Shown: positions 1 to 64,000 of the stretch, in pieces
Position numbering within the stretch: position 1 is the first letter of the stretch
Layout of the letters: every line of letters begins with the position of its first letter
Assembly (NCBI GenBank): GCA_965261085.1
Contig: OZ253442.1
Coordinates: 2,022,920 to 2,086,919 of the forward strand
DNA from: a bacterium
GTDB lineage: Bacteria; UBA8248
Reading direction: 5' to 3'
DNA length: 64,000 bases
Notes under the pieces: generated by a model
Database searches by the model: none
What the model was told of the DNA's origin: nothing
Seen by the model: the letters and a program-made list of their open reading frames with translations, nothing else
Translations under genes and position numbers: made by a program

Positions 1-53
1 CGATCTCCTGGACGCTCTTGCTCACCCGAAGACACTCGTTGTGAAGTGACAAA

Positions 54-336
54 AATAATTGCGAACGGCCTGGAAAAACCGCTGAATTTCCAGGCTGTTT
101 CGCCCTGGAAAAATTGCCGGTTTTCGGGGGTTTTCGGGCCGAAAAACGCTCTTTAAAAGCGGCATCGCGCGCCCTGAAGCGGGCATTTAATCCCCTCGGC
201 ATTTGAAACACGCCCCGCATGGGCCGAAGCCCCCCTGGCCGTCGGGTTGAGGGTCGCGGCAGGAGACGGCGAGCTCGACGAGCACCCGGGGCGCCATGGG
301 GCGGGTCTGCGCTTTCGAGACGGGATTCGGCCAGCC
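54..336. repeat. Long direct repeat, copy 1 (partner 2828..3101)
   Basis: About 280 nt that align almost base-for-base with 2828..3101 (a few substitutions and one ~9 nt indel). Contains the hairpin GCCTGGAAA-N9-TTTCCAGGC. Confidence 0.9.
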
Positions 337-566
337 GAACGGATCGGCCCACTCCCAGGGATGAGCGCGCATGGCGGCGATGGCGTCGTGAAAGGCCGTC
401 CAGGCGCTCCGGCGCGTGGCTCGCTCCGCGGCGTAGGCCGGCCTATGAGCGGGAGCGTAGCGCCAAACCCGGCGCGGTTCAGCGTGACAGCGATGTTCTC
501 TGTTACAAATCTATGGTATAAAGAATCATGGAACTTCCTAGTTTAAGATAAGAAAGAGAGCAGCCA

Positions 567-2549
567 ATGCTGACTGTCATCAAGTCTGTGAATACCGTAA
601 AGCTGGCCATTGCAGGGGTTGGAAATTGTGCGAGCTCGTTGGTTCAGGGCATTGCGCATTATAGGAAGGGCCGCGTCGAGGTCCTGCCCGGTCTGATGCA
701 CCCCTATATCGGGGGCTGGGGCCCGGGTGATCTGGAGGTCGTGGCCGCCTTTGACGTCGACCGCCGAAAGGTCGGGCGACCCCTGGAGGAGGCGATCTTC
801 GCCAAGCCCAATTGCACGATGGTCTTCGAGGATGAGCTTCCCTCATCGGGCGTCGTGGTCCAGATGGGACCCGTTCTCGACGGCGTTGCGCCACACATGG
901 CGGATTATCCCGATGACGAGGCATTCCGTCCGGCCGATGCCGATCCGGTTGATATCGCGGATGTCTTTAAGCGAACCGGCGCGGAGGTGCTGGTCTGCTA
1001 CCTGCCGGTCGGCTCGGAGCAGGCGGCGCTGCATTACGCCCAGGCCTGCCTCGACACGGGCGTTGCCATGGTGAACTGCATACCCGTGTTCATCGCCTCA
1101 AATCCCAGCTGGGCGGAGAAGTTCAAGATCGCTGGGGTGCCAATCGTGGGCGACGACATCAAGAGCCAAGTCGGCGCCACGATCGCACATCGGCTCTTGA
1201 CACGTCTGTTCGGCGACCGCGGTTACACCCTGGACCGCACCTATCAACTGAACACCGGCGGCAACACCGACTTCCTCAACATGAAGGCCCTGGACCGGCT
1301 GACATCGAAGAAGGTGTCCAAGACGGAATCCGTTCAATCGCAACTCGATGTGCGCCTCGGCGGGCGCGACATCCATATCGGCCCGTCAGACTACGTGCCC
1401 TGGCAAGGCGACAACAAAGTCGCCTTTATCCGCATGGAAGGACGCGGGTTTGGCAGCGCTCCCATCGAGATCGAGATGCGCCTCTCGGTCCAGGATTCGC
1501 CCAACAGCGCCGGCGTCGTCATCGACGCCGTCCGCTGCGCCAGGCTCGGCATGGTGCGGGGTATGGCGGGTCCGCTGGAAGCGCCGTCTTCCTATTACAT
1601 GAAATCGCCGCCGGTCCAGATGCGCGATTCCGTCGCCCGCGACTTGTGTGACGCGTTCATCGAAGAAGGGCGCGCCGAAGCACCGGCGGCCCGAATCGTG
1701 AAGTCGGCGGCGGAGCAGACGCGTGTTTCAACCACGGTGGGGGAGCCTGGTGACATGACCGGAGAGGAGGCGAGCGCCGGCATGTCCGGGCATTTCGCCA
1801 GGGTGGCGGAGGTCTACGGCACGGTCCGGACCACCGATCGGGACCCGGTACACTATATTCGCGATGCCCTGGCCGATCGGGCAAACGTGCGCGCGGCCGA
1901 TATCGGATGCGGCGACGGGCGCTACGACAGGCTGCTGTTCGACCATATACCCAACCTGCACCTCGTCTGCGTGGATTCCAGCGCGCCGATGCTGGAACGA
2001 CTCTTCGATTGCCTCGCTGAGGCGCGCATCGACAATTTCGTGACCCGGTTGTCCGGCGTCAACGACTTGGCGCTCGAGGACGATTCCCTGGACGCCATCC
2101 TCACCTTCAATGCGGTGCACCATTTCAACGTTCCCGCCTTTCTGGCCAAAGCCCGGCGCGCGCTCAGAGACGCCGGCCGCCTGTTCATCTATACACGCAC
2201 GCCCGAACAGAACGCGGGCACCCTATGGGGGCGTTTCTTCCCGCGCTTCACCGAGAAGGAATCGCGGCTCCACACTATCAAAAGCATGGAAGCATGGATC
2301 GCCGGGACACCCGGCCTCGAAATGGTCGAGGCGAGAGTGTTTAGATATGCCCGGACGGCAAGCCTGGACCGCCTGTTCGAACAAATGCGGAGCCGGCACT
2401 ACTCGACCTTTTCGCTCTATGACGAGCGGGAGTTCGAGGAAGCATGTCGTGGTTTCGACGAACGAATCCGCGACGCGTTCGATGATCTCGAGGCCATTCG
2501 ATGGTACGACGAGAACATCATGCTGCACCTGGTTAGAATCGAGGTCTGA
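567..2549 (+). CDS. myo-inositol-1-phosphate synthase fused to a class I SAM-dependent methyltransferase
   Basis: The N-terminal ~375 aa carry bacterial/archaeal MIPS hallmarks (GVGNCASSLVQG, NTGGNTDFLN, SKKVSKTESV). The C-terminal ~250 aa carry MTase motif I (DIGCGDGRY) plus AILTFNAVHHF and GRLFIY. Both parts lie in one uninterrupted frame. Confidence 0.8.
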   Translation: MLTVIKSVNTVKLAIAGVGNCASSLVQGIAHYRKGRVEVLPGLMHPYIGGWGPGDLEVVAAFDVDRRKVGRPLEEAIFAKPNCTMVFEDELPSSGVVVQMGPVLDGVAPHMADYPDDEAFRPADADPVDIADVFKRTGAEVLVCYLPVGSEQAALHYAQACLDTGVAMVNCIPVFIASNPSWAEKFKIAGVPIVGDDIKSQVGATIAHRLLTRLFGDRGYTLDRTYQLNTGGNTDFLNMKALDRLTSKKVSKTESVQSQLDVRLGGRDIHIGPSDYVPWQGDNKVAFIRMEGRGFGSAPIEIEMRLSVQDSPNSAGVVIDAVRCARLGMVRGMAGPLEAPSSYYMKSPPVQMRDSVARDLCDAFIEEGRAEAPAARIVKSAAEQTRVSTTVGEPGDMTGEEASAGMSGHFARVAEVYGTVRTTDRDPVHYIRDALADRANVRAADIGCGDGRYDRLLFDHIPNLHLVCVDSSAPMLERLFDCLAEARIDNFVTRLSGVNDLALEDDSLDAILTFNAVHHFNVPAFLAKARRALRDAGRLFIYTRTPEQNAGTLWGRFFPRFTEKESRLHTIKSMEAWIAGTPGLEMVEARVFRYARTASLDRLFEQMRSRHYSTFSLYDEREFEEACRGFDERIRDAFDDLEAIRWYDENIMLHLVRIEV

Positions 2550-2552
2550 CCG

Positions 2553-2796
2553 GCCCCTGTCCGGGACACGGCTCGCGCTGGGCTTTTCCTTCATGGGCGT
2601 CGTAGCCGCGGAGATGCTGGCCGCGGACAAGGGCATCGGCTTCCTCATCATGCAGAGCACGAACATCATCGCGCCCGCTGAGATGTTTGTCGGATTTTTT
2701 ATGCTGGGCTCGTTCGGCCTCATCACCGACCAACTCTTCCGAATGACCATCCACAGGCTCATGCGACGTTATATGATTTCCATGACGCACGAATGA
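2553..2796 (+). pseudogene. 3' fragment of a NitT/TauT-type ABC transporter permease
   Basis: The tail LALGFSFMGVVAAEMLAADKGIGFLIMQS...LITDQLFRMTIHRLMRRY looks like the C-terminus of an SsuC/TauC-like permease. There is no N-terminal part, and it begins right after the stop of the upstream gene. Confidence 0.55.
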
Positions 2797-2827
2797 GACA
2801 GGGGTCCGATCAGTGTAGTCGAACAAC

Positions 2828-3101
2828 AATAATTGCGGATGGCCTGGAAAAACCGCTGGATTTCCAGGTTGTTTCGCCCTGGAAAAATCGCCGGTTTTCG
2901 GGGGTTTTCGGGCCGAAAAACGCTCTTTAAAAGCGGCATCGCGCGCCCTGAAGCGGGCATTTAATCCCCTCGGCATTTGAAATACGCCCCGCATGGGCCG
3001 AGGCCCCCCTAGCCGTCGGGTTGAGGGTCGCGGCAGGAGACGGCGAGCTCGACGAGCGCCATGGCGTGGGCCTGCGCTTTCGAGACGGGATTCGGCCAGC
3101 C
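2828..3101. repeat. Long direct repeat, copy 2 (partner 54..336)
   Basis: Direct alignment with 54..336, in the same orientation. Confidence 0.9.
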
Positions 3102-3189
3102 CCCGGTCCCAGAAGAGGGCGTCCCCCGCCTCGACGCTCAGCGCGTCGAAGGCGCGCTTGGTAATTTTGAGTTCGCTTCTTTTGGGCAT
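3094..3189 (-). pseudogene. 5' remnant of a tyrosine integrase (arm-binding N-terminus only)
   Basis: MPKRSELKITKRAFDALSVEAGDALFWDRGL resembles the N-terminal arm/DUF4102 segment of P4-type integrases. The similarity ends where the long repeat starts. No catalytic domain is present in any frame. Confidence 0.4.
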
Positions 3190-3391
3190 AGACCTGCCCG
3201 GAAAAATCCGTAATCAAAACGCATACGAGCGGCATCAATCCGAGGCGTATTAAAGCATAAGTATGGCGAAAATACAAGAGAGAATTGAATCGAAATTATC
3301 AGAAATAACTGAATATAAACAGATAGTTATCGTATGAAGAGGCGTTCAGTCGTACGATTGGCAAACAGACGGATTTGTTACAATGTCTCAG

Positions 3392-3485
3392 CTCCCTCAT
3401 CAGTCGCGACAAACCCTCCCTCATCGGTCGGGTCTGACCTCCCTCATCGGTCGGGTCTGACCTCCTGCATTGGTCGAGATTGACC
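3392..3485 (+). repeat. Tandem array (4 units, ~23 bp) of the CTCATCGGTCGG-N-TTGAC/CTGAC repeat family
   Basis: The units read ctccctcatcagtcgcgacaaac, cctccctcatcggtcgggtctgac, ctccctcatcggtcgggtctgac and ctcctgcattggtcgagattgac. Confidence 0.85.
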
Positions 3486-3551
3486 ACCGTGAGGAGGTGA
3501 GGCGTACTCATCGACTCAGGCGTGACAAGGAAATATGAAAATAATCCAATT

Positions 3552-3652
3552 TCCTGAAAATATCGATAAATTCACGGGGTTTTTCGATAAATTGATTGGA
3601 TGATATGATACTTGAATTATATATTGTAAATCATTGATATAGCTGGATATAT
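3552..3652. repeat. AT-rich inverted repeat, left arm (partner 8607..8762)
   Basis: The 29-nt core GATAAATTCACGGGGTTTTTCGATAAATT (3565..3593) is the exact reverse complement of 8718..8746. Flanking AT-rich stretches (gatatgata..., tgtaaatcattgatata) also match imperfectly. Confidence 0.8.
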
Positions 3653-3658
3653 AACTTT

Positions 3659-4534
3659 TTATCTGGATGCGGAATTCACGAGATAGATGCCCGATGAGAT
3701 AAGAACAGCTCCCCCGAGCATGAGCAGCGTCAGGGGTTCCGCGAGCAGCAAAGCGCCCATCAAAACCCCGAATACGGGGGTCAAGAACATGAACACGCCC
3801 ACGCGGCTCGCCGGGTAGTCCGTCAGCAGCCACAGCCAGGGAATCATGGCAAAGCCCGTGCCGATGAGGCCGCTATAGCCCACCCCGGTGAGCACGTTCG
3901 TATCCGTGAGATCGGGCCAGGGCTCGCCCCGAAGCGAGGCGATGAGAAAGAACGGGAGCACGGCCAGAAGCTGGGTCCAGGCGGTGATTCTGAAGGCGTC
4001 GAAACTCCTCAGCCTCAATTTCAGGAAAATCGACTGCACCGCCCACACAACAGCCGCCAGGACGACGATGGCGTCCCCGTACCAGGTGGAACCGCCGGCC
4101 GAGGAGAGCTTGTCGCCAAAGAGAAACACCATGCCCAGACTCGCGGCCATGAAGCCGAAAACCGCACGGACACCCACCCTCTCATGGGGCAGAATCCACG
4201 CCGCGAGCGCCGTCAGCAACAGGGGCTGGACGTATAGGAACAACGAGGCGCGCCCCGCTGTGGTGTGGTTCACCCCGTGATAGTAGGTGATGAACATGAT
4301 GTTGTGCAGGCAGGCGTTGATCCAGAAATCGCGATTCTCCTTCCCGCCGCCCGGGTGCGGAGGCAGAACCGGCATTTTTCGGATAAACATGATCAGAAAA
4401 ACGCTCGACGCCGAGATGAGGCCCCGGAGCCAGAGGAACGTAAAAGGCTCCACGCCGCGCAGGCCTATCTTGGCCGCCGGAAAGCTCAGGCCCCACAGAA
4501 AAGTGACGGTGAAAATCAAAACGAAAAATCGCAA
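3659..4534 (-). CDS. EamA/DMT-family transporter
   Basis: 291 aa and about 10 predicted hydrophobic helices. The N-terminus FLWGLSFPAAKIGL is typical of EamA domain proteins. Confidence 0.75.
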   Translation of the reverse strand: MRFFVLIFTVTFLWGLSFPAAKIGLRGVEPFTFLWLRGLISASSVFLIMFIRKMPVLPPHPGGGKENRDFWINACLHNIMFITYYHGVNHTTAGRASLFLYVQPLLLTALAAWILPHERVGVRAVFGFMAASLGMVFLFGDKLSSAGGSTWYGDAIVVLAAVVWAVQSIFLKLRLRSFDAFRITAWTQLLAVLPFFLIASLRGEPWPDLTDTNVLTGVGYSGLIGTGFAMIPWLWLLTDYPASRVGVFMFLTPVFGVLMGALLLAEPLTLLMLGGAVLISSGIYLVNSASR

Positions 4535-4611
4535 TTCCTGCCTGTTCCTTCAGCAAATCCGCTCTATACCGGGTATCGAACAGCGGGTGAAATTCGGGGA
4601 AAGCGCCGCCT

Positions 4612-5235
4612 TTAGCTGTCGGACTCTTTTTTCTTCGGAAACGGCTCCAGGTCCTTCAAATCCACTTTTTGCTCCAGTTCGTCGTGACAGGCATCGCAGC
4701 GCGGCTGCGCCGTGGCCGCCACCATGAACCCTTTCGCCCTCTCGCCGTCAAGCCGGTGGCCGTTGTGGCACTGCACGCAGTTCGCCTTTAACTCCGCGTG
4801 GTCTGAAATGGCGTGAAAGGCGTCATCGGCCAGTTCCAGAAGACGCTCCTCTTCATGACACTTCACACAGTCATTATCGAGAATAGGATGGAAAACGCGC
4901 GAGGGCTGCTCATAATCGCCAATAATGAATTTATACAGATCCTTGTTCGCCAGAATCGTCGTGCGAATCATGCCCGTGATGCCCTCTTCCCCGTGACAGG
5001 AGATGCACCGCACGTCGCCCACGCTCTTATGCCATCCGCCCAGCGTCTGCACCGCGTTCTTCACGCGCGCGCCGTCATCGAGATAATCCTGATGATCCTG
5101 TAAGTGACACGCCGTGCAAAAAGGATCGTAGGACTCCACGGCGCGAATCCCGTACAACCCGCCGACCCCGGCCAAGGGGGATAAGACAATGATCAGAATC
5201 AACCATTTCCACCATCGCCCCCAAAATCTTCGCAT
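4612..5235 (-). CDS. Membrane-anchored multihaem c-type cytochrome (NapC/NirT/NrfH-like, five CXXCH)
   Basis: N-terminal TM helix, then CTACH, CISCH, CVKCH, CVQCH and CDACH. Confidence 0.8.
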   Translation of the reverse strand: MRRFWGRWWKWLILIIVLSPLAGVGGLYGIRAVESYDPFCTACHLQDHQDYLDDGARVKNAVQTLGGWHKSVGDVRCISCHGEEGITGMIRTTILANKDLYKFIIGDYEQPSRVFHPILDNDCVKCHEEERLLELADDAFHAISDHAELKANCVQCHNGHRLDGERAKGFMVAATAQPRCDACHDELEQKVDLKDLEPFPKKKESDS

Positions 5236-5381
5236 TTAGGTTCTCCTTGGCCATCACATGCTAACACCGCCACTCCCCACTCACCAGGATATAGAACCGC
5301 CATCCCATTTTCTGCGTGTTAGATCTTCCTCATTATAGCGCGATTTGCTAGGATGGCTCTTGATGATAGGAGGTTGATCCG

Positions 5382-5744
5382 ATGGCGAGAACAAGATTCA
5401 GCGCGAACAAACGCCGCCCGGGGCGCAGGAGCGCTCCCAAGCCGGCCGCCCTTACCGGAGAAAGCGCGAAACAGATCGCCGCGCGCCTGAAATCCTCTGC
5501 GAGCGTGGGCAAGAACGCGCAGGACTACCGGCGCAAATCGCTTGAAATTCACGGCTGGTTCTGTGCGAAATGCGGCCGGGATTTCGATGAAAACAACCTC
5601 CATATCTTGACGGTTCACCACCGTGACGGTGACCACAAAAACAATCCGCCGGACGGGAGCAACTGGGAGAATCTGTGTGGGGAATGCCACGAGGATGAAC
5701 ACTCCCGCGACATGCTTGGCCGTTATCTGAGCGATGACAGTTAA
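5382..5744 (+). CDS. yajD: YajD-like HNH nuclease family protein
   Basis: About 120 aa with CAKCG...LTVHHRDGDHKNNPPDGSNWENLCGECHEDEH, an HNH motif with a zinc-binding Cys pair. Confidence 0.75.
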   Translation: MARTRFSANKRRPGRRSAPKPAALTGESAKQIAARLKSSASVGKNAQDYRRKSLEIHGWFCAKCGRDFDENNLHILTVHHRDGDHKNNPPDGSNWENLCGECHEDEHSRDMLGRYLSDDS

Positions 5745-5765
5745 TAATCTAAAACACCCACCATC

Positions 5766-7052
5766 ATGATATTGTCGGTTAAGCCAACCATCGCAAAAGG
5801 AACCACCAGCGTACCCGGTTCGAAATCCCATTCCATCCGCGCCGTCGCGTTCGCATCCCTGGCTTCCGGGAAAAGCGTGATATCAAACCCCCTGGATTCA
5901 GAGGACGGCCTCTCGGCGGCCAGCGTCTACGCGAGCTTTGGCGCTAAAATACACAAGGAAAATGAGGTCTGGTCCGTGGAGGGTTTCGGCGCCCGGCCCA
6001 ATGCGCCTCAAGGAATTCTCGACGTGGGAAATTCAGGGACCACCTGCCGGATGGCGCTCGGCACCGCCGCGCTCATACGGGAGGGCGAAGCTTGTTTCGA
6101 TGGCGATCCCCAGACCAGAAAACGCCCGATGGGGCCATTGCTCGATGCCCTCCAAAACCTGGGCGCAAAGACGCAATACGGCGGCGGCTTCCTGCCCGTC
6201 ACGGTGGGCGGCCCGTGGCGCGGCGGCCGGACGAAAGTGGACGGGACGACCAGTCAGTTTACGTCCTCCTTGTTGTTGAACGCACCTTTCGGCGAGGAGA
6301 CAACCATCATCGAGCCGATTGATCTGAACGAGCGCCCATACGTCGAGATGACGCTGTGGTGGCTTGATCGTCTGGGCTTACGATACGAGCGCGATGAATA
6401 CCGCAGCTTCATGGTTCCGGGCGGACAGACGCTCTCTAGATTCGAAGTTACCGTCCCCGCCGATTGGAGTTCCGCCGCCTTTCTCGTGGCCGCAGGCGCG
6501 CTGCCGGGTGGTGACGTAACGCTCGAGGGGCTGGATCTCAACGACTCTCAAGGGGATAAGGAGATTCTCAGATTCGTCGAGGAAATGGGCGCTGATGTTC
6601 TCGTCACAGAGACCAGCGTCCGAATACGCGGAAAAGCGCTGCGCGGAGGTGAATTCGACTTAAACGCCACGCCCGATCTGCTGCCAGTCATGGCCGTGCT
6701 CGGTGCGTTCGCAGATGGGGAGACCAGACTCCTCAACACGCCCCAGGCCCGCATCAAGGAAACGGATAGAATCTCCGCCATGCGCGAAGTGCTCGAAACG
6801 TTGGGCGGTGAGGCGAGAGAACTGACGGATGGCATCATTATTAAGGGTGGCGGATTGAAGGGCGGGGCTGTTCATGGTTTCGGCGATCACCGCGTCGTCA
6901 TGTCCGCAGCCATTGCCGGGCTCGCCGCCCCGGAGGGAGTATCGGTCGACACGGCGGAGGCGATGGCGGTAACATTTCCTGATTTTTGCGAACGCATGGC
7001 GTCACTGGGCGCCGATATACAGACGAAGGATTCATTCGATGCCAATCTATGA
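5766..7052 (+). CDS. aroA: 3-phosphoshikimate 1-carboxyvinyltransferase (EPSP synthase)
   Basis: 428 aa with PGSKSHSIRAVAFASLA, GNSGTTCRMALG, KETDRISAM and GDHRVVMSAAIAGL. Confidence 0.9.
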   Translation: MILSVKPTIAKGTTSVPGSKSHSIRAVAFASLASGKSVISNPLDSEDGLSAASVYASFGAKIHKENEVWSVEGFGARPNAPQGILDVGNSGTTCRMALGTAALIREGEACFDGDPQTRKRPMGPLLDALQNLGAKTQYGGGFLPVTVGGPWRGGRTKVDGTTSQFTSSLLLNAPFGEETTIIEPIDLNERPYVEMTLWWLDRLGLRYERDEYRSFMVPGGQTLSRFEVTVPADWSSAAFLVAAGALPGGDVTLEGLDLNDSQGDKEILRFVEEMGADVLVTETSVRIRGKALRGGEFDLNATPDLLPVMAVLGAFADGETRLLNTPQARIKETDRISAMREVLETLGGEARELTDGIIIKGGGLKGGAVHGFGDHRVVMSAAIAGLAAPEGVSVDTAEAMAVTFPDFCERMASLGADIQTKDSFDANL

Positions 7053-7371
7053 GTATGAGTGCAAGGAGTGCGGCTTTATTTCCGGCCATCTGGTGATGAA
7101 GCCGGCGGACAGGAGAAAACTCACCTGCCGCTCCTGCGGAAACAAAAAACTCAGAAAAATCATGTCGCGCTTTTCTTCTCACCAGACCGAAGCCCAGCGG
7201 CTCGAATCGTTCGACCCATCGAAGCCGCAGGACGGTTCTTTCTACAAGGACGATCGCAACATCGGGCTCTGGGCCCAAAAACGCGCCCAGCAGCTGGGCG
7301 TCGACCTTGGCGATTCTTTCGGTGAAACCCTGGAAAAGGGACGCTCGAAGAAAATTCTCGATAACCTATGA
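7039..7371 (+). CDS. FmdB-family zinc-ribbon protein
   Basis: MPIYEYECKECGF...CRSCG signature. Overlaps the aroA stop by 14 nt. Confidence 0.7.
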   Translation: MPIYEYECKECGFISGHLVMKPADRRKLTCRSCGNKKLRKIMSRFSSHQTEAQRLESFDPSKPQDGSFYKDDRNIGLWAQKRAQQLGVDLGDSFGETLEKGRSKKILDNL

Positions 7372-7375
7372 GGTC

Positions 7376-8059
7376 ATGTTGACCCTCGAAATTAAGATGA
7401 GCGAGGCGCTTCGCGCCGAGGCGGTGCCGCTTTGGGAAACAATCCATGAGCATTCCTTCGTTCGGGGCCTCGGTGAAGGCACCCTGCCTCTTGCGCAATT
7501 TCGCTTCTATATGTGCCAGGACTACATTTTCTTGAAGGAATACAGCCGCGTCATCGCCCTGGCCGTCGTGAAAGCCCCCGAACTGGCGGATATGGGGCGT
7601 TTCGCCGACCTGCTGAACGCCACGCTGAACACGGAGATGGAACTCCACCGGAGTTTTGCGGCGAAATTCGGCATATCAACCGCAGAGATTGAGGCGACAA
7701 AGCCCGCCCCCACGTGCAAGGGATACACCGATTTCCTGCTCGAGGCGGCCTATTCGGGCACGTTCGGGGAAATCGCCGCCGCCATGCTACCCTGCCAATG
7801 GGACTACGCCATCATCGGCGAGTTGCTCGCCTCCAAGGGGGTCCCTGAAAACGCGCCGCTCCACGCCGAGTGGATAGAGACTTACGCGTCCGATGAATTC
7901 GCTCAACTCGCCCGCTGGCTGCGCGAAATGCTCGACCAAGCCGCATCGACCGCCAGCCCCGCCGAGCGTGAGCGCATGCGCGCGCACTTTCTGATGGGCA
8001 CGCGATATGAATACCTCTTCTGGGATATGAGTTGGAACATGGAAGAGTGGCCCCTATAG
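7376..8059 (+). CDS. tenA: TenA-family thiaminase II / aminopyrimidine aminohydrolase
   Basis: WETIHEHSFVRGLGEGTLPLAQFRFYMCQDYIFLKEY and a C-terminal YEYLFWDM. The start was chosen at the first ATG after the fmdB-like stop; 7397 is an alternative. Confidence 0.8.
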   Translation: MLTLEIKMSEALRAEAVPLWETIHEHSFVRGLGEGTLPLAQFRFYMCQDYIFLKEYSRVIALAVVKAPELADMGRFADLLNATLNTEMELHRSFAAKFGISTAEIEATKPAPTCKGYTDFLLEAAYSGTFGEIAAAMLPCQWDYAIIGELLASKGVPENAPLHAEWIETYASDEFAQLARWLREMLDQAASTASPAERERMRAHFLMGTRYEYLFWDMSWNMEEWPL

Positions 8060-8080
8060 CCCAAGCCGGATAGAGCCGAT

Positions 8081-8617
8081 ATGTCCCCCAGAACGCGAAA
8101 AGACATCCCCAACCCCAAACGGTGCACATGGGCCGAGGGCGACCCGATGATGGAGAAATACCATGACGAGGAATGGGGGTTTCCCGTCCGAACGACCCGG
8201 AAACATTTTGAACAACTGACGCTCGAAATCTTTCAGGCGGGCCTCTCCTGGCGAACCATCCTCCATAAGCGCGCGGAGTTCAGAAAGGAATTTTTGCGAT
8301 TCTCACCCGAGAAGGTCGCCCTCTTCACCGAGAAGGATATTAGACGCATTCTCGGGAACACCGGCGTCGTGCGGAACCGAAAGAAAATCGAGGCGACCAT
8401 CGAGAACGCCAAAAGATTCCTGGCCATCCAGAAAAAACATGGCTCGTTCAACCGCTACCTCGCCTCCCTGCCGGACGATCTACCATCGTTACAAAAGATA
8501 TTCCGCGAGGAATTCACCTTCATGGGACCCAAGATCGCAGAAGCCTATCTCGAAAGCGTGGGGAAGATACCCGAACTCCACGATCCGCGCTGCTGGCGGA
8601 ATAAAACAAATAGATAA
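8081..8617 (+). CDS. tag: DNA-3-methyladenine glycosylase I
   Basis: RCTWAEGDPMMEKYHDEEWGFPV...FEQLTLEIFQAGLSW is typical of Tag. Confidence 0.85.
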   Translation: MSPRTRKDIPNPKRCTWAEGDPMMEKYHDEEWGFPVRTTRKHFEQLTLEIFQAGLSWRTILHKRAEFRKEFLRFSPEKVALFTEKDIRRILGNTGVVRNRKKIEATIENAKRFLAIQKKHGSFNRYLASLPDDLPSLQKIFREEFTFMGPKIAEAYLESVGKIPELHDPRCWRNKTNR

Positions 8618-8762
8618 CCATTTATATATCAATAAATTACATATTTGTTACTAAAGTGTATTATCATATCTGTTCACCCGTTCGTCTCTCCTCTTTTGCT
8701 TTCAGAAATACCCCGTTAATTTATCGAAAAACCCCGTGAATTTATCTAAATTTATCGAATTG
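8607..8762. repeat. AT-rich inverted repeat, right arm (partner 3552..3652)
   Basis: 8718..8746 is the exact reverse complement of 3565..3593. This arm carries a ~45 nt insertion relative to the left arm. Confidence 0.8.
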
Positions 8763-8844
8763 TTCAGTTCATACCTGAGCGGTATGTGAGAGTTTGCGCT
8801 TCTCCTAAGAAGGCAAGATCGCGCCACTGAAGCCGAATCGCCCG

Positions 8845-9075
8845 TTTCATTTTCTCCCTCCTTCAATCGATGAGAACACTCTCTTTTCCCGAGCGGAATT
8901 CTCGCCTGGCTGGACCAAAACCCCGTGACGGCAAATGCGGGAAAATGCGTGATCAATACCGAGCGGGGAGGGAGGGATAGCCGAGCGGGGAGTGAGGGAT
9001 TGCCGACCAAGTGGAGTGGGACACTCTCGCCCGAAGAGAAGAGTATGCGACCGGCGAGAGAGGGTGCCGCTTTCC
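8845..9075. repeat. Degenerate array of the ~23 bp CATCGGTCGG-type repeat family, mostly reverse orientation
   Basis: The reverse complement gives ccctccctccccgctcggtattgatc, ccctcactccccgctcggctat, cccactccacttggtcggcaat and others. Confidence 0.6.
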
Positions 9076-9192
9076 TCCTGAGAGGACCTGCGCCATGCGG
9101 GAGATCCCGACGGCGGACTTCCAGCGGTGTTCAGGTCGGGAGTTTGTCGTCATCGACGCGCGGGGACGGGGAGGATGGGCCGAAAGTTCTCT

Positions 9193-9576
9193 TCAGGCCG
9201 TCTCGATATCGGTCTGAGCGAAGTCTTCGCCCTTGAACAGGAGCGGCTCGCCGGTGAGGTCCGCGAGGGCGTATGCGAAGCAATCGCCCAGATTCAGCCT
9301 CGCCGGATGATTCCCCCTTCCGAAGCGCCGCCAAGCGCGCCGGGCGGCCTGCGCCTGCTCCACCGTGACGGGTGCGAGTTCGATTCCCGCCGTTTCGATA
9401 AACGCATCGAGTTCCTCGCCCGCCGCCGCGCCGCCTCTGCCTTCGAGCACCATCGCCGCCTCGAGCAGCCCGACGACCGACATGCGGCAGTGGCCCTGCG
9501 CTATCGCCTTCTCGTAGCGCTCCGCGTCCGGCTCGCCGAACAGGACGGCCAGAAGAGCCGACGTATCGACAATCAT
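9193..9576 (-). CDS. vapC: Type II toxin VapC (PIN-domain ribonuclease)
   Basis: MIVDTSALLAVLFGEP... with acidic PIN residues (D4, E, LNLGDC). There is a 4-nt ATGA overlap with the upstream antitoxin. Confidence 0.85.
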   Translation of the reverse strand: MIVDTSALLAVLFGEPDAERYEKAIAQGHCRMSVVGLLEAAMVLEGRGGAAAGEELDAFIETAGIELAPVTVEQAQAARRAWRRFGRGNHPARLNLGDCFAYALADLTGEPLLFKGEDFAQTDIETA

Positions 9577-9830
9577 CTGGGCAGTCCCCGCTCGTCATAG
9601 AGCGCATCGCCGTGTTCGACGGCGGAGGGCCCCTGCCCGACCAGCCCGGCGCAGCGCCGCCCGATGGCGTGAAGTTCGCGGGCCAGGGCGTCCGCATCGC
9701 GCCGGCGTTTTTCCCGAGCGAGGCGCTCGCGCAGCGCAAGCGTGATGGCGCCCGTCTTGCTCTCTCCCGTCAGACGGGCGAGTTCGCCCGCGAGCCGGCA
9801 GGTTTCCTCGTTCTTGATGTTGAGGCCCAT
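9573..9830 (-). CDS. vapB: Type II antitoxin VapB
   Basis: 85 aa. MGLNIKNEETCRLAGELARLTGESKTGAITLALRERL is typical of VapB/FitA-like antitoxins paired with PIN toxins. Confidence 0.8.
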   Translation of the reverse strand: MGLNIKNEETCRLAGELARLTGESKTGAITLALRERLAREKRRRDADALARELHAIGRRCAGLVGQGPSAVEHGDALYDERGLPR

Positions 9831-9856
9831 CGCCTTTTCTCCTTGGGTGCACTCAA

Positions 9857-9885
9857 GGGTAGAATGCCTTTTCTTTTTCTACCCT
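9857..9885 (-). promoter_or_regulatory. Candidate VapB operator (9-bp inverted repeat)
   Basis: AGGGTAGAA-N11-TTCTACCCT lies 27 nt upstream of the vapB start. Confidence 0.35.
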
Positions 9886-10062
9886 AAGGCATTTCGGGAC
9901 GATGGGCAAGGGGGAATTTTGAAGCTAGGGATAGGGAATTGCGGCGATGGCCCGATATCATTGAGACGGCATCGATGGTTGGAACGGTATTAGCAGTCGT
10001 CAAAAGACATATGCTAAATCGGTTGGCGAGGCCAGTAGCTTTAATGTGCAGTTGGATCAATC

Positions 10063-10221
10063 CTAATCAAATCGCACATCCGAGCGGTTGCACTGGGGAC
10101 ATCGGACGGGTGAAGTCGGTCGATTCTTGCTCCTCGCCTTACGCTTTTCATCTTCGTCAAGGATATTTGTCTCAAACCTGTTACCGCAATTCCTGCAAAA
10201 AAAACGTACCAGTTTAGTCAT
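10063..10221 (-). CDS. 52-aa zinc-ribbon protein, translationally coupled to the TIR gene
   Basis: MTKLVRFFCRNCGNRFE...VRCPQCNRSDVRFD has two CxxC pairs. Its ATG overlaps the TIR gene stop by 8 nt (ATGACTAA). The composition is AT-rich like the TIR gene. Confidence 0.6.
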   Translation of the reverse strand: MTKLVRFFCRNCGNRFETNILDEDEKRKARSKNRPTSPVRCPQCNRSDVRFD

Positions 10222-11149
10222 AGGATATCCCTGCCTGTTTGATGAACTCAGACCATAGAATCTCTGCGGCCTGTTGAGGCGAGAGCTTTTTATCTTGGTC
10301 GGAAATAAAAAACATATGGGGCCGTAGGAAAAGGTCGTATTCGTCAGCTTCAACACTAAAGCCGCCGTTTGCAGTGTTAAGTGGAGCGTTCTCCGAAAAT
10401 GAGTAGTAGATGTCTGCAAAACCCATGTTACTGTTATGTGCATGTACGGTGATGTGTGCTGCTCCCCGGTTCATATGTTGGTTGACTATAGTACAAGTGA
10501 AGCTCTGCGGGTCGGCCGTAATCAAACGACCCCGAAGACCTTCGATGCTGTCAATTTCAGCGATAGCGGACTCGAAGAAGCTGTGAACTTCCTCAAATGC
10601 TTTATAGCGGAAATCTCTACGGTCAATCTCATCGAAGTCTCGTTTGACCCTATAGCGGTGACTTGCAGATACTGAAGGAGCGCTTGGTGTAACAGTCGTA
10701 GCGGGTTGAACTGCATTGTAGCTGGTTAGAATTCTTCGCAACTCTGTAACAATGTCCAAGAATGCATTGTTTTCGTTTGTCCATTCTGTGATGGGTTTTC
10801 CATCGCGCGGAAGTGCCTTTAGCTTTTTAAGTGAAGAGGCTTTCCAATCACATGGTTCAATGATTATCGGGACGACTCGCATCTGACCAGCATCGTGGCG
10901 CTCAAGTGCTCGCATCATTTCATTATCGTAGCAATAGTCTGATGCAAGGAAATCCGGGCTTATTAGTGGTAAAAAAAGACAACAAGACTCAAGTTGTTCG
11001 GAAATCTCCTGATCCAGATCTCCACCGGCGAGAATTTCTCGGTCATACCAGTTATTGAGTTCGCCATCACGGCGAAGCATCACAAGATGTGTATGCAGCC
11101 GTTCTAGAACTCTTTCGTCCTTGTGAGAATATGAGATGAACGCTTTCAT
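10214..11149 (-). CDS. TIR-domain protein with unrecognised ~170-aa C-terminal domain
   Basis: The N-terminus FISYSHKDERVLERLHTHL...LFLPLISPDFLASDYCYDNEMMRAL fits the bacterial TIR_2 pattern, including the conserved Glu. I could not assign the C-terminal half. The gene is clearly AT-richer than its flanks. Confidence 0.8.
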   Translation of the reverse strand: MKAFISYSHKDERVLERLHTHLVMLRRDGELNNWYDREILAGGDLDQEISEQLESCCLFLPLISPDFLASDYCYDNEMMRALERHDAGQMRVVPIIIEPCDWKASSLKKLKALPRDGKPITEWTNENNAFLDIVTELRRILTSYNAVQPATTVTPSAPSVSASHRYRVKRDFDEIDRRDFRYKAFEEVHSFFESAIAEIDSIEGLRGRLITADPQSFTCTIVNQHMNRGAAHITVHAHNSNMGFADIYYSFSENAPLNTANGGFSVEADEYDLFLRPHMFFISDQDKKLSPQQAAEILWSEFIKQAGISYD

Positions 11150-11322
11150 CTACTCTCTATCCTTCTCTTTTTGTTCTGATTTGTGAGTCAGCACTTTGAA
11201 TTTGGTTTTGGATTCTACATGGGCGGAAAGCGGAATATATCAGAATCAATTCATTTTGCAATGGTTTGGTTAAAGCGGGTTGGCCACTTTCGTTTTTCTA
11301 ATTGCGATAAACCCTCCCCCCC

Positions 11323-12435
11323 CTAACCCTCAAACCGGTAGAGCGCCATTGCGTTGTCGCGCATGATGCGCTGGCGCAGTTCGGCGTCCACTTGGCGGGG
11401 CAGGGCGTGGATAGGCGAGTCGAAATCCCAGTGGGGGTAGTCGGTGGCGAACAGGAGGATTTTCTCGGCGTGGGCCATCTCGAATATCTGGAGCAGGTGT
11501 TCATCTTTTTCGGGTTCCTCGATGGGCTGGCTCGTTACGCTGAAATGCTCATAAAAATACTCGCTCGGCAGCTTTTTGAGCCATGGGACTTCGGCGCGCA
11601 TTCCCCGGTAGTTCTTGTCCAGGCGCCAGAGCAGCCCCGGAATCCAGGAGAGGCCGCCTTCTATCAGGACGATTTTTAGTTTTGGGAAGAGTTCGAACAC
11701 GCCCTCGCAGATGAAGCTCACGGCGTGCGTCATGAAGCACTGGCACATGGCCGTGTGCCATTCGATGTAGTAGGTGGGCCAGCCCGAAGCCGTGGGCGGC
11801 GGCGCGTTGCCTGCGCCGGAACCCCCGAAATGTATGCCGATGGGGAGTCCGCGTTCTTCCGCCGCCTCGTATATGGGGTGATATTTCCTCTGGCCGTAGG
11901 GGGCGTGCGAGCCCGCCGGGAATAGCACCTGCGCCATGTCGGCGCGCTCGCCGACGCGCTTTATCTCATCCACGGCGTGCTGGGGGTCCTGATGCGAGAC
12001 GGTGATGGCTCCGCGCAGGCGAGCGTCTTTTTCGAGCCAGTGCTCGATGGTCCAGTCGTTATGCGCGCTTGCCAGGGCCGCGCCGAACTCGGGGATTCCC
12101 ATGAAGGAGACGTTGTAATACGCCCCGTTCAGCACCCCGTAGCTCACCCCGTAGGCGTCCAGAACCTGTTCCTGAAGCATCGAGAGGCTCGAACCCGCCG
12201 GGCCGCCCGGCGGTATGGCGTCCTTGCGGACGCCGCCGCCCGCCGTCTTGGGATAAGGCGCGTTCGGCAGTTTCGTATAGTCCGTTTCTTCGACGTAGTT
12301 TCGCCACTCGGTAGGTAGGTAGGGCAGCAGGGCGTCCAGAGAAGGGGGTACGTGGTGGATGTCGGAGTCCACCATGCCGAGGCTCGTCTCCGAGACCGGC
12401 TGGGGCGTTTTTACGGCTTGCGTGGTCGTGCTCAT
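11323..12435 (-). CDS. Amidohydrolase-2 family metal-dependent hydrolase (ACMSD-like TIM barrel)
   Basis: DSDIHHVP near the N-terminus and [10 protein letters not shown] near the C-terminus. 370 aa. Confidence 0.75.
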
Positions 12436-12520
12436 TATCGTTCCTCCATGCGATTTGTTTGCATTTTAGCACGAGAAAACGAGAAGCGAAGGTGTACTAG
12501 ACGAACAGCAGACGTATCGA
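12426..12520. repeat. 95-bp direct repeat, copy 1 (partner 15208..15302)
   Basis: Aligns with 15208..15302 with roughly eight mismatches. It contains the amidohydrolase start codon and a relic of the TSUP gene 3' end (ctagacgaacagcagacgtatcga). Confidence 0.9.
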
Positions 12521-12693
12521 ACGATCCCTCGCGCCTTGCCCGATTCGTAGTCAGCAGGGTCGGGAGGGGAACCGGGCGGGGTACGCGGGACGAAGAGAAT
12601 CAAAATATTTAGGCCTAAAGACGAAAAATTCTCAATCTTGCAAATGGTTACGAGCTTTGGCAGCGTAGACGGAAACCTTTGGACGGAGTAGCG

Positions 12694-13659
12694 ATGGCTT
12701 TTCATGATGAACATATGAACGAGCCCGGCAGCGGCCGGCACCAGTCCCGGCCCGGTGTCCTGATGGGACACGTGCCGAGTCTTCCGCCCCTCGAGGCGCT
12801 GTGCTTCTTCGAGGCGGCGGCGCGGCTGGAGAGCTTTGCCGCTGCCGCCAGGGAACTCGGCGTGACGCCGGGCGCGGTCTCGCACCGCATCAAAGCACTG
12901 GAGGAGTATCTGGGCGCCCGGCTGTTCGAACGCCGTCCCCACGAAGTGCAGCTCAACCGGCTGGGGCGGGCGTATCTGCTAGATGTCCAGCGCGTGTTCA
13001 CAGAGTTGCGCGATGTGACCGAGCGGCGGCTCGGCGGCGGCGCGTTTCTGAAGCTGGTGGCGGTCGAGGCGGTGGCGGAGAAATGGCTGATGCCACGGCT
13101 GGCGGAGTTCCGGGCGGCGCACCCCGACATCGCCATCGAGTTCGAGACCGACCACCGTAAGGTCGACCCCAAGCGGCGCGACTTCGACGTCTGGATCGCC
13201 TTCACCGGCGAGGTCGGGGGGCAGCTCCATGCCGAGACGCTGTTAGAGGAGACGCTTCTGCCGGTGTGCAGCCCGGCCCTCTTGGAGGAGCGGGGCCGGC
13301 CCGGGAAGCCGGGCGATTTGCACGGCTGGTCGCTGCTCTACGATTTGCACTGGACGTCCTACTGGGCCCACTGGTTTGCGCATCACGGCGTGAAGCCGCC
13401 CGACCTGTCGCGGGCGCTGGGCTTCCGCCTCTACAGCATGATGGTGCAGGCCGCGGTCGAAGGTATGGGAGTGGCGCTTGGTCATTCACTGATGATCGCA
13501 CGGGAGTTGGAGGAGGGACAGTTGGTGACGCTGTTCGACACCCCTGTCCCGGCGCCCGACCGCTATCTGCTGGTCACGTCGCCGGCCTCGAGACGCAAGC
13601 CCGAGGTGCGGGCGTTCAGGGAGTGGATCCTGGAGCAGAGGCTAGGCGAGGAACGATGA
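12694..13659 (+). CDS. LysR-family transcriptional regulator (GcvA-like)
   Basis: HTH segment LPPLEALCFFEAAARLESFAAAARELGVTPGAVSHRIKALEEYLGARLFER. The ATG at 12694 is preceded by GGACGGAG. Confidence 0.85.
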   Translation: MAFHDEHMNEPGSGRHQSRPGVLMGHVPSLPPLEALCFFEAAARLESFAAAARELGVTPGAVSHRIKALEEYLGARLFERRPHEVQLNRLGRAYLLDVQRVFTELRDVTERRLGGGAFLKLVAVEAVAEKWLMPRLAEFRAAHPDIAIEFETDHRKVDPKRRDFDVWIAFTGEVGGQLHAETLLEETLLPVCSPALLEERGRPGKPGDLHGWSLLYDLHWTSYWAHWFAHHGVKPPDLSRALGFRLYSMMVQAAVEGMGVALGHSLMIARELEEGQLVTLFDTPVPAPDRYLLVTSPASRRKPEVRAFREWILEQRLGEER

Positions 13660-13729
13660 TTGCCTGAGCCTGTTTCTCTAGGGAGTGTTTTTGTGCACTT
13701 TTCTCAACTGGCAAGAAAGGGGACAAGCC

Positions 13730-15100
13730 ATGCTTAAGAGGAATCGACTTTCAATCCTAGTAATAACCGCGCTTGCGGCAGTCACTCTGGTTTTATCCGG
13801 TTGTGGCGGTGGGGATTCCAAATCGGCGGCTCGTGAGTCGATGCCGAGCACTCCGATGACAACACCGACACCGACACCGACTCCAACACCGACTCCAACT
13901 CCAACACCGGGGGCCTGTATGGTGGGGGGTACTTTGTCCGCGGGTCAATCGTGCAGCCATGAAAGTCCCGGAAACAGATTCACCTTTACAGTAAGAGACG
14001 ATGGGAGGGGCTGCGTGGGCGGAATTTGTAGCGGCGCTGGCATTACACTCAATAACTTTTCTGCAAGAAATAACAATGATGGGAGCTGGGAAGTCACGGC
14101 CCTTCCCGGTGTCGCGATGACGCCATCAAATGGTGGCAACGCTCCCACCATTGAGCGAACCGTCGGTAACATTCAATACTTTAAGGTAGCTCAAGCCGCG
14201 CGAAACACGCCTAGGGCAGGGAGTGTAACGCAGTCCTCGGATGCAGATGCGGACGGCGTCACGGTCGATTTCGTCAACATTGAAGTAAGTGGTCCTGCCG
14301 GACAGCAAACCTACGCCGCATACTACAACGGCATGGAAGTAGTCAGCACCGCAAACGGAACTCCGGCTGAAGGTGTGGATGGGGTTCTTGATCAACCCAA
14401 GGGAACACGGCTGCATGAGCGGATAGACGGCGGCGTCGAGTTTTATCGGAGTCTGGGACAGGCGGAAGCTGCGCTACTCGGTCTTGCACCCGGAGATATC
14501 TGGATCGATGTATACACGGATCATGAAGGTGGCAATGACGCAGACTATCTCGCAGGAGGCATATGGGTGTATGCGCCGGATAACACATCCAATCTCAATG
14601 ACTACGAATATGGAGCCTTCGTTGATGGCAACGATCCGTTTCAGCAGGACAATTTGGCGGGCGTGACGGGGACTGTGACGTATTCTCTAGAGGAAGGCGT
14701 CACCGGAGTGTTTCCGGTCGTGGAAGTAGGAAGAAATTACTTCTTTAACGCCGACGTCGCGCTTACAGCCGAGTTCGGCGATGGCAGCGAGTTGGGAACA
14801 ATTAGCGGGCGCATCCACAGTTTCAAAATCTATTTCGAGGAGGAACGAATAAACCTTCCCGAAAATCCGGTATTGACGCTGGGCAGAACCGATATCGGGA
14901 GTTCGAACAGCGGGTTCTTCACAGGCGACACCAGCATGACGTTTGACGGCAGCGACTTCACCGGCAAATGGGGCGGTCAGTTCTACGGCAACGGGGCCGA
15001 CCCGACTGATGCGCCGGGTTCCGTTGCCGGAACTTTCGGCGGCGCCACCGCTGATGGAAACGAAAGTTTTCTAGGCACCTTTGGGGCCTATAAGCGGTAG
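13730..15100 (+). CDS. Lipoprotein with (TP)n linker and TbpB/fHbp-like C-terminal beta-barrel signature
   Basis: Signal peptide with lipobox LSGC, then TPTPTPTPTPTPTPTP. The C-terminus FTGKWGGQFYGNG...GSVAGTFGG...FLGTFGAYKR matches the terminal strands of Neisseria-type surface lipoprotein barrels. Confidence 0.7.
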   Translation: MLKRNRLSILVITALAAVTLVLSGCGGGDSKSAARESMPSTPMTTPTPTPTPTPTPTPTPGACMVGGTLSAGQSCSHESPGNRFTFTVRDDGRGCVGGICSGAGITLNNFSARNNNDGSWEVTALPGVAMTPSNGGNAPTIERTVGNIQYFKVAQAARNTPRAGSVTQSSDADADGVTVDFVNIEVSGPAGQQTYAAYYNGMEVVSTANGTPAEGVDGVLDQPKGTRLHERIDGGVEFYRSLGQAEAALLGLAPGDIWIDVYTDHEGGNDADYLAGGIWVYAPDNTSNLNDYEYGAFVDGNDPFQQDNLAGVTGTVTYSLEEGVTGVFPVVEVGRNYFFNADVALTAEFGDGSELGTISGRIHSFKIYFEEERINLPENPVLTLGRTDIGSSNSGFFTGDTSMTFDGSDFTGKWGGQFYGNGADPTDAPGSVAGTFGGATADGNESFLGTFGAYKR

Positions 15101-15130
15101 ACGCATACCGTAACACCACCAACGCAAGCT

Positions 15131-15163
15131 AGAAGGGCAGCCGCGCGGCTGCCCTTCTTTTGT
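15131..15163 (+). terminator. Rho-independent terminator
   Basis: AGAAGGGCAGCC-GCGC-GGCTGCCCTTCT followed by TTTT. Confidence 0.75.
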
Positions 15164-15207
15164 GATTTCCGATACCCGCGAAGAAGTCGCTTTATTCCTC
15201 GCCTTCA

Positions 15208-15302
15208 TCGTGCTCATTATCGTTCCTCCATGCGATGTCTCTGTATTTTAGCACGAGAAAACGAGAAGCGAAGGTTTCCTAGACGAACAGCAGACGTATC
15301 GA
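15208..15302. repeat. 95-bp direct repeat, copy 2 (partner 12426..12520)
   Basis: Direct alignment. It overlaps the real 3' end of the TSUP gene and carries a copy of the first ~10 nt of the amidohydrolase gene. Confidence 0.9.
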
Positions 15303-16025
15303 TCCGCCCAGCGCGATGCTCAGCACGCACAGGTTGAACGTGCGCCCGTTCAGCCTCTCCTGCACCCATGCGCCGGCCTTGATGCCCAGCCACAGCACGG
15401 GCAGGCCGACCATGCTCGCCCAGACGGTATCCATCGTCACCACGGAAACCTGCCAGAAGGCGACCACCTTGATGGGGTTCATCACCGCAAAGAGAGCCCA
15501 TATCGTGCTCACCAGGGTGATCTTCTCCAGTTTCTGGCTGATGAGAACGGGGGTGAGAAAAATCGCCCCGCTGTTGGCGAGCGAGGAGCAAAGCCCGCTC
15601 ATGATGCCGAAGCCCCCGCCCTGCCACATCGGCAGTGGGGGAATTTCAAAGGGTCTGCCTCTTATTTCCACGAGCGTCTGGTAGGAGGCGAGGGATAAAC
15701 AGATGGCGCCGATCAGGAGCTTCAGTCCCTCGCCCGGGAGCCAGGTGAGCAGCCAGACGCCGCAGGCGAGCCCGATAATGATGCCGGGCGCCAGGAGGAA
15801 CACGTAGCGCAGGTTCCACTTTCCCCAGAAATCGGGCGCCGCCCCCAGGCTCGACCAGCAACTGAACAGCGCGATGAGGCCCAGGGAGAAAGTGGGCGAG
15901 AACGCGAAAATGAGAAAGGGCGTGATGACCAGGCCCACGCCCGCTCCGAACGTGCGCACGAGAAAACCGTTGCAAAACGCCGCCGCCAGGACGAAGGCCC
16001 ACTCGGCCAGGGAGAAATCCGGCAT
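15279..16025 (-). CDS. TauE/SafE (TSUP, DUF81) family membrane exporter
   Basis: 248 aa, polytopic. The start was trimmed to MPDFSLAEW because the upstream part of the ORF overlaps the neighbouring gene. Confidence 0.7.
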   Translation of the reverse strand: MPDFSLAEWAFVLAAAFCNGFLVRTFGAGVGLVITPFLIFAFSPTFSLGLIALFSCWSSLGAAPDFWGKWNLRYVFLLAPGIIIGLACGVWLLTWLPGEGLKLLIGAICLSLASYQTLVEIRGRPFEIPPLPMWQGGGFGIMSGLCSSLANSGAIFLTPVLISQKLEKITLVSTIWALFAVMNPIKVVAFWQVSVVTMDTVWASMVGLPVLWLGIKAGAWVQERLNGRTFNLCVLSIALGGSIRLLFV

Positions 16026-16027
16026 CG

Positions 16028-16774
16028 CTAGCTCGACTCCAGAAGAAGGCGCAGGGCGGTGACGAGGGACAAGAGCAGGAGGATGAAAATGAATCCTTTC
16101 TGGGGGATTTGACGGAGCGTCTGCTTGCCGCACCAGCTTCCGGCCCACGCCAGGGGAAAGGCGAGAGCGCCCGCCACCAGCATGGGCGTCTGCACGACGC
16201 CCCCGAACCACAGCGAGGCGACCTTGAAGGGGTTCACCCAGAGCCATACGACGATGATGCTCGCCACTATAGCCGTTTTCGAAAGCCCCTGGCTGATGTA
16301 GAAAAGACTCAATACGAGGCCTCCCGAGTGGAACATGGCGCTGATGATTCCGCCGCCTATGCCGATTCCCACTCCCGCCGGGGGGCTGATGGGCGGCGGC
16401 TTGATATCTCCGCGCGCCTCGCGCCAGATGAGCAGCCCGGCGAAGAAGACGCAGGTTAAGCCGATGCCTTTTCTCAGCCAGTAATCGGGCAGATTCACCA
16501 GCGCGTAGACGCCGATGATGATGCCGATGTAGAAGCCGGGCACCAGGAAGCGCAGAAAGCGGCTCTCCCACTGCTTCCAGAACATGGGGATGGCGAAAAA
16601 GTCCGTCACCCACATGATGACGGCCACGATGCCGATGATGAATCGAGTGGGCCAGAAGATGATCATGATCGGAACGAGAAAGATGCCGATCCCGGAGCTG
16701 AAGGTGGTTTTCAGAAAGCCGACGAAAAAAGCGGCGATCCCGACCGCTAGTAGCTCATGAGTCGAGTAGTCCAA
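16028..16774 (-). CDS. TauE/SafE (TSUP, DUF81) family membrane exporter, paralogue
   Basis: 248 aa, polytopic, Gly-rich helices. There is a 2-nt gap to the downstream paralogue. Confidence 0.7.
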   Translation of the reverse strand: MDYSTHELLAVGIAAFFVGFLKTTFSSGIGIFLVPIMIIFWPTRFIIGIVAVIMWVTDFFAIPMFWKQWESRFLRFLVPGFYIGIIIGVYALVNLPDYWLRKGIGLTCVFFAGLLIWREARGDIKPPPISPPAGVGIGIGGGIISAMFHSGGLVLSLFYISQGLSKTAIVASIIVVWLWVNPFKVASLWFGGVVQTPMLVAGALAFPLAWAGSWCGKQTLRQIPQKGFIFILLLLSLVTALRLLLESS

Positions 16775-16859
16775 AATATCCTCTGCTTGCCTGTGACGAA
16801 ACGAGGGGCCAGCTTAGCGATTCGGGGGGTCGAGAACAAGCTCGCGGGCACGCCCGGCC

Positions 16860-17117
16860 CTAGAACTTGGTGACGTGTCCCTCGACTCCGAACAGCTTGG
16901 GTAGCAGGCCGTGGAAGTAGTAGACGTCCAGAAAGATCAGGGCGAAGAAGAGCGCGATGAAAATGAGAATCAGCCCGGCGATGAAGCACGGGATCTGGGC
17001 GATGGCGTGAAAGACGCCCCCGATTCCGCCTTTTCTGAGCGGATAGCCGCAGTGTGGGCAGGAGGTGGCCTCGGTGCTCAGGATCCCCCCGCATTCGGGG
17101 CAGTTGAGGAGCGCCAT
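16860..17117 (-). CDS. Zinc-ribbon membrane protein (85 aa)
   Basis: MALLNCPECGG...CPHCGYPL followed by one long hydrophobic helix. It starts 1 nt after the synthetase stop. Confidence 0.55.
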   Translation of the reverse strand: MALLNCPECGGILSTEATSCPHCGYPLRKGGIGGVFHAIAQIPCFIAGLILIFIALFFALIFLDVYYFHGLLPKLFGVEGHVTKF

Positions 17118-17118
17118 C

Positions 17119-19065
17119 TCATCGCGCCTCTTTGATGGCGTAGAGAAACTCCGGCGCCTCGATGGAAGAAGTGTCGATGTTCGCGGGGTCCTCGCCCAGA
17201 TATATCTTCTTGATGGCGCCGCGCACGATCTTCGCCGAGCGCGTCTTGGGCAGCGCCTCGACGAACTTGACCTCATCGGGCCTGAGGCTTTTTCCGAGAT
17301 ATTTGACGGTTTCTTCCTTGAGTGTTTCTCGCAGCGCGTCGGTCGGTTCATGGCCCGCGCTCAATACCACGAAACAGCAAAGGCCCTCGCCCTTGATGGG
17401 GTGCGGCGCGCCGATGACGGCGGCCTCCACCACGGCGGGATGCCCGATGAGGGCGGATTCCACCTCGGCGGGCCCCACGCGCTTGCCCGCGACGTTGATG
17501 GTGTCGTCCGAACGCCCGAAGAGATACCACTGCCCGTCCTCATCCAGGCGCGCCCAGTCGCCGTGGTACCACACGTTCGGCCAGCGGGAGAAATACGTTT
17601 CGATGAAGCGCTCATCGTCTTTCAGGAAACCCTTGGTCATCGAGGGGACGGGCTGTTTGAGCACGAGATGGCCGATTTCCCCGCGCACGGGCCGGCCCTC
17701 TTCGTTGAACACGTCGGCGTCCGAACCCAGGGCCGGGCCGCCAAGGGAGCACGGCGTGAGCGGAACGATGGGGTAGGGCTGGAGTATGCAGCCGCAAAGC
17801 TCGGTGCCGCCCGATATGTTCATGACGGGACACCGCCCGCCGCCTACCTTTTCGAAGTACCACATGTAGGATTCCGGGTCCCAGGGCTCTCCGGTGGAGG
17901 CCAGCACGCGCAGTGAGGAGAGGTCGTGTTTTTCCACCCATTCATCGCCCATGCTGATGAGGAGCCGCACGGCGGTGGGCGAGACGCCGAAGATGGTGAC
18001 CCCGTGATCGCTCAGGAGTTTCCAGAGCCTGTCGGGTTCGGGCCAGTTGGGCGCGCCATCGTAGATGAGATAAGTGCCGCCCCCGAACTGAACGCCTATC
18101 ATCTCCCACGGACCCATCATCCAGCCGATGTCCGTCACCCAGAACAAGACGTCCTCATCGCGCAGGTCCATGCAATAGCGAATCTCCTTTGACACGTTGA
18201 GCATGCAGCCCGCGTGGGTGTGCATCGTGCCTTTCGGCTTTCCGGTGGTGCCGGACGTATAGATGATGAGGGAGAGGGCCTCGGCGGGCAGGCGTTCTGT
18301 TTCGGCCTCCTCGGATTGGCCAGCGATAAAATCGTCCCAATAAACGTCGCGCCCTTTCTGCATGGGGACGCTCGTTTCGGTTCTTTGGAAGACGACGACT
18401 TTCTCGACCTGGGTCCCGGCTTCGAGCGCCTGATCCATCAGGGCCTTTACACCCACTTCCTTGCCCCGGCGCATCCCGCCGTTCGAGGTGAAGACGAGCC
18501 GCGCCTCGGCGTGGTCGAGTCGCTCGGTGACGGCTTCCGGGCCGAAGCCCGAAAAGATGGGAATCGCGATCACCCCGATTTTCAGGCACGCGAACATGGC
18601 GAAGACGGTCTCCGGGATCATGGGCATGAAGATGCCGGCGCTGTCTCCGGGGCGCATCCCCATCTCGCGCATGGCGTTCGCGAGGCGGCAGACCTGCGCG
18701 TTCATCTCCGCGTAGGTGTAACGGCGCACTTCGCCCCCGTCTCCCTCCCAGATGAGGGCCGTCTTGTCGCGCGTGGGCGTCTCAAGATGCCTGTCGATGC
18801 AGTTGTGGACGATGTTGAGCTCCCCGCCCAGGAACCACTTCGTCCAGGGCAGGCCGCCCGATGAGTCCATTACCTGGTCATAGCGCCTGTACCAGGAGAC
18901 GCCCATGTCCTTCTCAATCGCCTCCCAGAAGCGGGCGACGTCTTCCCGGAAAAAATCGAGCAACGCCTCGTAGCTCGCCAGCCCCTGTTTTTTCATGAAG
19001 CGGGCGACGTTCGAGTTTTCGAGAAAATCCTCATTGGGCCGCCAGATGATGTCCTGTACGCTCAT
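17119..19065 (-). CDS. AMP-forming acyl-CoA synthetase (acetyl/propionyl-CoA synthetase-like)
   Basis: 648 aa with YTSGTTGKPKG, GDWARLDEDGQWYLFGRSDD and PKTRSAKIVR. Confidence 0.85.
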   Translation of the reverse strand: MSVQDIIWRPNEDFLENSNVARFMKKQGLASYEALLDFFREDVARFWEAIEKDMGVSWYRRYDQVMDSSGGLPWTKWFLGGELNIVHNCIDRHLETPTRDKTALIWEGDGGEVRRYTYAEMNAQVCRLANAMREMGMRPGDSAGIFMPMIPETVFAMFACLKIGVIAIPIFSGFGPEAVTERLDHAEARLVFTSNGGMRRGKEVGVKALMDQALEAGTQVEKVVVFQRTETSVPMQKGRDVYWDDFIAGQSEEAETERLPAEALSLIIYTSGTTGKPKGTMHTHAGCMLNVSKEIRYCMDLRDEDVLFWVTDIGWMMGPWEMIGVQFGGGTYLIYDGAPNWPEPDRLWKLLSDHGVTIFGVSPTAVRLLISMGDEWVEKHDLSSLRVLASTGEPWDPESYMWYFEKVGGGRCPVMNISGGTELCGCILQPYPIVPLTPCSLGGPALGSDADVFNEEGRPVRGEIGHLVLKQPVPSMTKGFLKDDERFIETYFSRWPNVWYHGDWARLDEDGQWYLFGRSDDTINVAGKRVGPAEVESALIGHPAVVEAAVIGAPHPIKGEGLCCFVVLSAGHEPTDALRETLKEETVKYLGKSLRPDEVKFVEALPKTRSAKIVRGAIKKIYLGEDPANIDTSSIEAPEFLYAIKEAR

Positions 19066-19082
19066 GGGTTTTCCTTAATCAG

Positions 19083-19955
19083 TCATAAAATTTTACGGTT
19101 GTAGGCCAAACGCATGAGTTCTTTTAACGCATCGGCGTGGTTCTTGATATCGCCCTTATTTAGCTGAACCTCATAAGTTTGTTTTTTGTACTCAAAGTCG
19201 AGATCGGTTTGTTCGAGTTGTTGTTCGATTTCTTGTGATTTCTCAAGAAAAACGATGAGACGAAGAAGATTTTTCCGGGGTTTAAGCCGAATCAAGCTGT
19301 TGACCCGACCATCTTTCGAGAGACCAATGTATTGTTTGTTGTACTTTGGTTCCAATTCGGCGTCGAAGTCTTTCACCATTTCCAAAAGTTGCTCGGCGAG
19401 TAAAACTGTGGCTTTGGACCCACGTTGTTCCCAATATGACCGATCCGCAGGTGGTTGTCTTTCTTCGTCCTCTTCTACCAGTCCTCGCGTCAGCTCATCC
19501 ATCACGGTCGTGAATACCAGCGAGGTGTATTCTTCGATCTTCAAGGCCTGAAACTGAATCGCGACTAAAGGAATCGCGCCGTTGAAGAGGGAAACGACGT
19601 TCAGAAATCGGCTGGTGACGTTCTCCGCGACCAAAACGGCGCAATGCTCGTACTGCGGATACCGCTTTCGCTCGATATCCCAATACTCAATTGTGCGAAT
19701 GATATGCGATTCGTCGGTTGCTCCGAGTTGAATTTCCACCTCATACCTGCGGTCTGTGTCCGGATCTTGGAGCAACATATCCAAACGACCTGCCCCAGGC
19801 TGTTTACGCTCGGTGTCCCTCAAAACAAGATCGCCGAGGCCGAGGAGGGAAGGATCGTCGGAGATTAGTCTCTGAACCCATTTTTCGTCCAATTCAGGAT
19901 GATTTTTCAGCCAAATTCTCTCAGGCTTAACGTATCCCCCTACACCCATTTCCAT
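19083..19955 (-). CDS. PD-(D/E)XK nuclease-like protein with DUF5655-like C-terminal half
   Basis: GRLDMLLQD...YEVEIQLG is a D...E-x-Q variant of the nuclease motif, followed by HIIRTIEYW. The C-terminal YIGLSKDGRVNSLIRLKPRKNLLRL pattern is also present. ATG 19955 is preceded by GGAGGT. The gene is AT-richer than its flanks. Confidence 0.55.
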   Translation of the reverse strand: MEMGVGGYVKPERIWLKNHPELDEKWVQRLISDDPSLLGLGDLVLRDTERKQPGAGRLDMLLQDPDTDRRYEVEIQLGATDESHIIRTIEYWDIERKRYPQYEHCAVLVAENVTSRFLNVVSLFNGAIPLVAIQFQALKIEEYTSLVFTTVMDELTRGLVEEDEERQPPADRSYWEQRGSKATVLLAEQLLEMVKDFDAELEPKYNKQYIGLSKDGRVNSLIRLKPRKNLLRLIVFLEKSQEIEQQLEQTDLDFEYKKQTYEVQLNKGDIKNHADALKELMRLAYNRKIL

Positions 19956-19971
19956 TCTATCTACCTCCACT

Positions 19972-21918
19972 TCACACCGCCTCCCTGATGGCGTCCAGGT
20001 GCGCGGGGTTTTCGAGCGAGTTCAGGTCCATGTGGTCCACAGGCTCGCCCAGATAGACTTTCTTGATGGCGTTGCGCACGATTTTAGCCGATCGCGTCTT
20101 GGGCAGGGCTTTGACGAACCTGACCTCATCGGGCCTCAAGCTCTTGCCGAGATATTCGACCGCCTGATCTTTCAGCTCCTCGCGCAGGGCGTCGCTCGGC
20201 TGATAGGAGTCGTGCATGACGACGAAGCAAGTCAAGCCTTCTCCCTTCACCGGGTGCGGCGTTCCCACGACGGCGGCCTCGATGACGCCGGGGTGCTTGA
20301 TGAGTTCCGATTCGATTTCGTTGGGGCCCACGCGCTTGCCCGATACCTTGATGGTGTCGTCCGAGCGGCCGTAGAGATACCAGAGCCCCTTCTCGTCCAC
20401 CTTGGCCCAGTCGCCGTGGTACCACACGCCCTCCCAGCGCGAGAAATAGGTCTCGAGGTAGCGTTCGGGCTCCTTCCAGAAACCGTTGGTGAGCGAGGGA
20501 ATGGGCTGTTTGAGCACGAGGTGGCCCACCTCGCCGCGAACCGGCTTGGCGTCTTCGCCGAACACGTCGGTGTCCGTGCCCATGGAGGGGCCGCCCACCG
20601 TGCAAGGTGCGAGTTCCATGACGGGCAGGGGTTGTAAGAGGCAGGCGCCTATTTCCGTGCCGCCCGATATGTTCATGACGGGGCACCGCCCGCCGCCCAC
20701 CTTGTTGAAATACCACATGTAGGATTCCGGGTCCCAGGGTTCGCCCGTGGAGCCGAGCACCCTGAGCGAAGAAAGATCGTGGTTTTCCACCCACTCATCG
20801 CCCGCGCTTATCAGCACGCGCACCGCCGTGGGCGAAAGGCCCAGGTGGGTGACCCCGTGTTTGGCGATGATTCGCCACAGCCTGTCGGGCGTGGGGTGGT
20901 TCGGCACGCTCTCGTACAGCAGGCACGAATGGCCGCTGAAGTGAGAGCCCACGAGTTCATAAGGCGCCATGACCCACCCGAAGTCCGTGACCCAGAAGAC
21001 CGTGTCGCCGTCTCGCATGTCGAGGCAATACTTGAGTTCGCGACCCGGGCCGCTCATGAGGCCCGCGTGGGTGTAGACGGTGCCCTTGGGCTTGCCGGTG
21101 GTGCCCGAGGTGTACATGATCATCGAGACGGCGTCGGAGGGAAGGCGCGCCGTTTCGGCTTCGGTTGATTTTCCCGCAACAAACTCGTCCCAGGTGACGT
21201 CGCGTCCTTCCTTCATGGGAACGGCGTCGCCCGAGCGCTCGAGGACGACCACTTTTTCGACCTTCGTGCCGCGCTCGAGCGCTGCATCCACCGTGCCCTT
21301 CAGGGGAACCTTCTTGCCCCGGCGGACGGCGCCGTCCACCGTGAAGAGAATGCGCGCTTCTGCGTGTATGAGGCGTTCGGCCAGACCCTCGGGGCCGAAG
21401 CCCGAAAACACGGGCAGCACGGCCACCCCCGTCTTGAAGCACGCATACATGACGATGGCGGCTTCAGGCACCATGGGGAGGAACACGCCCGCCACGTCGC
21501 CGGGTTTGAGGCCCATCTCGCGCATGGCGTTCGCAAGACGTGAGACCTCCGCTGAGAGTTCGGCGTAGGTGAACGTGCGCGCTTCGCCCCCGTCGCTCTC
21601 CCAGACGAGCGCGGTCTGATCCTTGCGGCCGCCCTCCACGTGGCGGTCGATGCAGTTCAAGACGATGTTCGTCTCCCCGCCGATGAACCACTTCGCCCAC
21701 GGGAAGCCGCCGCTCAGGTCGAGAAGCTCATCATAAGGCCTGTACCATTCAAGCCCCATGTCTTCGAGCACGATCTCCCAGAAGCGCCGGATGTCCTCGA
21801 CCGACCACCTGAGAAACTCGCGGTAATCCGAGATGCCGAGCTTTTTCATCAGCTTGGCGACGTGGCTGTTCGTCAGAAAATCCTCATCCGGCCGCCAAAT
21901 GATGTCCGAGGCGTTCAC
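19972..21918 (-). CDS. AMP-forming acyl-CoA synthetase, paralogue
   Basis: Collinear with 17119..19065 (same 648 aa length), with YTSGTTGKPKG and PKTRSAKIVR. The GTG start at 21918 follows GGAGGG. The longer ORF overlaps the upstream gene. Confidence 0.85.
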   Translation of the reverse strand: MNASDIIWRPDEDFLTNSHVAKLMKKLGISDYREFLRWSVEDIRRFWEIVLEDMGLEWYRPYDELLDLSGGFPWAKWFIGGETNIVLNCIDRHVEGGRKDQTALVWESDGGEARTFTYAELSAEVSRLANAMREMGLKPGDVAGVFLPMVPEAAIVMYACFKTGVAVLPVFSGFGPEGLAERLIHAEARILFTVDGAVRRGKKVPLKGTVDAALERGTKVEKVVVLERSGDAVPMKEGRDVTWDEFVAGKSTEAETARLPSDAVSMIMYTSGTTGKPKGTVYTHAGLMSGPGRELKYCLDMRDGDTVFWVTDFGWVMAPYELVGSHFSGHSCLLYESVPNHPTPDRLWRIIAKHGVTHLGLSPTAVRVLISAGDEWVENHDLSSLRVLGSTGEPWDPESYMWYFNKVGGGRCPVMNISGGTEIGACLLQPLPVMELAPCTVGGPSMGTDTDVFGEDAKPVRGEVGHLVLKQPIPSLTNGFWKEPERYLETYFSRWEGVWYHGDWAKVDEKGLWYLYGRSDDTIKVSGKRVGPNEIESELIKHPGVIEAAVVGTPHPVKGEGLTCFVVMHDSYQPSDALREELKDQAVEYLGKSLRPDEVRFVKALPKTRSAKIVRNAIKKVYLGEPVDHMDLNSLENPAHLDAIREAV

Positions 21919-21934
21919 TTGAATGTACCCTCCG

Positions 21935-22750
21935 CTATTTTCTGGCGTTATCGTTCGTCCACACCTTGAAACCATGCGCGACGTACTCATCGACCACGCC
22001 CCACTTGCCGGCCTCGACCTTCGCCGGTGGGTCGTGTTCACCCGCGGCCACTTCTTCCGCGAACTGCGCCATTCGCCCGATGATGGCGATATCCTCGCAC
22101 GGGTCGGTATGGCCCGAGCAGACGAATTTCGCGTCGTTTTCTTCCGCGATTTTATCGAGCCTCCGCATCGAAGGCCCGTATTCGGACAAGACGGCCGTGG
22201 GAACCTGAATGAACAGCGGCTGGCCGGGTTTTACGAGGTCACCCGAGATCAAGACGCGCTCTTTCTCGTCATACAAGGAGATGCTGCAGGGCGAGTGGCC
22301 CGGCGTGTCGTAGACCTGAATTTTTCTGCCCCCAAGGTCGATTGTATCGCCTTCGGACACCGCCCAGCCGAACTTTCCGGGCGGTATGGTGAAGGTGTCG
22401 GGGTCGAACCCTTCGGGAAAAGGTTTACCGTCCCAGGTTTTTACGAAATCCCGGCAACCCGCGGTGTAGTCGTTCGCGAGCTTGTCCTTGCCGTTGGGGT
22501 GAACGCCCACCGCCTCCCATTCATGTGCCGCGCCCACGTGATCCCAGTGCGTGTGGGTGAGCACGTGCTCCACAGGCAGATCGGTAATGGACTCGCATAG
22601 CCTGCGCACGCCGCCCACGCCGATTCCGCCGTCGAGCGAGAGGGCCTTTTCCTCTCCGACGAGCAGGAACATGTTCCACCGCCCGGCTTCTGATATCTGA
22701 TAGGTGTCCGGCGCGAACTCGATGACCTCATACCAGCCTTGCGTATCCAT
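21935..22750 (-). CDS. MBL-fold metallo-hydrolase
   Basis: HTHWDHVG (HxHxDH) motif. 271 aa from MDTQGWYEV. Confidence 0.8.
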   Translation of the reverse strand: MDTQGWYEVIEFAPDTYQISEAGRWNMFLLVGEEKALSLDGGIGVGGVRRLCESITDLPVEHVLTHTHWDHVGAAHEWEAVGVHPNGKDKLANDYTAGCRDFVKTWDGKPFPEGFDPDTFTIPPGKFGWAVSEGDTIDLGGRKIQVYDTPGHSPCSISLYDEKERVLISGDLVKPGQPLFIQVPTAVLSEYGPSMRRLDKIAEENDAKFVCSGHTDPCEDIAIIGRMAQFAEEVAAGEHDPPAKVEAGKWGVVDEYVAHGFKVWTNDNARK

Positions 22751-22769
22751 GGCGTCTCGTCTATTCGGG

Positions 22770-23591
22770 TTACTTTCTCGCGTGATCCTGAATCCACACC
22801 TTGGCGCGGGGGAACACGTATTCATCCACCTCGCCCCACGCGCCGCCGTCCACCTTGGCGGGCGGGTCGTACTTGCCCGCTTCGAGATCCTCCATGTTCT
22901 GCGCCAACTCGCCGATGATGGAGGAGTCCGGGTAGGGGTCGGTGTGGCCCGAGGTGATCCAGCGCACCTCGTTCTCCGCGGCGACTTTCTCGAGTTTGCG
23001 CAGTGAGGGAGCGTAGTCGGAGAGCACCGCCGTGGGCACCTGGAGGAAGAGGTATTCCTCACAGCGAATCAGGTCGCCCGAGACGAGAATTTTCTCGCGC
23101 TCATCGTAGAGCGAGATGCTGCAAGGCGAGTGTCCGGGCGTCTCATACACGTGGAACTTCCTGTTGCCCAGGTCGAAGGTATCGCCCTCTTCGAGCGTCC
23201 AGCCGAACGTGGCGGGCTTGATGGTGTAGGCCGCCTCGTCGAACCACTCGGGGAAGGTGTTTCCGTTGTTCTTCCACATGTTCAAAAAACCCTGCTCCAG
23301 TTTCGATAAATCGTTGGCGAGCAGGGTTTCGCCGACCGGGTGAACGCCCACCTTCTCCCATTGCGAGGCCGCCCCCACGTGGTCCCAGTGCGTGTGGGTG
23401 AGGATGAAGTCGATGGGCTTGTCCGTGATGCTCTCGTAGAGTTTCCTTAAGTTTCCGATGCCGATGCCGCCGTCGATGGCGACCGCCTTGTCGTCTCCCA
23501 CCAGGAGGAGCATGTTGAACCTGCCGCCCTCGGTGATTTGGTAGCTGCCCGGTGCGAATTCATTGACGGAATACCAGTCCTGGGTTTCCAT
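22770..23591 (-). CDS. MBL-fold metallo-hydrolase, paralogue
   Basis: METQDWYSV..., HTHWDHVG, collinear with 21935..22750. Confidence 0.8.
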   Translation of the reverse strand: METQDWYSVNEFAPGSYQITEGGRFNMLLLVGDDKAVAIDGGIGIGNLRKLYESITDKPIDFILTHTHWDHVGAASQWEKVGVHPVGETLLANDLSKLEQGFLNMWKNNGNTFPEWFDEAAYTIKPATFGWTLEEGDTFDLGNRKFHVYETPGHSPCSISLYDEREKILVSGDLIRCEEYLFLQVPTAVLSDYAPSLRKLEKVAAENEVRWITSGHTDPYPDSSIIGELAQNMEDLEAGKYDPPAKVDGGAWGEVDEYVFPRAKVWIQDHARK

Positions 23592-23828
23592 GGAAGCGCC
23601 TTTCTGCTTGAGGGATAAGAATTCGTTCGCCTTTCGATGGGGGCGTCCTCGCCCCTGCCATCGGTACGAATAGATGGTCTTAATCTAGCCCCATTGCCCC
23701 GCGCGAATCAAGCGAGGGCGCGGTTGGCTTAATTTAGAAATGTTGATGGTGGCATACGCCTATGCTAAAGTGTTAATGAGTGATGGATAGATGAAATGCC
23801 TCGTTTTCTAGTCACAAGGAGTGAGAAC

Positions 23829-24119
23829 ATGGAGTTGCAATTTTTAGACGAACGTCCTATCAGTGTGCAGAACACAGCCAGAGTGTATCAATTTGAAGAT
23901 TGCAAAGTATATCGGATAGATGGTTTTGATTATATAGAAACTAAAGATACAGTATCGTGTGCGAAGCGTCATTTTCCCCCACTTGGATACGACCCCTGCC
24001 CTAAATGCAATCCACTAAATGATGTACATGAGGACGGAAGGTCATTAGACCCAGTCTGCCGTGTTTGTTCTCATTGCGGTGGTAGTGCAATCGTACGAAG
24101 CAACAAACCGCTGTTTTAG
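23829..24119 (+). CDS. AT-rich orphan Cys-rich protein
   Basis: The ATG is preceded by GGAG. CPKCNP...CRVCSHCGG suggests a zinc ribbon. I recognised no family. Confidence 0.4.
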   Translation: MELQFLDERPISVQNTARVYQFEDCKVYRIDGFDYIETKDTVSCAKRHFPPLGYDPCPKCNPLNDVHEDGRSLDPVCRVCSHCGGSAIVRSNKPLF

Positions 24120-24176
24120 CTTGTCCTAATATACTTTTCTGCCCCTAAGCTTCTCCCCTGAATAGCATTCCCGACC

Positions 24177-25088
24177 TCAGCCCTTGAATACGGGCGTCGG
24201 CTGGCTGAAAAACCGCTCGATGAGATAATAGACCAAACGATGGTTTTTCTCCTGGAGGCTGGCGTGGGCGATGCCGGGCATCATGACGAACTGCTTGTCC
24301 GGGTTCGGCAGCAACTTGAAGAATTCCAGCAGATCATCGAGATGGGCGATTCCGTCGAACTGCCCGCGCGTAATCATCACCGAAGCGGTGATTTTTTTGG
24401 GGTTCACCAGGGGCAGGCGCTCGCACATGTCGATATACGTGCCGTTGGGGATGGTGTCGTCGAGCGCGCAGATCGCTTTTGCGTATTCATCTATGACGTC
24501 GCGGTACGCCGTGCCGGGATGATCGCGCGTGAAGATGCTCTTGATGAAAGCCGGATCGACGGGTCTTCTCGACGTGGAAGCCACGCCTTCGAATCGCTTG
24601 CTTCTCTCCTTGAGCGTGGGGCTTCCTTCGCCCGTCCACACGAAGGCGTCGAGAATCAGCCGCTTCACCCGCCTTGGGTTTTTCTGCGCGAACAAAGCGG
24701 CTCGCAGCGCGCCGGATGAAATGCCGTAGAGGTGAAGCGCGCTCGCCTTGCCGACTCGCCGTATCTCGTTCGCCGCCGCCAGGAGGTCCCTTGCGCCGCG
24801 CTCGACGCCGCAGGAGACACGCCTGGTTTTGGTGGATCTGCCGTAACCCTCGCAATCCACGCACCAGACGTCGTAGCCGCGCTCGGCGAGATAGTCCATC
24901 AAGGAGTATTCGGGCCGGCTTTTCACCTGGAGATCGAATGTGGGCGTGGAGGCCATGGATGAGCCGTGCGCGAGGAGCACGGCGCCTTGCGGCTTTGCCG
25001 GCCCCGCTTTTCGCTTTCTCCACAAGAACAAATCGGCCCCGTCGTGATGCGCCCAATGTTCGGTGCCCGTGATTTTTGTTTTCGGCAT
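24177..25088 (-). CDS. Alpha/beta hydrolase
   Basis: HGSSMAS oxyanion region and GISSG nucleophile elbow. 303 aa. Confidence 0.75.
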   Translation of the reverse strand: MPKTKITGTEHWAHHDGADLFLWRKRKAGPAKPQGAVLLAHGSSMASTPTFDLQVKSRPEYSLMDYLAERGYDVWCVDCEGYGRSTKTRRVSCGVERGARDLLAAANEIRRVGKASALHLYGISSGALRAALFAQKNPRRVKRLILDAFVWTGEGSPTLKERSKRFEGVASTSRRPVDPAFIKSIFTRDHPGTAYRDVIDEYAKAICALDDTIPNGTYIDMCERLPLVNPKKITASVMITRGQFDGIAHLDDLLEFFKLLPNPDKQFVMMPGIAHASLQEKNHRLVYYLIERFFSQPTPVFKG

Positions 25089-25203
25089 GGGTATCCTTCT
25101 CTCAAGAATGAAAATCGTTTGTGCAAACCGCGCTTCCTGTGGGATTCTCGAATCAGCGTAATATGAGAGCGGAAAAATGAAAAATCACAAAAAGGGGTTT
25201 TAA

Positions 25204-25614
25204 GTGGAATTCCGATACGATCACGTACACTTCCTGACGCGCGACGTGCGCGCGATGGCGGATTTTTTCGAAAACATATTCGAACTCGATCTCATCTCCT
25301 ACGAGGAGGATTTCAAGGGCGCGCCCTACGCCATCTACAAACTCGGGGAGGGGGACCTGCGCATCCGGGGCTACCGCCCGGGCGACGACCCGGACGCCGT
25401 AGCGCCTGCGCTGACGCACGGCCTGGATCACCTGGGCGTCGCGGTGGACGACGTGGCGGCGAGCGTCGCCCGTTTGGAAGAGCGCGGGGCGGAGGTTTCG
25501 ATGCCGCCCGTGGCCGCGGGAGTGGGCGGCCGCATGATCGCCTTCATCAAGGGGCCCGAGAACATTCGCGTCGAAATTTGCGAGCGGCCCAGCACTTCCG
25601 GGGAGAGCGATTGA
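25204..25614 (+). CDS. VOC (glyoxalase/bleomycin-resistance/dioxygenase) family protein
   Basis: YDHVHFLTRDVRAMADFF and LDHLGVAVDD repeat modules. GTG start. Confidence 0.7.
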   Translation: MEFRYDHVHFLTRDVRAMADFFENIFELDLISYEEDFKGAPYAIYKLGEGDLRIRGYRPGDDPDAVAPALTHGLDHLGVAVDDVAASVARLEERGAEVSMPPVAAGVGGRMIAFIKGPENIRVEICERPSTSGESD

Positions 25615-25655
25615 CCAGCCGCCCGGCCTCCCCGAAATCATCCGCCGATGGGGGA

Positions 25656-26531
25656 ATGACGCTCGAACTGGTGTTGGGCTCGTTGCTCCTCACGATGGTG
25701 TGGGGCATGGCGCAGCCCGTCATCAAGGGCGCCTACGCGGGCGTCACCCCCTACGCCATGATATGGATGCGCTGCTGCACGGGGGTCTTGACTCTCACGC
25801 TTTACAGGCTGCTGATGCGCATCCCAGATAGCGTGACCCACCACGACCCCTGGAAGGAGAAGGGCCACCGCATCCTGAACGCCCTCATGCACAACGTCTA
25901 TGTCTGGTTCCTCTATCAGGGGATGTTCGGAACCGCCGCCGCGCGCGCCTCGGTGCTGCTCTACTCGCAACCCGTCTGGGTGATGCTCCTGAGCGCCGCC
26001 TTTCTCACCGGTGAGCGCATCACCCTGGTGCGGGCGCTGGGCTTCGCCACGGCGATGGCGGGCACCGTGACGGTGTTCTCGAACAGCATGGGAGCGGGAA
26101 GCTCCCTCCGGGCGGAATTTTACATCCTGATCGCCGCCGCCGGATGGGCGACGCAGACGATCCACTACCGCCGGTATCTCGGAAATTCAGACGTTACCTC
26201 GATCGCCAGATGGGCCATGCTCATCGGAGCGCCGACCTATTTCCTCCTGTCTTTCTCTCAGCCCAATTTCGGCATCACCCATATTGGCGGCCCGCAGATT
26301 TTCGCGGTGTTCTACATGGGCGTCATAGCGAGCGCGCTTCTTCTGGCCTACTGGGGCCATCTGCTGCTCCGCTACTCACCCGCCAAGATATCGGTGTTCT
26401 TCTTCATGACGCCCATCGTCGGCGTGGTGGGCAGCGGCCTCTACCTGGGCGAGCAGTTGGGATGGCATCTGCTAATCGGCGCCGCCCTGACGGCGGCGGG
26501 CGTGTGGCTCGTGACGGGGGAGAGGAGATAG
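25656..26531 (+). CDS. EamA/DMT-family transporter
   Basis: Polytopic, with two EamA-like halves. Start trimmed to MTLELVLG. Confidence 0.7.
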   Translation: MTLELVLGSLLLTMVWGMAQPVIKGAYAGVTPYAMIWMRCCTGVLTLTLYRLLMRIPDSVTHHDPWKEKGHRILNALMHNVYVWFLYQGMFGTAAARASVLLYSQPVWVMLLSAAFLTGERITLVRALGFATAMAGTVTVFSNSMGAGSSLRAEFYILIAAAGWATQTIHYRRYLGNSDVTSIARWAMLIGAPTYFLLSFSQPNFGITHIGGPQIFAVFYMGVIASALLLAYWGHLLLRYSPAKISVFFFMTPIVGVVGSGLYLGEQLGWHLLIGAALTAAGVWLVTGERR

Positions 26532-26541
26532 TTTTGGCGCT

Positions 26542-27690
26542 TCAAGAAATCGCGGGCACGCAGACCATTCCTTCCATGAGCCTTCGCGCCGTGCGGTAGA
26601 CGATCACTTTTTCGGCTTTTGGTCCTTCGGGTGTTTTCGAGACCACCGCGTTTATCGTCTGCACGCCCGAGGGGTGTCCCAGGCGGATGTCGCCCTCGCT
26701 GCTCCGGGCGGACTCGTGCACCACTGTGCCGGGGATTCGCGCGGCGACGGCGAGGCACATCGCGCCCGTGAGCGCGAAGGCGCGGTGGGTCTTGCCCATC
26801 GAGATGATGCGGGCCGCGACCTCGCAATCATCCGCGGCGATAATCTCGCCTTTCAGGTCCATGTATTCCAGAGGAGGCGCGACGAACACCACCTTCGGCA
26901 CCGCCTGCACGCTCTCGGAAGCCTCTCTTCTGTCGCGCGCGAGCCCCATTCGCACCGCCGCCTCCGCGCGGATTTGCTCTAGATTCACCATCACCTCGAC
27001 CCGGCTGTCGATGAGGCCGGGGCCCTCTCCGCCGCTGAGTCCTATGTCGGCAGCGCGCACGAAGACCATCGGGTTGGTGGCGTCCACCATGCTCACCTCG
27101 ACGCTTCCCACCCCCTCGATCTCGAAGGTGTCCACCGCGTTGCCCGAGGGCAGGATCGATCCTGTGGCCGCGCCTCCGGGGTCCATGAATTCGAGGGTGA
27201 TTTGCGCGCCCGTCCCCGAGACGCCGGGCAGCTCAAACGAGCCGCTCACGCCGGCTGCGCCGTCTTCCACCGGAAAACGCGCGTGGTAGGTTTTTCCTGT
27301 GTTCGTGTTGTAGACGCGCACGACAGCAACCCCGCCCCCATCCACCCGCACCAGACCCTCATCCACGGCGAACGGCCCGACCGCGCTCGATATGTTTCCG
27401 CACGTGCCGACGTAGTCCACGGTTTCATCGGCAACGCCCACCTGCGCGAAGGTGAAATCCACGTCCGCGTCCGCGCGCGCAGAAGGCGCTACGACCGCGA
27501 TTTTGCTTAAAGAGGATATCCCGCCCCCCAGGCCGTCGAGCTGGCGCCCGTTCGGGTCGGGACTGCCGAGGGCTTTCAGAAATATGGAGTCCCTTTCGGA
27601 GCGTTCTTTCGGTAAATCTTTCTCGTGAAAGACGATGGCGCGGCTCGTGCCCCCGCGCATGAAGACGGCCGGATATTTCATCTGCCTCAT
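26542..27690 (-). CDS. prpF: PrpF-family isomerase (2-methylaconitate isomerase-like)
   Basis: The N-terminus KYPAVFMRGGTSRAIVF is typical of PrpF. 382 aa. Confidence 0.8.
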   Translation of the reverse strand: MRQMKYPAVFMRGGTSRAIVFHEKDLPKERSERDSIFLKALGSPDPNGRQLDGLGGGISSLSKIAVVAPSARADADVDFTFAQVGVADETVDYVGTCGNISSAVGPFAVDEGLVRVDGGGVAVVRVYNTNTGKTYHARFPVEDGAAGVSGSFELPGVSGTGAQITLEFMDPGGAATGSILPSGNAVDTFEIEGVGSVEVSMVDATNPMVFVRAADIGLSGGEGPGLIDSRVEVMVNLEQIRAEAAVRMGLARDRREASESVQAVPKVVFVAPPLEYMDLKGEIIAADDCEVAARIISMGKTHRAFALTGAMCLAVAARIPGTVVHESARSSEGDIRLGHPSGVQTINAVVSKTPEGPKAEKVIVYRTARRLMEGMVCVPAIS

Positions 27691-27691
27691 G

Positions 27692-29674
27692 TCAGGAGTC
27701 GTCCTGCGTTTCGCCGGGAGGTGTCGCGCCGGAGCCTGCGCCTTCGATGCGGGCCAGGGCGAGCGCCCCGCCCGCATCGAGCATGCGCCTCTCTCGCTCG
27801 GTCAACACGCATGCCGCGCCGAAGCTGTAGCCCGTCGCCTGGTTTTCGACCTGAAAAACTCCCGTGGTGAGGGAATCCTGGATATTGGAGATGGATAGGC
27901 TCTGTTCCTGGTCCACCTTCTCGTAGTCGTCCTCGTCGACGAACGTGAGGGGCAGAATGCCCCAGTTGATGAGGTTCGCGCGGTGGATTCTCGCAAAGCT
28001 CTTGGCGAAGACGGCGCGGACGCCCAGTATCATCGGGCAGATGGCCGCCTGCTCGCGGGCGGAGCCCTGGCCGTATGTCTTCGCCCCGACGATGATGCCG
28101 CCGCCCGCTTCTCTCGCGCGGGAGGCGAAGGTCTCGTCCACGCGCCTGAAGGTGAAATCGGCCAGCGCGGGCATGTTCGTGCGGTAGGTGATGGCCTCGA
28201 CCCCCGCCGGGCTGATGTGGTCGGTCGAGACGTTATCTCCCAGCTTGATGAGAACCTCCCCGGTGTAGGAATCCCCGGGCGCCTCTCCCACCTGTACGGG
28301 CTGGATGTTCGGCCCCCGGATGATTTCCACCTCCGCCGGATCCTCCGCAGGCGCCACGATTCCCGTTCTGTCGCACATGAAGCGGTAGGGCAGCAGGACG
28401 TCGGGCGGTTTCCCCTCGATTCTCGGATCTCTTATCTCGCCGTGTAAGGCGGCCACGGCGGCCAGTTCGGGACTCGCCAGATATACGGTGTCCTCGTTCA
28501 GCCCCGAGCGGCCCTTGAAGTTGCGGTTGAACGCGCGCAGGGAGTTCATCCCCGGAGCCGGTATGTGGGCGTAGCCGGGGCATGAGCCGCACGTGGATTC
28601 CGAAATGCAGACGCCCGCGGCCAGCAGGTCGGCCAGATGGCCCGCTCTCGCGAGTTCCTCAAAGGCTTGGCGGCTGCCCGGAAAGACGATGGCGTCGACG
28701 CCGTCGGCCACCTTGCGGCCCCTGAGCACCTGCGCGAAAGAAGCCACGTCGGTGAACGTGCCGTTCGTGCAGCTTCCGATGATGACCTGGTGAATCGGCG
28801 TGCCGAGAACCTCGGATACGGGAACCACGTTCTCGGGGTTTGAGGGCAGGGCGACCAAGGGTTCGATCTCGCCCAGATCCAGTTCGATTTCTTCATCATA
28901 GACCGCGCCCGGGTCCGCCGCGTGTGGGTACCAGTCGCCGGGGCGGCTCATGCGCTCGTAGAACAATCTGGTCTGCGCGTCGCTGGGGAAGATGCTCCCC
29001 GTGAGGCCGAGTTCCGTGCCCATGCTCGCGATGGTGAAGCGCTCCGGCACCGAGAGGGTGCGGACGCCGGGACCGGTGTATTCAAAAAACTTGCCGATTC
29101 CCCCGCGCGCGCCCAGACGGCGCAAGAGTTCGAGGACGGCGTCTTTCGCCGTGGCCCAGTTCTTTAGTTTCCCGGTGAGCTTCACCTCGACGATGAGCGG
29201 ACGGGGGATGATGGTCGCACCCGTCGCCATGGCGGTGGCCACGTCCATGCCGCCCGCGCCGATGGCCAGCATTCCCACCGCGCCGCCTTGCGGGGTATGC
29301 GAGTCGGTGCCAAGTAGGCTTTTGCCCGGAACCGAGAATTCCTCCAGATGGACGTTGTGGCAGATGCCGTTTCCCGGTTTCGAGAAATGGATGCCGTGCT
29401 TGCGGCAGAATCCGAGCATGAAGCGGTGGGCGTCGGTGTGCAGGCTGTTGACCTGGATGGTCTGGTGGTCGCCGTACATGACGGCTATCTTCTGCTTCAC
29501 TCTTTCAAAGCCCATGGCCTCGAAGTGGAGCAGGGCGGTGGGGCCTGAAGCGTCCTGTAAGAGCACCTGGTCGATTCGTATTTCGATTTCTTCGCCCGGC
29601 GTTCCCGACGCGCCCGAGACGAGGTGCGCGTCGATGAGCTTTTGCGTGAGGCTGCGCGAGCCCTGCTCAGCCAC
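27692..29674 (-). CDS. Aconitase-family hydratase (~660 aa, Aquifex-type)
   Basis: QDASGP, GTDSHT, IGSCTNG, CGSCPG and the swivel domain are present. The GTG start at 29674 overlaps the citrate synthase stop by 8 nt. Confidence 0.8.
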   Translation of the reverse strand: MAEQGSRSLTQKLIDAHLVSGASGTPGEEIEIRIDQVLLQDASGPTALLHFEAMGFERVKQKIAVMYGDHQTIQVNSLHTDAHRFMLGFCRKHGIHFSKPGNGICHNVHLEEFSVPGKSLLGTDSHTPQGGAVGMLAIGAGGMDVATAMATGATIIPRPLIVEVKLTGKLKNWATAKDAVLELLRRLGARGGIGKFFEYTGPGVRTLSVPERFTIASMGTELGLTGSIFPSDAQTRLFYERMSRPGDWYPHAADPGAVYDEEIELDLGEIEPLVALPSNPENVVPVSEVLGTPIHQVIIGSCTNGTFTDVASFAQVLRGRKVADGVDAIVFPGSRQAFEELARAGHLADLLAAGVCISESTCGSCPGYAHIPAPGMNSLRAFNRNFKGRSGLNEDTVYLASPELAAVAALHGEIRDPRIEGKPPDVLLPYRFMCDRTGIVAPAEDPAEVEIIRGPNIQPVQVGEAPGDSYTGEVLIKLGDNVSTDHISPAGVEAITYRTNMPALADFTFRRVDETFASRAREAGGGIIVGAKTYGQGSAREQAAICPMILGVRAVFAKSFARIHRANLINWGILPLTFVDEDDYEKVDQEQSLSISNIQDSLTTGVFQVENQATGYSFGAACVLTERERRMLDAGGALALARIEGAGSGATPPGETQDDS

Positions 29675-30803
29675 GGCTTCTGAGTGTCCTGTAGGGCCGC
29701 TTTGCGGGGCCGGTGTAGCGCGCGCGGGGCCGGATGAGGCGGTTGTCGGCCTGTTGCTCCAGAATGTTGGCCGTCCAGCCGGCCACCCTCGACATGGCGA
29801 TGATGGGAACGAACAACTCCATGGGAATCCCCAGACCCTGCCAGAGGGGTGCGGAGTAGAAATCCACGTTCGGGATGACGCCCTTTCTGCTCTGCACCGC
29901 ATGGTCGAGCGCCTTCGCCATATCGAACCACTTGGCGTCCCGACCGGGTTGGCGGCACACCTCCTCGGCCAGTTCGATGAGCACGCTGGCGCGCGGGTCT
30001 CCGCTCTTCGTATATACCCGGTGGCCGAAACCCATGAACAGCCTCTTCCTGGCGAGGGCCGCCTCGACGAAGGGCTCCACGTTCTCTATATCGCCGATCT
30101 CCCTCAAGGTCTCCATCACCGCGAGGCCTGCGCCCCCGTGCAGCGGACCCTTCAGCGCGCCGATGCCCGCCGTGACGGCGGAGTAGATGTCCGACATGGT
30201 GGAGGTGACGACGCGCGTCGCGAAAGTGGAGGCGTTAATTTCGTGTTCGGCATAGAGAACGAGGGTGGCGTCGAGCGCGCGGGTGTCGATCTTATCGGGC
30301 GCCTCACCCGTGATCATGTAGAGGAAATTCGCCGCGTGTCCGAGTCCCCTGCGGGGATTCAGAGGTCTTAAGCCCGCCGCGAGGCGGTGCTGGGCCGCGA
30401 CGATGGTGGGAATCTTCGCGGTGAGCCTGAGCGCTTTTCTGCGGTTCGCCTCCGTCGAGGTATCCTCCGCTTCTGGGTCGAAAAGCCCGAGAATACCCAC
30501 GCCGCCTCTCAGCGCAGCCGTCCTCTGCTCACCGGGGGGTATCTGCTTCAAGGCGCGGAGCATATCGGGCGAGAGGCTGCGTTCGGCCTTGAGCGCCTCG
30601 TCGAACCCCTTCAGGCGTTCGCGGGTGGGCAGTTCGCCGTGCCACAGGAGATATATGATTTCCTCGAACGTGACCTTCTTGCGCACCATTTCCGGCACGT
30701 CGTACCCGCAATACGCCAAAACGCCGTTTACGCCGTCGAGATCGCATATCCGCGTATCGGTCGCGATGACTCCCTCCAGGCCTCGGATGGGTGTATCTTC
30801 CAT
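29667..30803 (-). CDS. Citrate synthase / 2-methylcitrate synthase (small type)
   Basis: 378 aa with GPLHGGA, GFGHRVY and NVDFYS motifs. Confidence 0.85.
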   Translation of the reverse strand: MEDTPIRGLEGVIATDTRICDLDGVNGVLAYCGYDVPEMVRKKVTFEEIIYLLWHGELPTRERLKGFDEALKAERSLSPDMLRALKQIPPGEQRTAALRGGVGILGLFDPEAEDTSTEANRRKALRLTAKIPTIVAAQHRLAAGLRPLNPRRGLGHAANFLYMITGEAPDKIDTRALDATLVLYAEHEINASTFATRVVTSTMSDIYSAVTAGIGALKGPLHGGAGLAVMETLREIGDIENVEPFVEAALARKRLFMGFGHRVYTKSGDPRASVLIELAEEVCRQPGRDAKWFDMAKALDHAVQSRKGVIPNVDFYSAPLWQGLGIPMELFVPIIAMSRVAGWTANILEQQADNRLIRPRARYTGPAKRPYRTLRSRG

Positions 30804-30827
30804 GAAGACTCTCCTCTGTGGCGCGCC

Positions 30828-31784
30828 TCAGTCGTATAGTTCGGGATTCGCGAGCGAGGTGACTTTTTCGCCCTCCACCGCTCGCTTGATATTATCGCAC
30901 AAAAGCCGGTAGCTCTCACGCTGCACGCTTTCGGTCTGGGCGGCGTTGTGCGGCGACATCACCACGTTGGGAAAATTGTAGAGGGGATGGTCTCCGGGAA
31001 GAGGGTCCGGTTCGATCACGTCGAGGCCCGCGCCTGCGATTTTTCCCTCTCGTATGGCGTCGGTGAGCGCGTCGGAATCCACGTGGGGGCCGCGCGAGAC
31101 GTTGATGAGAAACGCCGTATCCTTCATGAGCGCGAGTTCCCGTCCGCCGATCAGGCCCGTGCTCTCTGGCGTGAGGGGGAGGGTGAGCGCCACGAAATCG
31201 GCGCGCGGCAGGAGATCACCCAGCGTCTCCACTTCTTCCACCTCGAAGCCCACCGGCTTGAATTTCCCCCGCGTTCGCGTGTAGGCGCATATTTCCATCT
31301 CGAAGGCGGCGGCGCGCCTGGCGAGCGCCTGGCCGATATTCCCGAGACCCACGATACCCAGCGTCGCTCCTTGAAGCTGAAAGTGGAGCCTGCGCTCCCC
31401 CGTGGGCCAGAGCCAGGGCCTTCGCGCCATGATGAGGGTGAGCGTCATGGCGTGTTCCGCCACGGGGACGCAGCGCATCGAGCCGGGCGCGTTGGCGACG
31501 GGGATGCCGAGTTCGGTGGCGGCCTGAACGTCGATGTTGTCCACACCCGTGCCCACCTTGCCGACCACCTTGATATCCGGCCCCGCCTCCATGAGTTCCC
31601 TCGTGATGGGGGCGAACCCGGTGGTCAGCGCGCACGCGCTCGCGGCCTCCTCGCGCAGGGTGGCGTTGTCGAAGGATTCCGGCTCTACGAACTCATACCC
31701 CTCATGCAGGTATTCCTCCATGAAGGCCCGGCGCGCGGGTTGCGTAAGGGAGCGCTCATCCACGCTCAAGACGCGGTGCGTCAT
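30828..31784 (-). CDS. D-isomer-specific 2-hydroxyacid dehydrogenase
   Basis: VGTGVDNIDV, GLGNIGQALARR (NAD fold) and SPHNAAQT. Start trimmed to MTHRVLSV. Confidence 0.8.
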   Translation of the reverse strand: MTHRVLSVDERSLTQPARRAFMEEYLHEGYEFVEPESFDNATLREEAASACALTTGFAPITRELMEAGPDIKVVGKVGTGVDNIDVQAATELGIPVANAPGSMRCVPVAEHAMTLTLIMARRPWLWPTGERRLHFQLQGATLGIVGLGNIGQALARRAAAFEMEICAYTRTRGKFKPVGFEVEEVETLGDLLPRADFVALTLPLTPESTGLIGGRELALMKDTAFLINVSRGPHVDSDALTDAIREGKIAGAGLDVIEPDPLPGDHPLYNFPNVVMSPHNAAQTESVQRESYRLLCDNIKRAVEGEKVTSLANPELYD

Positions 31785-31815
31785 TTTGATGTTTCTCCTC
31801 CGCTTTACTGGCGCA

Positions 31816-32448
31816 TCACCCAGAAAGACTGCCGAATTTCTCTTTCGCGCCCGCCATGCTCGAGACGCCGGGCCGCCATGCGGGGGGCGGGTCCGCATCG
31901 TCTCGCGGGTATCCGTCGCGCTCGAGCCTGTCGCGGTACCAGGCCTCGTCCACCCGGTTGGAGTGCGCGTCGATCCTGGCCATGTCGCAGAAAATCTCGA
32001 TGCCGTTTCCGCACGGGTCGTGAAAATAAAAGGCGCGGTTCTCGCCCAGGGTGCCGTCGCCCTCGGGGTGCGTGGGGCTGTGGACGAGCGGCCCCGCCAC
32101 GAGCTTGATTCCCTTCGAGCGGACGTGCGCAGCCCAGGCTTCGAGTTCTTCTTTCGAGCCCACCTCGAAGGCGACGTGGTGCAGGCCGACCTCGGGCGCT
32201 CTCATGTCGCCTTCTCTGGGCGCGAGGCCCGCTTCTTTGGGGTATGCGATGAGGGATACCTCGTGGTGCCCCTCGCCGCAGCGCATGAAGCAAATTCCCC
32301 ACGGGCTGTGAGGGTTGTCGCCCGGTTCGTAGCGATCCGAAACCTGGAGTCCCATGACGTCGCGGTAGAAAGCCACCGCTTCGTCCAGGTCATGGACCTT
32401 GAGGCCCACGTGCTGGATGCGTCTCAGCGCAGGAGGAGTTTTGCTCAT
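31816..32448 (-). CDS. VOC-family protein (extradiol dioxygenase-like)
   Basis: IQHVGLKVHDLDEAVAFYRDVMGL and LHHVAFEV modules. Confidence 0.7.
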   Translation of the reverse strand: MSKTPPALRRIQHVGLKVHDLDEAVAFYRDVMGLQVSDRYEPGDNPHSPWGICFMRCGEGHHEVSLIAYPKEAGLAPREGDMRAPEVGLHHVAFEVGSKEELEAWAAHVRSKGIKLVAGPLVHSPTHPEGDGTLGENRAFYFHDPCGNGIEIFCDMARIDAHSNRVDEAWYRDRLERDGYPRDDADPPPAWRPGVSSMAGAKEKFGSLSG

Positions 32449-32476
32449 GATGCCTCCTTCTCGGAATGAACGGGAA

Positions 32477-34945
32477 TCAGGCGGGCTGCAACTCCTCGCC
32501 GCCGCGCGTTCTTTGCATGATGAACACCGCCACGAGGGCGATGACGCCGACGGCGTATGCGGGGTAGCGCAAGTCTCCTTCCAGCGGGGTGACGAAGATC
32601 ACGAAATTCCCCACGGGCAGGAGGAGGCATACCGAACTGATGAACATCAACGCCCGCTCCACGCCGTTCGCATACCGCGTCATGAAGTTCTCCATCCATC
32701 CGGCCCACCCGATGATGCCGATGAGGCACGCCACGAAGGTGATGGCCACCTCGGTCGCCGTGCCGCTCAAGAGAAGCGGGGTGTAGACGAACAGGAAAGG
32801 CATGATGAAGAGCCACGAGGCGAGTTTCAGGGCCTGGAAGCCCGTTTTCACCGGGTCCGAGACGGCGATGGCGCTCGCCGCGTATGCGGCCAGGGCGACC
32901 GGCGGGGTCACGGCGCTTACGACGGCCACCCAGAAGCAGATGAGGTGCGCGTGGAGGGTCGGCACGCCCAGGTTGGTGAGCGCGATGACGCCGAAGATGA
33001 CCAGCACCACGTAGCTCGCCGTGATGGGCAGGCCCATGCCGACGATGTAGCCCGCGATGATAACCCATATGATGGTGAGCGGCAGGAGGCCGAAGCTGAA
33101 CTCGGTCAACAATATGGAGATGCGGCCTGAGAGATCGCTTTGCGTCGCGCAGGAGAGCAGTATGCCGAGCACGCACGCGATGCAGCCGATGACGAGTGTG
33201 TTCCTCGCGCCCGCTTCGAGAGAAATCCAGGTGATCTTGACGATTTGGACGGCGAGTTCACCGAGCCGCGTGAAGAGAATGGGGCCCGTCTCATACTCCG
33301 GGTCCACGGATTCGCCCTGCGTCGCGGCCTTGAGGATTTCGGCGAGCTTCAGAACGATGAACGCCGCGACGGTCCAGAACAGGGCGTCTCCCCAGTTCAT
33401 GCCGCGCAGCGTGTCCGCGAACCAGGCGAACGGAGCGCCGACTGTAAGGCCGAAGAAATAGGAGAAGACGCCGAAGACGATTGAAATCAGCAGGAACGGG
33501 CGGCCCGTTTTTTCCGCCGTCGGTGTCTTGATGTTCGAGAGCAGTTCGCAGATTTTCAGCATGAGGATGAGGCAGATGGTCTTGAATGCCGCCAGGAACG
33601 CGGAATCGCCGATGACGAGGTAGTACACCATCACGGGGATGGGCAGCAGGAAATGGAGGCGCGGGATGATCCTGCTCCAGGGGGGCAACTCCGAGGGGTC
33701 GACGCCGTGGAGCCCACGCCGCACGGCGCGGATGTAGACCATGTAGCCCACCGAGAGATAATAGAGAATGGCCGGGAGCGTCGCTATTTTGACGATGTCG
33801 AAATACGAAGTTTCGGTGAGTTGCGCGATGAGAAAGGCCCCGCCCGCCATGATGGGCGGCATGTAGGCCCCTCCCGTGGAGGCGGCCGCCTCGACCGCGC
33901 CCGCGAATTCGGAGCGATAGCCCACCCGCTTCATGAGCGGGATCGTGAAGGTTCCCGTCGTCACGACGTTGGCCACGCCGCTGCCCGAGATCATGCCGAA
34001 CAACCCGCTCGACATGACGGCCGTGAGGCCGGGGCCGCCCGTCCTCTGGCCCGTCACCCGGTAGGTGGCGTCGATGAGGAATTCCCCTAAACCCGTTTTT
34101 TCCAGAAACGCGCCCAGCACGACGAAGATGACGATGTAGGTGGCGAAAACCTCGACGATGAGGCCGGTAAGGCCGTCGGCTTCTAGCATGAGGAACTCGG
34201 CCACGCGGTCGAGCCCGAAGCCGTCGTGAAACAGAAGGCCCGGAGACATCTGCGCGATGGGCTTGAAGCTGTAGATCAGGAACAAGAAGCCGATGAGCGG
34301 GATGACGGGGCCGATGACCCTCCTCGCGATGTCGAAGCTCACCGCCGTGAGCAGCAGCGTGTATATCACCACCGAGGTGGGCACGGGGCCGCCGATGCGC
34401 GTGGTGAGCTCGATGTTGTAGATGTTCCACCAGATGATGGGGGCGACGGCCGCTATGATGAACAGCCAGTCCGAAAGCGAGGGAAGCTCCGATATGCGCT
34501 CCCTGGTTGCTTCGCGCCAGTAGAGGAACGCGCCGAGGAGCCCGCCGAGCAAGATGACCAGATATATTCCGCCGCCCAGGAATTCGCTCCACAGCCCGTC
34601 GCGGTAGAAAGCGCCCCAGTAGGCCCACAGGGCTAGGGATGCGCACAGGGTGACGAGCGCGAGGAAGGAGAAGATTTCATCGAGATAGGCGAACCCGTCG
34701 CGAACGGGCCTTTGCCTGCCTTTATAGACGAGGATGCACAAGGTGGCTGTCGCCAGAATGTAGACGCCCTTGAAGATTTCCGAACGCGGGGGACCGAAGT
34801 AGGCGATATGAACGAAGAAGTAGGAAAACCCCACGGAAATAATCGAAACGATGACGCGCGAAATACCCCGCAGGTCGCGCGGCATGACCATCTCGTCCGA
34901 TATGAGGCCGAGCTTTATCAATATGGGCAAGAGGTTTCGAAACAT
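32477..34945 (-). CDS. TRAP transporter fused 4TM/12TM permease (TAXI type)
   Basis: 822 aa, highly polytopic, immediately downstream of a TAXI-type binding protein. Confidence 0.75.
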   Translation of the reverse strand: MFRNLLPILIKLGLISDEMVMPRDLRGISRVIVSIISVGFSYFFVHIAYFGPPRSEIFKGVYILATATLCILVYKGRQRPVRDGFAYLDEIFSFLALVTLCASLALWAYWGAFYRDGLWSEFLGGGIYLVILLGGLLGAFLYWREATRERISELPSLSDWLFIIAAVAPIIWWNIYNIELTTRIGGPVPTSVVIYTLLLTAVSFDIARRVIGPVIPLIGFLFLIYSFKPIAQMSPGLLFHDGFGLDRVAEFLMLEADGLTGLIVEVFATYIVIFVVLGAFLEKTGLGEFLIDATYRVTGQRTGGPGLTAVMSSGLFGMISGSGVANVVTTGTFTIPLMKRVGYRSEFAGAVEAAASTGGAYMPPIMAGGAFLIAQLTETSYFDIVKIATLPAILYYLSVGYMVYIRAVRRGLHGVDPSELPPWSRIIPRLHFLLPIPVMVYYLVIGDSAFLAAFKTICLILMLKICELLSNIKTPTAEKTGRPFLLISIVFGVFSYFFGLTVGAPFAWFADTLRGMNWGDALFWTVAAFIVLKLAEILKAATQGESVDPEYETGPILFTRLGELAVQIVKITWISLEAGARNTLVIGCIACVLGILLSCATQSDLSGRISILLTEFSFGLLPLTIIWVIIAGYIVGMGLPITASYVVLVIFGVIALTNLGVPTLHAHLICFWVAVVSAVTPPVALAAYAASAIAVSDPVKTGFQALKLASWLFIMPFLFVYTPLLLSGTATEVAITFVACLIGIIGWAGWMENFMTRYANGVERALMFISSVCLLLPVGNFVIFVTPLEGDLRYPAYAVGVIALVAVFIMQRTRGGEELQPA

Positions 34946-35090
34946 GGCGACCTTACCTCGGCCCGGGCGATCGGGCCGTCAATGGCGAGAAAACCGCGAG
35001 GCGAAAGAATCCCGGGGAGAAGGAGATTTTCTCGGTTTCTCCTCCTCCCCGGGCGCTATTTCTCGCCGTGTTTTCCTGGCGTTGCGAGAA

Positions 35091-36083
35091 TCAGAAGCCT
35101 TTCACGACCTCGGCGGGCACCTTCACGCCGCGTTCTTTCCAGTAACGCGCGGCTGCGGGGTGCACCAAGATACCGTGAACTTTCAGCGCGTTGAAGTTGC
35201 CGCTCAGGTCACGCCAGTAGCGCGCCGTCTTGGTCAACTGCTTGAGGTTCTCGGGAGAGGCGATGACCTTGAGCATGTTGTATACGGCGTCGTTGGACAT
35301 CTGCTTGTGCGCGATCCACCAGACGTCATAGGCGATGGAGCGCGCGGGAGCCTTCATTCCCAAGACTTCTTTTTGCGGGGGAATGGTGATCGGCACGTAG
35401 AACTTGTGAGCGCCGGTCACCTTCTTCTGCTCGGCCTCGCTCAAGCTGATGTAGCGCACCGGCTTCTGGATGGAGAGCCGGGTGAGGGCCGGGATGGTGA
35501 AGGGGGCTCCGGCGGAGCAGTACACGTCGACCTGGCGGTCGCCCAGGGCGCGGCCCGAGGCGGAGAAGCCCAGGTAGCGCGGCTTGATCTTGTCGAGGAT
35601 GCCGATGGCGGCGAATATGTTCTTGCAGTTCACGTGGCTGCCCGTTCCCTGCTTGAGCAGGTTCACCCTCTTGCCCACCATGTCCATGTAGGACTTGATG
35701 GGGCTGTCCGCCAGCACGGCGATGATCTGCGACTGGGCGCGGACGTTGGCGACGATGCGGAAGTTCTTGTTGGCGCCGTCTTTCTTGAACAGGCCGGTGC
35801 CCGTCCAGGACTGATAGACCTGGCCCACGTGTCCCCACGAGGTGGCGAATTCGCCCAGGCTCACGCGGCGGACGTTCGCCACCGAACCGGCCGAGGGGGA
35901 ATACTGGTAGTAGAATTTCTTGCCGAGTTTTCTGTTGAGAAGCTGGGTTCCCGCGCTGATGGAGGGATGCCACGCGCCGCCGGAGGGGCCTCCGCCGAAA
36001 CGGTAGCGCTCGGCGGCGTCCGCTGCGCAGATCGTGAACGCCACGGCTGCCGCCACTGTTGCAAAGAATGCGAATTTCTTCAT
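35091..36083 (-). CDS. TAXI-family TRAP transporter solute-binding protein
   Basis: Signal peptide, then RFGGGPSGGAWHP, typical of TAXI receptors. Confidence 0.75.
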   Translation of the reverse strand: MKKFAFFATVAAAVAFTICAADAAERYRFGGGPSGGAWHPSISAGTQLLNRKLGKKFYYQYSPSAGSVANVRRVSLGEFATSWGHVGQVYQSWTGTGLFKKDGANKNFRIVANVRAQSQIIAVLADSPIKSYMDMVGKRVNLLKQGTGSHVNCKNIFAAIGILDKIKPRYLGFSASGRALGDRQVDVYCSAGAPFTIPALTRLSIQKPVRYISLSEAEQKKVTGAHKFYVPITIPPQKEVLGMKAPARSIAYDVWWIAHKQMSNDAVYNMLKVIASPENLKQLTKTARYWRDLSGNFNALKVHGILVHPAAARYWKERGVKVPAEVVKGF

Positions 36084-36094
36084 TACGGGCTCCT

Positions 36095-36127
36095 TTTTAT
36101 GGTGAAATCGTGCACGATTTATGGTGA
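36095..36127. promoter_or_regulatory. Candidate operator: perfect 16-bp palindrome flanked by 10-bp direct repeats
   Basis: TTTATGGTGA-AAATCGTGCACGATTT overlapping a second TTTATGGTGA. It lies 12-44 nt upstream of the TAXI gene start, in the divergent region shared with qor. Confidence 0.4.
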
Positions 36128-36440
36128 TGACGCCTCATCACCGGATGAACGCTTCAAGCCCTGGAGAGTTCCCCGTGAGCCCAAGGCCACTCTATCTTCA
36201 AACAATCTCCTCCCCATCATTCGCACGGCGGGGCGCGCGTCTTTGTTTACGCTGATGAGAATGACTCATTATCTCCGCTGAAAAATCTGTGTCAAGGCCT
36301 TTGGCGTCGCGCGCAGGAGGCCCCGGAAGCGAGAGCATTTTCTCTTCATGTGTGATAAGGAATAGGAAATCAGACGGAATCCATTGCTCCACTATTTAGA
36401 GAAATTCAAACTCCATGATGTCTCAATCTAATGGGAGAAG

Positions 36441-37424
36441 ATGATGAAGATCATACACGTGCATGAATTCGGCGACCCCGAGGTGATGGTTCTGGAGGAG
36501 GCGGCGGACCCGGCGCCCGCAGCGGGGCAAATCCTGGTCGACGTGAAGGCGGCGGGCGTGAACCCCGTGGACACCACCTTTCGCTCGGGCGCGCATCCGC
36601 TCTCCAAAAGCCTGGCGCTGCCCTGGACGCCCGGCATCGACGCTGCGGGCGATGTGATAGCCGTCGGAGACGGCGTAAGCGCCTTCTCCCCCGGCGACAG
36701 GGTCTTCGGCGCAGCCACAAGCGGCGCTTACGCCGAAAAGGCGCTCTTGAATCCATTCCGCACGGCGAAACTCCCCGACAACCTCTCGTATGAAGAAGGC
36801 GCGTCCTTGCCGGTGGTCTTGTACACGGCCTATTACGCGCTGATTTACAAGGCGGGCATCAAGGCGGGCGAGACGGTGCTCATCCACGCGGGCGCGGGCG
36901 GCGTGGGCTGCATGGGGATTCAGATCGCGAAAGCCGCCGGTGCGCGCGTCATCACCACGGTGAGTTCCGAGGAAAAGGCCGCGTTTTGCCGCGAGTTCGA
37001 CGCCGACGTGGTGATCAACTACCGCGAGGAGGATTTCGCCGAGCGCTGCCTCGCCGAGACCGACGGGCGCGGGGTGGATTCGGTGGTCGAGATGGTGGTG
37101 GTGGAGAATTTCGACGCCGACTGCCGGGCGGTGAAGAAATACGGCTGCATCGTCGTCCTGGGGGCCGGCACGGGCAAAAACCCCGTTGGTTCGGTGAACT
37201 ATCCGCCGTTTTACTCCAAAGACATCGACGTGCGGGGGATGAGCCTGTTCAACTCCGACCCCGTTTTCCCGGAAATGGTGCGTCAGTTGGATCTGATGCT
37301 GGCCGATGGCAGGGTGCGCGCCTCGGTGGGAGAGACGATGCCGCTCGCAGAGGCGGCGCGCTCCCACGACGTGCTCATGACGGGAAAGGTTTTCGGGAAA
37401 ATCGTTTTGACGATGGGCGGCTAG
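36441..37424 (+). CDS. qor: NADPH:quinone oxidoreductase / zeta-crystallin-type MDR
   Basis: GVNPVD, HAGAGGVG and KIVL C-terminus. 327 aa. Confidence 0.8.
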   Translation: MMKIIHVHEFGDPEVMVLEEAADPAPAAGQILVDVKAAGVNPVDTTFRSGAHPLSKSLALPWTPGIDAAGDVIAVGDGVSAFSPGDRVFGAATSGAYAEKALLNPFRTAKLPDNLSYEEGASLPVVLYTAYYALIYKAGIKAGETVLIHAGAGGVGCMGIQIAKAAGARVITTVSSEEKAAFCREFDADVVINYREEDFAERCLAETDGRGVDSVVEMVVVENFDADCRAVKKYGCIVVLGAGTGKNPVGSVNYPPFYSKDIDVRGMSLFNSDPVFPEMVRQLDLMLADGRVRASVGETMPLAEAARSHDVLMTGKVFGKIVLTMGG

Positions 37425-37454
37425 CCGCCGCATCGGAGCATCTGGTGAACCCAC

Positions 37455-37757
37455 ATGAATGACGATGCGATTCAGCCGGGAATTGCGGGGACGTATTCCG
37501 TCGTCGTGGCGGATGAGCACGCGCCCCAGCACCTAAGGGGTACGAACGCCGAGGTGGTGGCGACGCCCAAGGGGATGCGGATTGAGGCGCGGGCGCGGCA
37601 TATCGAGCGTGAGGGAAGGCGCTGCGTGTTCCAAGTGGAGATTCACGACGAGGTGGAAGTCGTCGCCAGGGGAGAGAACGAGCGCTTTATCGTTCCCCGT
37701 GAGCGCACGAATAAAAAACTCATGCGGAAGATTGAAGAAGTTAATAAACGACAGTAA
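37455..37757 (+). CDS. Short hotdog-fold thioesterase-like protein (possibly internally deleted)
   Basis: The ends resemble fluoroacetyl-CoA-thioesterase-like proteins (GTYSVVVADEH..., RCVFQVEIHDE...GENERFIV), but the central ~30 aa seem absent. Confidence 0.4.
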   Translation: MNDDAIQPGIAGTYSVVVADEHAPQHLRGTNAEVVATPKGMRIEARARHIEREGRRCVFQVEIHDEVEVVARGENERFIVPRERTNKKLMRKIEEVNKRQ

Positions 37758-37798
37758 TTCAAATCGATACGGATATCTCACAAGATTCAAGGAAAGAC

Positions 37799-38971
37799 AT
37801 GGATGGTTTGGAAGGAATTCGGGTGCTGGACCTCACGCATTACGTGGCGGGTCCGTTCTGCACATTGATGATGGGCGACGCGGGCGCGGACGTGGTGAAG
37901 CTCGAACCGCCGGAGGGCGATCGCGTCCGGAATTTTCCGTCCTCCTTCGCCGGGGAGAGCAGGCTCTTTCTGGGACTCAACCGCAGCAAGCGGAGTCTCG
38001 CACTCAACCTGCGCACGGAGCAGGGCAGGGAGATCGCCAAAAAACTCGCCTCACAAGTGGACGTGTTCGTGGAGGGTTATCGCCCCGGCGCCATCGAGAA
38101 ATTCGGACTCGGCGCGGACGCCCTGATGCGCGAAAACCCCCGGCTCATCTATCTCTCGGTCTCCGCCTACGGGCAGGGTGGCCCTCTGCGCGAACGCCGG
38201 GGCATCGACCCCATCATCCAGACGACGGCGGGCATTCCCGCCGAGCAGGGAGCGGGCGGCGCGCCTGAACTCGTGCAGGGTTCTTTTGTGGATTACATGA
38301 CGGGCGCGCTCGCACTCGGCGCGGTGATGATGGCGCTTTACGTGCGCGAGCGCACCGGCGAGGGCCAGCGCATCGACGCATCGCTCCTGGGCGGGGCCAC
38401 GGCCATGCAGTTCGGCCGCCTCATGTGGGCGAGCGATTCAGAACCCGTCTCTGAGGTGGAAGACGCCCTGAACGACAGGATCGCCCGCGTCTATGAAGTT
38501 TCCGATGGACACATCTATCTCTACATGGACGTGGATGGTTTCTGGGAGAAATCCTGCGAGATTTTAGGCCTTCCCGAATTGCTTAAAGTCGATGCCTGGC
38601 GAACCTTCCGGGGAAGGCACGATGCGCGCGAAGTCATCATCCCCCGCGTTCAGGAGGTCTTGCGCACCGCGCCGGGCGAGGAGTGGGTGCGCAAGTTCGA
38701 GGGCGAGGGCGTGCCCTGCGCGCGCGTTAGGAAGCCCACGGATCTATATGAGGATCCCCAGATGAAGGCGATGGGCTATCTGGCGCAGGCCGAGCATCCC
38801 GAATACGGCGTTTTACAAATCGGAGGCGTGCCCGTGAAGTTCGATAAAACCCCATCCTCCGTGCGGAGGCCGCCGCCCATGCTGGGACAGCATACCGATG
38901 AGGTGCTGGCGGAGCTGGGTTTCTCCGAAGAAGAGATAGCCGCTCTCAGAACGGAGGACGTCGTCCGCTAG
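37799..38971 (+). CDS. Family III CoA-transferase (CaiB/BaiF)
   Basis: GIRVLDLTHYVAGPFCTLMMGDAGADVVKLEPPEGD signature. Confidence 0.85.
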   Translation: MDGLEGIRVLDLTHYVAGPFCTLMMGDAGADVVKLEPPEGDRVRNFPSSFAGESRLFLGLNRSKRSLALNLRTEQGREIAKKLASQVDVFVEGYRPGAIEKFGLGADALMRENPRLIYLSVSAYGQGGPLRERRGIDPIIQTTAGIPAEQGAGGAPELVQGSFVDYMTGALALGAVMMALYVRERTGEGQRIDASLLGGATAMQFGRLMWASDSEPVSEVEDALNDRIARVYEVSDGHIYLYMDVDGFWEKSCEILGLPELLKVDAWRTFRGRHDAREVIIPRVQEVLRTAPGEEWVRKFEGEGVPCARVRKPTDLYEDPQMKAMGYLAQAEHPEYGVLQIGGVPVKFDKTPSSVRRPPPMLGQHTDEVLAELGFSEEEIAALRTEDVVR

Positions 38972-39101
38972 CATATTTTATATTTTCAGTCGGGCGTATT
39001 GACCGAAAGACGCACCGCGCTTAGCATCCCGCCGGAATCCAAGACATATAAAATTTTCGGCGAAACTTTTTTTGCCATTTTAATCAAACGTGGAGAGGAA
39101 A

Positions 39102-40322
39102 ATGATTCGCAAACTACGCACCGAAAGAGACAACCAGCAGTGGATGCTCGACCTGGCCTTGAACATGAGAGGCCGCGTCCAGAACTTCGAGCGCGATTAC
39201 CTGGAAGTCCCCCAGGGCAAGCGCGCGCACAACTACCAGATGCTGCCCAAGGTCTGGCGCGAGTCCGCAGAAGAACACGAGAAACTCGCCAAGAAGGCCC
39301 AGAGAGAAGGCTTTAACGCCACGGCCACGGAGCATTACGACCACGCCATCGAGGCCTACCGCATGGCGCAGCACCCGATATTCTATGACGACAACCCGGT
39401 GAAGATTTATCTGTGCAACAAGCTCAAGGAGATGGTCGACAGGCGCTCCGAGACGGCCTCCTACCCCATCGAGCGCGTCGAGGTGCCCTTTGACGACGGC
39501 AAGACCATATCCTGCCTCCTGCACCTGCTGCCCGACCGCAGGAAAGCGCCCTGCATCATCTACGTGCCGGGCATGGACCAGAGCAAGGAAGTCTTCCCCC
39601 GCGCGCGGCACAACGTGGCGGCGGACCGGGGCTTTCACGTCCTGGCGATGGACGGTCCCGGACAAGGGAATTCCAACATCCAGAAAATCCGCGCCGTAGG
39701 CGACAACTACGAGCGCGCGGGCGCAGCGGTGATGGACTACCTCCTGGGGCGCGAGGAGATCGAGCCCACCAAGATCGGCATCTACGGCATCAGCATGGGC
39801 AGCTTCTGGTCGCTCCGCCTGGCGAGTTACGATCACCGTGCGGCGGCTGTGGCGAGTGCGGTGGCGTGTTTCAACCCGAACAACACCATCTTCACGCAGT
39901 CCTCGCCGCGCTTCAAGCAGGTGTTCATGTACATGGCGGGCATGGACGATGAAGATGCGTTCGACGAGATGGCGCGCAACATGACCGTCAAGGGCTACAT
40001 GGACAAGATCCAGTGCCCCACGCTGCTGGTGACGGGCGAGTTCGACCCGCTCTGCCCGCTCGAGGACGCCATCGAGGTGTATGAGGATTTGACGTGTAAG
40101 AAAGAGATGTGGGTGTTCGAGAACCAGTTCCACCCCTTGGTGAGCTTGAAGAACCTGGGCGGCATGGACAACCACCAGTACATTTTGGATTGGCTGCACC
40201 GCGCCCTGATGGATGAGAACGTGAACGAGAGCCGCGTCGCCTACGTCAAGGAGAAAGGCGACGGGCCGTTCGGCGAGTGCGAGTGGACGCCTCCCGTAAG
40301 GCCCGGAGAGGTGTATTTCTAG
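39102..40322 (+). CDS. Alpha/beta hydrolase (FrsA/dienelactone-hydrolase-like)
   Basis: GISMGS nucleophile elbow. The ATG follows GGAGAGG. Confidence 0.7.
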   Translation: MIRKLRTERDNQQWMLDLALNMRGRVQNFERDYLEVPQGKRAHNYQMLPKVWRESAEEHEKLAKKAQREGFNATATEHYDHAIEAYRMAQHPIFYDDNPVKIYLCNKLKEMVDRRSETASYPIERVEVPFDDGKTISCLLHLLPDRRKAPCIIYVPGMDQSKEVFPRARHNVAADRGFHVLAMDGPGQGNSNIQKIRAVGDNYERAGAAVMDYLLGREEIEPTKIGIYGISMGSFWSLRLASYDHRAAAVASAVACFNPNNTIFTQSSPRFKQVFMYMAGMDDEDAFDEMARNMTVKGYMDKIQCPTLLVTGEFDPLCPLEDAIEVYEDLTCKKEMWVFENQFHPLVSLKNLGGMDNHQYILDWLHRALMDENVNESRVAYVKEKGDGPFGECEWTPPVRPGEVYF

Positions 40323-40369
40323 GAAGAGCGGAGAGGGCCGGGCATCCATTCGGCAGGGGGGAACTCCTC

Positions 40370-40620
40370 ATTTGGGGTTCACTCCCCCCTGGAGATGCAT
40401 TGCCTATCGACGAGAGAGGAGAAAACCACTCCCCCCTTGAGGGGGAGTCAGTGAGCTAAGGGCAAAAGCCCGCAAGCGAACTGGTGGGGGGTATGGTTCT
40501 GAAATATGGGTTCTCCACAAAATGGGATTCACCCCTCACCGACTCAGCCTTCGCATAAACCGCTCGGCTTCGCCGACTCCCCCTCAAGGGGGGAGTGAAC
40601 CGCGGCCGATCTGGTATAGA
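40370..40620. repeat. Cluster of REP-like elements (types A and B with ACTCCCCC-TTGA/TCAA-GGGGGAGT hairpins)
   Basis: The type B unit at ~40427..40492 is near-identical to 59137..59202. The type A unit at ~40530..40598 is near-identical to 57617..57686 and 58983..59053. Confidence 0.85.
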
Positions 40621-40750
40621 GTTTCACCGAATCGAAGTTTCCCGGGAGGCGCTCATGTTTTCTGCAGGTCTTGAATCCCTCGTCGTATCGCCGGCCGCCG
40701 CTCCCCGGTTTTTCGGCGTCAGCGTCTCCCCGAGCCGGTAAGCCCACTCC

Positions 40751-41626
40751 TTGGATCACCACCTCGCCATAGTTTTGAGTCTCGTGGCGTCGGTTTCGTT
40801 CGCCGTCTTCAGCATCGTTGCGAGAAAGGGGCTGGGGGAGACCTCGCCCTACGTCGGCGCCCTCATCGGACTGGCGATAGGGATTCCGATTCTGGGGGGT
40901 CTCTCCCTCGTCTTCTCGGACTGGGGCGGACTCACTTACAAGGCGGCGCTGTGGTTCTTCGTGGGCGGAATCCTCGCGCCGGGCTTCAGCCGGTTTCTTC
41001 TTTTTTTAGGCTACAGAACCATCGGCGTGGGCCGCACCATGCCTCTGGTGACGATTACCCCTTTCCTCGCGACGCTGGTGGCGATCGCCTGGCTCGGGGA
41101 GAGACCGGACGTAGCTGTCTGGCTCGCCATTTTTTTCGTCACGGCGGGGTGCCTGTTCCTGACGGTGAAGCCCGAGGGGGATTCCGACTGGCGGCGGATT
41201 CACATGATCTATCCTTTTCTGCACGCCTTCGTGATGGCCTTCGCCTCTACAATGAGGCGCTATGGGTTGCTTCTGTATGGAGACTTCATCATCGGCGCGC
41301 TGATTGCGAACGTCGTCTCCCTGCCCACGCTCCTGCTGTTCGCTCCCGCCCTGCCCAAGGCCGAGCGTTTCCGTATGGACAAAAGGGGGCTTGCATGGTT
41401 CACGGTCGCGGGCATCATCAACGCGGTGGCGTATATCACGTTTTTCGCCGCGTTTCAGTATGGAGAAGTGTTCATCGTCATGCCCTTGAGCTATACGGCT
41501 CCTTTGTTCTCCTTGCTGCTCGCGCGGGTCTGGCTGAAGGAGGAGGAGAAACTGACGTGGCAAAAATGGGCCGGCGCGGCCCTGCTCTTTTTCGGCACGG
41601 TCATCATCGCCTGGGCGAGCGCGTAG
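40751..41626 (+). CDS. EamA/DMT-family transporter
   Basis: 291 aa, polytopic, paralogous to the next gene. Non-ATG start, so the exact start is uncertain. Confidence 0.7.
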   Translation: MDHHLAIVLSLVASVSFAVFSIVARKGLGETSPYVGALIGLAIGIPILGGLSLVFSDWGGLTYKAALWFFVGGILAPGFSRFLLFLGYRTIGVGRTMPLVTITPFLATLVAIAWLGERPDVAVWLAIFFVTAGCLFLTVKPEGDSDWRRIHMIYPFLHAFVMAFASTMRRYGLLLYGDFIIGALIANVVSLPTLLLFAPALPKAERFRMDKRGLAWFTVAGIINAVAYITFFAAFQYGEVFIVMPLSYTAPLFSLLLARVWLKEEEKLTWQKWAGAALLFFGTVIIAWASA

Positions 41627-41660
41627 GCGAAATGGAAAAAGCCTCAAACTGGAGAACGCC

Positions 41661-42536
41661 TTGAATCCCATGTTGGCCTCGTTTTTTGCGCTCGCCTCCT
41701 CAGTGCTCTTCGCCGTCTTCAGCGTCATGGCGCGAAGGACCATGCGCCACACGAGCGCCTTCACGGGCAGCCTGGTGACGCTGAGCATCGGGACGGTGGT
41801 TCTGGTGGTCGTTTCCGCCTTTTTTTCCTCATGGGACAAGCTCACGCTGCCGGTCGCCTTGTGGTTTCTGGCGGGCGGCGCGCTCGCGCCCGGAATGGCG
41901 CAGGCGCTCATGTTCCTGAGCATCAGCTATATCGGGGTGGGCCGCGCCATGCCGCTCATCACGGTGACGCCTTTTTTCTCCACGCTCGTGGCGATGGCCT
42001 GGCTGGGCGAGCGACCGGGCGTCGTGGTATTAGGCGCGACGATTTTCGTGGTCGCGGGATGCGTTCTGCTGGCCCTGAAAAGAGTAGGGGAAAAGCCCTG
42101 GCGGAGGATTTTCATCCTCATGCCGCTGGCGCACGCTATCTCGTTCGCCTTCGCCGCATCCATCAGAAAACAGGCGATCACTCTCATGCCCGAACCGCTG
42201 CTGGGGGCCACGCTTTCCTATGTGATTTCCATTCCCGTGCTGTTCCTGTTCTATCCCTTCCTGCCGGAAGATGAGCGTATCTCCTTCAACCGGGCGGGCG
42301 TGAAGGGATTCGCGCTGGCGGGCTCGATTCTCACGCTTTCTTTTTTCTGCCACTTCACGTCGTATCGCTACGGGGACGTCTCGATCATCGCCCCCATCGT
42401 GTATACGGCCCCGCTGTTCTCCCTGCTGCTGGCGCGAGTCTGGCTCAAGGGAGAGGAGGAGATTACCTGGCAGAAAACCGCCGGCGCCGTCTTGTTGTTC
42501 ATCGGGATGGTGGTGATCATCTGGCAGGCCGCGTGA
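41661..42536 (+). CDS. EamA/DMT-family transporter, tandem paralogue
   Basis: Collinear with 40751..41626 (for example the shared C-terminal LFSLLLARVWLK.EE..TWQK). The start could be ATG 41670. Confidence 0.7.
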   Translation: MNPMLASFFALASSVLFAVFSVMARRTMRHTSAFTGSLVTLSIGTVVLVVVSAFFSSWDKLTLPVALWFLAGGALAPGMAQALMFLSISYIGVGRAMPLITVTPFFSTLVAMAWLGERPGVVVLGATIFVVAGCVLLALKRVGEKPWRRIFILMPLAHAISFAFAASIRKQAITLMPEPLLGATLSYVISIPVLFLFYPFLPEDERISFNRAGVKGFALAGSILTLSFFCHFTSYRYGDVSIIAPIVYTAPLFSLLLARVWLKGEEEITWQKTAGAVLLFIGMVVIIWQAA

Positions 42537-42539
42537 CGT

Positions 42540-42960
42540 AAGGGGGCACCCCTACCGAGAAACTTGGTATTCAATGTCACTCCCTCTTGAGGGTTAAACG
42601 CGACCGGGGAGGAAGGAGATTCACTCCCCCCTTGTTTGCAATCACTCCCTTGAGGGTCGGGCTTTCCGAGGGGAAAGTCCGTCGGCAAGGCGAGGACGGA
42701 GTCTGAAGCCGCGCCGGTGGGGGGTATGATTCTCAAATATAGGTTACCCAGAAAAGTATAAGCTCCCCCCACCAGTTCGGTTGCGGGCTTACGCCCTTAC
42801 CTCACTGACAATCCCTCATTCTTCAATCGGGCTTGACCCTCAAGGGGGGAGTGGTTCTCCTATTTTTTGATCGGACTTCACCCGTAGGGGCGGACCTGCG
42901 TGTCCGCCCGGTTTCATGACGACCGCCTCGGCACGGGAGAACACGCAGGTTCTCCCCTAC
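42540..42960. repeat. Cluster of REP-like elements
   Basis: Degenerate type B hairpins, a reverse-orientation type B fragment (~42765..42810), GTAGGGGCGGACCTGCGTGTCCGCCC (42884..42909) and GGGAGAAC-N-GTTCTCCC. Confidence 0.8.
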
Positions 42961-43088
42961 AAACCCACCTCTTTTTATAGCCGCCCATTTGGACAGGCGC
43001 GTCGCAGGAGTGATACGTTTTTTCCCAATAACAATTCCGGTTTCCATGCGCGCGCCAGGGCGCATCTTGAGGCGAAAGGGGGTTGAAC

Positions 43089-44192
43089 ATGCAGGCTGAT
43101 CTGTTCCGCGTGGCGATGGATTCACCAGACGACATATCCGGCGTGGTCGCTCTCGTCGAGGAGGGTAAATGCAGGCCCGAGGAAATCGTCGGCATCATGG
43201 GCAAGACCGAAGGAAACGGCTGCGTGAACGATTTTTCCCGGGGGTTCAGCAATTTCGTCCTGCTCGATTATTTTTCAAGAGTGACGGGAAAGAAGCGTGA
43301 GGAGGTGGAAGAGCAGATCGCCCTCATCATGTCCGGGGGAACCGAGGGGGTCATGTGTCCACACTTTTCGGTGTTCTCCAGATCGGAGAACGGCGGAGGC
43401 GACGGAAGCGCGAAGCGCCTCGCCATCGCCTCGGGCCACACGACGGATTTTCTTCCCGAGGAGATGGGCAGGATGGCGCAGATACACGCGACGGCCGACC
43501 TCGTCCGGCGATTGATGGAAGAGGCGCAAATCGAAAGCGTAGAGGATCTGCATTTCGTTCAGGTGAAGTGCCCGCTCCTGACCGGGGACCGCATGGCGGA
43601 CGCCTTAGGGCGCGGGAAGACGCTCTGCACCGAGGACACTTATAAGTCCATGGGATACTCACGCGGCGCATCGGCGCTGGGCGTGGCCCTGGCGGCGGGC
43701 GAGGTGGAAGAGAATCAGTTGAGCGACGACGTGGTTTGTAAGGATTGGTCGCTGCAATCGGGTGTCGCCTCCACCTCCGCGGGAATCGAATTGATGTGCA
43801 ACGAGGTGATGGTCATCGGCAACAGCGCGGCCTGGGGCGGAGAACTGGTCGTCGGCCACAGCGTCATGCAAGACGCCATCGACCGGGACGCGGTTCGCGA
43901 AGCCATCGTGAACGCGGGGATTTCATTCGACTGGGCGCTCTCACCCGAGGAGCGCGGGCGAATCGTCAACGTCTTTGCGAAATGCGAGGCCTCCCCCGAC
44001 GGCCTGGTGCGGGGCCGCAGGCACACGATGCTCGATGATTCGGACATCAACAATACGCGCCACGCCCGCTCGGTCGTGAACGCCGTGGTCTCCTCCGTCG
44101 TCGGCGACCCGATGATGTTCGTCTCGGGAGGCGCTGAGCACCAGGGTCCTCCCGGCGGCGGGCCCGTCGCGGCCGTCGTCCGGGCGGAGTAG
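43089..44192 (+). CDS. Ring-opening amidohydrolase of the AtzD/TrzD/barbiturase family
   Basis: The N-terminus DLFRVAMDSPDDISGV...IVGIMGKTEGNGCVNDFSRGF closely follows the cyanuric acid amidohydrolase pattern. ~367 aa. Confidence 0.8.
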   Translation: MQADLFRVAMDSPDDISGVVALVEEGKCRPEEIVGIMGKTEGNGCVNDFSRGFSNFVLLDYFSRVTGKKREEVEEQIALIMSGGTEGVMCPHFSVFSRSENGGGDGSAKRLAIASGHTTDFLPEEMGRMAQIHATADLVRRLMEEAQIESVEDLHFVQVKCPLLTGDRMADALGRGKTLCTEDTYKSMGYSRGASALGVALAAGEVEENQLSDDVVCKDWSLQSGVASTSAGIELMCNEVMVIGNSAAWGGELVVGHSVMQDAIDRDAVREAIVNAGISFDWALSPEERGRIVNVFAKCEASPDGLVRGRRHTMLDDSDINNTRHARSVVNAVVSSVVGDPMMFVSGGAEHQGPPGGGPVAAVVRAE

Positions 44193-44284
44193 GCGTCCCT
44201 CGATACGGCGCAAAAGCGCGCCTACTCGGGATGAGGGATGTGTATATATTATAAGGATAAGGAGGGTGGACTCTCCGCCGGGCT

Positions 44285-44680
44285 TCCCTTGTAGGGACAG
44301 GTCGCGACCTGTCCATTGAATTCTTTGTCAACCGAAACGAAAAAAGGGCGGACACATAGGTCCTCCCCTACAATCCCATCGCGTTTTGCGTAGGGCAGCC
44401 CCTCCTTCATCAGTCGGAGTTGACTATGTCTCCGCCCAGGCCCCCTTGGTTATCCTTCGCAAATCAGGGTGTCGTGTAGGGGCGGACCTATGTGTCCGCC
44501 CTGCCCCCTGTGGTTGTCCATTGCAGAACGGGGCTTCGGACAGGTCGCGACCTGTCCCTACGGGCTGTCAAGGTTTTCCGTAGGGGCCGCATATATGCGG
44601 CCCTCATGGCACGAACCGGTCGGGTCGGTCGGGTCGCATGTATGCGTGGGGCGGTCCCGAATAGGAACCGCCACCTACAA
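44285..44680. repeat. Dense cluster of GTAGGG-hairpin REP elements
   Basis: At least seven units, including 44291..44314, 44346..44371, 44476..44501, 44539..44562, 44581..44603 and 44648..44678. Each is a GC-rich palindrome abutting (C)TAC/GTAG(G). Confidence 0.85.
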
Positions 44681-44702
44681 AACCATTCTCCCCGAGAGGA
44701 TT

Positions 44703-45779
44703 CTATCCCGCCGATATGTTGCGCCGCGCCTGCACGAACACCACCGTCAGGACGATGATGGCCTGAAAGACGAACACCGCGGCCCCCGGCAGACCGATGC
44801 TGCGCTGCAGCGAATCAGAACCCGACACCAGCACGGCGAACACCGCGGCGGCTATCGTCACCCCCAGGGGGTTGTTGCGCCCGATGACTGCTATCAGAAT
44901 GGCCATCGCCCCGTAGTTGGGCGCGCCCTCCGAGCCGCTTATCCCCAGAAGCAGGCTCTGGTGGAATCCCGAGACCTCGATGGCTCCGGCCAGGCCCGAG
45001 AGCGCGCCGCAGGTCGGCATGATGATCAAGGTGATGCGCGCGACGTTGATGCCGCCGAAGCGCGCGGCCCGGGGGTTGTCCCCCACCGCGCGGATCTCAT
45101 AGCCCACGATGGTGCGCGTCATCAAGAAATACATGCCCACGGCCGCCGCCAGCGCGATGATGAAACCGAAGTGCGCGCCCGATTTCGGCATCACCTGGGG
45201 CAGCACGGAGGCGTCCGGAATCGGAAGCGAGATGGCATCTCCCGCCAGGGGGTCGTTCCAGGGGCCGTTGGCGAGGTAATCCACCAGATAGAGCGCGACG
45301 AAGTTCAGCATCACCGTCACGAATATCTCGCTCACCTGGTAGCGCACGCGCAGGATTCCGGGAATGAATCCCCAGAACCACCCGCCCAGAATGCCGCCCA
45401 GAAGTCCCAGGGGGACGAAGACCGGCCAGGGCAGGTTCAAACCTTCTAAAGCAAAGGCCGTGCCCGTCATGCCGATGGCGCCCGCGTATATCTGCCCGTC
45501 CACGCCGATGTTGAAGTGCCCGCCCCGCATTCCGAAGGCGACCGCGAGCGAAGCCAGAAGCAGGGGGCAGAATTTGTTCAAGGTCTGCGCGAACCCGCCC
45601 CACGTGCCGAGCGAGGAGCGAAGAACGGTCCCCAACGCCACGAGCACGTCCCCGCCGAAGGCGACGATGAAGATTGCGCCGCACGCCAGGGCCAGTATAG
45701 CCGCCGACGAGTAGGTGATCGCGATTTCAATGGCCGCTTTTTTCTTCTCCGCCAAACTCGCCGCGCTCGAACTCGCCAT
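44703..45779 (-). CDS. BMP/nucleoside-type ABC transporter permease
   Basis: 358 aa, polytopic, in an operon with a BMP-family binding protein and a double ATPase. Confidence 0.75.
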   Translation of the reverse strand: MASSSAASLAEKKKAAIEIAITYSSAAILALACGAIFIVAFGGDVLVALGTVLRSSLGTWGGFAQTLNKFCPLLLASLAVAFGMRGGHFNIGVDGQIYAGAIGMTGTAFALEGLNLPWPVFVPLGLLGGILGGWFWGFIPGILRVRYQVSEIFVTVMLNFVALYLVDYLANGPWNDPLAGDAISLPIPDASVLPQVMPKSGAHFGFIIALAAAVGMYFLMTRTIVGYEIRAVGDNPRAARFGGINVARITLIIMPTCGALSGLAGAIEVSGFHQSLLLGISGSEGAPNYGAMAILIAVIGRNNPLGVTIAAAVFAVLVSGSDSLQRSIGLPGAAVFVFQAIIVLTVVFVQARRNISAG

Positions 45780-45780
45780 T

Positions 45781-47340
45781 TTAAGAGCCCGCCTCGAGTT
45801 TCTGGCCCGCCATGAGGGAGCCTATCTGGTAGATGTCGTACTCGGGGCCGTCAAAAGCGCCTGAAATCTCCCCCGCATAGATCACGATGATCCGGTCGCT
45901 CATGAGGCGAAGTTCATCGAGGTCTTCTGAAATCAGCAGGACGCCTGCGCCTTGCGCGCGAAGCTCCTGTAAGCGGCCATGCACGAACGAGGCGGCCATG
46001 ACGTCGAGACCGCGCGTGGGGTTGTTGGCGATCATCACCTTCCCGCCCGTCTTGTGGGCGAGCATCACCGAGCGCGCCACGATGGTCTTCTGGATGTTTC
46101 CGCCCGATAGATGCGCGGCGGGCACGTGCTCGTTTCGCGCCAGAATGTTGAATTCCGCGATGGCGTTTCTACCCATTTCGTGGGCGGCCTCGCGATCGAA
46201 TATCCCGCGCCGCTTGAAGATGTGCGGGTGCAGGCCGAGCACGAAATTCTCCGCAAGGCTCAAGCCCGGCAGAATCCCCTCCTCGATCCTGTCCTGGGGG
46301 ATGAGGCTCATCCCCCGCGCGATGCGTTCGGACACCGAAAGGCCTGTGACCTCCTCACCGCCCAAGTGGACTTCGCCTTCTTGAATCTCGATGAGCCCGG
46401 CCAGGGCTTCCGCCAGTTCCTTCTGGCCGTTGCCGGAGATGCCCGCCAAACCGACGATGAGACCCCGGGGGACGTCGAAGGCGACGTCCTTGAGAGGCAC
46501 CCCCCACTTCGAGGAGGTATGAACCTCCCGAACCGAGAGGGCGGGATGCCCCTCCCGGGCCGCCGAAGGCCCGGTTGGCCGCTCGCCCTCCGGAGGCAGG
46601 CCGCGCTCGCCCATCATCATCTGGACGAGTATTTCGCGGGTGGCGTCCACGCGGAGGATCGTGTCGATCTTCCGCCCGCCCCGGAAGACGGTAATCCGGT
46701 CGCAGTTGTCCAGAACTTCCTGGATTTTGTGCGTGATGAAGACGACCGTCAGGCCCTCCTTGGCGAAGGACTTGAGTATCGAGAACAGACCGTCCACCTC
46801 GTGGGGAGTCAGCATGGTCGTCGGCTCGTCCAGAATCAGGATGTCCGCGCCGTGATAAAGCGCCTTCAGGATTTCGACTTTCTGCTGAATCCCGGCGGGA
46901 AGGGTTTTCACCTGCTCATCAAGCGGTATGGAGAGGCCGTAGTTCGCGGCGAGTTCCTCCACGGAACTGCGCCGGGCGTCCACGTCGAGCTTCCAGCGCG
47001 AACCTTCCCGCCCGAGCAGAATGTTTTCCAGCGCGGTGAAGTTGCCAATCAACTCCACGTGCTGGTGAACCATCCCGACGCCGGCCCTGATCGCATCCTG
47101 GGGAGAGCGGACCTCCACCTCGCGCCCGTCGATGGCGATTTGCCCATCGTCCATGCGGTAGAGGCCGCTCAGGATGTTCATGAGCGTGGTCTTGCCCGCG
47201 CCGTTTTCTCCGAGGAGGGCGTGGATCTCCCCCTCCCCCGCCTCGAAATCGACCGCGTCCAGGGCGACGACCTCCCCGAAGGACTTGCTGACGCCGTACA
47301 TTTCAACTCGGGGGACGATCTTTTCCGTCATCACTTTCAT
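45781..47340 (-). CDS. ABC transporter ATP-binding protein (two fused ATPase domains)
   Basis: Walker A GENGAGKTT, LSGG signatures in both halves and Walker B ILILDEPT. The start is ambiguous (47358, 47340 or 47331). Confidence 0.85.
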   Translation of the reverse strand: MKVMTEKIVPRVEMYGVSKSFGEVVALDAVDFEAGEGEIHALLGENGAGKTTLMNILSGLYRMDDGQIAIDGREVEVRSPQDAIRAGVGMVHQHVELIGNFTALENILLGREGSRWKLDVDARRSSVEELAANYGLSIPLDEQVKTLPAGIQQKVEILKALYHGADILILDEPTTMLTPHEVDGLFSILKSFAKEGLTVVFITHKIQEVLDNCDRITVFRGGRKIDTILRVDATREILVQMMMGERGLPPEGERPTGPSAAREGHPALSVREVHTSSKWGVPLKDVAFDVPRGLIVGLAGISGNGQKELAEALAGLIEIQEGEVHLGGEEVTGLSVSERIARGMSLIPQDRIEEGILPGLSLAENFVLGLHPHIFKRRGIFDREAAHEMGRNAIAEFNILARNEHVPAAHLSGGNIQKTIVARSVMLAHKTGGKVMIANNPTRGLDVMAASFVHGRLQELRAQGAGVLLISEDLDELRLMSDRIIVIYAGEISGAFDGPEYDIYQIGSLMAGQKLEAGS

Positions 47341-47349
47341 CCATTCCAA

Positions 47350-47380
47350 GCGCCCCACCCCCCGATCGGGGACGGGGCGC
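47350..47380 (-). other. Intercistronic GC-rich stem-loop between the binding-protein and ATPase genes
   Basis: On the mRNA strand: GCGCCCCGUCCCCGAUCGGGGGGUGGGGCGC. Confidence 0.5.
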
Positions 47381-47389
47381 TTATACCTT

Positions 47390-48391
47390 CTATTTCGCCA
47401 ACATGACTTTTTTCATTTCCAGCCGGGGCTTAATGGCTCCGGAGCGTACTTTCGCATAGGCCTCTTTGGTTCTCTTGATGGCCTCGGCCGATACGTTGCC
47501 CAGAGAGCTGATCTCGAAACCGACTCCGGGGCGCATGGGCACGTATCCCCCCATGGCTCCTTTCATGATTCCTTGCATGGCTTTCTGGTAGGGAGGCCGG
47601 AAATCGATGATCAGCGTGCCGGCGAAATGCTTGGGCGCCTTGTCCGTCTTGTCGGTGTAAAACGTGGTGACCAGAACCTTGCTCTTCGCCTTTTTGGCGG
47701 CCTCCACGACCCCGTATACCCCCAGGTTCACCATGTTGATGATGAAGTCGACGCCGTTCGCGATCATGGCGTCGGCGGTCTGGCGCGCCTTGACCGGGTC
47801 GTTCTGGTTCCCGGTGAAGGCGTAGACGAGCTTCGCCTTGGGGTTGGTCGCTTTCAGGGCGTCCGAGATGGTGTTGATGGAAGCCTTGAAGTCAGGCAAC
47901 TGGATGCCCGCGATGACGCCCACCTTGTTCGTCTTCGTGGCGAGACCGGCCAGCACCCCGAAGGGATAGAAGGCCTCGAAATAGTGGCGGTGAATGTTCC
48001 AGACGTTCTTGGGCACCTTGAACTTTCCCGAACTCTCCATGATAAAAGTGGTGCCGGGGAATTTCGGGGCCAGCTTCTGCACGAGCCGGACGTATTGCCC
48101 GCCGTGGAAGCCGATGATGGTGAAGCCCGAGGATATGTACTCGCGCGCCACCCTCTCGGCGTCCGCCGGAGAGATTCGCTCGGAGTAGGAGGTTTCGATC
48201 TTGAACCTCTTCTTGATGTCCTGGGCAACCTCATAGCCCCGGAAGTTGTAGTCCGCATCCTCGATGGGTCCGGGGACGATGATGGCGAACTTGTGGGCCT
48301 TCGCGGCGAGCGCCTGACCGGGGGCTACGGCGAGGGAGAGGGCCGCGAGCGCGGCGGCGAAGAACAATCGGCGTGTCCATTTGGTTTTCAT
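47390..48391 (-). CDS. BMP-family ABC transporter substrate-binding protein
   Basis: Signal peptide MKTKWTRRLFFAAALAALSLAVAPGQALA. Periplasmic-binding fold pattern in a BMP-type operon context. Confidence 0.65.
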   Translation of the reverse strand: MKTKWTRRLFFAAALAALSLAVAPGQALAAKAHKFAIIVPGPIEDADYNFRGYEVAQDIKKRFKIETSYSERISPADAERVAREYISSGFTIIGFHGGQYVRLVQKLAPKFPGTTFIMESSGKFKVPKNVWNIHRHYFEAFYPFGVLAGLATKTNKVGVIAGIQLPDFKASINTISDALKATNPKAKLVYAFTGNQNDPVKARQTADAMIANGVDFIINMVNLGVYGVVEAAKKAKSKVLVTTFYTDKTDKAPKHFAGTLIIDFRPPYQKAMQGIMKGAMGGYVPMRPGVGFEISSLGNVSAEAIKRTKEAYAKVRSGAIKPRLEMKKVMLAK

Positions 48392-48437
48392 TTCACACTC
48401 CTCCTTGATGAGAAAGCAAAAAATCCCGGGCGCGGGT

Positions 48438-49379
48438 TCAATCCCGGGTTTCACGATCGTAAGGCCTCGTAAGCGCGCGGGGGCTCTCGGCGCCCCGCGC
48501 CACCTGAACCAGCACAATCATGGCGAACACGTACGGCAGCATCAGCAAAAACTGCGGCGGAATGATTTTGGCGAACTGCGGCAGAGCGCTCACCTTGAAC
48601 TGAAAAGCGTCCACGTAGGCGAACAGCAGCGCGCCGACGAACGACCAGAGAGGAACCCACCGGCCGAATATCACCAGCATCAGGGCGAGCCACCCTCTTC
48701 CGTTCACGATGTTGTCCGTGAACGAGCCCGAGATCACGAGCGGCAGGTATGCGCCCGCGACGCCCAGGAAAAGTCCGCCCACCGCACAGGCGCCATAGCG
48801 CATGCGGGCGACGTCTATCCCCACCGTGTCCGCCGCGCGGGGGTTTTCCCCGCAGGCGCGCAGCCTCAGACCCAGCGGCGTCTTGAAGAGGAAAAAGCTC
48901 ACCGCCGCGACGAGGAAATAGGACAAATAGACGAGTCCGTTCTGCGCGAAGAAAATCTCGCCGACGAAGGGGATGCTCCCCAGAAGCGGGATGTGTATCT
49001 CTCTCAAGGTCGGCACCTGGGGAATGGACTGCACGACGCCTACCGCCAGGCGGTAGATGGTGGGCGAGATTCCCAGCCCCAGGACGAATATCCCCAGCCC
49101 GATGACGATCTGGTTCGCGCGCAGGGTGATGGAGAAATACGCCAGAAGCAGAGTCAGCACACTTCCCGAGAGCGCCGCGACCAAGCAGCCGATAATCGCG
49201 CTGCCCGAGTAGTAGGTGAGCAGAAAACCCGTCACCGCTCCGAGCGTCACGATGCCCTCGATGCCGACGTTCAGAATCCCCGAGCGCTCGATGATGGTCT
49301 CGCCGAGACACGCGATGATGAGCGGCGCCATCATGAGCATAGTGAGCTGGAAAAGGGATATGTCGAAAAAAAGGGACAA
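48438..49379 (-). CDS. BMP/nucleoside-type ABC transporter permease
   Basis: LIIACLGETIIERSGILNVGIEG is typical of this permease family. Confidence 0.75.
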   Translation of the reverse strand: MSLFFDISLFQLTMLMMAPLIIACLGETIIERSGILNVGIEGIVTLGAVTGFLLTYYSGSAIIGCLVAALSGSVLTLLLAYFSITLRANQIVIGLGIFVLGLGISPTIYRLAVGVVQSIPQVPTLREIHIPLLGSIPFVGEIFFAQNGLVYLSYFLVAAVSFFLFKTPLGLRLRACGENPRAADTVGIDVARMRYGACAVGGLFLGVAGAYLPLVISGSFTDNIVNGRGWLALMLVIFGRWVPLWSFVGALLFAYVDAFQFKVSALPQFAKIIPPQFLLMLPYVFAMIVLVQVARGAESPRALTRPYDRETRD

Positions 49380-49740
49380 GAAGGCGCACTCCTCGTAGTG
49401 GTGTGAAAATGCGAAAACTCGTCTCCGTGCGCCGCTGCTCGGGAGACGGAGTGTATTTATCCTTGTGGCTTTGGCAGTCAGTATGCCTTACGTGTTCCCC
49501 AAATTCAAAAGATACAGGTTTTATGTTTCCGTCATGTAACGCGGATTCCCCCGCGATTCGCTCCGAGATTGAAAATCCCGCCCGGCGCGCCGTCCGCCGC
49601 ATGGCGTTCGCGATGAAAGCGGATGCGTTGCCCGCCGCGTCCGGTTCATACATAATACGCGCATTGCACATACTTCCCATATGAACCGACTGCCAAGATG
49701 GAGATCGTTTCTTTTCTTCGTCCAAAAGGAGACCTCCGAG

Positions 49741-50460
49741 ATGGAATTGATCGATTTGAGCATGGAAATATACCGGGACATGCCGATATACCCCGACCTG
49801 CCCGGCCCCTCCCTCACCGTCGATGAGGACTGGGACACCGTGGCCCGGCGGACCGGGGCCATCAACTACGGCGCCGACATCGTGACAAACCACTGCGTCA
49901 TCTTCATGAGCGACCACACGGGGACGCACATCGACTCCCCCTGGCACAACAACCCGGACGGTTTCACGACCGAGCGCATCCCGATCGAGTGGTGCATGTC
50001 TGACGGCGTGGTTCTCGATTTCACCGACAAGGAGTCGGGCTACGCGATCACGGCGGCGGACGTGGAAGGCGCGCTCCAGAAGATCGACTACTCGCTCAAG
50101 CCGCTCGACATCGTGCTCATCCGCACCGACGCGAGCGTGGACTGGCAGACGAACCCCGACTACACGATGAACCAGCCCGGCATGAGCGCCGAGGCGACCC
50201 ACTACCTCATCGACAACGGCATCCGCGTGATGGGGATCGACGGGAGCGGGTGGGACGTGCCGATCTGGAAGATGCACGAAACGCGCAGCTACTGGGAGGC
50301 CCACCGGGTCATGCTGGAGAAGGACTACTGCCACATCGAGAACATGGTGAACCTGAACCTCATTCCAAAGTCCCACGGGTTCAAGCTCTCGGTGCTGCCC
50401 ATCAAGTTCCGCGGCATGTCGGGTTCTCCCATTCGCGCGGTGGCGATCATCGAAGATTAG
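49741..50460 (+). CDS. Cyclase-family protein (kynurenine/aryl-formamidase-like)
   Basis: HTGTHIDSPWH metal motif. Start trimmed to MELIDLSMEIY. Confidence 0.75.
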   Translation: MELIDLSMEIYRDMPIYPDLPGPSLTVDEDWDTVARRTGAINYGADIVTNHCVIFMSDHTGTHIDSPWHNNPDGFTTERIPIEWCMSDGVVLDFTDKESGYAITAADVEGALQKIDYSLKPLDIVLIRTDASVDWQTNPDYTMNQPGMSAEATHYLIDNGIRVMGIDGSGWDVPIWKMHETRSYWEAHRVMLEKDYCHIENMVNLNLIPKSHGFKLSVLPIKFRGMSGSPIRAVAIIED

Positions 50461-50479
50461 ACTCTGGGGAGCGAATGAA

Positions 50480-52048
50480 ATGGCGGTAGCCGTTCGCGTC
50501 CTCACCGGCGCGTACCACGATTCGGTGAAGCTCATGCGCATCAGCGCCGCCGCCTGCGAGAGGCCGGGCGTTCGGGGGGCGGTGGTCCTCATGGGCACGC
50601 CGATGAATCTGGAGCAACTCGCATCGATCGGACTGCTCTCAGAGGAGGCGCAACGCGCGGGTCCGAACGACCTCGTTCTCGCCGTGGAGGCGGAGGGCGC
50701 GGAGGCGGCGCAAGAAGAACTCGCCGTCATGGAAGCGGCGCTGAGCGCGCCCCGCGTAGCCACAGGAGCGGGATTGTTCGCAAAACTCTCCGCACCGACG
50801 CTTGACGCGGCGCTCGGGAAAGACCCTCTCATCAATCTGGCCCTCTTCTCGATTCCCGGTCCAAGCGTGCGGCGCGAGGCGGAGCGCGCGCTTAGTAAAG
50901 GCCTCCACTGCCTCATCTTCAGTGACAACGTGCCCGTCGAAGACGAGGTGGCGCTCAAGCGCATAGGCCGCGAGAAGGGTTTGCTGGTGATGGGTCCTGA
51001 CTGCGGAACGGCGCACATCGGAGGCGTCGGCCTCGGGTTTTGCAACGTCATGCGGCCTGGGAAAATCGGGATCGCGGGCGCGGCGGGAACGGGGATTCAG
51101 GAGGCGATGGCCGCCATCGACGCTGCAAGAGGCGGAATATCGTGCGCCCTCGGCACCGGAGGACGTGACGTCTCGGACGCGGTCGGCGGCCTCGCCATGG
51201 TTCAGGCTATTGAAACTCTTAGCGAAGATACGGCGACGGAGGTTCTCCTCGTTCTCGGAAAACCGCCCGAGGCGGCGGCGATGAAAAAAGTGCTCGAAGC
51301 GGCTGGGCGGTGTACGAAGCCCGTGGCCATACACTTCGTCGGGGCCCAAGCCGAGGATATACGCCGACACTCCGGTGAGCATCCCCATCTCTACCCTGCC
51401 GATTCGCTGGCCGGGGCAGGGAAGCTCGCCGTTTCACTCCCGGGAGGGCCGGCCCCTGCAATGACGCCGGAAATCAATCCCGAAACACGGGAGAAAATCG
51501 CCGAATGGCGCCGCGCGCGCACGAAAGGTCAGCGATTCCTGCGCGGCGTCTATACGGGGGGAACGCTGTGCGCCGAGGCGCAGGCGATCATCGGAAAAAC
51601 CGTGGCGGGGATTCGCTCCAACGCGCCCATAGGTAAAGCCGGCGGCAAGATGGCCGACCCCATGAAATCACAAGGCCATGCGGTCGTGGACATGGGCGAT
51701 GACCTCTTCACGCGGGGAAAACCCCATCCCATGATCGAGCCTGAGCCGAGAAGCGCCCGTATACTCCAGGAAGCGCAAGACCCCGAAACGGCGGTGGTGC
51801 TCTTCGACGTGGTGCTGGGGCTGGGTGCGCATGAAGATCCGGCGGGAGAAGCGGCGAAGGCTGTAGAGAAAGCGCGCGCCTCTCATCCCGGTGTTTTGTT
51901 CATCGGCTCGGTAACGGGCACCGAGGGCGACCCGCAGGGTTTGAATGCCCAGCGCGCCAGATTGAAAGAGGCCGGCGCCCTCGTGGCGGATACGCACTTA
52001 GAGGCGTGCCTCGCCGCCGCCGCCGCACTCGAGGGTTTGAACGAATGA
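50480..52048 (+). CDS. fdrA: FdrA-family protein (succinyl-CoA-ligase-alpha-like)
   Basis: YHDSVKLMRIS N-terminus and CoA-ligase-like GPDCGTA. 522 aa. Confidence 0.8.
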   Translation: MAVAVRVLTGAYHDSVKLMRISAAACERPGVRGAVVLMGTPMNLEQLASIGLLSEEAQRAGPNDLVLAVEAEGAEAAQEELAVMEAALSAPRVATGAGLFAKLSAPTLDAALGKDPLINLALFSIPGPSVRREAERALSKGLHCLIFSDNVPVEDEVALKRIGREKGLLVMGPDCGTAHIGGVGLGFCNVMRPGKIGIAGAAGTGIQEAMAAIDAARGGISCALGTGGRDVSDAVGGLAMVQAIETLSEDTATEVLLVLGKPPEAAAMKKVLEAAGRCTKPVAIHFVGAQAEDIRRHSGEHPHLYPADSLAGAGKLAVSLPGGPAPAMTPEINPETREKIAEWRRARTKGQRFLRGVYTGGTLCAEAQAIIGKTVAGIRSNAPIGKAGGKMADPMKSQGHAVVDMGDDLFTRGKPHPMIEPEPRSARILQEAQDPETAVVLFDVVLGLGAHEDPAGEAAKAVEKARASHPGVLFIGSVTGTEGDPQGLNAQRARLKEAGALVADTHLEACLAAAAALEGLNE

Positions 52049-53463
52049 GCGGAAAAAAATTACTGGAGGGCGTCCGCGTCGCGAACGTCGGCGTGGAGTT
52101 GTTCGCGGAGAGCTTGGCCGCACAAAACGCCCCCGTGGTGCAGGTGGACTGGCGTCCCCCCGCCGGAGGAGATACCGAAATGATCGAGCATCTCGACCGA
52201 TTAGCGGTTTGCGATGCGGCCAACGACGTCGCCATCGAGCGTCTTCAGGCCGCAAGGCCCGTATGGGTGGACTTAAGCGTGGCCATCGACGAGATACCCG
52301 GCATGGGCGAGAGAACCCTCCTACACTCGGGCCCGCCCATCACCTGGGAGCACATGTCGGGGCCTCTTAAGGGCGCGATGATAGGGGCCGCCCTGCTGGA
52401 AGGCTGGGCGAACGATGCGGAAGCGGCGGAAAGACTCTGCGCGAGCGGAGAAATCACTTTCGAGCCCTGTCACCACCATTCCACGGTGGGGCCTATGGCG
52501 GGCGTGGTATCGCCCTCGATGCCCGTGAGCATCATCGAAAACCGCGCGCCCGCTGAACTCGGAGGCGGCGGGAGGACCTATTGCACCTTAAACGAAGGCT
52601 TGGGCAAGGTGCTGCGCTACGGCGCCTATTCCGAGGACGTGCTGGCGCGCCTTAAGTGGATGGCGGACGAACTCGCTCCCGCCCTTGGCTCGGCGGTGCA
52701 AGCGATGCCGGATGGCCTCGACATCAAGAACGTCATCGCGCGCGCCCTGCACATGGGCGATGAGGCGCACAACCGGAACCACGCGGCGACGGGGACGGTG
52801 GCCCGCGCCCTCATGCCCTATCTCGCGGATTCGGTGAACGATACGAAGGTCATTTCCCGCGTGGCGGAATTTTTCGCGGGAAACGATCACTTCTTCCTGA
52901 ATCTGGCGATGCCCGCCGCCAAGGCGAGCCTGGACACCATGGCGGGAATTGAAGGCTGCTCCCTGGTCTACACCATGGCGCGCAACGGGACGGATTTCGG
53001 CATCCGGGTCGGCGGTCTGGGAGATGCGTGGTTCACCGCACCGGCGAAGCATCCGGTGGGGCTCTTCTTCCCGGGCTATTCCCAGGAAGACGCAAATCCC
53101 GACATCGGCGATTCGGCCATCATGGAGACGCTGGGCGTCGGGGGATTCGCCATGGCCGCGGCGCCCGCCATCGTCGCCTTCGTGGGCGGCTCGACGGCGG
53201 AGGCCTTTCAGGCGACGAACGAGATGTACGGGATCACCTGGGCGCGGAGCCGGGACTACACCCTCCCCGTATTCGATTTCGCAGGGGTTCCGACCGGCAT
53301 CGACGTCCGCAAGGTGATCGAGACGGGCATCTACCCCAACATCAACACCGGAATCGCCCACAAGGACGCAGGCGTCGGGCAGATAGGCGCAGGCGTTCTC
53401 CGCGCGCCCGAAGAGCCGTTTCAAAAGGCCTTCGAAGCCCTCGCCGGGAAGATGGGCGGGTAG
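52045..53463 (+). CDS. DUF1116 (YlbE-like) protein
   Basis: ATGA overlap with the fdrA stop. LLHSGPPITWEHMSGPLKGAMIGAALLEGWA resembles YlbE-type proteins. Confidence 0.65.
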   Translation: MSGKKLLEGVRVANVGVELFAESLAAQNAPVVQVDWRPPAGGDTEMIEHLDRLAVCDAANDVAIERLQAARPVWVDLSVAIDEIPGMGERTLLHSGPPITWEHMSGPLKGAMIGAALLEGWANDAEAAERLCASGEITFEPCHHHSTVGPMAGVVSPSMPVSIIENRAPAELGGGGRTYCTLNEGLGKVLRYGAYSEDVLARLKWMADELAPALGSAVQAMPDGLDIKNVIARALHMGDEAHNRNHAATGTVARALMPYLADSVNDTKVISRVAEFFAGNDHFFLNLAMPAAKASLDTMAGIEGCSLVYTMARNGTDFGIRVGGLGDAWFTAPAKHPVGLFFPGYSQEDANPDIGDSAIMETLGVGGFAMAAAPAIVAFVGGSTAEAFQATNEMYGITWARSRDYTLPVFDFAGVPTGIDVRKVIETGIYPNINTGIAHKDAGVGQIGAGVLRAPEEPFQKAFEALAGKMGG

Positions 53464-53630
53464 CGGGAAAGTCCTTACCTGACCAAGGAAAATCACTCTC
53501 ACCTTGAAGATCAACACCAATTGAAGAATGAGAATTTACGGGTGATGCGGGAGGTCAAACCCTCCCGCATTGGTCGGGCCAAACGCTCGCCCCGCGCTCT
53601 CGTTAAACATTCCCTCTTCGGTCGGGTTTA

Positions 53631-53909
53631 CTACCTGGTTCGCTCGATGAGTTCGCGCAGGGACGCCATGGACTCCTCGTGCCTGCGCCCGGACTCTTCA
53701 TCCCTGCGCCGGGATTCGGCCATGAACTCGTCGTGTCTGCACTCGGAATCGGTCATCGTCTCCGCGTGTTTGCGCTCGGAGTCGGTCGCTCGCATTTCGG
53801 CGCCCTTCGCCATGGTGCGGATGCCGTAGTAGATCAGCGCGAGACCGCCGTAAGAGGCAAGGAGGTTCATGAGAGCAATGGTGAGGTTGAAGTGTTCATA
53901 CGTCGTCAT
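53631..53909 (-). CDS. Small membrane-anchored protein with tandem SERRHEESM-like repeats
   Basis: N-terminal TM helix (LLASYGGLALIYYGIRTMAKG), then four ~11-aa charged repeats. A paralogue lies at 62523..62768. Confidence 0.6.
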   Translation of the reverse strand: MTTYEHFNLTIALMNLLASYGGLALIYYGIRTMAKGAEMRATDSERKHAETMTDSECRHDEFMAESRRRDEESGRRHEESMASLRELIERTR

Positions 53910-54486
53910 GCGTTTTCTCCGTGGCGACGGGTCCCTCAGACGCCTCGTGATGCTTATGACTATAAAGAAGGCGCGCGCGTTTCGTCAATTCCCTCTCTTC
54001 CCGGTCGAATTTGATGGGAAACAACGGAAGGCGAAAGACAAAATCCCTGGGCTCCGTATTCCCTCCCTCTCCGATCGGAAATAATGCCGGAATGACGAGA
54101 AAATGCGAAAAACACTCCCCCATCGCCGAATTTGACAAAAAATCACCCAAGCAATACGATTTAATGAATTCACCATAAAGAACCTGATTCAAGATAGCCT
54201 TCCTGCAAGACACCAGGAGGCACTTGTAGATGGATTTCCTCTCTCGCTCACGAAGGCCATCCTCTCTAAATCCGTCCGTGAGGTCTGCGGGCGACAAGCC
54301 ATCTTCCACATCAACTCCATCGGCTCACCGGCCTTCGAGTCGCGTGAGGCAGGGAAAATGACAGCCAGACATATAAGTCCGCCACCAGGTTCCCGGACGG
54401 GAACATTTCTTCTTCTCACCAAGGGCCGCAACCCCCCGAAGTTTCCGGAGTCGGCGGCACGGACCCTTTATCATGGAGGAAATACG

Positions 54487-55704
54487 ATGAGCGCACGCAT
54501 GAAACGAGGGCTTTGCATATTTATCGGGCTGGCGTTCGCCCTGGGCGTCGTTCTCTCCGCCGCGCCCGCCCAGGCGGCGAAGAAGCCGGTCGTCATCGGA
54601 GTGGCCATCGCACTCACCGGCAAAGTTTCCAAATCCGGGAAACTCACCCTTCGCGGGTACGAGATGTGGCAGCGCGAGGTCAACGCGCGGGGCGGACTGC
54701 TCGGCCGCAAGGTCGTGCTCAAGGTCTATGACGATGAGAGCAACCCCACCACCGGGGCGAAGCTCATCGAACGCCTCATCAACCGCGATAAGGCGGAAAT
54801 CATTTTTGGCCCCTTCAGCAGTCCGGTCACCTACGCGACGAGCACCGTCACCGAAAAATACAAATTCCCCATGATCGCGGGCGGCTCCAGCAGTTCCAAG
54901 CCGTTCTCCCGGGGCTACAAGTATCTCTTCCAGGTGATGCGGGTGAACAACGACGCCCTGCTCGGCAATCTCTCCCTCTTGAAGGAAAAGGGCGCGAAGA
55001 CCATCGCCATCATCCACTCGGCCAGCATCTACCCCTCTTCTCTCGCCAGAGGGGTCCGGAAACTGGGCGAGAAGCTCGGCTTCAAGGTGGTCTCGGTGGA
55101 CAAATACCCCCCAAAGACCACGGACTACACCTCGCTCCTCTTAAAGGCGAAGGCCCTGAACCCCGACGTCCTCTGCCTGTTCGGCTACTACCCCGACGGG
55201 CTGGCCATCTCCAAGCAGGCCAAGGAGATGGACGTCAACCCCCGCCACCTGAACGTCATGCTGGGAGCTTCGTATGACGAGTACGGCTCCAAGAAGGGCG
55301 TGGGGCTGGATTCGAATTACGTGAGCGGCTACACGGGCTGGGAGCCTTTCATGAAAACGCCGGGCAACAAGGCGTTCGTCAAGAGGTATTTCGATGAGTA
55401 CAAGGACGACCGCTTCATGGACGCGCACGTCACCTACGGCTACATCGTCGGCCAGGTGATGGAAAAGGCGGTGAAAAAGGTCGGCTCGTTCGACAGGGAT
55501 AAAATCCGCGACGCGATCGCCGCGATGAAGTTCGACAGCATGATGCCGGGGCAGTTCCGGGTCGATCCCGAGACCGGCATGCAGGTCGGACACCAGTGGG
55601 CGGCCTTCCAGTGGCAAAACGGAAAAAAGGTCATCGTATGGCCGAAGAGCGCCGCCACGGGCAAGTTCATCTACCCCACACCCAAGTGGAGAGGAAGAAA
55701 CTAG
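54487..55704 (+). CDS. LivJ-type (branched-chain amino acid/amide/urea family) ABC substrate-binding protein
   Basis: Signal peptide, then KKPVVIGVAIALTGK...GRKVVLKVYDDESNP, typical of the family. Confidence 0.8.
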   Translation: MSARMKRGLCIFIGLAFALGVVLSAAPAQAAKKPVVIGVAIALTGKVSKSGKLTLRGYEMWQREVNARGGLLGRKVVLKVYDDESNPTTGAKLIERLINRDKAEIIFGPFSSPVTYATSTVTEKYKFPMIAGGSSSSKPFSRGYKYLFQVMRVNNDALLGNLSLLKEKGAKTIAIIHSASIYPSSLARGVRKLGEKLGFKVVSVDKYPPKTTDYTSLLLKAKALNPDVLCLFGYYPDGLAISKQAKEMDVNPRHLNVMLGASYDEYGSKKGVGLDSNYVSGYTGWEPFMKTPGNKAFVKRYFDEYKDDRFMDAHVTYGYIVGQVMEKAVKKVGSFDRDKIRDAIAAMKFDSMMPGQFRVDPETGMQVGHQWAAFQWQNGKKVIVWPKSAATGKFIYPTPKWRGRN

Positions 55705-55806
55705 CCGCTCCCCGGAGGGTGTGAACAAGTGTGATTTGATCGTCGTCGGCCCGCCTACCGCTCCCGGGCGGGGGGCGGGCGCCGACGCACGAGGAGAACG
55801 TGCGCC

Positions 55807-56685
55807 GTGAGCCTGGAAATAATGCCGCTCATGTTCACGCAGGCCGTCATCAGCGGCATGTTGATGGGCGCGGTCTACGCCCTCCTCGCCCTCGGCCTCA
55901 CGATGGTCTTCGGCGTCATGCGCGTCATCAACATCTCACACGGCGAGATGCTCATGCTGGGAGCCTACGTGAGCTTCTGGCTCTTTCACCAGTTCGGCCT
56001 GAGTCCCCTGCTGGCCATACTGGTCGCCGCCCCGCTCATGTTCGCCGTCGGGGCGCTCATCGAAAAGGGGATCATCGAAAAAGTCGTCGAGGACATCGAG
56101 ACGAACTCCCTCCTCGTCACCTTCGGGGTCTCCATCTGCATCGTGAACATAACCATCTGGCTGTGGACCACCGACTTCAAGGCCATCCCCTACCTCTCGG
56201 GCTCTTGGTTCTACGGCTCGCTGGTGTTTCCAAAACCCCGCTTGGTGGGCGCGGCCTTCGCCCTCGCGCTGACGGCGCTCGTCTACTTTTTTCTCAAATT
56301 CTCCCGCCTCGGCAAGGCCATCCGCGCCACGGCCGGCAGCCACGATCTGGCGGCCACCTGCGGCATTCACGTCAAGCGCATCTACTTCGTCACCTTCGGC
56401 CTGGCGAGCGCGATGGGCGGAGCCGCGGGCGTGCTGGCGAGCATCATGTTCGCCATCTACCCCGAGATGGGCGAATCGTTCCTCATGCGCTCGTTCACCG
56501 TCATCGTGCTCGGGGGGATGGGCCACGTCATGGGGGCGGTGCTCGGCGGGATGGTTTTGGGGCTGGCGGAGGGCATCGGCAGCCTCTATCTCAGCGGAGA
56601 GGGCGGGGGAGCCATCTCGTTCGCCATTTTACTGCTCATCCTCATCTTTCGCCCTTCCGGCCTCCTGGGCCGGCGGGAGGAATGA
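55807..56685 (+). CDS. LivH-type ABC permease
   Basis: NGxxxGxxYALLALG-like N-terminus and MGHVMGAVLGG C-terminal motif. Confidence 0.8.
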   Translation: MSLEIMPLMFTQAVISGMLMGAVYALLALGLTMVFGVMRVINISHGEMLMLGAYVSFWLFHQFGLSPLLAILVAAPLMFAVGALIEKGIIEKVVEDIETNSLLVTFGVSICIVNITIWLWTTDFKAIPYLSGSWFYGSLVFPKPRLVGAAFALALTALVYFFLKFSRLGKAIRATAGSHDLAATCGIHVKRIYFVTFGLASAMGGAAGVLASIMFAIYPEMGESFLMRSFTVIVLGGMGHVMGAVLGGMVLGLAEGIGSLYLSGEGGGAISFAILLLILIFRPSGLLGRREE

Positions 56686-56692
56686 AGCGCAA

Positions 56693-57619
56693 GTGAAAAA
56701 ATACGCCCTCATCATTCTCGTGCTGGCCGCGCTTTGTCTCTACCCCTACTTCATGGGGCCTTATTTCATATCCATGGCGCTTTTGATCTTCATGTACATC
56801 AGCCTCGCCGGAAGCTGGAACATCATCTCGGGCTTCGTGGGCTACGTCTCACTCGGCCACGCGGTGTTCTTCGGGGTCGGGGCGTATCTGGCGGCGCTCC
56901 AGATAACGAACTTCGGAACCCACTGGCTGCCGGCCTCCCTGCTCGCCGGCGTGGGGACGTCCCTGCTGGCGGTGCCCGTGGGGGCGCTCTGCCTGCGCCT
57001 CAGGGGGCCTTTTTTCGCCATCTTCATGCTCGGGCTGAACGAGCTGATGGCCATCGTCGCCTCGGTGTACGACAACATCACGGGCGGGGCGGAGGGGCTC
57101 TCCCTGCCCATCCTCCGGCAAATCATACCGCTCTACTTCGCGATGGGGCTCACGGCGCTCTCGGTTTTCCTCGTGATGCGGTGGCTCGAATCGAGCCGCT
57201 TCGGCCTGAGGCTCCTCTCGATTCGCGAGGACGAGACGGCGGCGGATACGCTGGGGACGAACACGACCCTCTACAAGCTGGTCGCCTTCATCATGAGCGC
57301 GTTCTTCCCGGGCGTCGTGGGGGGGATTTACGCCCGCTACATCACGTATATCGACCCCGAGACGGTGTTCAACATCCTCTTCAGCGTCCAGATGGTGCTC
57401 ATGTGCATCCTGGGCGGGAGGGGGACGGCGTGGGGTCCCGTTATCGGGGCGACGGTGCTCTATCTCATTCTGGAATTCACCTGGGCGAATTTCCCCCACT
57501 TCCACAAGCTGGCGTCGGGGACCCTGATCGTCCTGATCATTCTCTACGCGCCTCGTGGGATCATGGGCTTTATCTACGGGAGGGGGCTCGCGCAGTTGCG
57601 GCCCTCATTCAAGAATTGA
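56693..57619 (+). CDS. LivM-type ABC permease
   Basis: SLGHAVFFGVGAY and REDETAA motifs. GTG start. Confidence 0.8.
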   Translation: MKKYALIILVLAALCLYPYFMGPYFISMALLIFMYISLAGSWNIISGFVGYVSLGHAVFFGVGAYLAALQITNFGTHWLPASLLAGVGTSLLAVPVGALCLRLRGPFFAIFMLGLNELMAIVASVYDNITGGAEGLSLPILRQIIPLYFAMGLTALSVFLVMRWLESSRFGLRLLSIREDETAADTLGTNTTLYKLVAFIMSAFFPGVVGGIYARYITYIDPETVFNILFSVQMVLMCILGGRGTAWGPVIGATVLYLILEFTWANFPHFHKLASGTLIVLIILYAPRGIMGFIYGRGLAQLRPSFKN

Positions 57620-57686
57620 CCCCCCACCGCATCAGCCTTCGCCCAAAACGCTCGGCTTCTGCGACTCCCCCTCAAGGGGGGAGTAA
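57617..57686. repeat. REP-like element type A
   Basis: Near-identical to 40530..40598 and 58983..59053. It ends in the ACTCCCCCTCAAGGGGGGAGT hairpin. Confidence 0.85.
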
Positions 57687-57775
57687 TTCTTCTCTCTCGT
57701 CGGTCGGCAATATTGCCCAAGGGGGGATTGATTCCAAAAAGGGGATGGGGCTCGTAAGGGCGCCGTAAGGTCGGC

Positions 57776-58738
57776 TTAATCGACGTAAATACAGGTTCCC
57801 GCCTCTCCGCGCAGGGCCGGGAGGGCATCTTCCAGGGCGGCGATGCAGATGCGCTTGCCTCCCCCTTCGAGAAAGCGGATCGCCGCCTCTATCTTGGGTC
57901 CCATGCTGCCGGGCGGGAAGTGGCCCTGGGCGTGATAATTCTTGATCTCGGATAGCGAAACTCTATCCAGTTCGCGCTGCTGCGGCGTGCCGAAGTGGAC
58001 GGCCACCCTGGGCACGGCCGTCAAGATCATCATGTCCTCTACGCCTAAGACGTTGGCCATGAGGGCGGAGGTCAAATCCTTGTCGATGACGGCGTCGAGC
58101 CCCCGACGCGCGCCGTCGGCCTCGCGCACGACGGGAATGCCCCCGCCGCCGCCCGCGATCACCACGGCGCCACTTTGCGCTATGGCCTGGATGAGCGAGA
58201 TGTCCACGATGTGTTTAGGCCTGGGGGAGGCGACCACGTGCCGCCAGCCGCGGCCCGAGTCCTCGCGCATCGTCCAGCCCATCTCCTTCTCATACCGCCT
58301 GGCTTCTTCTTCCGTGTAGGTGTAGCCCACGAACTTCGTCGGCGCGTCGAAGGCCGGATCGTCGGGGTCGACCTCGACCTGGGTCAGGAGGCAAACCACG
58401 TGGCGCGGGTCGCCCGCGCGCCTGAGCGCGTTCTCGAACGCCTGCATGAGCAGGTAGGCGATTCCCCCCTGGCTGTGAGCGACGCAGATGTCGAGCGTCA
58501 TCGGCGTCACCTGCTCGCTCGAAATCGCCTGTCGCATGAGGATTTTGCCCACGACGGGGCCGTTTCCGTGCGTGATGATGAGTTCGTTCTTGAGTTGTAG
58601 GAGGGGCAGCAGCGCGCGGCCCGTCGCCGCAGCGATGGCGGCCTGCTCCTCGGCGGTGCCGCGTATCTCGGGCGGATGGGTCGCGTTGCCGCCCACGGCG
58701 ACGAGGATGCGTTCGGGAAGTTCGGGCGGGGAGGCCAT
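57776..58738 (-). CDS. arcC: Carbamate kinase
   Basis: VGGNA, THGNGPVVG, GGGGGIPV, AVIDKD and GSMGPKIEAA motifs. Start trimmed to MASPPELP. Confidence 0.85.
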   Translation of the reverse strand: MASPPELPERILVAVGGNATHPPEIRGTAEEQAAIAAATGRALLPLLQLKNELIITHGNGPVVGKILMRQAISSEQVTPMTLDICVAHSQGGIAYLLMQAFENALRRAGDPRHVVCLLTQVEVDPDDPAFDAPTKFVGYTYTEEEARRYEKEMGWTMREDSGRGWRHVVASPRPKHIVDISLIQAIAQSGAVVIAGGGGGIPVVREADGARRGLDAVIDKDLTSALMANVLGVEDMMILTAVPRVAVHFGTPQQRELDRVSLSEIKNYHAQGHFPPGSMGPKIEAAIRFLEGGGKRICIAALEDALPALRGEAGTCIYVD

Positions 58739-58889
58739 CAGCGGTATCTCCCAATAAACCCCGGCCTTCGGAAGCGGCGGCATACAAATGCGGGTACAAG
58801 TCCCGCGCCGTCCTAAAAGCCGGGAGGAACATCTTACAACAAGCGGGGCGTTGTGGGGTAGAGAAATTTTTTGGGGGCAAGCACGACTG

Positions 58890-59290
58890 ATGAAGGAGCG
58901 ATTGCCGATTGAGGAAGGTATCGGTTCGCAACTCCTCGCTCCTTGCTCCTCGCTCGAAAGAATTCCTCCTTCATCAGTCGGAATTCACCCCCCACGCATC
59001 AGCCGTCGCACAAACCGCTCGGCTTCTGCTACTCCCCCTCAAGGGGGGAGTGATTTTGGAATTTTCCTTGTTGGGATTTGATCCGCTCGGTTGGAAACCC
59101 TCATTCTTTAATTGTCATTGACCCGCATTGGGAATCACTCCCCCCTTGAGGGGGAGTCAGTGAGGTAAGGGCGTAAGCCCGCAAGCGAACTGGTGGGGGG
59201 TGAATCGCGACCGAGAAGGGAGCGATTGCTCCTTTTCAAGTCAGGCAGCCCCTCCTTCATCAATCGGGTTTGGCCCACACCCCCCGTTCA
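58890..59290. repeat. Cluster of REP-like elements (types A and B plus CATCAGTCGG-type units)
   Basis: Type A at 58983..59053 and type B at 59137..59202, with flanking ~23-bp family units. Confidence 0.85.
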
Positions 59291-59347
59291 TCCATACTCA
59301 AGCGGCGGATGGCGACGCGTAAGTCGCGCGCGAGTCGAAATAAGGGC

Positions 59348-59380
59348 TTGACAAGAATGGAAAATTTACCGCATTATCCT
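59348..59380 (+). promoter_or_regulatory. Candidate sigma-70-like promoter of the lipoprotein leader
   Basis: TTGACA (59348..59353), then an 18-nt spacer, then CATTAT (59372..59377), in an AT-richer patch. Confidence 0.4.
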
Positions 59381-59553
59381 AATGCCGAGTAATTACACGA
59401 GAGCAGCCGCCCAAGGGACGCTCGCTGAATGCAGGACGGGCCTCATTCCAGAGGGCCGGAACGGGCGGGAACCACCTTGCGAAGTATGCACTCGCGTATG
59501 GCTTGGCGAAGCCCGGAAGACGACGACCCGGAAGGTTCCGGGCTTCAGTAGCA

Positions 59554-60152
59554 AATATCACGAGGCTAGAGGACTCGACTCATCATGAAGCATGCCGCAA
59601 ATCCCTCTCCAGTCTCGTGAATCAGTCAATCAGACGGCCCGGAGTTTTTCGTTCGCGCAAGCGGAGGCGCTCCGGCGCAGGGAAAGACGGTAAGCCCGGC
59701 GGGAGCCGGAGAAGCAGTAAATCACGAGGCTAGGCCAGAGGACTCGACCCGCGATGAAGCACGCCACGAATCCCCCTACCAGTCTCGTGAATTCACAGGC
59801 CATCGGCCCGGAGGCCCGGTTTCGCGCAAGCGGCGGCCCGGCCCCGGGAAAGATTGAAACCCGGGCAACGCCCGGATAAGGAGAATCGAAATTTCGGCTC
59901 GGGCCGGAGCGGTTTCATATCACGAGGCTGGAGGACTCAAACCATGATGATTCCTGAAAAGACTCCCACGCTAGTCTCGTGGATAAGCCGGCAACCGGCC
60001 CGGACTCGGCTGTCCGGGCCGGGGGCCTCGCGCTCCGGCGCCTGCCTGAAACGAATAAAAGCCCGATAACGGATGAAAGTCGGAAAGACAAACAGAAAGG
60101 AGGTTGGTTAAATCCAGACACTTCGGTTTTGTAGTAGCCAAAGTTCTTTAAT
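59554..60152 (+). repeat. Three tandem leader repeats (164, 198 and 237 nt), each with an ATCACGAGGCT-GAGGACTC box and a complementary AGTCTCGTG
   Basis: The boxes are at 59554, 59718 and 59916. A fourth half-unit at 60153 runs into the lipoprotein start. The 9-bp helix CACGAGGCT/AGTCTCGTG is present in each full unit. Confidence 0.85.
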
Positions 60153-60181
60153 AATATCACGAGACTAGGAGGACTCAAAAA

Positions 60182-61714
60182 GTGATGAAACTCACCAGTA
60201 ATAAAATCTTTTCATTCATGCTGGCGGCGGTGTTTGCGCTGACGCTCGCCGGCTGCGGCGGCGGCGGCGGCGGTACGGCTGCGGTGGATCCGGATCCTCC
60301 GGTGGTGACGCCGGAGCCTACCCCGCAGGAGATGTGCGCGGCGGATGGCGGGCGGTTTGAAGACGACGGGTCGTGCACCTCGGCCGCCGATCTCGAGACA
60401 GAACGTATAGCGGCGGAGGAGGCGGCAGCGGACAAAGTAGCAGATGCTACGAAATCGGCCGGTACGAAAGAAGAGGCCATCGGCGACGAGGCCGAAAGCG
60501 ACGGTGCTGGCGGTCTCGGCGGCGCTACCGCTACTGCTCTCGACATCGAACACAAAGACGGCGCTGTGTCGATCGCGGTCAGCAGAGGCACCGGCGATGA
60601 TAAGGTGGATTTCATGTCGGCCATGGATCTGACCGGCGTGGATGGCAGCACAGGCAGCATGAACTTGCTCGGCCCCAATGATGACGACGTGACGGAAATC
60701 GCTATCGTCTACACCGACATCGACACGCCCACGCCCACGAAGTTCGGGGATGAGGGCACGGATGTCACGCTGAACGCCAACCCTAAAACCACTAACGGCG
60801 AAGACTTCCAATCTGTCACTATCATCAATGATGATTTGGCGAAGATAGCGACGGATGGCATTACCGCTACAGGTGCTGGTGAGATCACTGTCCTGGCGGC
60901 AGTCGAGGACAACGACCAAACGGCGGATGTGGATGAGACCGTTGCGGCGTTTGAAACCGATGCCACCTTCGACGGCGCGGATGGCAAATTGAAGTGCGCC
61001 CGCGACACCAACTGCATGGTCACGCTCGACGCGGACGGCAAGATAACTGATTTCAGCGCCGGATGGGAGTTCACACCCGCCGATGGCGCTAAGATCGACG
61101 TGGAGGACACTGACTACCTCTGGTACGGCGCCTGGCTGATGAAGACGGCGCAAGATGATGGCTCGGATGAATACAACCAGGTCGAGACCTTCGCGGATTC
61201 GACGCTTGTTGAGGCGAACAACGTTGGTAATGTCGATGGCAGCGCGGAATATAAAGGCGGCGCGGCAGGCGTGTACGTGAGAAACGTGTACGTACCATCA
61301 ACTACGGGTGAGCAGAAACTCGACTATGCCAACTCCGGCCACTTCACGGCGAACGTCAATTTGACGGCGACCTTCGGTCAGATGAACGCAGAGGGTTGTA
61401 CTGGTGCTAACTGCGGCACCATCGCTCCCAACTTGATCAACACCGTAAGCGGAACCATCGACAACTTCAGCTTGTCCGGCGGCGAGGATGCGAGCGGCTG
61501 GGGCGTGGATGTGGCAGCCGGTATCAACGGCGCTGATCTTGAGAACGGAACGGCCAAGGGCGGTGGAGGTGATGATGGGTCGATTTCCGGAAACTTCCGC
61601 GGTACCGATACCGATGATGACGGTGCCATCGCGCCGAAAGCTCTGGTCGGCGAGTTCAACGCCGAGTTCACGAACGGCTCCGTGGCCGGTGGTTACGGTG
61701 CGAGAAGGCAGTAG
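60182..61714 (+). CDS. Lipoprotein with poly-Gly linker and TbpB/fHbp-like C-terminal barrel signature
   Basis: Signal peptide with lipobox LAGC followed by GGGGGG. The C-terminus is ISGNFRGTD...ALVGEFNAEFTNGSVAGGYGARRQ. The SD AGGAGGA is at 60166..60172. Confidence 0.75.
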   Translation: MMKLTSNKIFSFMLAAVFALTLAGCGGGGGGTAAVDPDPPVVTPEPTPQEMCAADGGRFEDDGSCTSAADLETERIAAEEAAADKVADATKSAGTKEEAIGDEAESDGAGGLGGATATALDIEHKDGAVSIAVSRGTGDDKVDFMSAMDLTGVDGSTGSMNLLGPNDDDVTEIAIVYTDIDTPTPTKFGDEGTDVTLNANPKTTNGEDFQSVTIINDDLAKIATDGITATGAGEITVLAAVEDNDQTADVDETVAAFETDATFDGADGKLKCARDTNCMVTLDADGKITDFSAGWEFTPADGAKIDVEDTDYLWYGAWLMKTAQDDGSDEYNQVETFADSTLVEANNVGNVDGSAEYKGGAAGVYVRNVYVPSTTGEQKLDYANSGHFTANVNLTATFGQMNAEGCTGANCGTIAPNLINTVSGTIDNFSLSGGEDASGWGVDVAAGINGADLENGTAKGGGGDDGSISGNFRGTDTDDDGAIAPKALVGEFNAEFTNGSVAGGYGARRQ

Positions 61715-61828
61715 AAACAGAACAGAGCAAGACGCCTGTGGTCTCGGGGCTTGACGATGAGCCCCGGGGCCGGGGCGAACCTAACAAGAAAGAAAAGGGG
61801 ATTGCAAAGCAAGGCGAGTGACGCATTT

Positions 61829-61935
61829 TGGGGGTTACTCATTGGTTGCTCTCTATCGTCGGGAGCAAATTTACCGACCCATGCTACAGAGTTTGAGTCC
61901 TCTCGGTGTGGGGAGGGAATAATGAGTAACCCCCA
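61829..61935 (+). ncRNA. Candidate structured RNA in the lipoprotein 3' region
   Basis: A perfect 15-bp long-range helix (TGGGGGTTACTCATT / AATGAGTAACCCCCA) encloses nested helices (TTGCTC/GAGCAA, ACCGA/TCGGT). A terminator follows ~60 nt later. Confidence 0.35.
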
Positions 61936-61996
61936 CCTCTTCGCTATACCCGGTTTCCCCAAGTTTGGCAAGCTCAGGTTGGATTGATTCACAGAG

Positions 61997-62029
61997 GCGG
62001 TCCCGAGAGAAGGGGCCGCCTTTTGTTTT
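61997..62029 (+). terminator. Rho-independent terminator
   Basis: GGCGGTCCC-GAGAGAA-GGGGCCGCC followed by TTTTGTTTT. Confidence 0.7.
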
Positions 62030-62086
62030 GGTGTGGGGAAGAATGCAAACGCTCCCGCATTGGTCTCGGCAAACGCTCCTTTCTCG

Positions 62087-62277
62087 GGGTTGTTGAAAAA
62101 GACCCCTTTTTAGAGACTAGAGGGGACACCCCTTTCGACTGGTAAAAGCAACCCCCCTGTCCCCCCTTGTCAGGGGGGCTTTTCTTCCACCCCCTCGTCG
62201 GGGGGCATCGCCTTTACCCCCCTGACAAGGGGGGACAGGGGGGTTGCTCCCTTGACAAAGGCTTTTTCAACAACCCC
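62087..62277. repeat. Nested ~190-bp palindromic element
   Basis: The outer arms GGGGTTGTTGAAAAAG (62087..) and its reverse complement (..62277) pair. The inner 31-bp arms 62148..62178 and 62217..62247 are perfectly complementary. The centre contains CCCCCTCGTCGGGGG. Confidence 0.85.
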
Positions 62278-62450
62278 TCTTCGGTCAGAATTGACCCTCA
62301 AGGGGGGAGTGAATTTCCTCTCTCATCAATCGGCAAACGCTCTCGCATTGGTCGCGTCAAACACTCATTCATCAATCGTGTTTGACCTTCATCGGTCGGA
62401 AGAATTCCACCCTGATCGGTCGCGTTTGCTCCTCATCGGTCGGAATTGAC
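62270..62450 (+). repeat. Tandem array (about seven units, ~23 bp) of the CATCGGTCGG-N-TTGAC repeat family
   Basis: Units include ctcttcggtcagaattgac, ctcatcaatcggcaaacgc, tcgcattggtcgcgtcaaacac, ttcatcaatcgtgtttgac, ttcatcggtcggaag..., ctgatcggtcgcgtttgc and ctcatcggtcggaattgac. Confidence 0.8.
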
Positions 62451-62522
62451 GAAGCGCGCGATCTGTTCATATAGTAATGGATGTCCCGAAGCGCCGGAGG
62501 ACCCGTCGCCAAGGAGAAACGC

Positions 62523-62768
62523 ATGACGACGTATGAATACCTGAACCTCACCGCCTCCTACGGCGGCCTTGCGCTGATCTGCTACGGCATCCGCGTCATG
62601 GCGAAGGGCGCCGAAATGCGCGCGACCGACTCCGAGCGCAAGCACGAGCAGGTGATGACCGCATCCGAGCGCAGGCACGAGGAGTCGATGACGTCCCTGC
62701 GCGAACTCATCGACGGGCAGGCGGAAAGCCGCATGGCCCTGCGCAAACTCATCGAGCGAACCGGATAG
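62523..62768 (+). CDS. Small membrane-anchored protein, paralogue of 53631..53909
   Basis: MTTYEYLNLTASYGGLALICYGIRVMAKGAEMRATDSERKH..., with only two charged repeats. Confidence 0.6.
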   Translation: MTTYEYLNLTASYGGLALICYGIRVMAKGAEMRATDSERKHEQVMTASERRHEESMTSLRELIDGQAESRMALRKLIERTG

Positions 62769-62951
62769 CGAACCACAAGGTCGTCATTCCGGCGCATGCC
62801 GGTGGCGACCGTGAGGTTGACCAGAACCAAAGTGGAACGTCCGGCGTCGGGCGTTTCTGCACCCCGGATAAAACGCTCCGGGATGACGAGCCAAACCTTT
62901 ATCCGCCGCAGCAAACTCTCTCGCGTTTGACGCGTTTGATCTCACTCGGTT

Positions 62952-62981
62952 CCCTGCCGGAACCGGCAGGGGGCTTTTTTT
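62952..62981 (+). terminator. Rho-independent terminator
   Basis: CCCTGCCGG-AA-CCGGCAGGG followed by GGCTTTTTTT. Confidence 0.7.
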
Positions 62982-63047
62982 GCTCGAACGCGAGTGAGGA
63001 GAGGGGGTCAATATGTTATTATAACGAGACCAGAGGGGACTCAAAAA

Positions 63048-64000
63048 GTGATGAAACTCACCGGTAATAAAATCTTTTCATTCATGTGGGCGGCGGCCTT
63101 CGCGCTGACGCTGGCCGGCTGCGGCGGCGGCGGTGGTGGTGGTGCGTCGGACGATACCATGACGACACCGTCAGTACCCGACCAGGCGATCATGGCGGCG
63201 AAAGATGCGGCGGCGGAAGCTGCGGCAGAGGCTACGGCGGCGCTGAATGCAGCGAAGGAGGCCGTAGACGGCGCCAGTGCAGACCAGGATTATGACGCCG
63301 TGCACTACGCTCTCGCCACTACCGAACTGGGCAAGGCCAAGGATGCCAAGGCGGCTGCGGAGGCCGCACAGGCGGACGCCGAGATGTTCGCCAAGGCGGT
63401 TGCGGATGCCAAGAAGGCTGCGCCTCCGGCTTCTTCGGATCAGGCCGAGTTTGAAGCAAGGCTGGCCCTGGCGGATGCCAAGACTGCAACGGCGAGCGCC
63501 GTAGCGGCGGCGGGTGCGGCCGTGACGGCGACGAAGGCGGCTGCGAGAGCGGCGGCGGCTGCGGTGACCAAGGCGACGGCGGCAAGGACGAATGCCGCTG
63601 GAGCCGAGGCCGCGAAGAAGGCGGCGGATCAAGCGGCGAAGGACGCGGCGGCCGCCAAGAAGACGGCGGATGCGGCGAAGGCCGCCGTAGCGAAACTCAA
63701 TGATGACGGCATCGGCACCAGGAAGGGTGCTGCGGACCTCGAGTCGGCTGCGGACACTGCTGCGGGCAATGCAGCCACCGCCATGAGGAAGGCGAATGAA
63801 GCCAAGGCGGCTGCCGAAAAGGCGCGGGACGATGCCATGGCTGCGGCTAACACGCACGTTCTGGGCTTGTTCAAGGCGGCGAATGGAGACGATATTACAT
63901 TTGTCGGCAGTGAAGATGATGCGGATATCGCCTCTGCTCTCGGAAGAGCGAAATCCGCTCGGAGAAAGGCCGTTATCGAAGCAATCGGAACAGCGGCGGA
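63048..64000 (+). CDS. Lipoprotein with Ala/Lys-rich region (partial, runs off the window)
   Basis: My manual translation found no stop from GTG-ATG at 63048/63051 to the window end. The product begins MMKLTGNKIFSFMWAAAFALTLAGCGGGGGGG. Its 5' UTR and signal peptide are nearly identical at DNA level to 60153..60275. Confidence 0.7.
   Translation, partial: MMKLTGNKIFSFMWAAAFALTLAGCGGGGGGGASDDTMTTPSVPDQAIMAAKDAAAEAAAEATAALNAAKEAVDGASADQDYDAVHYALATTELGKAKDAKAAAEAAQADAEMFAKAVADAKKAAPPASSDQAEFEARLALADAKTATASAVAAAGAAVTATKAAARAAAAAVTKATAARTNAAGAEAAKKAADQAAKDAAAAKKTADAAKAAVAKLNDDGIGTRKGAADLESAADTAAGNAATAMRKANEAKAAAEKARDDAMAAANTHVLGLFKAANGDDITFVGSEDDADIASALGRAKSARRKAVIEAIGTAA

Follow-up and report, generated by a model that had tools for sequence, protein, structure and literature searches.

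A TIR-Y4lF protein and its zinc-ribbon partner as a candidate two-gene module of bacterial anti-phage defence

A low-G+C cassette beside a vapBC pair

The window analysed here, a stretch of 64,000 nucleotides from a bacterium of the UBA8248 lineage, carries on its reverse strand a gene for a 311-residue TIR-Y4lF protein (10214-11149) and a gene for a 52-residue FmdB-like zinc ribbon (10063-10221), whose start overlaps the stop of the larger gene by 8 nt (tcctATGACTAAactg). Together with their upstream region they make up a cassette (10055..11322, reverse strand) with a G+C content of 0.461, 14 points lower than the 0.597 of its flanks. Along the stretch, G+C lies at 0.445-0.49 over roughly 9850-11300 and at 0.60-0.71 on either side. 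The AT-rich island described in an earlier note on this DNA is thus confirmed, and the TIR protein, the small ORF and the vapBC pair were all found where that note had put them. The cassette is placed between the stop of an amidohydrolase gene (11323) and the vapB promoter. A consensus scan predicts a promoter-like site ahead of the TIR-Y4lF gene on the reverse strand (11234..11261; TTGCAA, 16 nt, TG-n-TATATT) with 9 of 12 consensus matches and an extended -10 TG.

Comparison with the closest relative, locus L081, showed that the cassette travels as a 1.3-kb unit. Positions 7788-9095 of L081 align at 87% with positions 11370-10055 of the window, the promoter-like sequence is also present there at 7888-7915, and the same cassette is preceded by a second copy of the amidohydrolase 3' end together with an additional GmrSD cassette. 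The cassette is a horizontal acquisition. As to a tRNA or tmRNA integration site, the 64-kb window contains no tRNA, and a search of positions 8000-12000 for structured RNA gave zero Rfam matches at E≤1.

Directly downstream on the same strand lie vapB (9573-9830; PF07704, 1.1e-25, Rv0623-like) and vapC (9193-9576; PIN, 6.7e-18), which overlap by 4 nt at 9573-9576 and form an intact standard VapBC pair. The earlier note had pointed to this neighbour, and the adjacency (9193-9830) stands, but vapBC is not part of the module. We consider it unrelated because its G+C is 0.67-0.71, because L081 has kept the TIR/zinc-ribbon pair but only short remnants of the vapB 5' end, and because neither a PIN nor a VapB partner recurred in a neighbour census of 80 homologous loci. 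vapBC and cassette are therefore separate in both composition and evolution.

Two halves of the TIR-Y4lF protein

In the AF2 model, the TIR-Y4lF protein folds into two domains joined by a linker (residues 148-168) that is predicted to be disordered, with pLDDT below 50. The N-terminal TIR domain (residues 1-147; nt 10709-11149) matched TIR_2 (PF13676) over residues 4-110 with E 4.8e-16 and 59.8 bits (cut-off 28); TIR_2 and TIR were the only Pfam matches of the window protein. Its CYDNEMM motif occupies residues 73-79, and E77, the catalytic-type glutamate, is invariant across 75 homologues, as are S64, S70, Y72, C73, C100, W102 and P114. The window protein has all family-invariant residues, which supports its initial reading as a bacterial TIR protein with a conserved Glu and makes it a putative NADase. 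Of the solved structures, that of Cat1, an NADase effector that forms filaments, is nearest to the TIR domain (7.6e-10), and a PDB sequence search matched none of the solved ThsB structures. At the level of profiles, the PADLOC model PDLC00420 (ThsB1) covers the protein end to end (1e-71; residues 3-303 aligned to positions 4-312 of the 319-position profile), and the second-ranked PADLOC match is a SAVED-TIR effector model.

The C-terminal half, which the earlier note could not assign to any family, is the Y4lF domain (residues 169-311; nt 10217-10645). PF27176 (Y4lF) is precomputed both on P0001, a protein identical to that of the window, and on all 120 homologues listed. With the full-length protein also covered by PDLC00420, the TIR-Y4lF family is already known to databases but uncharacterised: literature searches with "y4lF" and "PF27176" retrieved no relevant paper, and no experimental study of any family member was found. 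Y4lF is predicted as a confident independent fold (pLDDT 87, pTM 0.83), and sequence and fold searches returned no significant match in the PDB or BFVD. Among 75 homologues, no polar residue of Y4lF is invariant, and hydrophobic or aromatic residues occupy the positions that vary little or not at all, which fits a binding domain. An E2/UBC-like fold was considered, as the top Foldseek matches in the PDB were all E2 enzymes, but E-values of 0.03-0.2, TM scores of only 0.36-0.38 and an rmsd of about 10 A argue against it, and the sole candidate cysteine (C219) varies between C, A and S in the family.

A TIR followed by a C-terminal regulatory domain, likely activated by oligomerisation, is also the architecture of TIR-SAVED (CBASS), Cat1 (type III CRISPR) and TIR-STING, and the TIR of TIR-Y4lF is nearest in sequence to Cat1 and the SAVED-TIR model. 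However, the sensors of those systems bind a nucleotide produced by a cyclase or CRISPR complex that is encoded nearby, and TIR-Y4lF has no neighbour of this kind: CD-NTase, cyclase and Cas10 neighbours were found neither in the window nor in the 80 loci. In addition, Y4lF proved unrelated to SAVED, CARF and STING in sequence and fold searches.

The zinc-ribbon partner and the family context

The zinc-ribbon protein (MTKLVRFFCRNCG...VRCPQCNRSDVRFD) contains two CxxC pairs and meets the [FY]xCxxCGxxFE signature with the two CxxC knuckles of FmdB/Zn_ribbon_8. On the window protein, Zn_ribbon_8 scored E 8.3e-5 and 23.0 bits, under the Pfam cut-off of 34.4, and TIGR02605 scored 16.8 bits, under its cut-off of 31.3; many orthologues have a precomputed PF09723 match. 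Like the FmdB zinc ribbons (Zn_ribbon_8, TIGR02605 CxxC_CxxC_SSSS), the partner combines an N-terminal [FY]xCxxCGxxFE knuckle with a second CPxC knuckle. In contrast to them, it features a helical insertion with charged residues (EVLDEDEKREARRxxRP), in most cases ends in a GW[DE] tail, and is tied to TIR-Y4lF genes, whereas those FmdB zinc ribbons are free-standing. The window protein ends in RFD* and thus, like its close relative P0330, is without the usual tail, which a TGG-to-TAG change relative to L081 has removed. We do not regard this as decay; the short C-terminus is probably tolerated, since P0330 and other 52-residue variants have the same short form.

The zinc ribbon is a real gene and a partner of TIR-Y4lF. 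It was found in 38 of the 80 homologous loci, the stop/start overlap of 8 nt is exact in 33 of the 34 loci measured, and a median dN/dS of 0.14 points to purifying selection (dN 0.079 and dS 0.77 between the window and L081). Furthermore, the four cysteines C9, C12, C41 and C44 do not vary among 22 orthologues, and in P0197, possibly also in P0128, the zinc ribbon is fused to the C-terminus of TIR-Y4lF. Both proposals on the small ORF, conservation with the TIR homologues and translational coupling in a genuine pair, hence find support. The gene is absent from the gene calls of L081, and only 99 called zinc-ribbon clusters face more than 3000 TIR-Y4lF clusters; gene callers usually overlook it.

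The same zinc-ribbon family also occurs directly downstream or upstream of some DUF4062-X proteins. Only 5 of 80 metagenomic loci show this arrangement, so that the link is a minority one and not general. A Y4lF-like domain in these zinc-ribbon-associated DUF4062-X proteins was looked for with hhalign, which found no similarity. The presence of the zinc ribbon beside a few proteins whose C-terminal part has no detectable similarity to Y4lF counts against binding to this domain.

At 90% identity, TIR-Y4lF proteins fall into more than 3000 clusters, spread over many phyla and plasmids, with 48 plasmid records carrying a homologue and one 90%-identity cluster covering several genera. Evidence for phage carriage was limited to two distant IMG/VR matches, and the BFVD fold search was empty. 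In our census of 80 loci, which took in ±8-kb clusters and 148 immediate neighbours, at least 21 loci had type I R-M genes or a gene for a WYL-domain protein within 8 kb, and in about 15 the homologue is embedded in a type I R-M operon. Other loci adjoin genes for GmrSD, DUF262, MmeI, a pAgo-associated nuclease, AAA_15/AAA_21, DUF2188/PDC-S16 or WYL-domain proteins. The defence-island neighbourhood, previously suggested from this single locus, is thus a property of the family. From the recurrence of the pair in bacterial defence islands it follows that it probably is a candidate variant of TIR-based anti-phage immunity.

The family has no fixed effector partner. ThsA, Macro, SLOG or another recurrent effector was not found among the 148 immediate neighbours or the ±8-kb clusters of the 80 loci, and none of the 54 ORFs of the 64-kb window matched ThsA in PADLOC. 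STING, SAVED and cyclase genes are likewise not adjacent to the window pair; known TIR partners are indeed absent, as had been supposed. No third gene is conserved across the 80 loci: in 5 of them the zinc ribbon is followed by an ORF of about 150 residues and in about 4 by an unrelated one of 173 residues, but neither ORF is general and the window has neither. Matches to mad2, mad3 and mad8 are partial domains on two proteins 43 kb apart and do not indicate a MADS system in the window. In the PADLOC check proposed earlier, no complete Thoeris system was found, and the TIR-Y4lF protein is already matched end to end by the ThsB1 model. A description of the TIR-Y4lF/zinc-ribbon pair was not found in the literature.

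Proposed mechanism and alternative readings

We assume, with a probability of roughly 0.55, that the two genes constitute a compact anti-phage module in which an infection-triggered, NAD-consuming sensor-effector works with a zinc-ribbon accessory. The product of the first gene would be a self-contained sensor-effector made up of the TIR, a flexible linker and a non-enzymatic alpha+beta Y4lF domain. The second gene, encoding an FmdB-like zinc ribbon of 52-54 residues, would be translated by coupling from the same mRNA, and its product would work with the first, most probably through binding its Y4lF half; such a physical complex is suggested by the genomics. In the uninfected cell, the TIR would be inactive. 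A phage-derived cue might then be recognised by Y4lF, with or through the zinc ribbon, and lead to TIR self-association in analogy to other TIR NADases. The active TIR would consume NAD+, and depletion and/or an ADPR-derived product would arrest growth of the infected cell, with infection as the presumed trigger and abortive infection as the presumed outcome. The zinc ribbon would be a regulatory or co-sensing accessory, neither effector nor essential antitoxin.

Swarozyc provides a precedent, in which a single DUF4062 (TIR-like) protein is activated by the phage portal to an NADase, resulting in abortive infection. Like TIR-Y4lF, Swarozyc and DUF4062 proteins are single polypeptides in which a C-terminal region follows an NADase-type domain, and they occur in defence islands with no fixed partner. 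TIR-Y4lF, however, has a canonical TIR_2 and no DUF4062 (PF13271). A profile-profile comparison by hhalign detected no relationship between the C-terminal domains, the alignment of DUF4062-X and TIR-Y4lF covering just 7 residues, and the Swarozyc paper has no mention of a zinc ribbon. We may also tentatively consider that the zinc ribbon and Y4lF form a hitherto unrecognised, portable unit for sensing and regulation, which can be set on various nucleotide-metabolising enzymes such as a canonical TIR or a class III cyclase, with the zinc ribbon alone accompanying some DUF4062 NADases, and that this unit defines a widespread two-gene defence family.

Among the alternatives, an orphan or trans-acting sensor of the Thoeris type survives best, although we consider it unlikely. 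Its ThsB-like signal (cADPR-type) would activate a host protein or an effector encoded at another locus of the genome, and the zinc ribbon would tune sensing. TIR-Y4lF resembles ThsB as a short protein with an N-terminal TIR with the conserved Glu, a C-terminal extension that possibly senses infection and a defence-island lifestyle, and the ThsB1 model covers Y4lF too, implying that relatives found at Thoeris loci went into it. According to Ofir 2021, Thoeris loci can carry several different ThsB sensors. Moreover, in one protein Y4lF is joined to a class III nucleotide cyclase, an enzyme of a kind that typically makes signals, and the same zinc ribbon follows it. Together with the PADLOC ThsB match, this fusion hints at an N-terminal enzyme that may generate a signal and not act as a depleting effector. 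Against this, neither ThsA nor the ThsC-ThsL effectors (Yirmiya et al. 2025) are adjacent, in the window or in the 80 loci, so that this is not a complete Thoeris system. The TIR has its nearer relatives in the effector-type Cat1 and SAVED-TIR and is not detectably close to solved ThsB, and the cassette moves as a 1.3-kb unit. In addition, TIR-Y4lF has a conserved zinc-ribbon partner that the Thoeris literature searched does not mention.

Many NADase toxins require a cognate immunity protein, as in SPN-IFS, TNT-IFT and Tne2-Tni2. Accordingly, one could think of an addiction module in which TIR-Y4lF is a constitutively dangerous NADase, the zinc ribbon its labile antitoxin and any defence a result of antitoxin decay on infection. 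The tight operon of two adjacent, co-translated genes with a fixed overlap would suit this, and so would the frequency of the family on plasmids and near toxin-antitoxin genes (vapBC here, relE/parE in M. extorquens p2META1). Yet the zinc-ribbon gene has an in-frame stop in L021, a Cys1-to-Tyr exchange in L029 and L082 and a deletion breakpoint in L019, in each case beside an intact TIR-Y4lF with all invariant residues. It is missing from about half of the family, including a whole Bacteroidota subclade and most of a distant clade. An antitoxin should be indispensable while its toxin is intact, and judged from these sequences the zinc ribbon is not. Repeated loss or breakage with the TIR kept intact argues against an obligate antitoxin role, and since about half of the family does without the zinc ribbon, the core mechanism cannot depend on it. 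The fusion in P0197 and the upstream position of the zinc-ribbon gene in L057 and L092 point in the same direction. The notion of an NADase toxin with a small antitoxin, raised earlier, is weakened thereby, and we regard it as improbable.

A role outside defence could lie in host interaction or symbiosis, like that of TIR effectors of the Brucella BtpA/TcpB type, or in endogenous signalling linked to NAD, with the small ORF as a generic zinc-ribbon regulator. This would agree with the founding y4lF, a gene of the Sinorhizobium fredii NGR234 symbiosis plasmid, and with a family without a reported phenotype. It is highly improbable, however, as the family occurs across many phyla in bacteria that live freely in the sea and in soil, is repeatedly inserted within R-M operons and other defence loci and has a patchy, horizontally transferred distribution.

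TIR-based immunity is common to bacteria, plants and animals. TIR-Y4lF represents a large family with no fixed effector partner and with a conserved partner of about 50 residues that is usually invisible in annotations. If the portable-unit reading is true, systematic surveys of TIR proteins would have filed such systems under "standalone TIR" and dropped them because gene callers omit the 50-residue partner ORF. For the defence module that we favour, a zinc ribbon acting as co-sensor or gate for the TIR would represent a new mode of TIR NADase control. The system would then be very small (1.3 kb) and easy to test, and "standalone" TIR and DUF4062 defence genes would merit re-examination for missed small partners.

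The small gene downstream of TIR-Y4lF

The gene for the 311-aa TIR-Y4lF protein, an N-terminal TIR joined to a C-terminal Y4lF domain, occupies window positions 10214-11149 on the minus strand, with an amidohydrolase-family gene (minus strand, stop at 11323) as its 5′ neighbor. A predicted promoter, matching the consensus of a sigma-70-like site (TTGCAA-16-TATATT, extended -10 TG), lies at 11261-11234 on the same strand. The 52-aa zinc-ribbon gene (10063-10221) follows, its start inside the end of the TIR-Y4lF ORF in an 8-nt overlap (tcctATGACTAAactg), and then come vapB (9573-9830) and vapC (9193-9576), all on the minus strand. In the composition profile, G+C is 0.445-0.49 over ~9850-11300 and 0.60-0.71 on both sides; the two-gene cassette has 0.461 versus 0.597 in its flanks. 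The ORFs, overlap, AT-richness and vapBC neighbor described in the earlier note were correct in every detail. No tRNA was found in the whole window, and an Rfam search of 8000-12000 gave no match.

The 52-aa ORF is conserved as a real gene, which annotation usually misses. With tblastn and an HMM built from orthologs, we found it in 38 of 80 loci that encode TIR-Y4lF homologs in GTDB species genomes, in almost all of these directly 3′ of the TIR-Y4lF gene. Of 34 loci with a measurable junction, 33 have an overlap of exactly 8 nt. Orthologs share the consensus M..VRFRCxNCGxRFExEVLxExExREARRxxRPTxxVxCPxCxRTDxRRGW[DE], in which all four cysteines are invariant. The median dN/dS is 0.14 (64 unsaturated pairs, Nei-Gojobori); between the window gene and that of an 86%-identical relative, dN is 0.079 and dS 0.77. 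The double-CxxC partner coupled to the TIR gene, as first proposed, is thus borne out by orthologs and dN/dS, and co-occurrence of the pair holds in part, with the zinc ribbon missing from the remaining loci, including a Bacteroidota subclade.

The called genes of L081, the closest relative, omit the zinc ribbon although its ORF is intact, and the PLSDB table of a Phaeobacter plasmid likewise does not list it. Called zinc-ribbon proteins form only 99 clusters in a collection of 5.8 billion proteins, compared with >3000 TIR-Y4lF clusters. The protein resembles the FmdB type with scores below Pfam and NCBIfam cut-offs. Because annotation misses its small partner gene, the TIR-Y4lF family would look standalone. 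The 52-aa window protein ends RFD*, while that of L081 ends RIGWD* (TGG where the window has TAG). The same length of 52 aa in the close relative P0330 (87%) and in several further variants makes it probable that the shorter tail is tolerated. Next to aroA and tenA, in what appears to be a housekeeping context, the window encodes another zinc-ribbon protein of FmdB type (110 aa, MPIYEYECKECGF..., 7039-7371); it has only the knuckle motif in common with the cassette protein and is otherwise unrelated.

A variable site between conserved flanks

In L081, whose TIR-Y4lF is 86% identical, the cassette lies at the same place, 3′ of the orthologous amidohydrolase gene. There, an extra GmrSD cassette precedes the TIR-Y4lF/zinc-ribbon cassette, which in this tandem also holds a 232-aa ORF. 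At the junction between both cassettes, 42 nt duplicated from the vapB 5′ end come first and 68 nt duplicated from the amidohydrolase 3′ end second, an arrangement that looks like the product of unequal recombination or of cassette exchange between conserved flanks (L081 5472-5539, 7720-7835 and 10003-10134; window 9778-9910 and 11323-11390). From this comparison it follows that the cassette is a 1.3-kb unit of its own, and that vapB and the 3′ end of the amidohydrolase gene enclose a variable hotspot. The vapBC pair, described at the outset as lying directly beside the module, has shrunk in L081 to short vapB 5′ remnants while the cassette was kept, and hence is a bystander.

The VapB operator is probably an imperfect inverted repeat just upstream of vapB (9843-9873, TAGGGTAGAA ... 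TTCTACCCT), which has a similar counterpart in L081 (10030-10056). Between tag (8081-8617) and vapC, the spacer is AT-rich at 8620-8800 (G+C ~0.43) and then G+C-rich, where it contains a tandem 22-nt repeat (8959-8980 and 8981-9002, CCGAGCGGGGAG[GT]GAGGGAT[AT]G). A 102-aa ORF in this spacer (8702-9010, minus strand) is of doubtful reality, and no Rfam or tRNA match was found at 8620-9190.

A catalytic-type TIR and a probably binding-type Y4lF domain

Residues 4-110 match Pfam TIR_2 (4.8e-16). Within the motif C73-Y-D-N-E77-M-M, E77 is invariant in 75 family members, as are S64, S70, Y72, C73, C100, W102 and P114, in agreement with the bacterial TIR N-terminus and conserved Glu read from the sequence at the outset. 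In pairwise alignments, E77 aligns with the Glu of the WC..E motif in Cat1 and TLR1, and from established TIR enzymology we infer that it marks the catalytic position. Among solved structures, the closest in sequence is Cat1, a filament-forming CRISPR-associated TIR NADase (single-sequence query, 9.8e-9; family profile, 7.6e-10); Thoeris ThsB was not matched in this search even at E<=10.

The C-terminal domain, called unassignable in the earlier note, belongs with its 145 residues to the recent Pfam family PF27176 "Y4lF". The family is named after the y4lF ORF on the symbiosis plasmid of Sinorhizobium fredii NGR234, whose product is itself a homolog (35% identical); a literature search found no publication on it. 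In the AlphaFold2 prediction, the two domains flank a linker that is disordered (residues 148-168, pLDDT <50). Modeled alone (pLDDT 87, pTM 0.83), Y4lF forms a long N-terminal helix, a 6-7-stranded antiparallel sheet and a C-terminal helix. The Foldseek comparison suggested earlier gave no significant match in PDB or BFVD with this model, and the domain was placed by Pfam instead. Its best PDB matches, to E2 enzymes, were rejected (E >=0.03, TM 0.36-0.38, rmsd ~10 Å). Across 75 homologs, the domain has no invariant polar residue, and a cysteine apparently conserved in close relatives is C, A or S family-wide. We read Y4lF as a binding or assembly domain rather than an enzyme. A domain-only search of 1.84 billion representative proteins gave 275 clusters; as nearly all are 310-330 aa long with Y4lF at the C-terminus, TIR-Y4lF is the rule.

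Probable joint action and proposed role

Several sequence-based lines of evidence suggest that both proteins work together. The fixed overlap is one; another is a fusion, since the single 481-aa chain of P0197 has TIR and Y4lF with a zinc ribbon of the family at its C-terminus. In the fragment P0128, too, Y4lF continues without a break into the zinc ribbon, though a 1-nt frameshift error is possible there. In P0156, a class III nucleotide cyclase replaces the TIR before Y4lF and a 54-aa member of the zinc-ribbon family follows; the ribbon hence stays with Y4lF though the N-terminal enzyme differs. In a few loci (L057, L092) it lies immediately upstream instead. Finally, the same family adjoins some DUF4062-X proteins, downstream in L088, L094 and L096 and upstream in L135 and L173, a minority of 5/80 metagenomic loci. 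Recent work showed DUF4062 to be a TIR-like NADase; the C-terminal part of DUF4062-X has no detectable similarity to Y4lF.

The DUF4062-X proteins have ~370 aa, with a TIR-like NADase N-terminus and 250 C-terminal residues, beside zinc ribbons of 48-54 aa (L088 2904-4150; L094 2889-4147; L096, L135, L170, L171, L173). In L086 (4821-7201), a 352-aa class III cyclase-Y4lF fusion precedes the same 54-aa zinc ribbon, and the gene for a second cyclase-domain protein (368 aa) is transcribed in the opposite direction, away from the fusion gene; the locus is possibly the cyclase-based equivalent of the TIR module. Directly 3′ of the zinc ribbon, five loci have a ~150-aa ORF (L014 2196-2657; L017/L018 9184-9639; L027 9184-9654; L044 1788-2276), and about four closely related ones (L026/L029/L030/L082) an unrelated 173-aa ORF. 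Both could be third genes specific to certain lineages; the window has neither.

By analogy with single-protein TIR-type systems such as Swarozyc, where a phage portal activates the protein into a supramolecular NADase, and with the sensor-gated effectors Cat1 and TIR-SAVED, whose TIRs are closest by sequence, we propose that TIR-Y4lF would be a combined sensor-effector that is activated by infection and then consumes NAD+. On this view, the zinc ribbon would be bound to the Y4lF half and contribute to sensing or to the gating of activation. We give this proposal a probability of about 0.55.

The main rival, in which a ThsB-like protein makes a signal for an effector encoded at an unlinked locus, we consider unlikely. 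It is favored by the cyclase-Y4lF swap and by the PADLOC model PDLC00420 ("ThsB1|ThsB"), which matches residues 3-303 (1e-71), so that the family including Y4lF is already in a defense database as a ThsB type. However, the second defining Thoeris component is missing here: ThsA models matched none of 54 window ORFs. The expectation of no known TIR partner beside the gene held. Clustering of all ORFs within ±8 kb in the 80 loci found no gene family accompanying the TIR gene, and SIR2, SLOG and Macro were not among the most frequent families in PADLOC and Pfam censuses of 148 immediate neighbors. Partial PADLOC matches to MADS (mad2 1.9e-13; mad3 3.7e-27 and mad8 7.4e-11) were rejected as domain-level only, in two proteins 43 kb apart (567-2546, 45784-47358).

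A toxin-antitoxin-like module, with TIR-Y4lF as toxin and the zinc ribbon as antitoxin, is distinctly improbable, since losses of the small gene are tolerated. In a neighbor-joining tree of 75 TIR-Y4lF proteins, the zinc ribbon occurs throughout the window protein's clade with scattered absences, and is missing from one Bacteroidota subclade and most of a distant clade (36-40% identical). At some loci the loss looks recent: the sequence of L019 nearly matches those of L017/L018 until 20 nt into the small ORF and diverges after, L021 has an in-frame stop, and in L029 and the Phaeobacter plasmid copy the first Cys is Tyr. In the adjoining TIR-Y4lF genes, E77 and almost all of the family's invariant residues are retained, which is hard to reconcile with an obligate antitoxin. 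The pattern is in keeping with an accessory role in sensing or regulation, or with an activator without which the system is silent.

A role outside defense is least probable of all given the genomic contexts, which agree with the defense-island neighborhood surmised earlier: homologs lie inside or beside type I R-M operons (HsdM, HsdS, HsdR) in ~15/80 loci, often with DUF2188 (PADLOC candidate PDC-S16), and near a WYL-domain gene in 7/80. Other neighbors are a pAgo-associated nuclease, AAA_15/AAA_21, NucS-like/DUF5655 and further TIR genes, and at single loci GmrSD (L081), DUF262 with relE/parE (M. extorquens p2META1) and MmeI (L092). The small DUF2188 protein stands immediately upstream of TIR-Y4lF in type I R-M operons at four loci of different phyla (L001, L010, L013, L024). 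Homologs occur in 48 plasmid records, one 90%-identity cluster covers Pleomorphomonas, Acidomonas, Stappia and Marinicella, and IMG/VR gave only two distant matches.

The family is cataloged as an NCBI "TIR domain-containing protein", as Pfam TIR_2+Y4lF and under the PADLOC ThsB model. In the searched literature we found, in keeping with the earlier note, no description or test of TIR-Y4lF or of its zinc-ribbon partner; other papers or newer DefenseFinder and PADLOC releases may hold one. The family combines a conserved coupled pair, catalytic-type TIR residues, a non-enzymatic C-terminal domain and a defense-island lifestyle with no fixed effector. Of the specific results, the most useful is that an apparently "standalone" TIR family becomes a two-gene system once its usually unannotated partner gene of 50 aa is counted.

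Follow-up and report, generated by a model that had tools for sequence, protein, structure and literature searches.

In translational attenuation of ermC and cat, a short leader ORF with its own Shine–Dalgarno (SD) sequence lies in hairpins that sequester the downstream SD, and ribosome occupancy selects the pairing. Sequestration of a ribosome-binding site (RBS) can also act over long distances, as in MS2 coat/replicase, where it is opened by upstream translation. CsrB/RsmZ-type RNAs and CsrA-bound leaders carry repeated GGA elements, one of which overlaps the true SD, and the very long leaders of Salmonella mgtA and mgtCBR contain short Pro-rich ORFs that are thought to choose between alternative stem-loops. 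Anti-SD-like sequences hundreds of nucleotides away are reported to pair with the RBS of B. subtilis mRNAs and to repress expression in vivo (PMC12697547). The long cry3Aa leader of Bacillus thuringiensis has an extra SD (STAB-SD) that is reported to stabilise the mRNA (PMC12970973, citing Agaisse and Lereclus 1996). Complementarity between the 3'UTR and the SD region of one mRNA is described for icaR of Staphylococcus aureus (PMC3868564) and hbs of B. subtilis (PMC5737220).

Here, we analyze the region upstream of a surface-lipoprotein gene from a group of uncultured, sponge-associated, Nitrospinota-labelled bacteria, in a stretch of 64,000 nucleotides (the window). As in ermC and cat, short leader ORFs with their own SD precede the gene, and hairpin strands are predicted to sequester the downstream SD, but here there are 2–4 tandem modules up to ~660 nt from the RBS, each a copy of the true RBS, some of them lacking a start codon, and there is no antibiotic-resistance context. 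Like MS2 and the B. subtilis mRNAs (PMC12697547), the leader has distant pyrimidine-rich anti-SD segments complementary to the RBS, and translation through such a segment would open the pairing; here, however, the segments lie upstream in the untranslated leader, in several copies, each with a decoy partner. The very long leader with short Pro-rich ORFs recalls mgtA and mgtCBR, although there is no sequence or structural homology and the ORFs here are repeated and overlap the anti-SD. These Pro codons may be no more than the anti-SD read as codons. Our preferred reading, which we hold tentatively and at a little less than an even chance, is that 59384–60184 is the 5' leader of the surface-lipoprotein mRNA, transcribed from 59348–59377 and acting in cis and post-transcriptionally through competition between decoy-RBS and anti-RBS strands and through translation of upstream ORFs (uORFs). 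With its ~800 bases, the leader probably sets the output level of the lipoprotein.

Architecture and conservation of the locus

From 5' to 3', the locus consists of a TTGACA promoter, a ~175-nt 5' domain, 2–4 hairpin modules, spacer hairpins, an orphan perfect SD and the true RBS (Table 1). This architecture is demonstrably conserved at the syntenic locus, which adjoins a carbamate-kinase-like gene, in no fewer than 13 other genomes or contigs. It was found, with one leader per genome, in 10 species-representative genomes, two metagenome contigs and two additional contigs. In the following, L-numbers are related loci and W is the window leader. Conservation is unbroken up to the RBS in the aligned leaders, and the segment from the B-type module to the RBS has 74–94% nucleotide identity between loci. 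The modules keep their length, both helix strands and their order across species that share no alignable intergenic DNA upstream of the promoter region.

Table 1 Features of the lipoprotein locus (positions within the window)
Feature	Position	Strand	Details
Palindrome, 10 bp	59324..59333	.	TCGCGCGCGA (TTGCGCGCAA in most relatives); ~15 bp upstream of the −35 hexamer
Promoter candidate	59348..59377	+	TTGACA-N18-CATTAT (CACTAT in most relatives)
Structured 5' domain	59384..59557	+	RNAalifold and covariation
Module 1, A type	59558..59620	+	Box, AGAGGA, ATG 59585, folded onto CCCTCTCCAGTCTCGTGA; mini-ORF 59585–59620 (MKHAANPSPVS, stop); covariance-model score 82.5 bits
Spacer 1	59621..59721	+	Long GC hairpin GGCCCGGAG..CTCCGGCGC with GCAA-capped inner stem
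Module 2, A type	59722..59790	+	Mini-ORF 59754–59879; 66.7 bits
Spacer 2	59791..59919	+	GC hairpins ending CCGGC-TCGG-GCCGG, then T-rich tract
Module 3, B type	59920..59982	+	3' strand CTAGTCTCGTGG without stop codon; mini-ORF 59944–60069; 69.7 bits
Very stable GC hairpin cluster	59985..60045	+	GGCCCGGAC-N6-GTCCGGGCC at 59997–60020
Orphan perfect SD	60095..60103	+	GAAAGGAGG; no usable start codon behind; ~85 nt upstream of gene start
True RBS	60156..60187	+	Box ATCACGAGACTAG, SD GGAGGA 60168–60173, GTG 60182 / ATG 60185
Lipoprotein gene	60182 (GTG) / 60185 (ATG) to 61714	+	Lipobox LTLAGC, then poly-Gly
Conserved structured 3'UTR element	61830..61937	+	36 pairs, 6 with compensatory changes
First intrinsic-terminator-like site after promoter	61993..62030	+	Terminator scan

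The leader is conserved far better than the lipoprotein that it precedes. The N terminus, MKLTSNKIFSFMLAAVFALTLAGCGGGGGG, a signal peptide with the lipobox cysteine, is conserved in all orthologues, and the mature part is hypervariable; the lipoproteins share only 26–41% protein identity (80% in the near-identical L026). Sequence searches of Pfam, NCBIfam and PDB gave no match to the lipoprotein, and exact-sequence look-ups of the window protein returned no record; its C-terminal ..GAFGA.KQ motif may resemble the 8-stranded barrel domain of the TbpB/fHbp type. A SlipAM (PF04575) gene adjoins the paralogs P0066 (L027) and P0015 (L030), and no Slam or SlipAM gene is seen within the window beside the lipoprotein gene. 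The homolog L034, beside an integrase, has an ordinary short RBS; hence, the leader is not universal in the protein family.

Rfam 15 at gathering score gives 0 matches over the whole window, in agreement with the original prediction that no riboswitch class fits, and ARAGORN found neither tRNA nor tmRNA. A permissive-filter Rfam scan of 59250–60300 returned only RT-3 (RF03068; 20.2 bits, gathering score 40.5, E = 0.025), which we reject as a chance match that overlaps GC hairpins only.

The promoter candidate is the sole + strand sigma-70-like match in 58800–62200, L002 gives the same match, and TTGACA is invariant in 12 loci. Upstream of it, the palindrome, by its sequence a candidate transcription-factor site, is held in a block, AAGTTGCGCGCAAGTT, that is near-invariant over 12 aligned loci and doubled in L008. 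The 5' domain starts 6–8 nt past the −10 hexamer and is closed by a helix of GCCGAG (59384–59389) and CTTGGC (59502–59507), within which nested helices include the box-like CACGAGAGC; a second hairpin, AGCCCGG (59510–59516) with CCGGGCT (59538–59544), has the invariant loop AAGACGACGACCC. RNAalifold finds 7 pairs with compensatory changes in the domain, and in a pair count over the alignment 93% of cells are paired, compared with 32–46% when slid. The covariation is significant and on the + strand (score 0.206 vs 0.155, reached by 0/500 shuffles). Together with the absence of any + strand terminator between promoter and gene in the window, the position and the strand-specific covariation of the 5' domain support the originally predicted single long leader from the TTGACA promoter. 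A second, weak promoter may lie in the A/T-rich stretch just upstream of the RBS.

Spacer 1 contains a second hairpin, CCCGGC-GGGA-GCCGG (59695–59709), with a GNRA tetraloop; a GNRA loop is found in 14/15 equivalent spacer hairpins across loci, on a constant stem. The GC hairpin after the last module has a 6-nt loop that is hypervariable between species. Further downstream, AAAGGAGG is conserved in all aligned leaders, and the orphan SD of the relatives, GGAGGTCGAATCC, has no ATG, GTG or TTG 4–12 nt downstream.

At the other end of the transcript, the loop TTTGAGTC of a 3'UTR hairpin, in TTTGAGTCCTC at 61892–61902, is a perfect 11-nt complement of GAGGACTCAAA at 60169–60179 in the true RBS, a match reached in 1/2000 dinucleotide shuffles. 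As in icaR and hbs, a 3'UTR stretch could pair with the SD region of its own mRNA, but in this case the complementary sequence occupies the loop of a conserved multi-helix element and fits every decoy module as well. Loop and RBS are both invariant, so covariation is not possible. The scan found no + strand terminator from the stop codon up to this element, and the terminator-like site that follows the element is, on sequence grounds, the probable 3' end of the mRNA. The 3' element also contains a T-loop-like GAGTTTGAGTCC. The 5' domain, the orphan SD and the 3'UTR element form one system with the modules. These three elements, the conservation of the mini-ORFs and the sequestration of the module SD by CCUC were missed by the original prediction.

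Modules, mini-ORFs and pairing with the true RBS

The window has four boxes of the form ATCACGAG[G/A]CT..GAGGACTC, three of them followed downstream by AGTCTCGTG. On the + strand, the box reads ATCACGAGGCT at 59557, 59721 and 59919 and ATCACGAGACT at 60156, and its echoes on the reverse strand, at 59611 and 59781, correspond to AGTCTCGTG. When one mismatch is tolerated, the box has 7 matches in the window against 2.0 expected, and 0/100 shuffles reach 7. A repeat search returned the 4-copy families D1 and D4, with spacings of 164–169, 193–198 and 237–238 nt. Tandem Repeats Finder reported no tandem array of these units and only cores of ~63 nt are alike between them, with spacers that differ in length and sequence; hence, the "3.5 tandem repeats" originally described are loose wording for three modules dispersed in tandem and the true RBS. 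The features were also placed 1 nt off (the 11-nt match at 59970–59980 / 60157–60167 and the mini-ORF starts).

Module length is near-constant at 63 nt (62–64 nt in 35/37 modules). The 5' strand is a decoy of the true RBS, with the box ATCACGAGGCY, GAGGA and a start codon 8–11 nt downstream, and the 3' strand, CCYCYCC-AGUCUCGUG, combines an anti-SD with an anti-box and lies inside the mini-ORF. Module 2 carries five extra nucleotides in its 5' strand and a further 1-nt insertion that puts its mini-ORF in a different frame. In the predicted hairpin, the module SD is sequestered by CCUC of the mini-ORF (GAGG pairs with CCUC). RNAalifold independently predicts the helix between the box of each unit and its own downstream AGTCTCGTG, as had been proposed, with 90% of cells paired compared with 35–52% for slid partners and changes that are mostly G–U compatible. 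No covariation was found in this helix: its pairs are invariant or changed on one side, and shuffles equal the observed values. Given that the helix is near-invariant, covariation cannot prove it. A covariance model of the modules has matches in this leader only.

Most modules have a conserved mini-ORF. An ATG follows GAGGA at 8–11 nt in 21/27 A-type modules and 12/12 last modules (L016 has a second in-frame ATG at 14 nt), and 19 of the 21 ORFs in A-type modules with an ATG stop at a conserved TGA/TAA inside the 3' strand. KPPP or NPSP is encoded shortly before the stop codon. L008 and L025 keep the frame via shifted or alternative ATGs. In last modules, the ATG is in frame with GTC TCG TGG in 12/12 leaders, and the module 3 uORF reads through the 3' strand into the next hairpin. 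The start codon is absent from 8/29 A-type modules, including both of L032, so A-type mini-ORFs are dispensable. We reject selection on the peptides themselves: third-position bias is absent from codons 2–6, modules that lack an ATG still conserve CCACGCC, the last-module ORF does not keep its frame beyond ~30 codons, and L032 lacks both A-type ATGs.

The true RBS is invariant in all complete-RBS leaders (12 compared), and its box has an A (GAGACT) where 37/37 aligned modules have a G (GAGGCY). The true RBS has its complement in the module 3' strands of every species, and in the window this includes a perfect 11-nt inverted repeat, 59971–59981 / 60158–60168. On a module 3' strand, the true RBS, CACGAGACU-A-GGAGG, is calculated to form a 14-bp duplex with a single bulge (−23.8 to −26.6 kcal/mol). 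The duplex with the module 3' strand is more stable for the true RBS in 28/34 modules (mean −1.5, up to −6.6 kcal/mol), and the fixed A against G is the base that causes this difference.

In full-length ensembles, a thermodynamic prediction, the RBS box pairs with a module 3' strand at P 0.7–1.0 in 10/11 leaders. The anti-RBS strand can come from any of the modules, and which one is predicted to pair with the RBS varies by species. Competing folds lie 1–4 kcal/mol apart out of approximately −350, the pairing vanishes at a span limit of 150 nt, and the ensemble prediction is not robust; co-transcriptional folding would favour local hairpins. No covariation was found for the RBS/anti-RBS pairing, local or alternative, given that the helix and the RBS are near-invariant. 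When the RBS was made module-like in silico, pairing was lower in W, L002 and L008 and not in L011, L015, L016 and L023, that is, it stayed largely intact in 4/7 scored leaders, with last-module 3' strands outside the scoring. The sequence observations behind the original prediction are confirmed; its interpretation is partly supported.

Alternative explanations

The original proposal amounts to a two-state switch in which the unit 3 strand 59971–59981 toggles, on some signal, between its own box and the true RBS box at 60158–60168 and thereby occludes or frees the SD. In the window, the perfect 11-nt complement does favour the true RBS over the unit's own box, by 2.1 kcal/mol, and the last-module 3' strand is the partner of the RBS in the L006, L018 and L024 ensembles (P 0.9–1.0). 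The 11-nt match is not conserved, however: the last module reads CCAGTCTCGTGG in six species, which allows 9–10 bp only, the own box is preferred by 2–3 kcal/mol in the last modules of L011, L015, L016 and L023, and another module is the predicted partner in W, L002, L008, L011, L015, L016 and L023. Neither a ligand-binding pocket nor covariation marks unit 3 as a sensor, and we consider a switch centered on it quite unlikely. A platform for a repressor, CsrA-like or dedicated, that binds box and GGA at the true RBS while the upstream copies titrate or cooperate is highly doubtful. The box ATCACGAG.C..GAGGACTC is conserved well past the needs of an SD and is common to the RBS, all modules and the paralog at 63020, and as in CsrB/RsmZ-type RNAs one of the repeated GGA-containing elements overlaps the true SD. 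However, the GGA lies in a predicted stem, which weakens the initial analogy to protein-titrating leaders, and the repeats take the form of 63-nt hairpins that include start codons and ORFs. The loop of the predicted module hairpin starts with ACUCAAC and presents no A(N)GGA of the CsrA/RsmA kind. Neither a candidate protein nor a link to CsrA was found, and the 3'UTR loop offers an alternative, RNA-based reason for the conservation of GACUCAA.

Unlikely, although not strikingly so, is a constitutive stabiliser or enhancer without switching, in which decoy SDs, orphan SD and hairpins bind 30S subunits or ribosomes and block RNases, giving a long-lived, highly translated mRNA of an abundant surface protein. 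The orphan SD is kept here and in the unrelated leaders of the paralogs L027 and L028 (degenerate, TAGGAGGT, in L029), an A/U-rich stretch lies just upstream of the true RBS, and the 5' end is in the closing helix. The cry3Aa STAB-SD, as described in PMC12970973, is a precedent with a long leader, a transcription start far upstream and a strong SD not used for initiation, but it belongs to a different phylum, the orphan SD here is one element among decoy hairpins and uORFs, and its stabilising role is putative. Stabilisation alone, however, leaves unexplained why decoys pair with a strand that matches the true RBS and why G is fixed against A, and the decoy SDs are themselves sequestered in predicted hairpins. 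An independent small RNA, made of the 5' domain and the A-type modules and ending at the hairpin and T tract before the last module, with the lipoprotein mRNA starting elsewhere, is very improbable. L002 does have a terminator-like hairpin followed by T7, and L011, L015, L018 and L023 have T6, but the window, L024 and L025 read TTTCAT at this point and L016 reads TTTTCAT, the terminator scan is silent in the window, L011 and L015, and conservation is continuous to the RBS. With the terminator flagged in L002 only, a conserved attenuator before the last module is likewise rejected. It is extremely unlikely that the modules are non-functional debris, that is, scars of repeated duplication or recombination where the genes of a variable lipoprotein family share a conserved 5' homology region. 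They resemble the true 5' end in box, SD, ATG and 13/18 first coding bases, mature proteins are hypervariable, and the L027 leader has a recent-looking tandem duplication of the RBS and 16 codons. That duplication is itself conserved in L030, however, the module 3' strand has no counterpart in the gene, and the length, helix strands and order of the modules persist where the flanking DNA cannot be aligned.

Proposed mechanism and implications

In the preferred competition between decoy-RBS and anti-RBS strands, N+1 RBS-like strands would compete for N anti-RBS strands, and given this excess and the 14-bp pairing, the true RBS would be either sequestered or free. Ribosomes on a decoy would translate its mini-ORF and presumably sweep over the anti-RBS strand. 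The best candidate for such sweeping is the universally conserved last-module uORF, and the Pro-rich end of the A-type ORFs could prolong ribosome occupancy of the strand. A sweep would free the true RBS, so that output would be set by leader translation or 30S binding. That competition would switch translation, and in which direction, we infer from this model. The orphan SD and the bound ribosomes would probably stabilise the long mRNA as well. In support of the model, a decoy copy of the RBS with the first codons also occurs, conserved between L027 and L030, in the leader of another paralog. In a rather unlikely variant, the network would be balanced, with N+1 RBS-like strands (N decoys and the true RBS) facing N+1 anti-RBS strands (N 3' strands and the loop UUUGAGUCCUC). 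Translation of uORFs slowed by Pro-Pro-Pro or Pro-Ser-Pro would then redistribute the partners, and the mRNA would serve as a timer or sensor driven by ribosomes (of EF-P or translation capacity, for instance) and gate the synthesis of a hypervariable surface antigen, with module number tuning the threshold of each species.

If the competition model holds, RBS control here would be modular and copy-number-variable, with copies of RBS and anti-RBS that neutralise themselves and ribosomes on decoys that decide whether the site opens. This would extend the short list of mechanisms based on uORFs and SD sequestration by a new design, and the leader would be among the largest conserved cis-regulatory leaders known outside model organisms. 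The leader, the 3'UTR element and the invariant signal-peptide DNA offer handles, as covariance models or probes, for finding the expression site in metagenomes. The putatively Slam-type surface lipoprotein changes much more rapidly than the leader in front of it, and for the uncultured symbionts that carry it, surface variation probably matters for life with the host.

A leader retained across related genomes

The leader of the surface-lipoprotein gene is built around modules, hairpins of ~63 nt whose 5' strand is a decoy ribosome-binding site (RBS) with a box, a Shine–Dalgarno sequence (SD) and a start codon, and whose 3' strand is an anti-RBS. Modules are of A type or of B type, the latter usually being last. 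Conservation, anatomy and complementarity can be read directly from the compared loci. The boxes, mini-ORFs, promoter and lipoprotein ORF named in the original prediction are all present, although their exact positions had been placed ~1 nt too low. With up to one mismatch, the box has seven matches in the window compared with 2.0 expected, a number that no shuffle reached, and AGTCTCGTG lies ~45 nt 3' of each of the first three boxes. A repeat search gives four-copy families at spacings of ~165, ~195 and ~238 nt. The description as 3.5 tandem repeats is loose, as Tandem Repeats Finder did not detect the leader units as an array in the window, because their similarity is confined to the ~63-nt cores.

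Features of the lipoprotein locus and its surroundings (window positions unless prefixed by a locus handle)
Feature	Position	Strand	Remarks
Repeat element	40380-40600		~150-220 nt
Small ORF, multi-copy	62481-62768	+	diverged copy near 53632-53988
Carbamate-kinase-like gene	57776-58783		upstream of the leader
REP-like palindromes and CCTCCTTCATCAATCGG-type repeats	58870-59280; 62130-62450		intergenic; complementary pair 59031-59055 / 59133-59157
Second promoter-like element	59268-59300		TTGGCC..CATACT; counterparts L011:4396-4424, L015:4421-4449
Promoter candidate	59348-59377	+	TTGACA-N18-CATTAT; sole promoter-like site on + strand within 58800-62200
Leader	59384-60184	+
Boxes	59557; 59721; 59919; 60156	+	ATCACGAGGCT (first three); ATCACGAGACT (last)
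Mini-ORFs	59585-59620; 59754-59879; 59944-60069	+
Perfect 11-nt inverted repeat	59971-59981 / 60158-60168		found by repeat search of the window
RT-3 RNA match (RF03068)	59993-60131		below threshold
Orphan SD	60095-60103		without usable start codon
True RBS	60156-60187		box, SD and GTG/ATG
Lipoprotein ORF	60182/60185-61714	+	lipobox present
3'UTR element	61830-61937		~108 nt, 3' of stop codon; multi-helix fold, 15-bp closing stem; loop 61892-61902
Second paralog	start 63048/63051		box ATAACGAGACCAGAGGGGACTCAAAAAGTGATG and signal-peptide DNA shared; terminator-like hairpin and T-run ~62945-62980
Tandem duplicate of RBS and first 16 codons	L027:2667-3048; L030:2160-2540		SlipAM (PF04575)-linked paralog

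A pattern scan with each species represented by one genome shows the box architecture once per genome in 10 genomes (L001, L002, L006, L008, L011, L015, L016, L017, L018 and L023, of which L018 carries a Nitrospinota label), and the 13 remaining matches are single chance matches. A metagenome scan adds the leaders of L024 and L025, and protein look-ups add L026 and L032; L026 has a leader near-identical to that of the window and a lipoprotein 80% identical to the window's. The locus is syntenic, with the carbamate-kinase-like gene upstream in nine loci (eight by blastn comparison, at 82–90% nucleotide identity, and L026 by gene table), and the leader architecture is retained at this syntenic locus in related genomes. 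All leaders follow a shared plan: the palindrome TTGCGCGCAA with a TTGACA promoter, a 5' domain of ~175 nt, then one to three modules of A type and usually a single B module, a highly stable cluster of GC hairpins, CCCGATAACGG..GAAAGTCGGAAAG, the orphan SD AAAGGAGG followed by an A/T-rich stretch, and the invariant true RBS ATCACGAGACTAGGAGGACTCAAA(A)GTGATG. Total length varies from ~650 to 1000 nt because module number differs (2–4 per leader). From B module to RBS, leaders have 74–94% nucleotide identity to the window, and signal-peptide DNA has 77–92% identity across species, whereas mature lipoproteins have just 26–41% protein identity to that of the window. Between the window and L002, 94% nucleotide identity in the B-to-RBS segment accompanies 41% protein identity, and conservation of the lipoprotein falls far below that of its leader.

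Another conserved promoter-like element (TTGACC-N17-CATAAT in relatives) lies ~85 nt 5' of the TTGACA promoter and could serve either as a tandem promoter or for the binding of a regulator. REP-like palindromes (ACTCCCCCTCAAGGGGGGAGTGATT), including one 100% complementary pair, and CCTCCTTCATCAATCGG-type repeats fill two intergenic stretches, and related elements occur in other loci. A further repeat element has 70–79% identity to several places in related loci.

Structure of the leader and its modules

The 5' domain starts 6–8 nt past the -10 hexamer and is closed by the helix GCCGAG/CUUGGC, which is GUCAAG/CUUGAC in half of the species. RNAalifold gives seven pairs with compensatory changes, 93% of cells are paired (32–46% with slid partners), and neither the covariation score nor the number of doubly changed cells was reached by any of 500 shuffles. 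G-U alternation at many of these pairs fits the + strand only. Spacer hairpins (CCGGC-GNRA-GCCGG) keep their loop within GNRA in 14 of 15 cases, and a big hairpin, GGCCCGGAC-N6-GTCCGGGCC, keeps its stem around a hypervariable loop. No + strand terminator was found before 61993 in the window, and the hairpin and T-tract ahead of the B module are terminator-like in L002 only. Taken together, these patterns support a single long transcript from the predicted promoter, and the region is very probably a functional, transcribed, cis-acting structured leader. A match to RT-3 RNA (20.2 bits against a gathering threshold of 40.5, E = 0.025), overlapping the GC hairpins 3' of the last module, is probably due to chance.

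We collected 37 complete modules, 35 of them 62–64 nt long. RNAalifold independently predicts two helices, an outer one (UCACGAGGC / GUCUCGUGA) and an inner one that pairs the decoy SD GAGG with CCUC; 90% of cells are paired, compared with 35–52% when slid. Covariation, clear in the 5' domain, was not found above chance in the module helix, for which shuffles equal the real data: its columns are nearly invariant, with one compensatory change (L018 module 2). One-sided changes are mostly G-U-compatible (A replaced by G opposite U in the last module of L006, L011, L016 and L023; otherwise C replaced by U in L015 and G-U by G-C in L016), which is suggestive of the helix, not proof of it. A covariance model built on the module recovers every known copy at 55–90 bits; across the 64-kb window and ~135 kb of related loci it has no other match.

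In its 5' strand, each module reproduces the true RBS (box, GAGGACTC and a start codon 8–11 nt later) along with 13 of the gene's first 18 coding bases; modules are therefore decoys. Nothing in the lipoprotein gene corresponds to the 3' strand. Duplication at the 5' end of the gene probably gave rise to the decoys.

An ATG is present in 21 of the 27 A-type modules from the first 13 loci, and in 19 of them the ORF, encoding M.HA[TA][NK]P[SP]PVS*, ends at TGA/TAA within the 3' strand. In L008 a shifted ATG maintains the frame and in L025 an alternative ATG further upstream does so; L008 module 2 retains its stop (TAA) despite a changed helix. GGCG replaces GATG in six modules, which have no ORF, and neither A-type module of L032 has an ATG. 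Given these ATG-less modules and the lack of third-position bias in codons 2–6, the peptide is not the selected feature and the A-type ORFs are dispensable. The B module has UGG instead of a stop codon, and in 12 of 12 leaders its ATG shares a frame with GUC UCG UGG, also in L011 and L015, which have a 1-nt indel in the SD–ATG spacing. Its ORF enters the GC hairpins and stops after 33–47 codons in an A-rich stretch; conservation of the frame does not extend to its C-terminal part.

Predicted pairing partners of the true RBS

Two fixed differences distinguish the true RBS from the decoys, GAGACU against GAGGCY in 37/37 aligned modules and GGAGG against AGAGG in A modules, and both strengthen pairing to module 3' strands. 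As computed, CACGAGACU-A-GGAGG on CCUCC-AGUCUCGUG forms 14 bp with one bulge (-23.8 to -26.6 kcal/mol), and in 28 of 34 cases the duplex with the true RBS is more stable than that with the module's own 5' strand (mean difference -1.5 kcal/mol). In partition functions computed over the full length, the RBS box pairs with the 3' strand of a module in 10 of 11 leaders (P 0.7–1.0). The original prediction had singled out unit 3, the B module of the window, as alternative partner through its 11-nt match. Its general part holds at the level of prediction, in that anti-RBS strands of the leader can occlude the SD, but neither the special role of unit 3 nor the 11-nt match is conserved: the predicted partner module varies between species, and in L011, L015, L016 and L023 the last module is of CCAG type and favours its own box. 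The predicted pairing is also fragile, given that it was largely unchanged in four of seven scored leaders when the RBS was made decoy-like in silico and was abolished by a 150-nt span limit. Long-range anti-SD pairing is reported to work in vivo in Bacillus subtilis (PMC12697547).

A second possible partner lies in the 3'UTR, where a structured element is kept after the lipoprotein genes of the main locus and paralogs (also in L006, L008, L011, L018, L023, L024, L025, L026, L028, L029, with two copies, and L032). It has 36 consensus pairs, six with compensatory changes, and three pairs of the closing stem show compensatory changes when main-locus copies are compared with paralog copies. Searches with Rfam and ARAGORN gave no match. 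The hairpin loop UUUGAGUC of the element is invariant; in its extended form, UUUGAGUCCUC, it is perfectly complementary over 11 nt to GAGGACUCAAA of the true RBS and also matches AGAGGACUCAA of the decoys. This complement, spotted post hoc, was reached in 1 of 2,000 dinucleotide shuffles. It could explain the conservation of GACUCAA beyond the SD and suggests, by analogy, a 5'–3' UTR interaction of the kind known for icaR (PMC3868564).

Gene family and proposed mechanism

The lipoprotein family is large (at least 281 matches, with source names including “Nitrospinae bacterium”), with several paralogs per genome and no Pfam domain found. At two paralog loci the gene adjoins SlipAM/Slam (PF04575), which supports the label “surface lipoprotein” by context. 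Paralog leaders are likewise long (~800 nt), with the orphan SD AAAGGAGGT in L027 and L028 and a degenerate TAGGAGGT in L029. The tandem duplicate of L027 and L030 (period 203–233 nt, 86–88% identity over RBS and coding blocks) yields an upstream decoy RBS with a 45-codon ORF and no anti-strand; it is kept between these two species, so decoy-RBS leaders occur repeatedly within the family. The second paralog of the window, 79–89% identical to RBS regions of related loci over 63016-63155, has only a short region upstream, preceded by a terminator-like hairpin, and no module leader. A conserved 5' end across paralogs with hypervariable mature parts resembles upstream homology regions of variable surface-protein systems. 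The multi-copy small ORF, which adjoins lipoprotein loci in several genomes and has copies in L002, L006, L017 and L025, encodes 95 aa with one predicted hydrophobic helix, a charged tail and no Pfam match.

We propose that N+1 RBS-like strands would vie for N anti-RBS strands, each within a mini-ORF. A ribosome loading on a free decoy would translate across the anti-RBS strand and displace its bound partner, which may be the true RBS; the uORF of the last module, always present, would be likeliest to matter. The orphan SD and bound ribosomes may also protect the long mRNA, by analogy with the STAB-SD of cry3Aa, an SD reported to stabilize its mRNA (PMC12970973). We hold this specific competition model tentatively, as slightly less probable than an even chance. 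Switching, its direction and its signal are inferred.

In principle, uORFs, SD sequestration and stabilizing SDs are known from ermC/cat leaders, the MS2 long-distance interaction, STAB-SD and icaR. No described RNA family was found to match it. To our knowledge, an array of self-paired copies of a gene's own RBS has not previously been described; here, the decoy array is kept across species, varies in copy number and is joined to a covariation-supported 5' domain.
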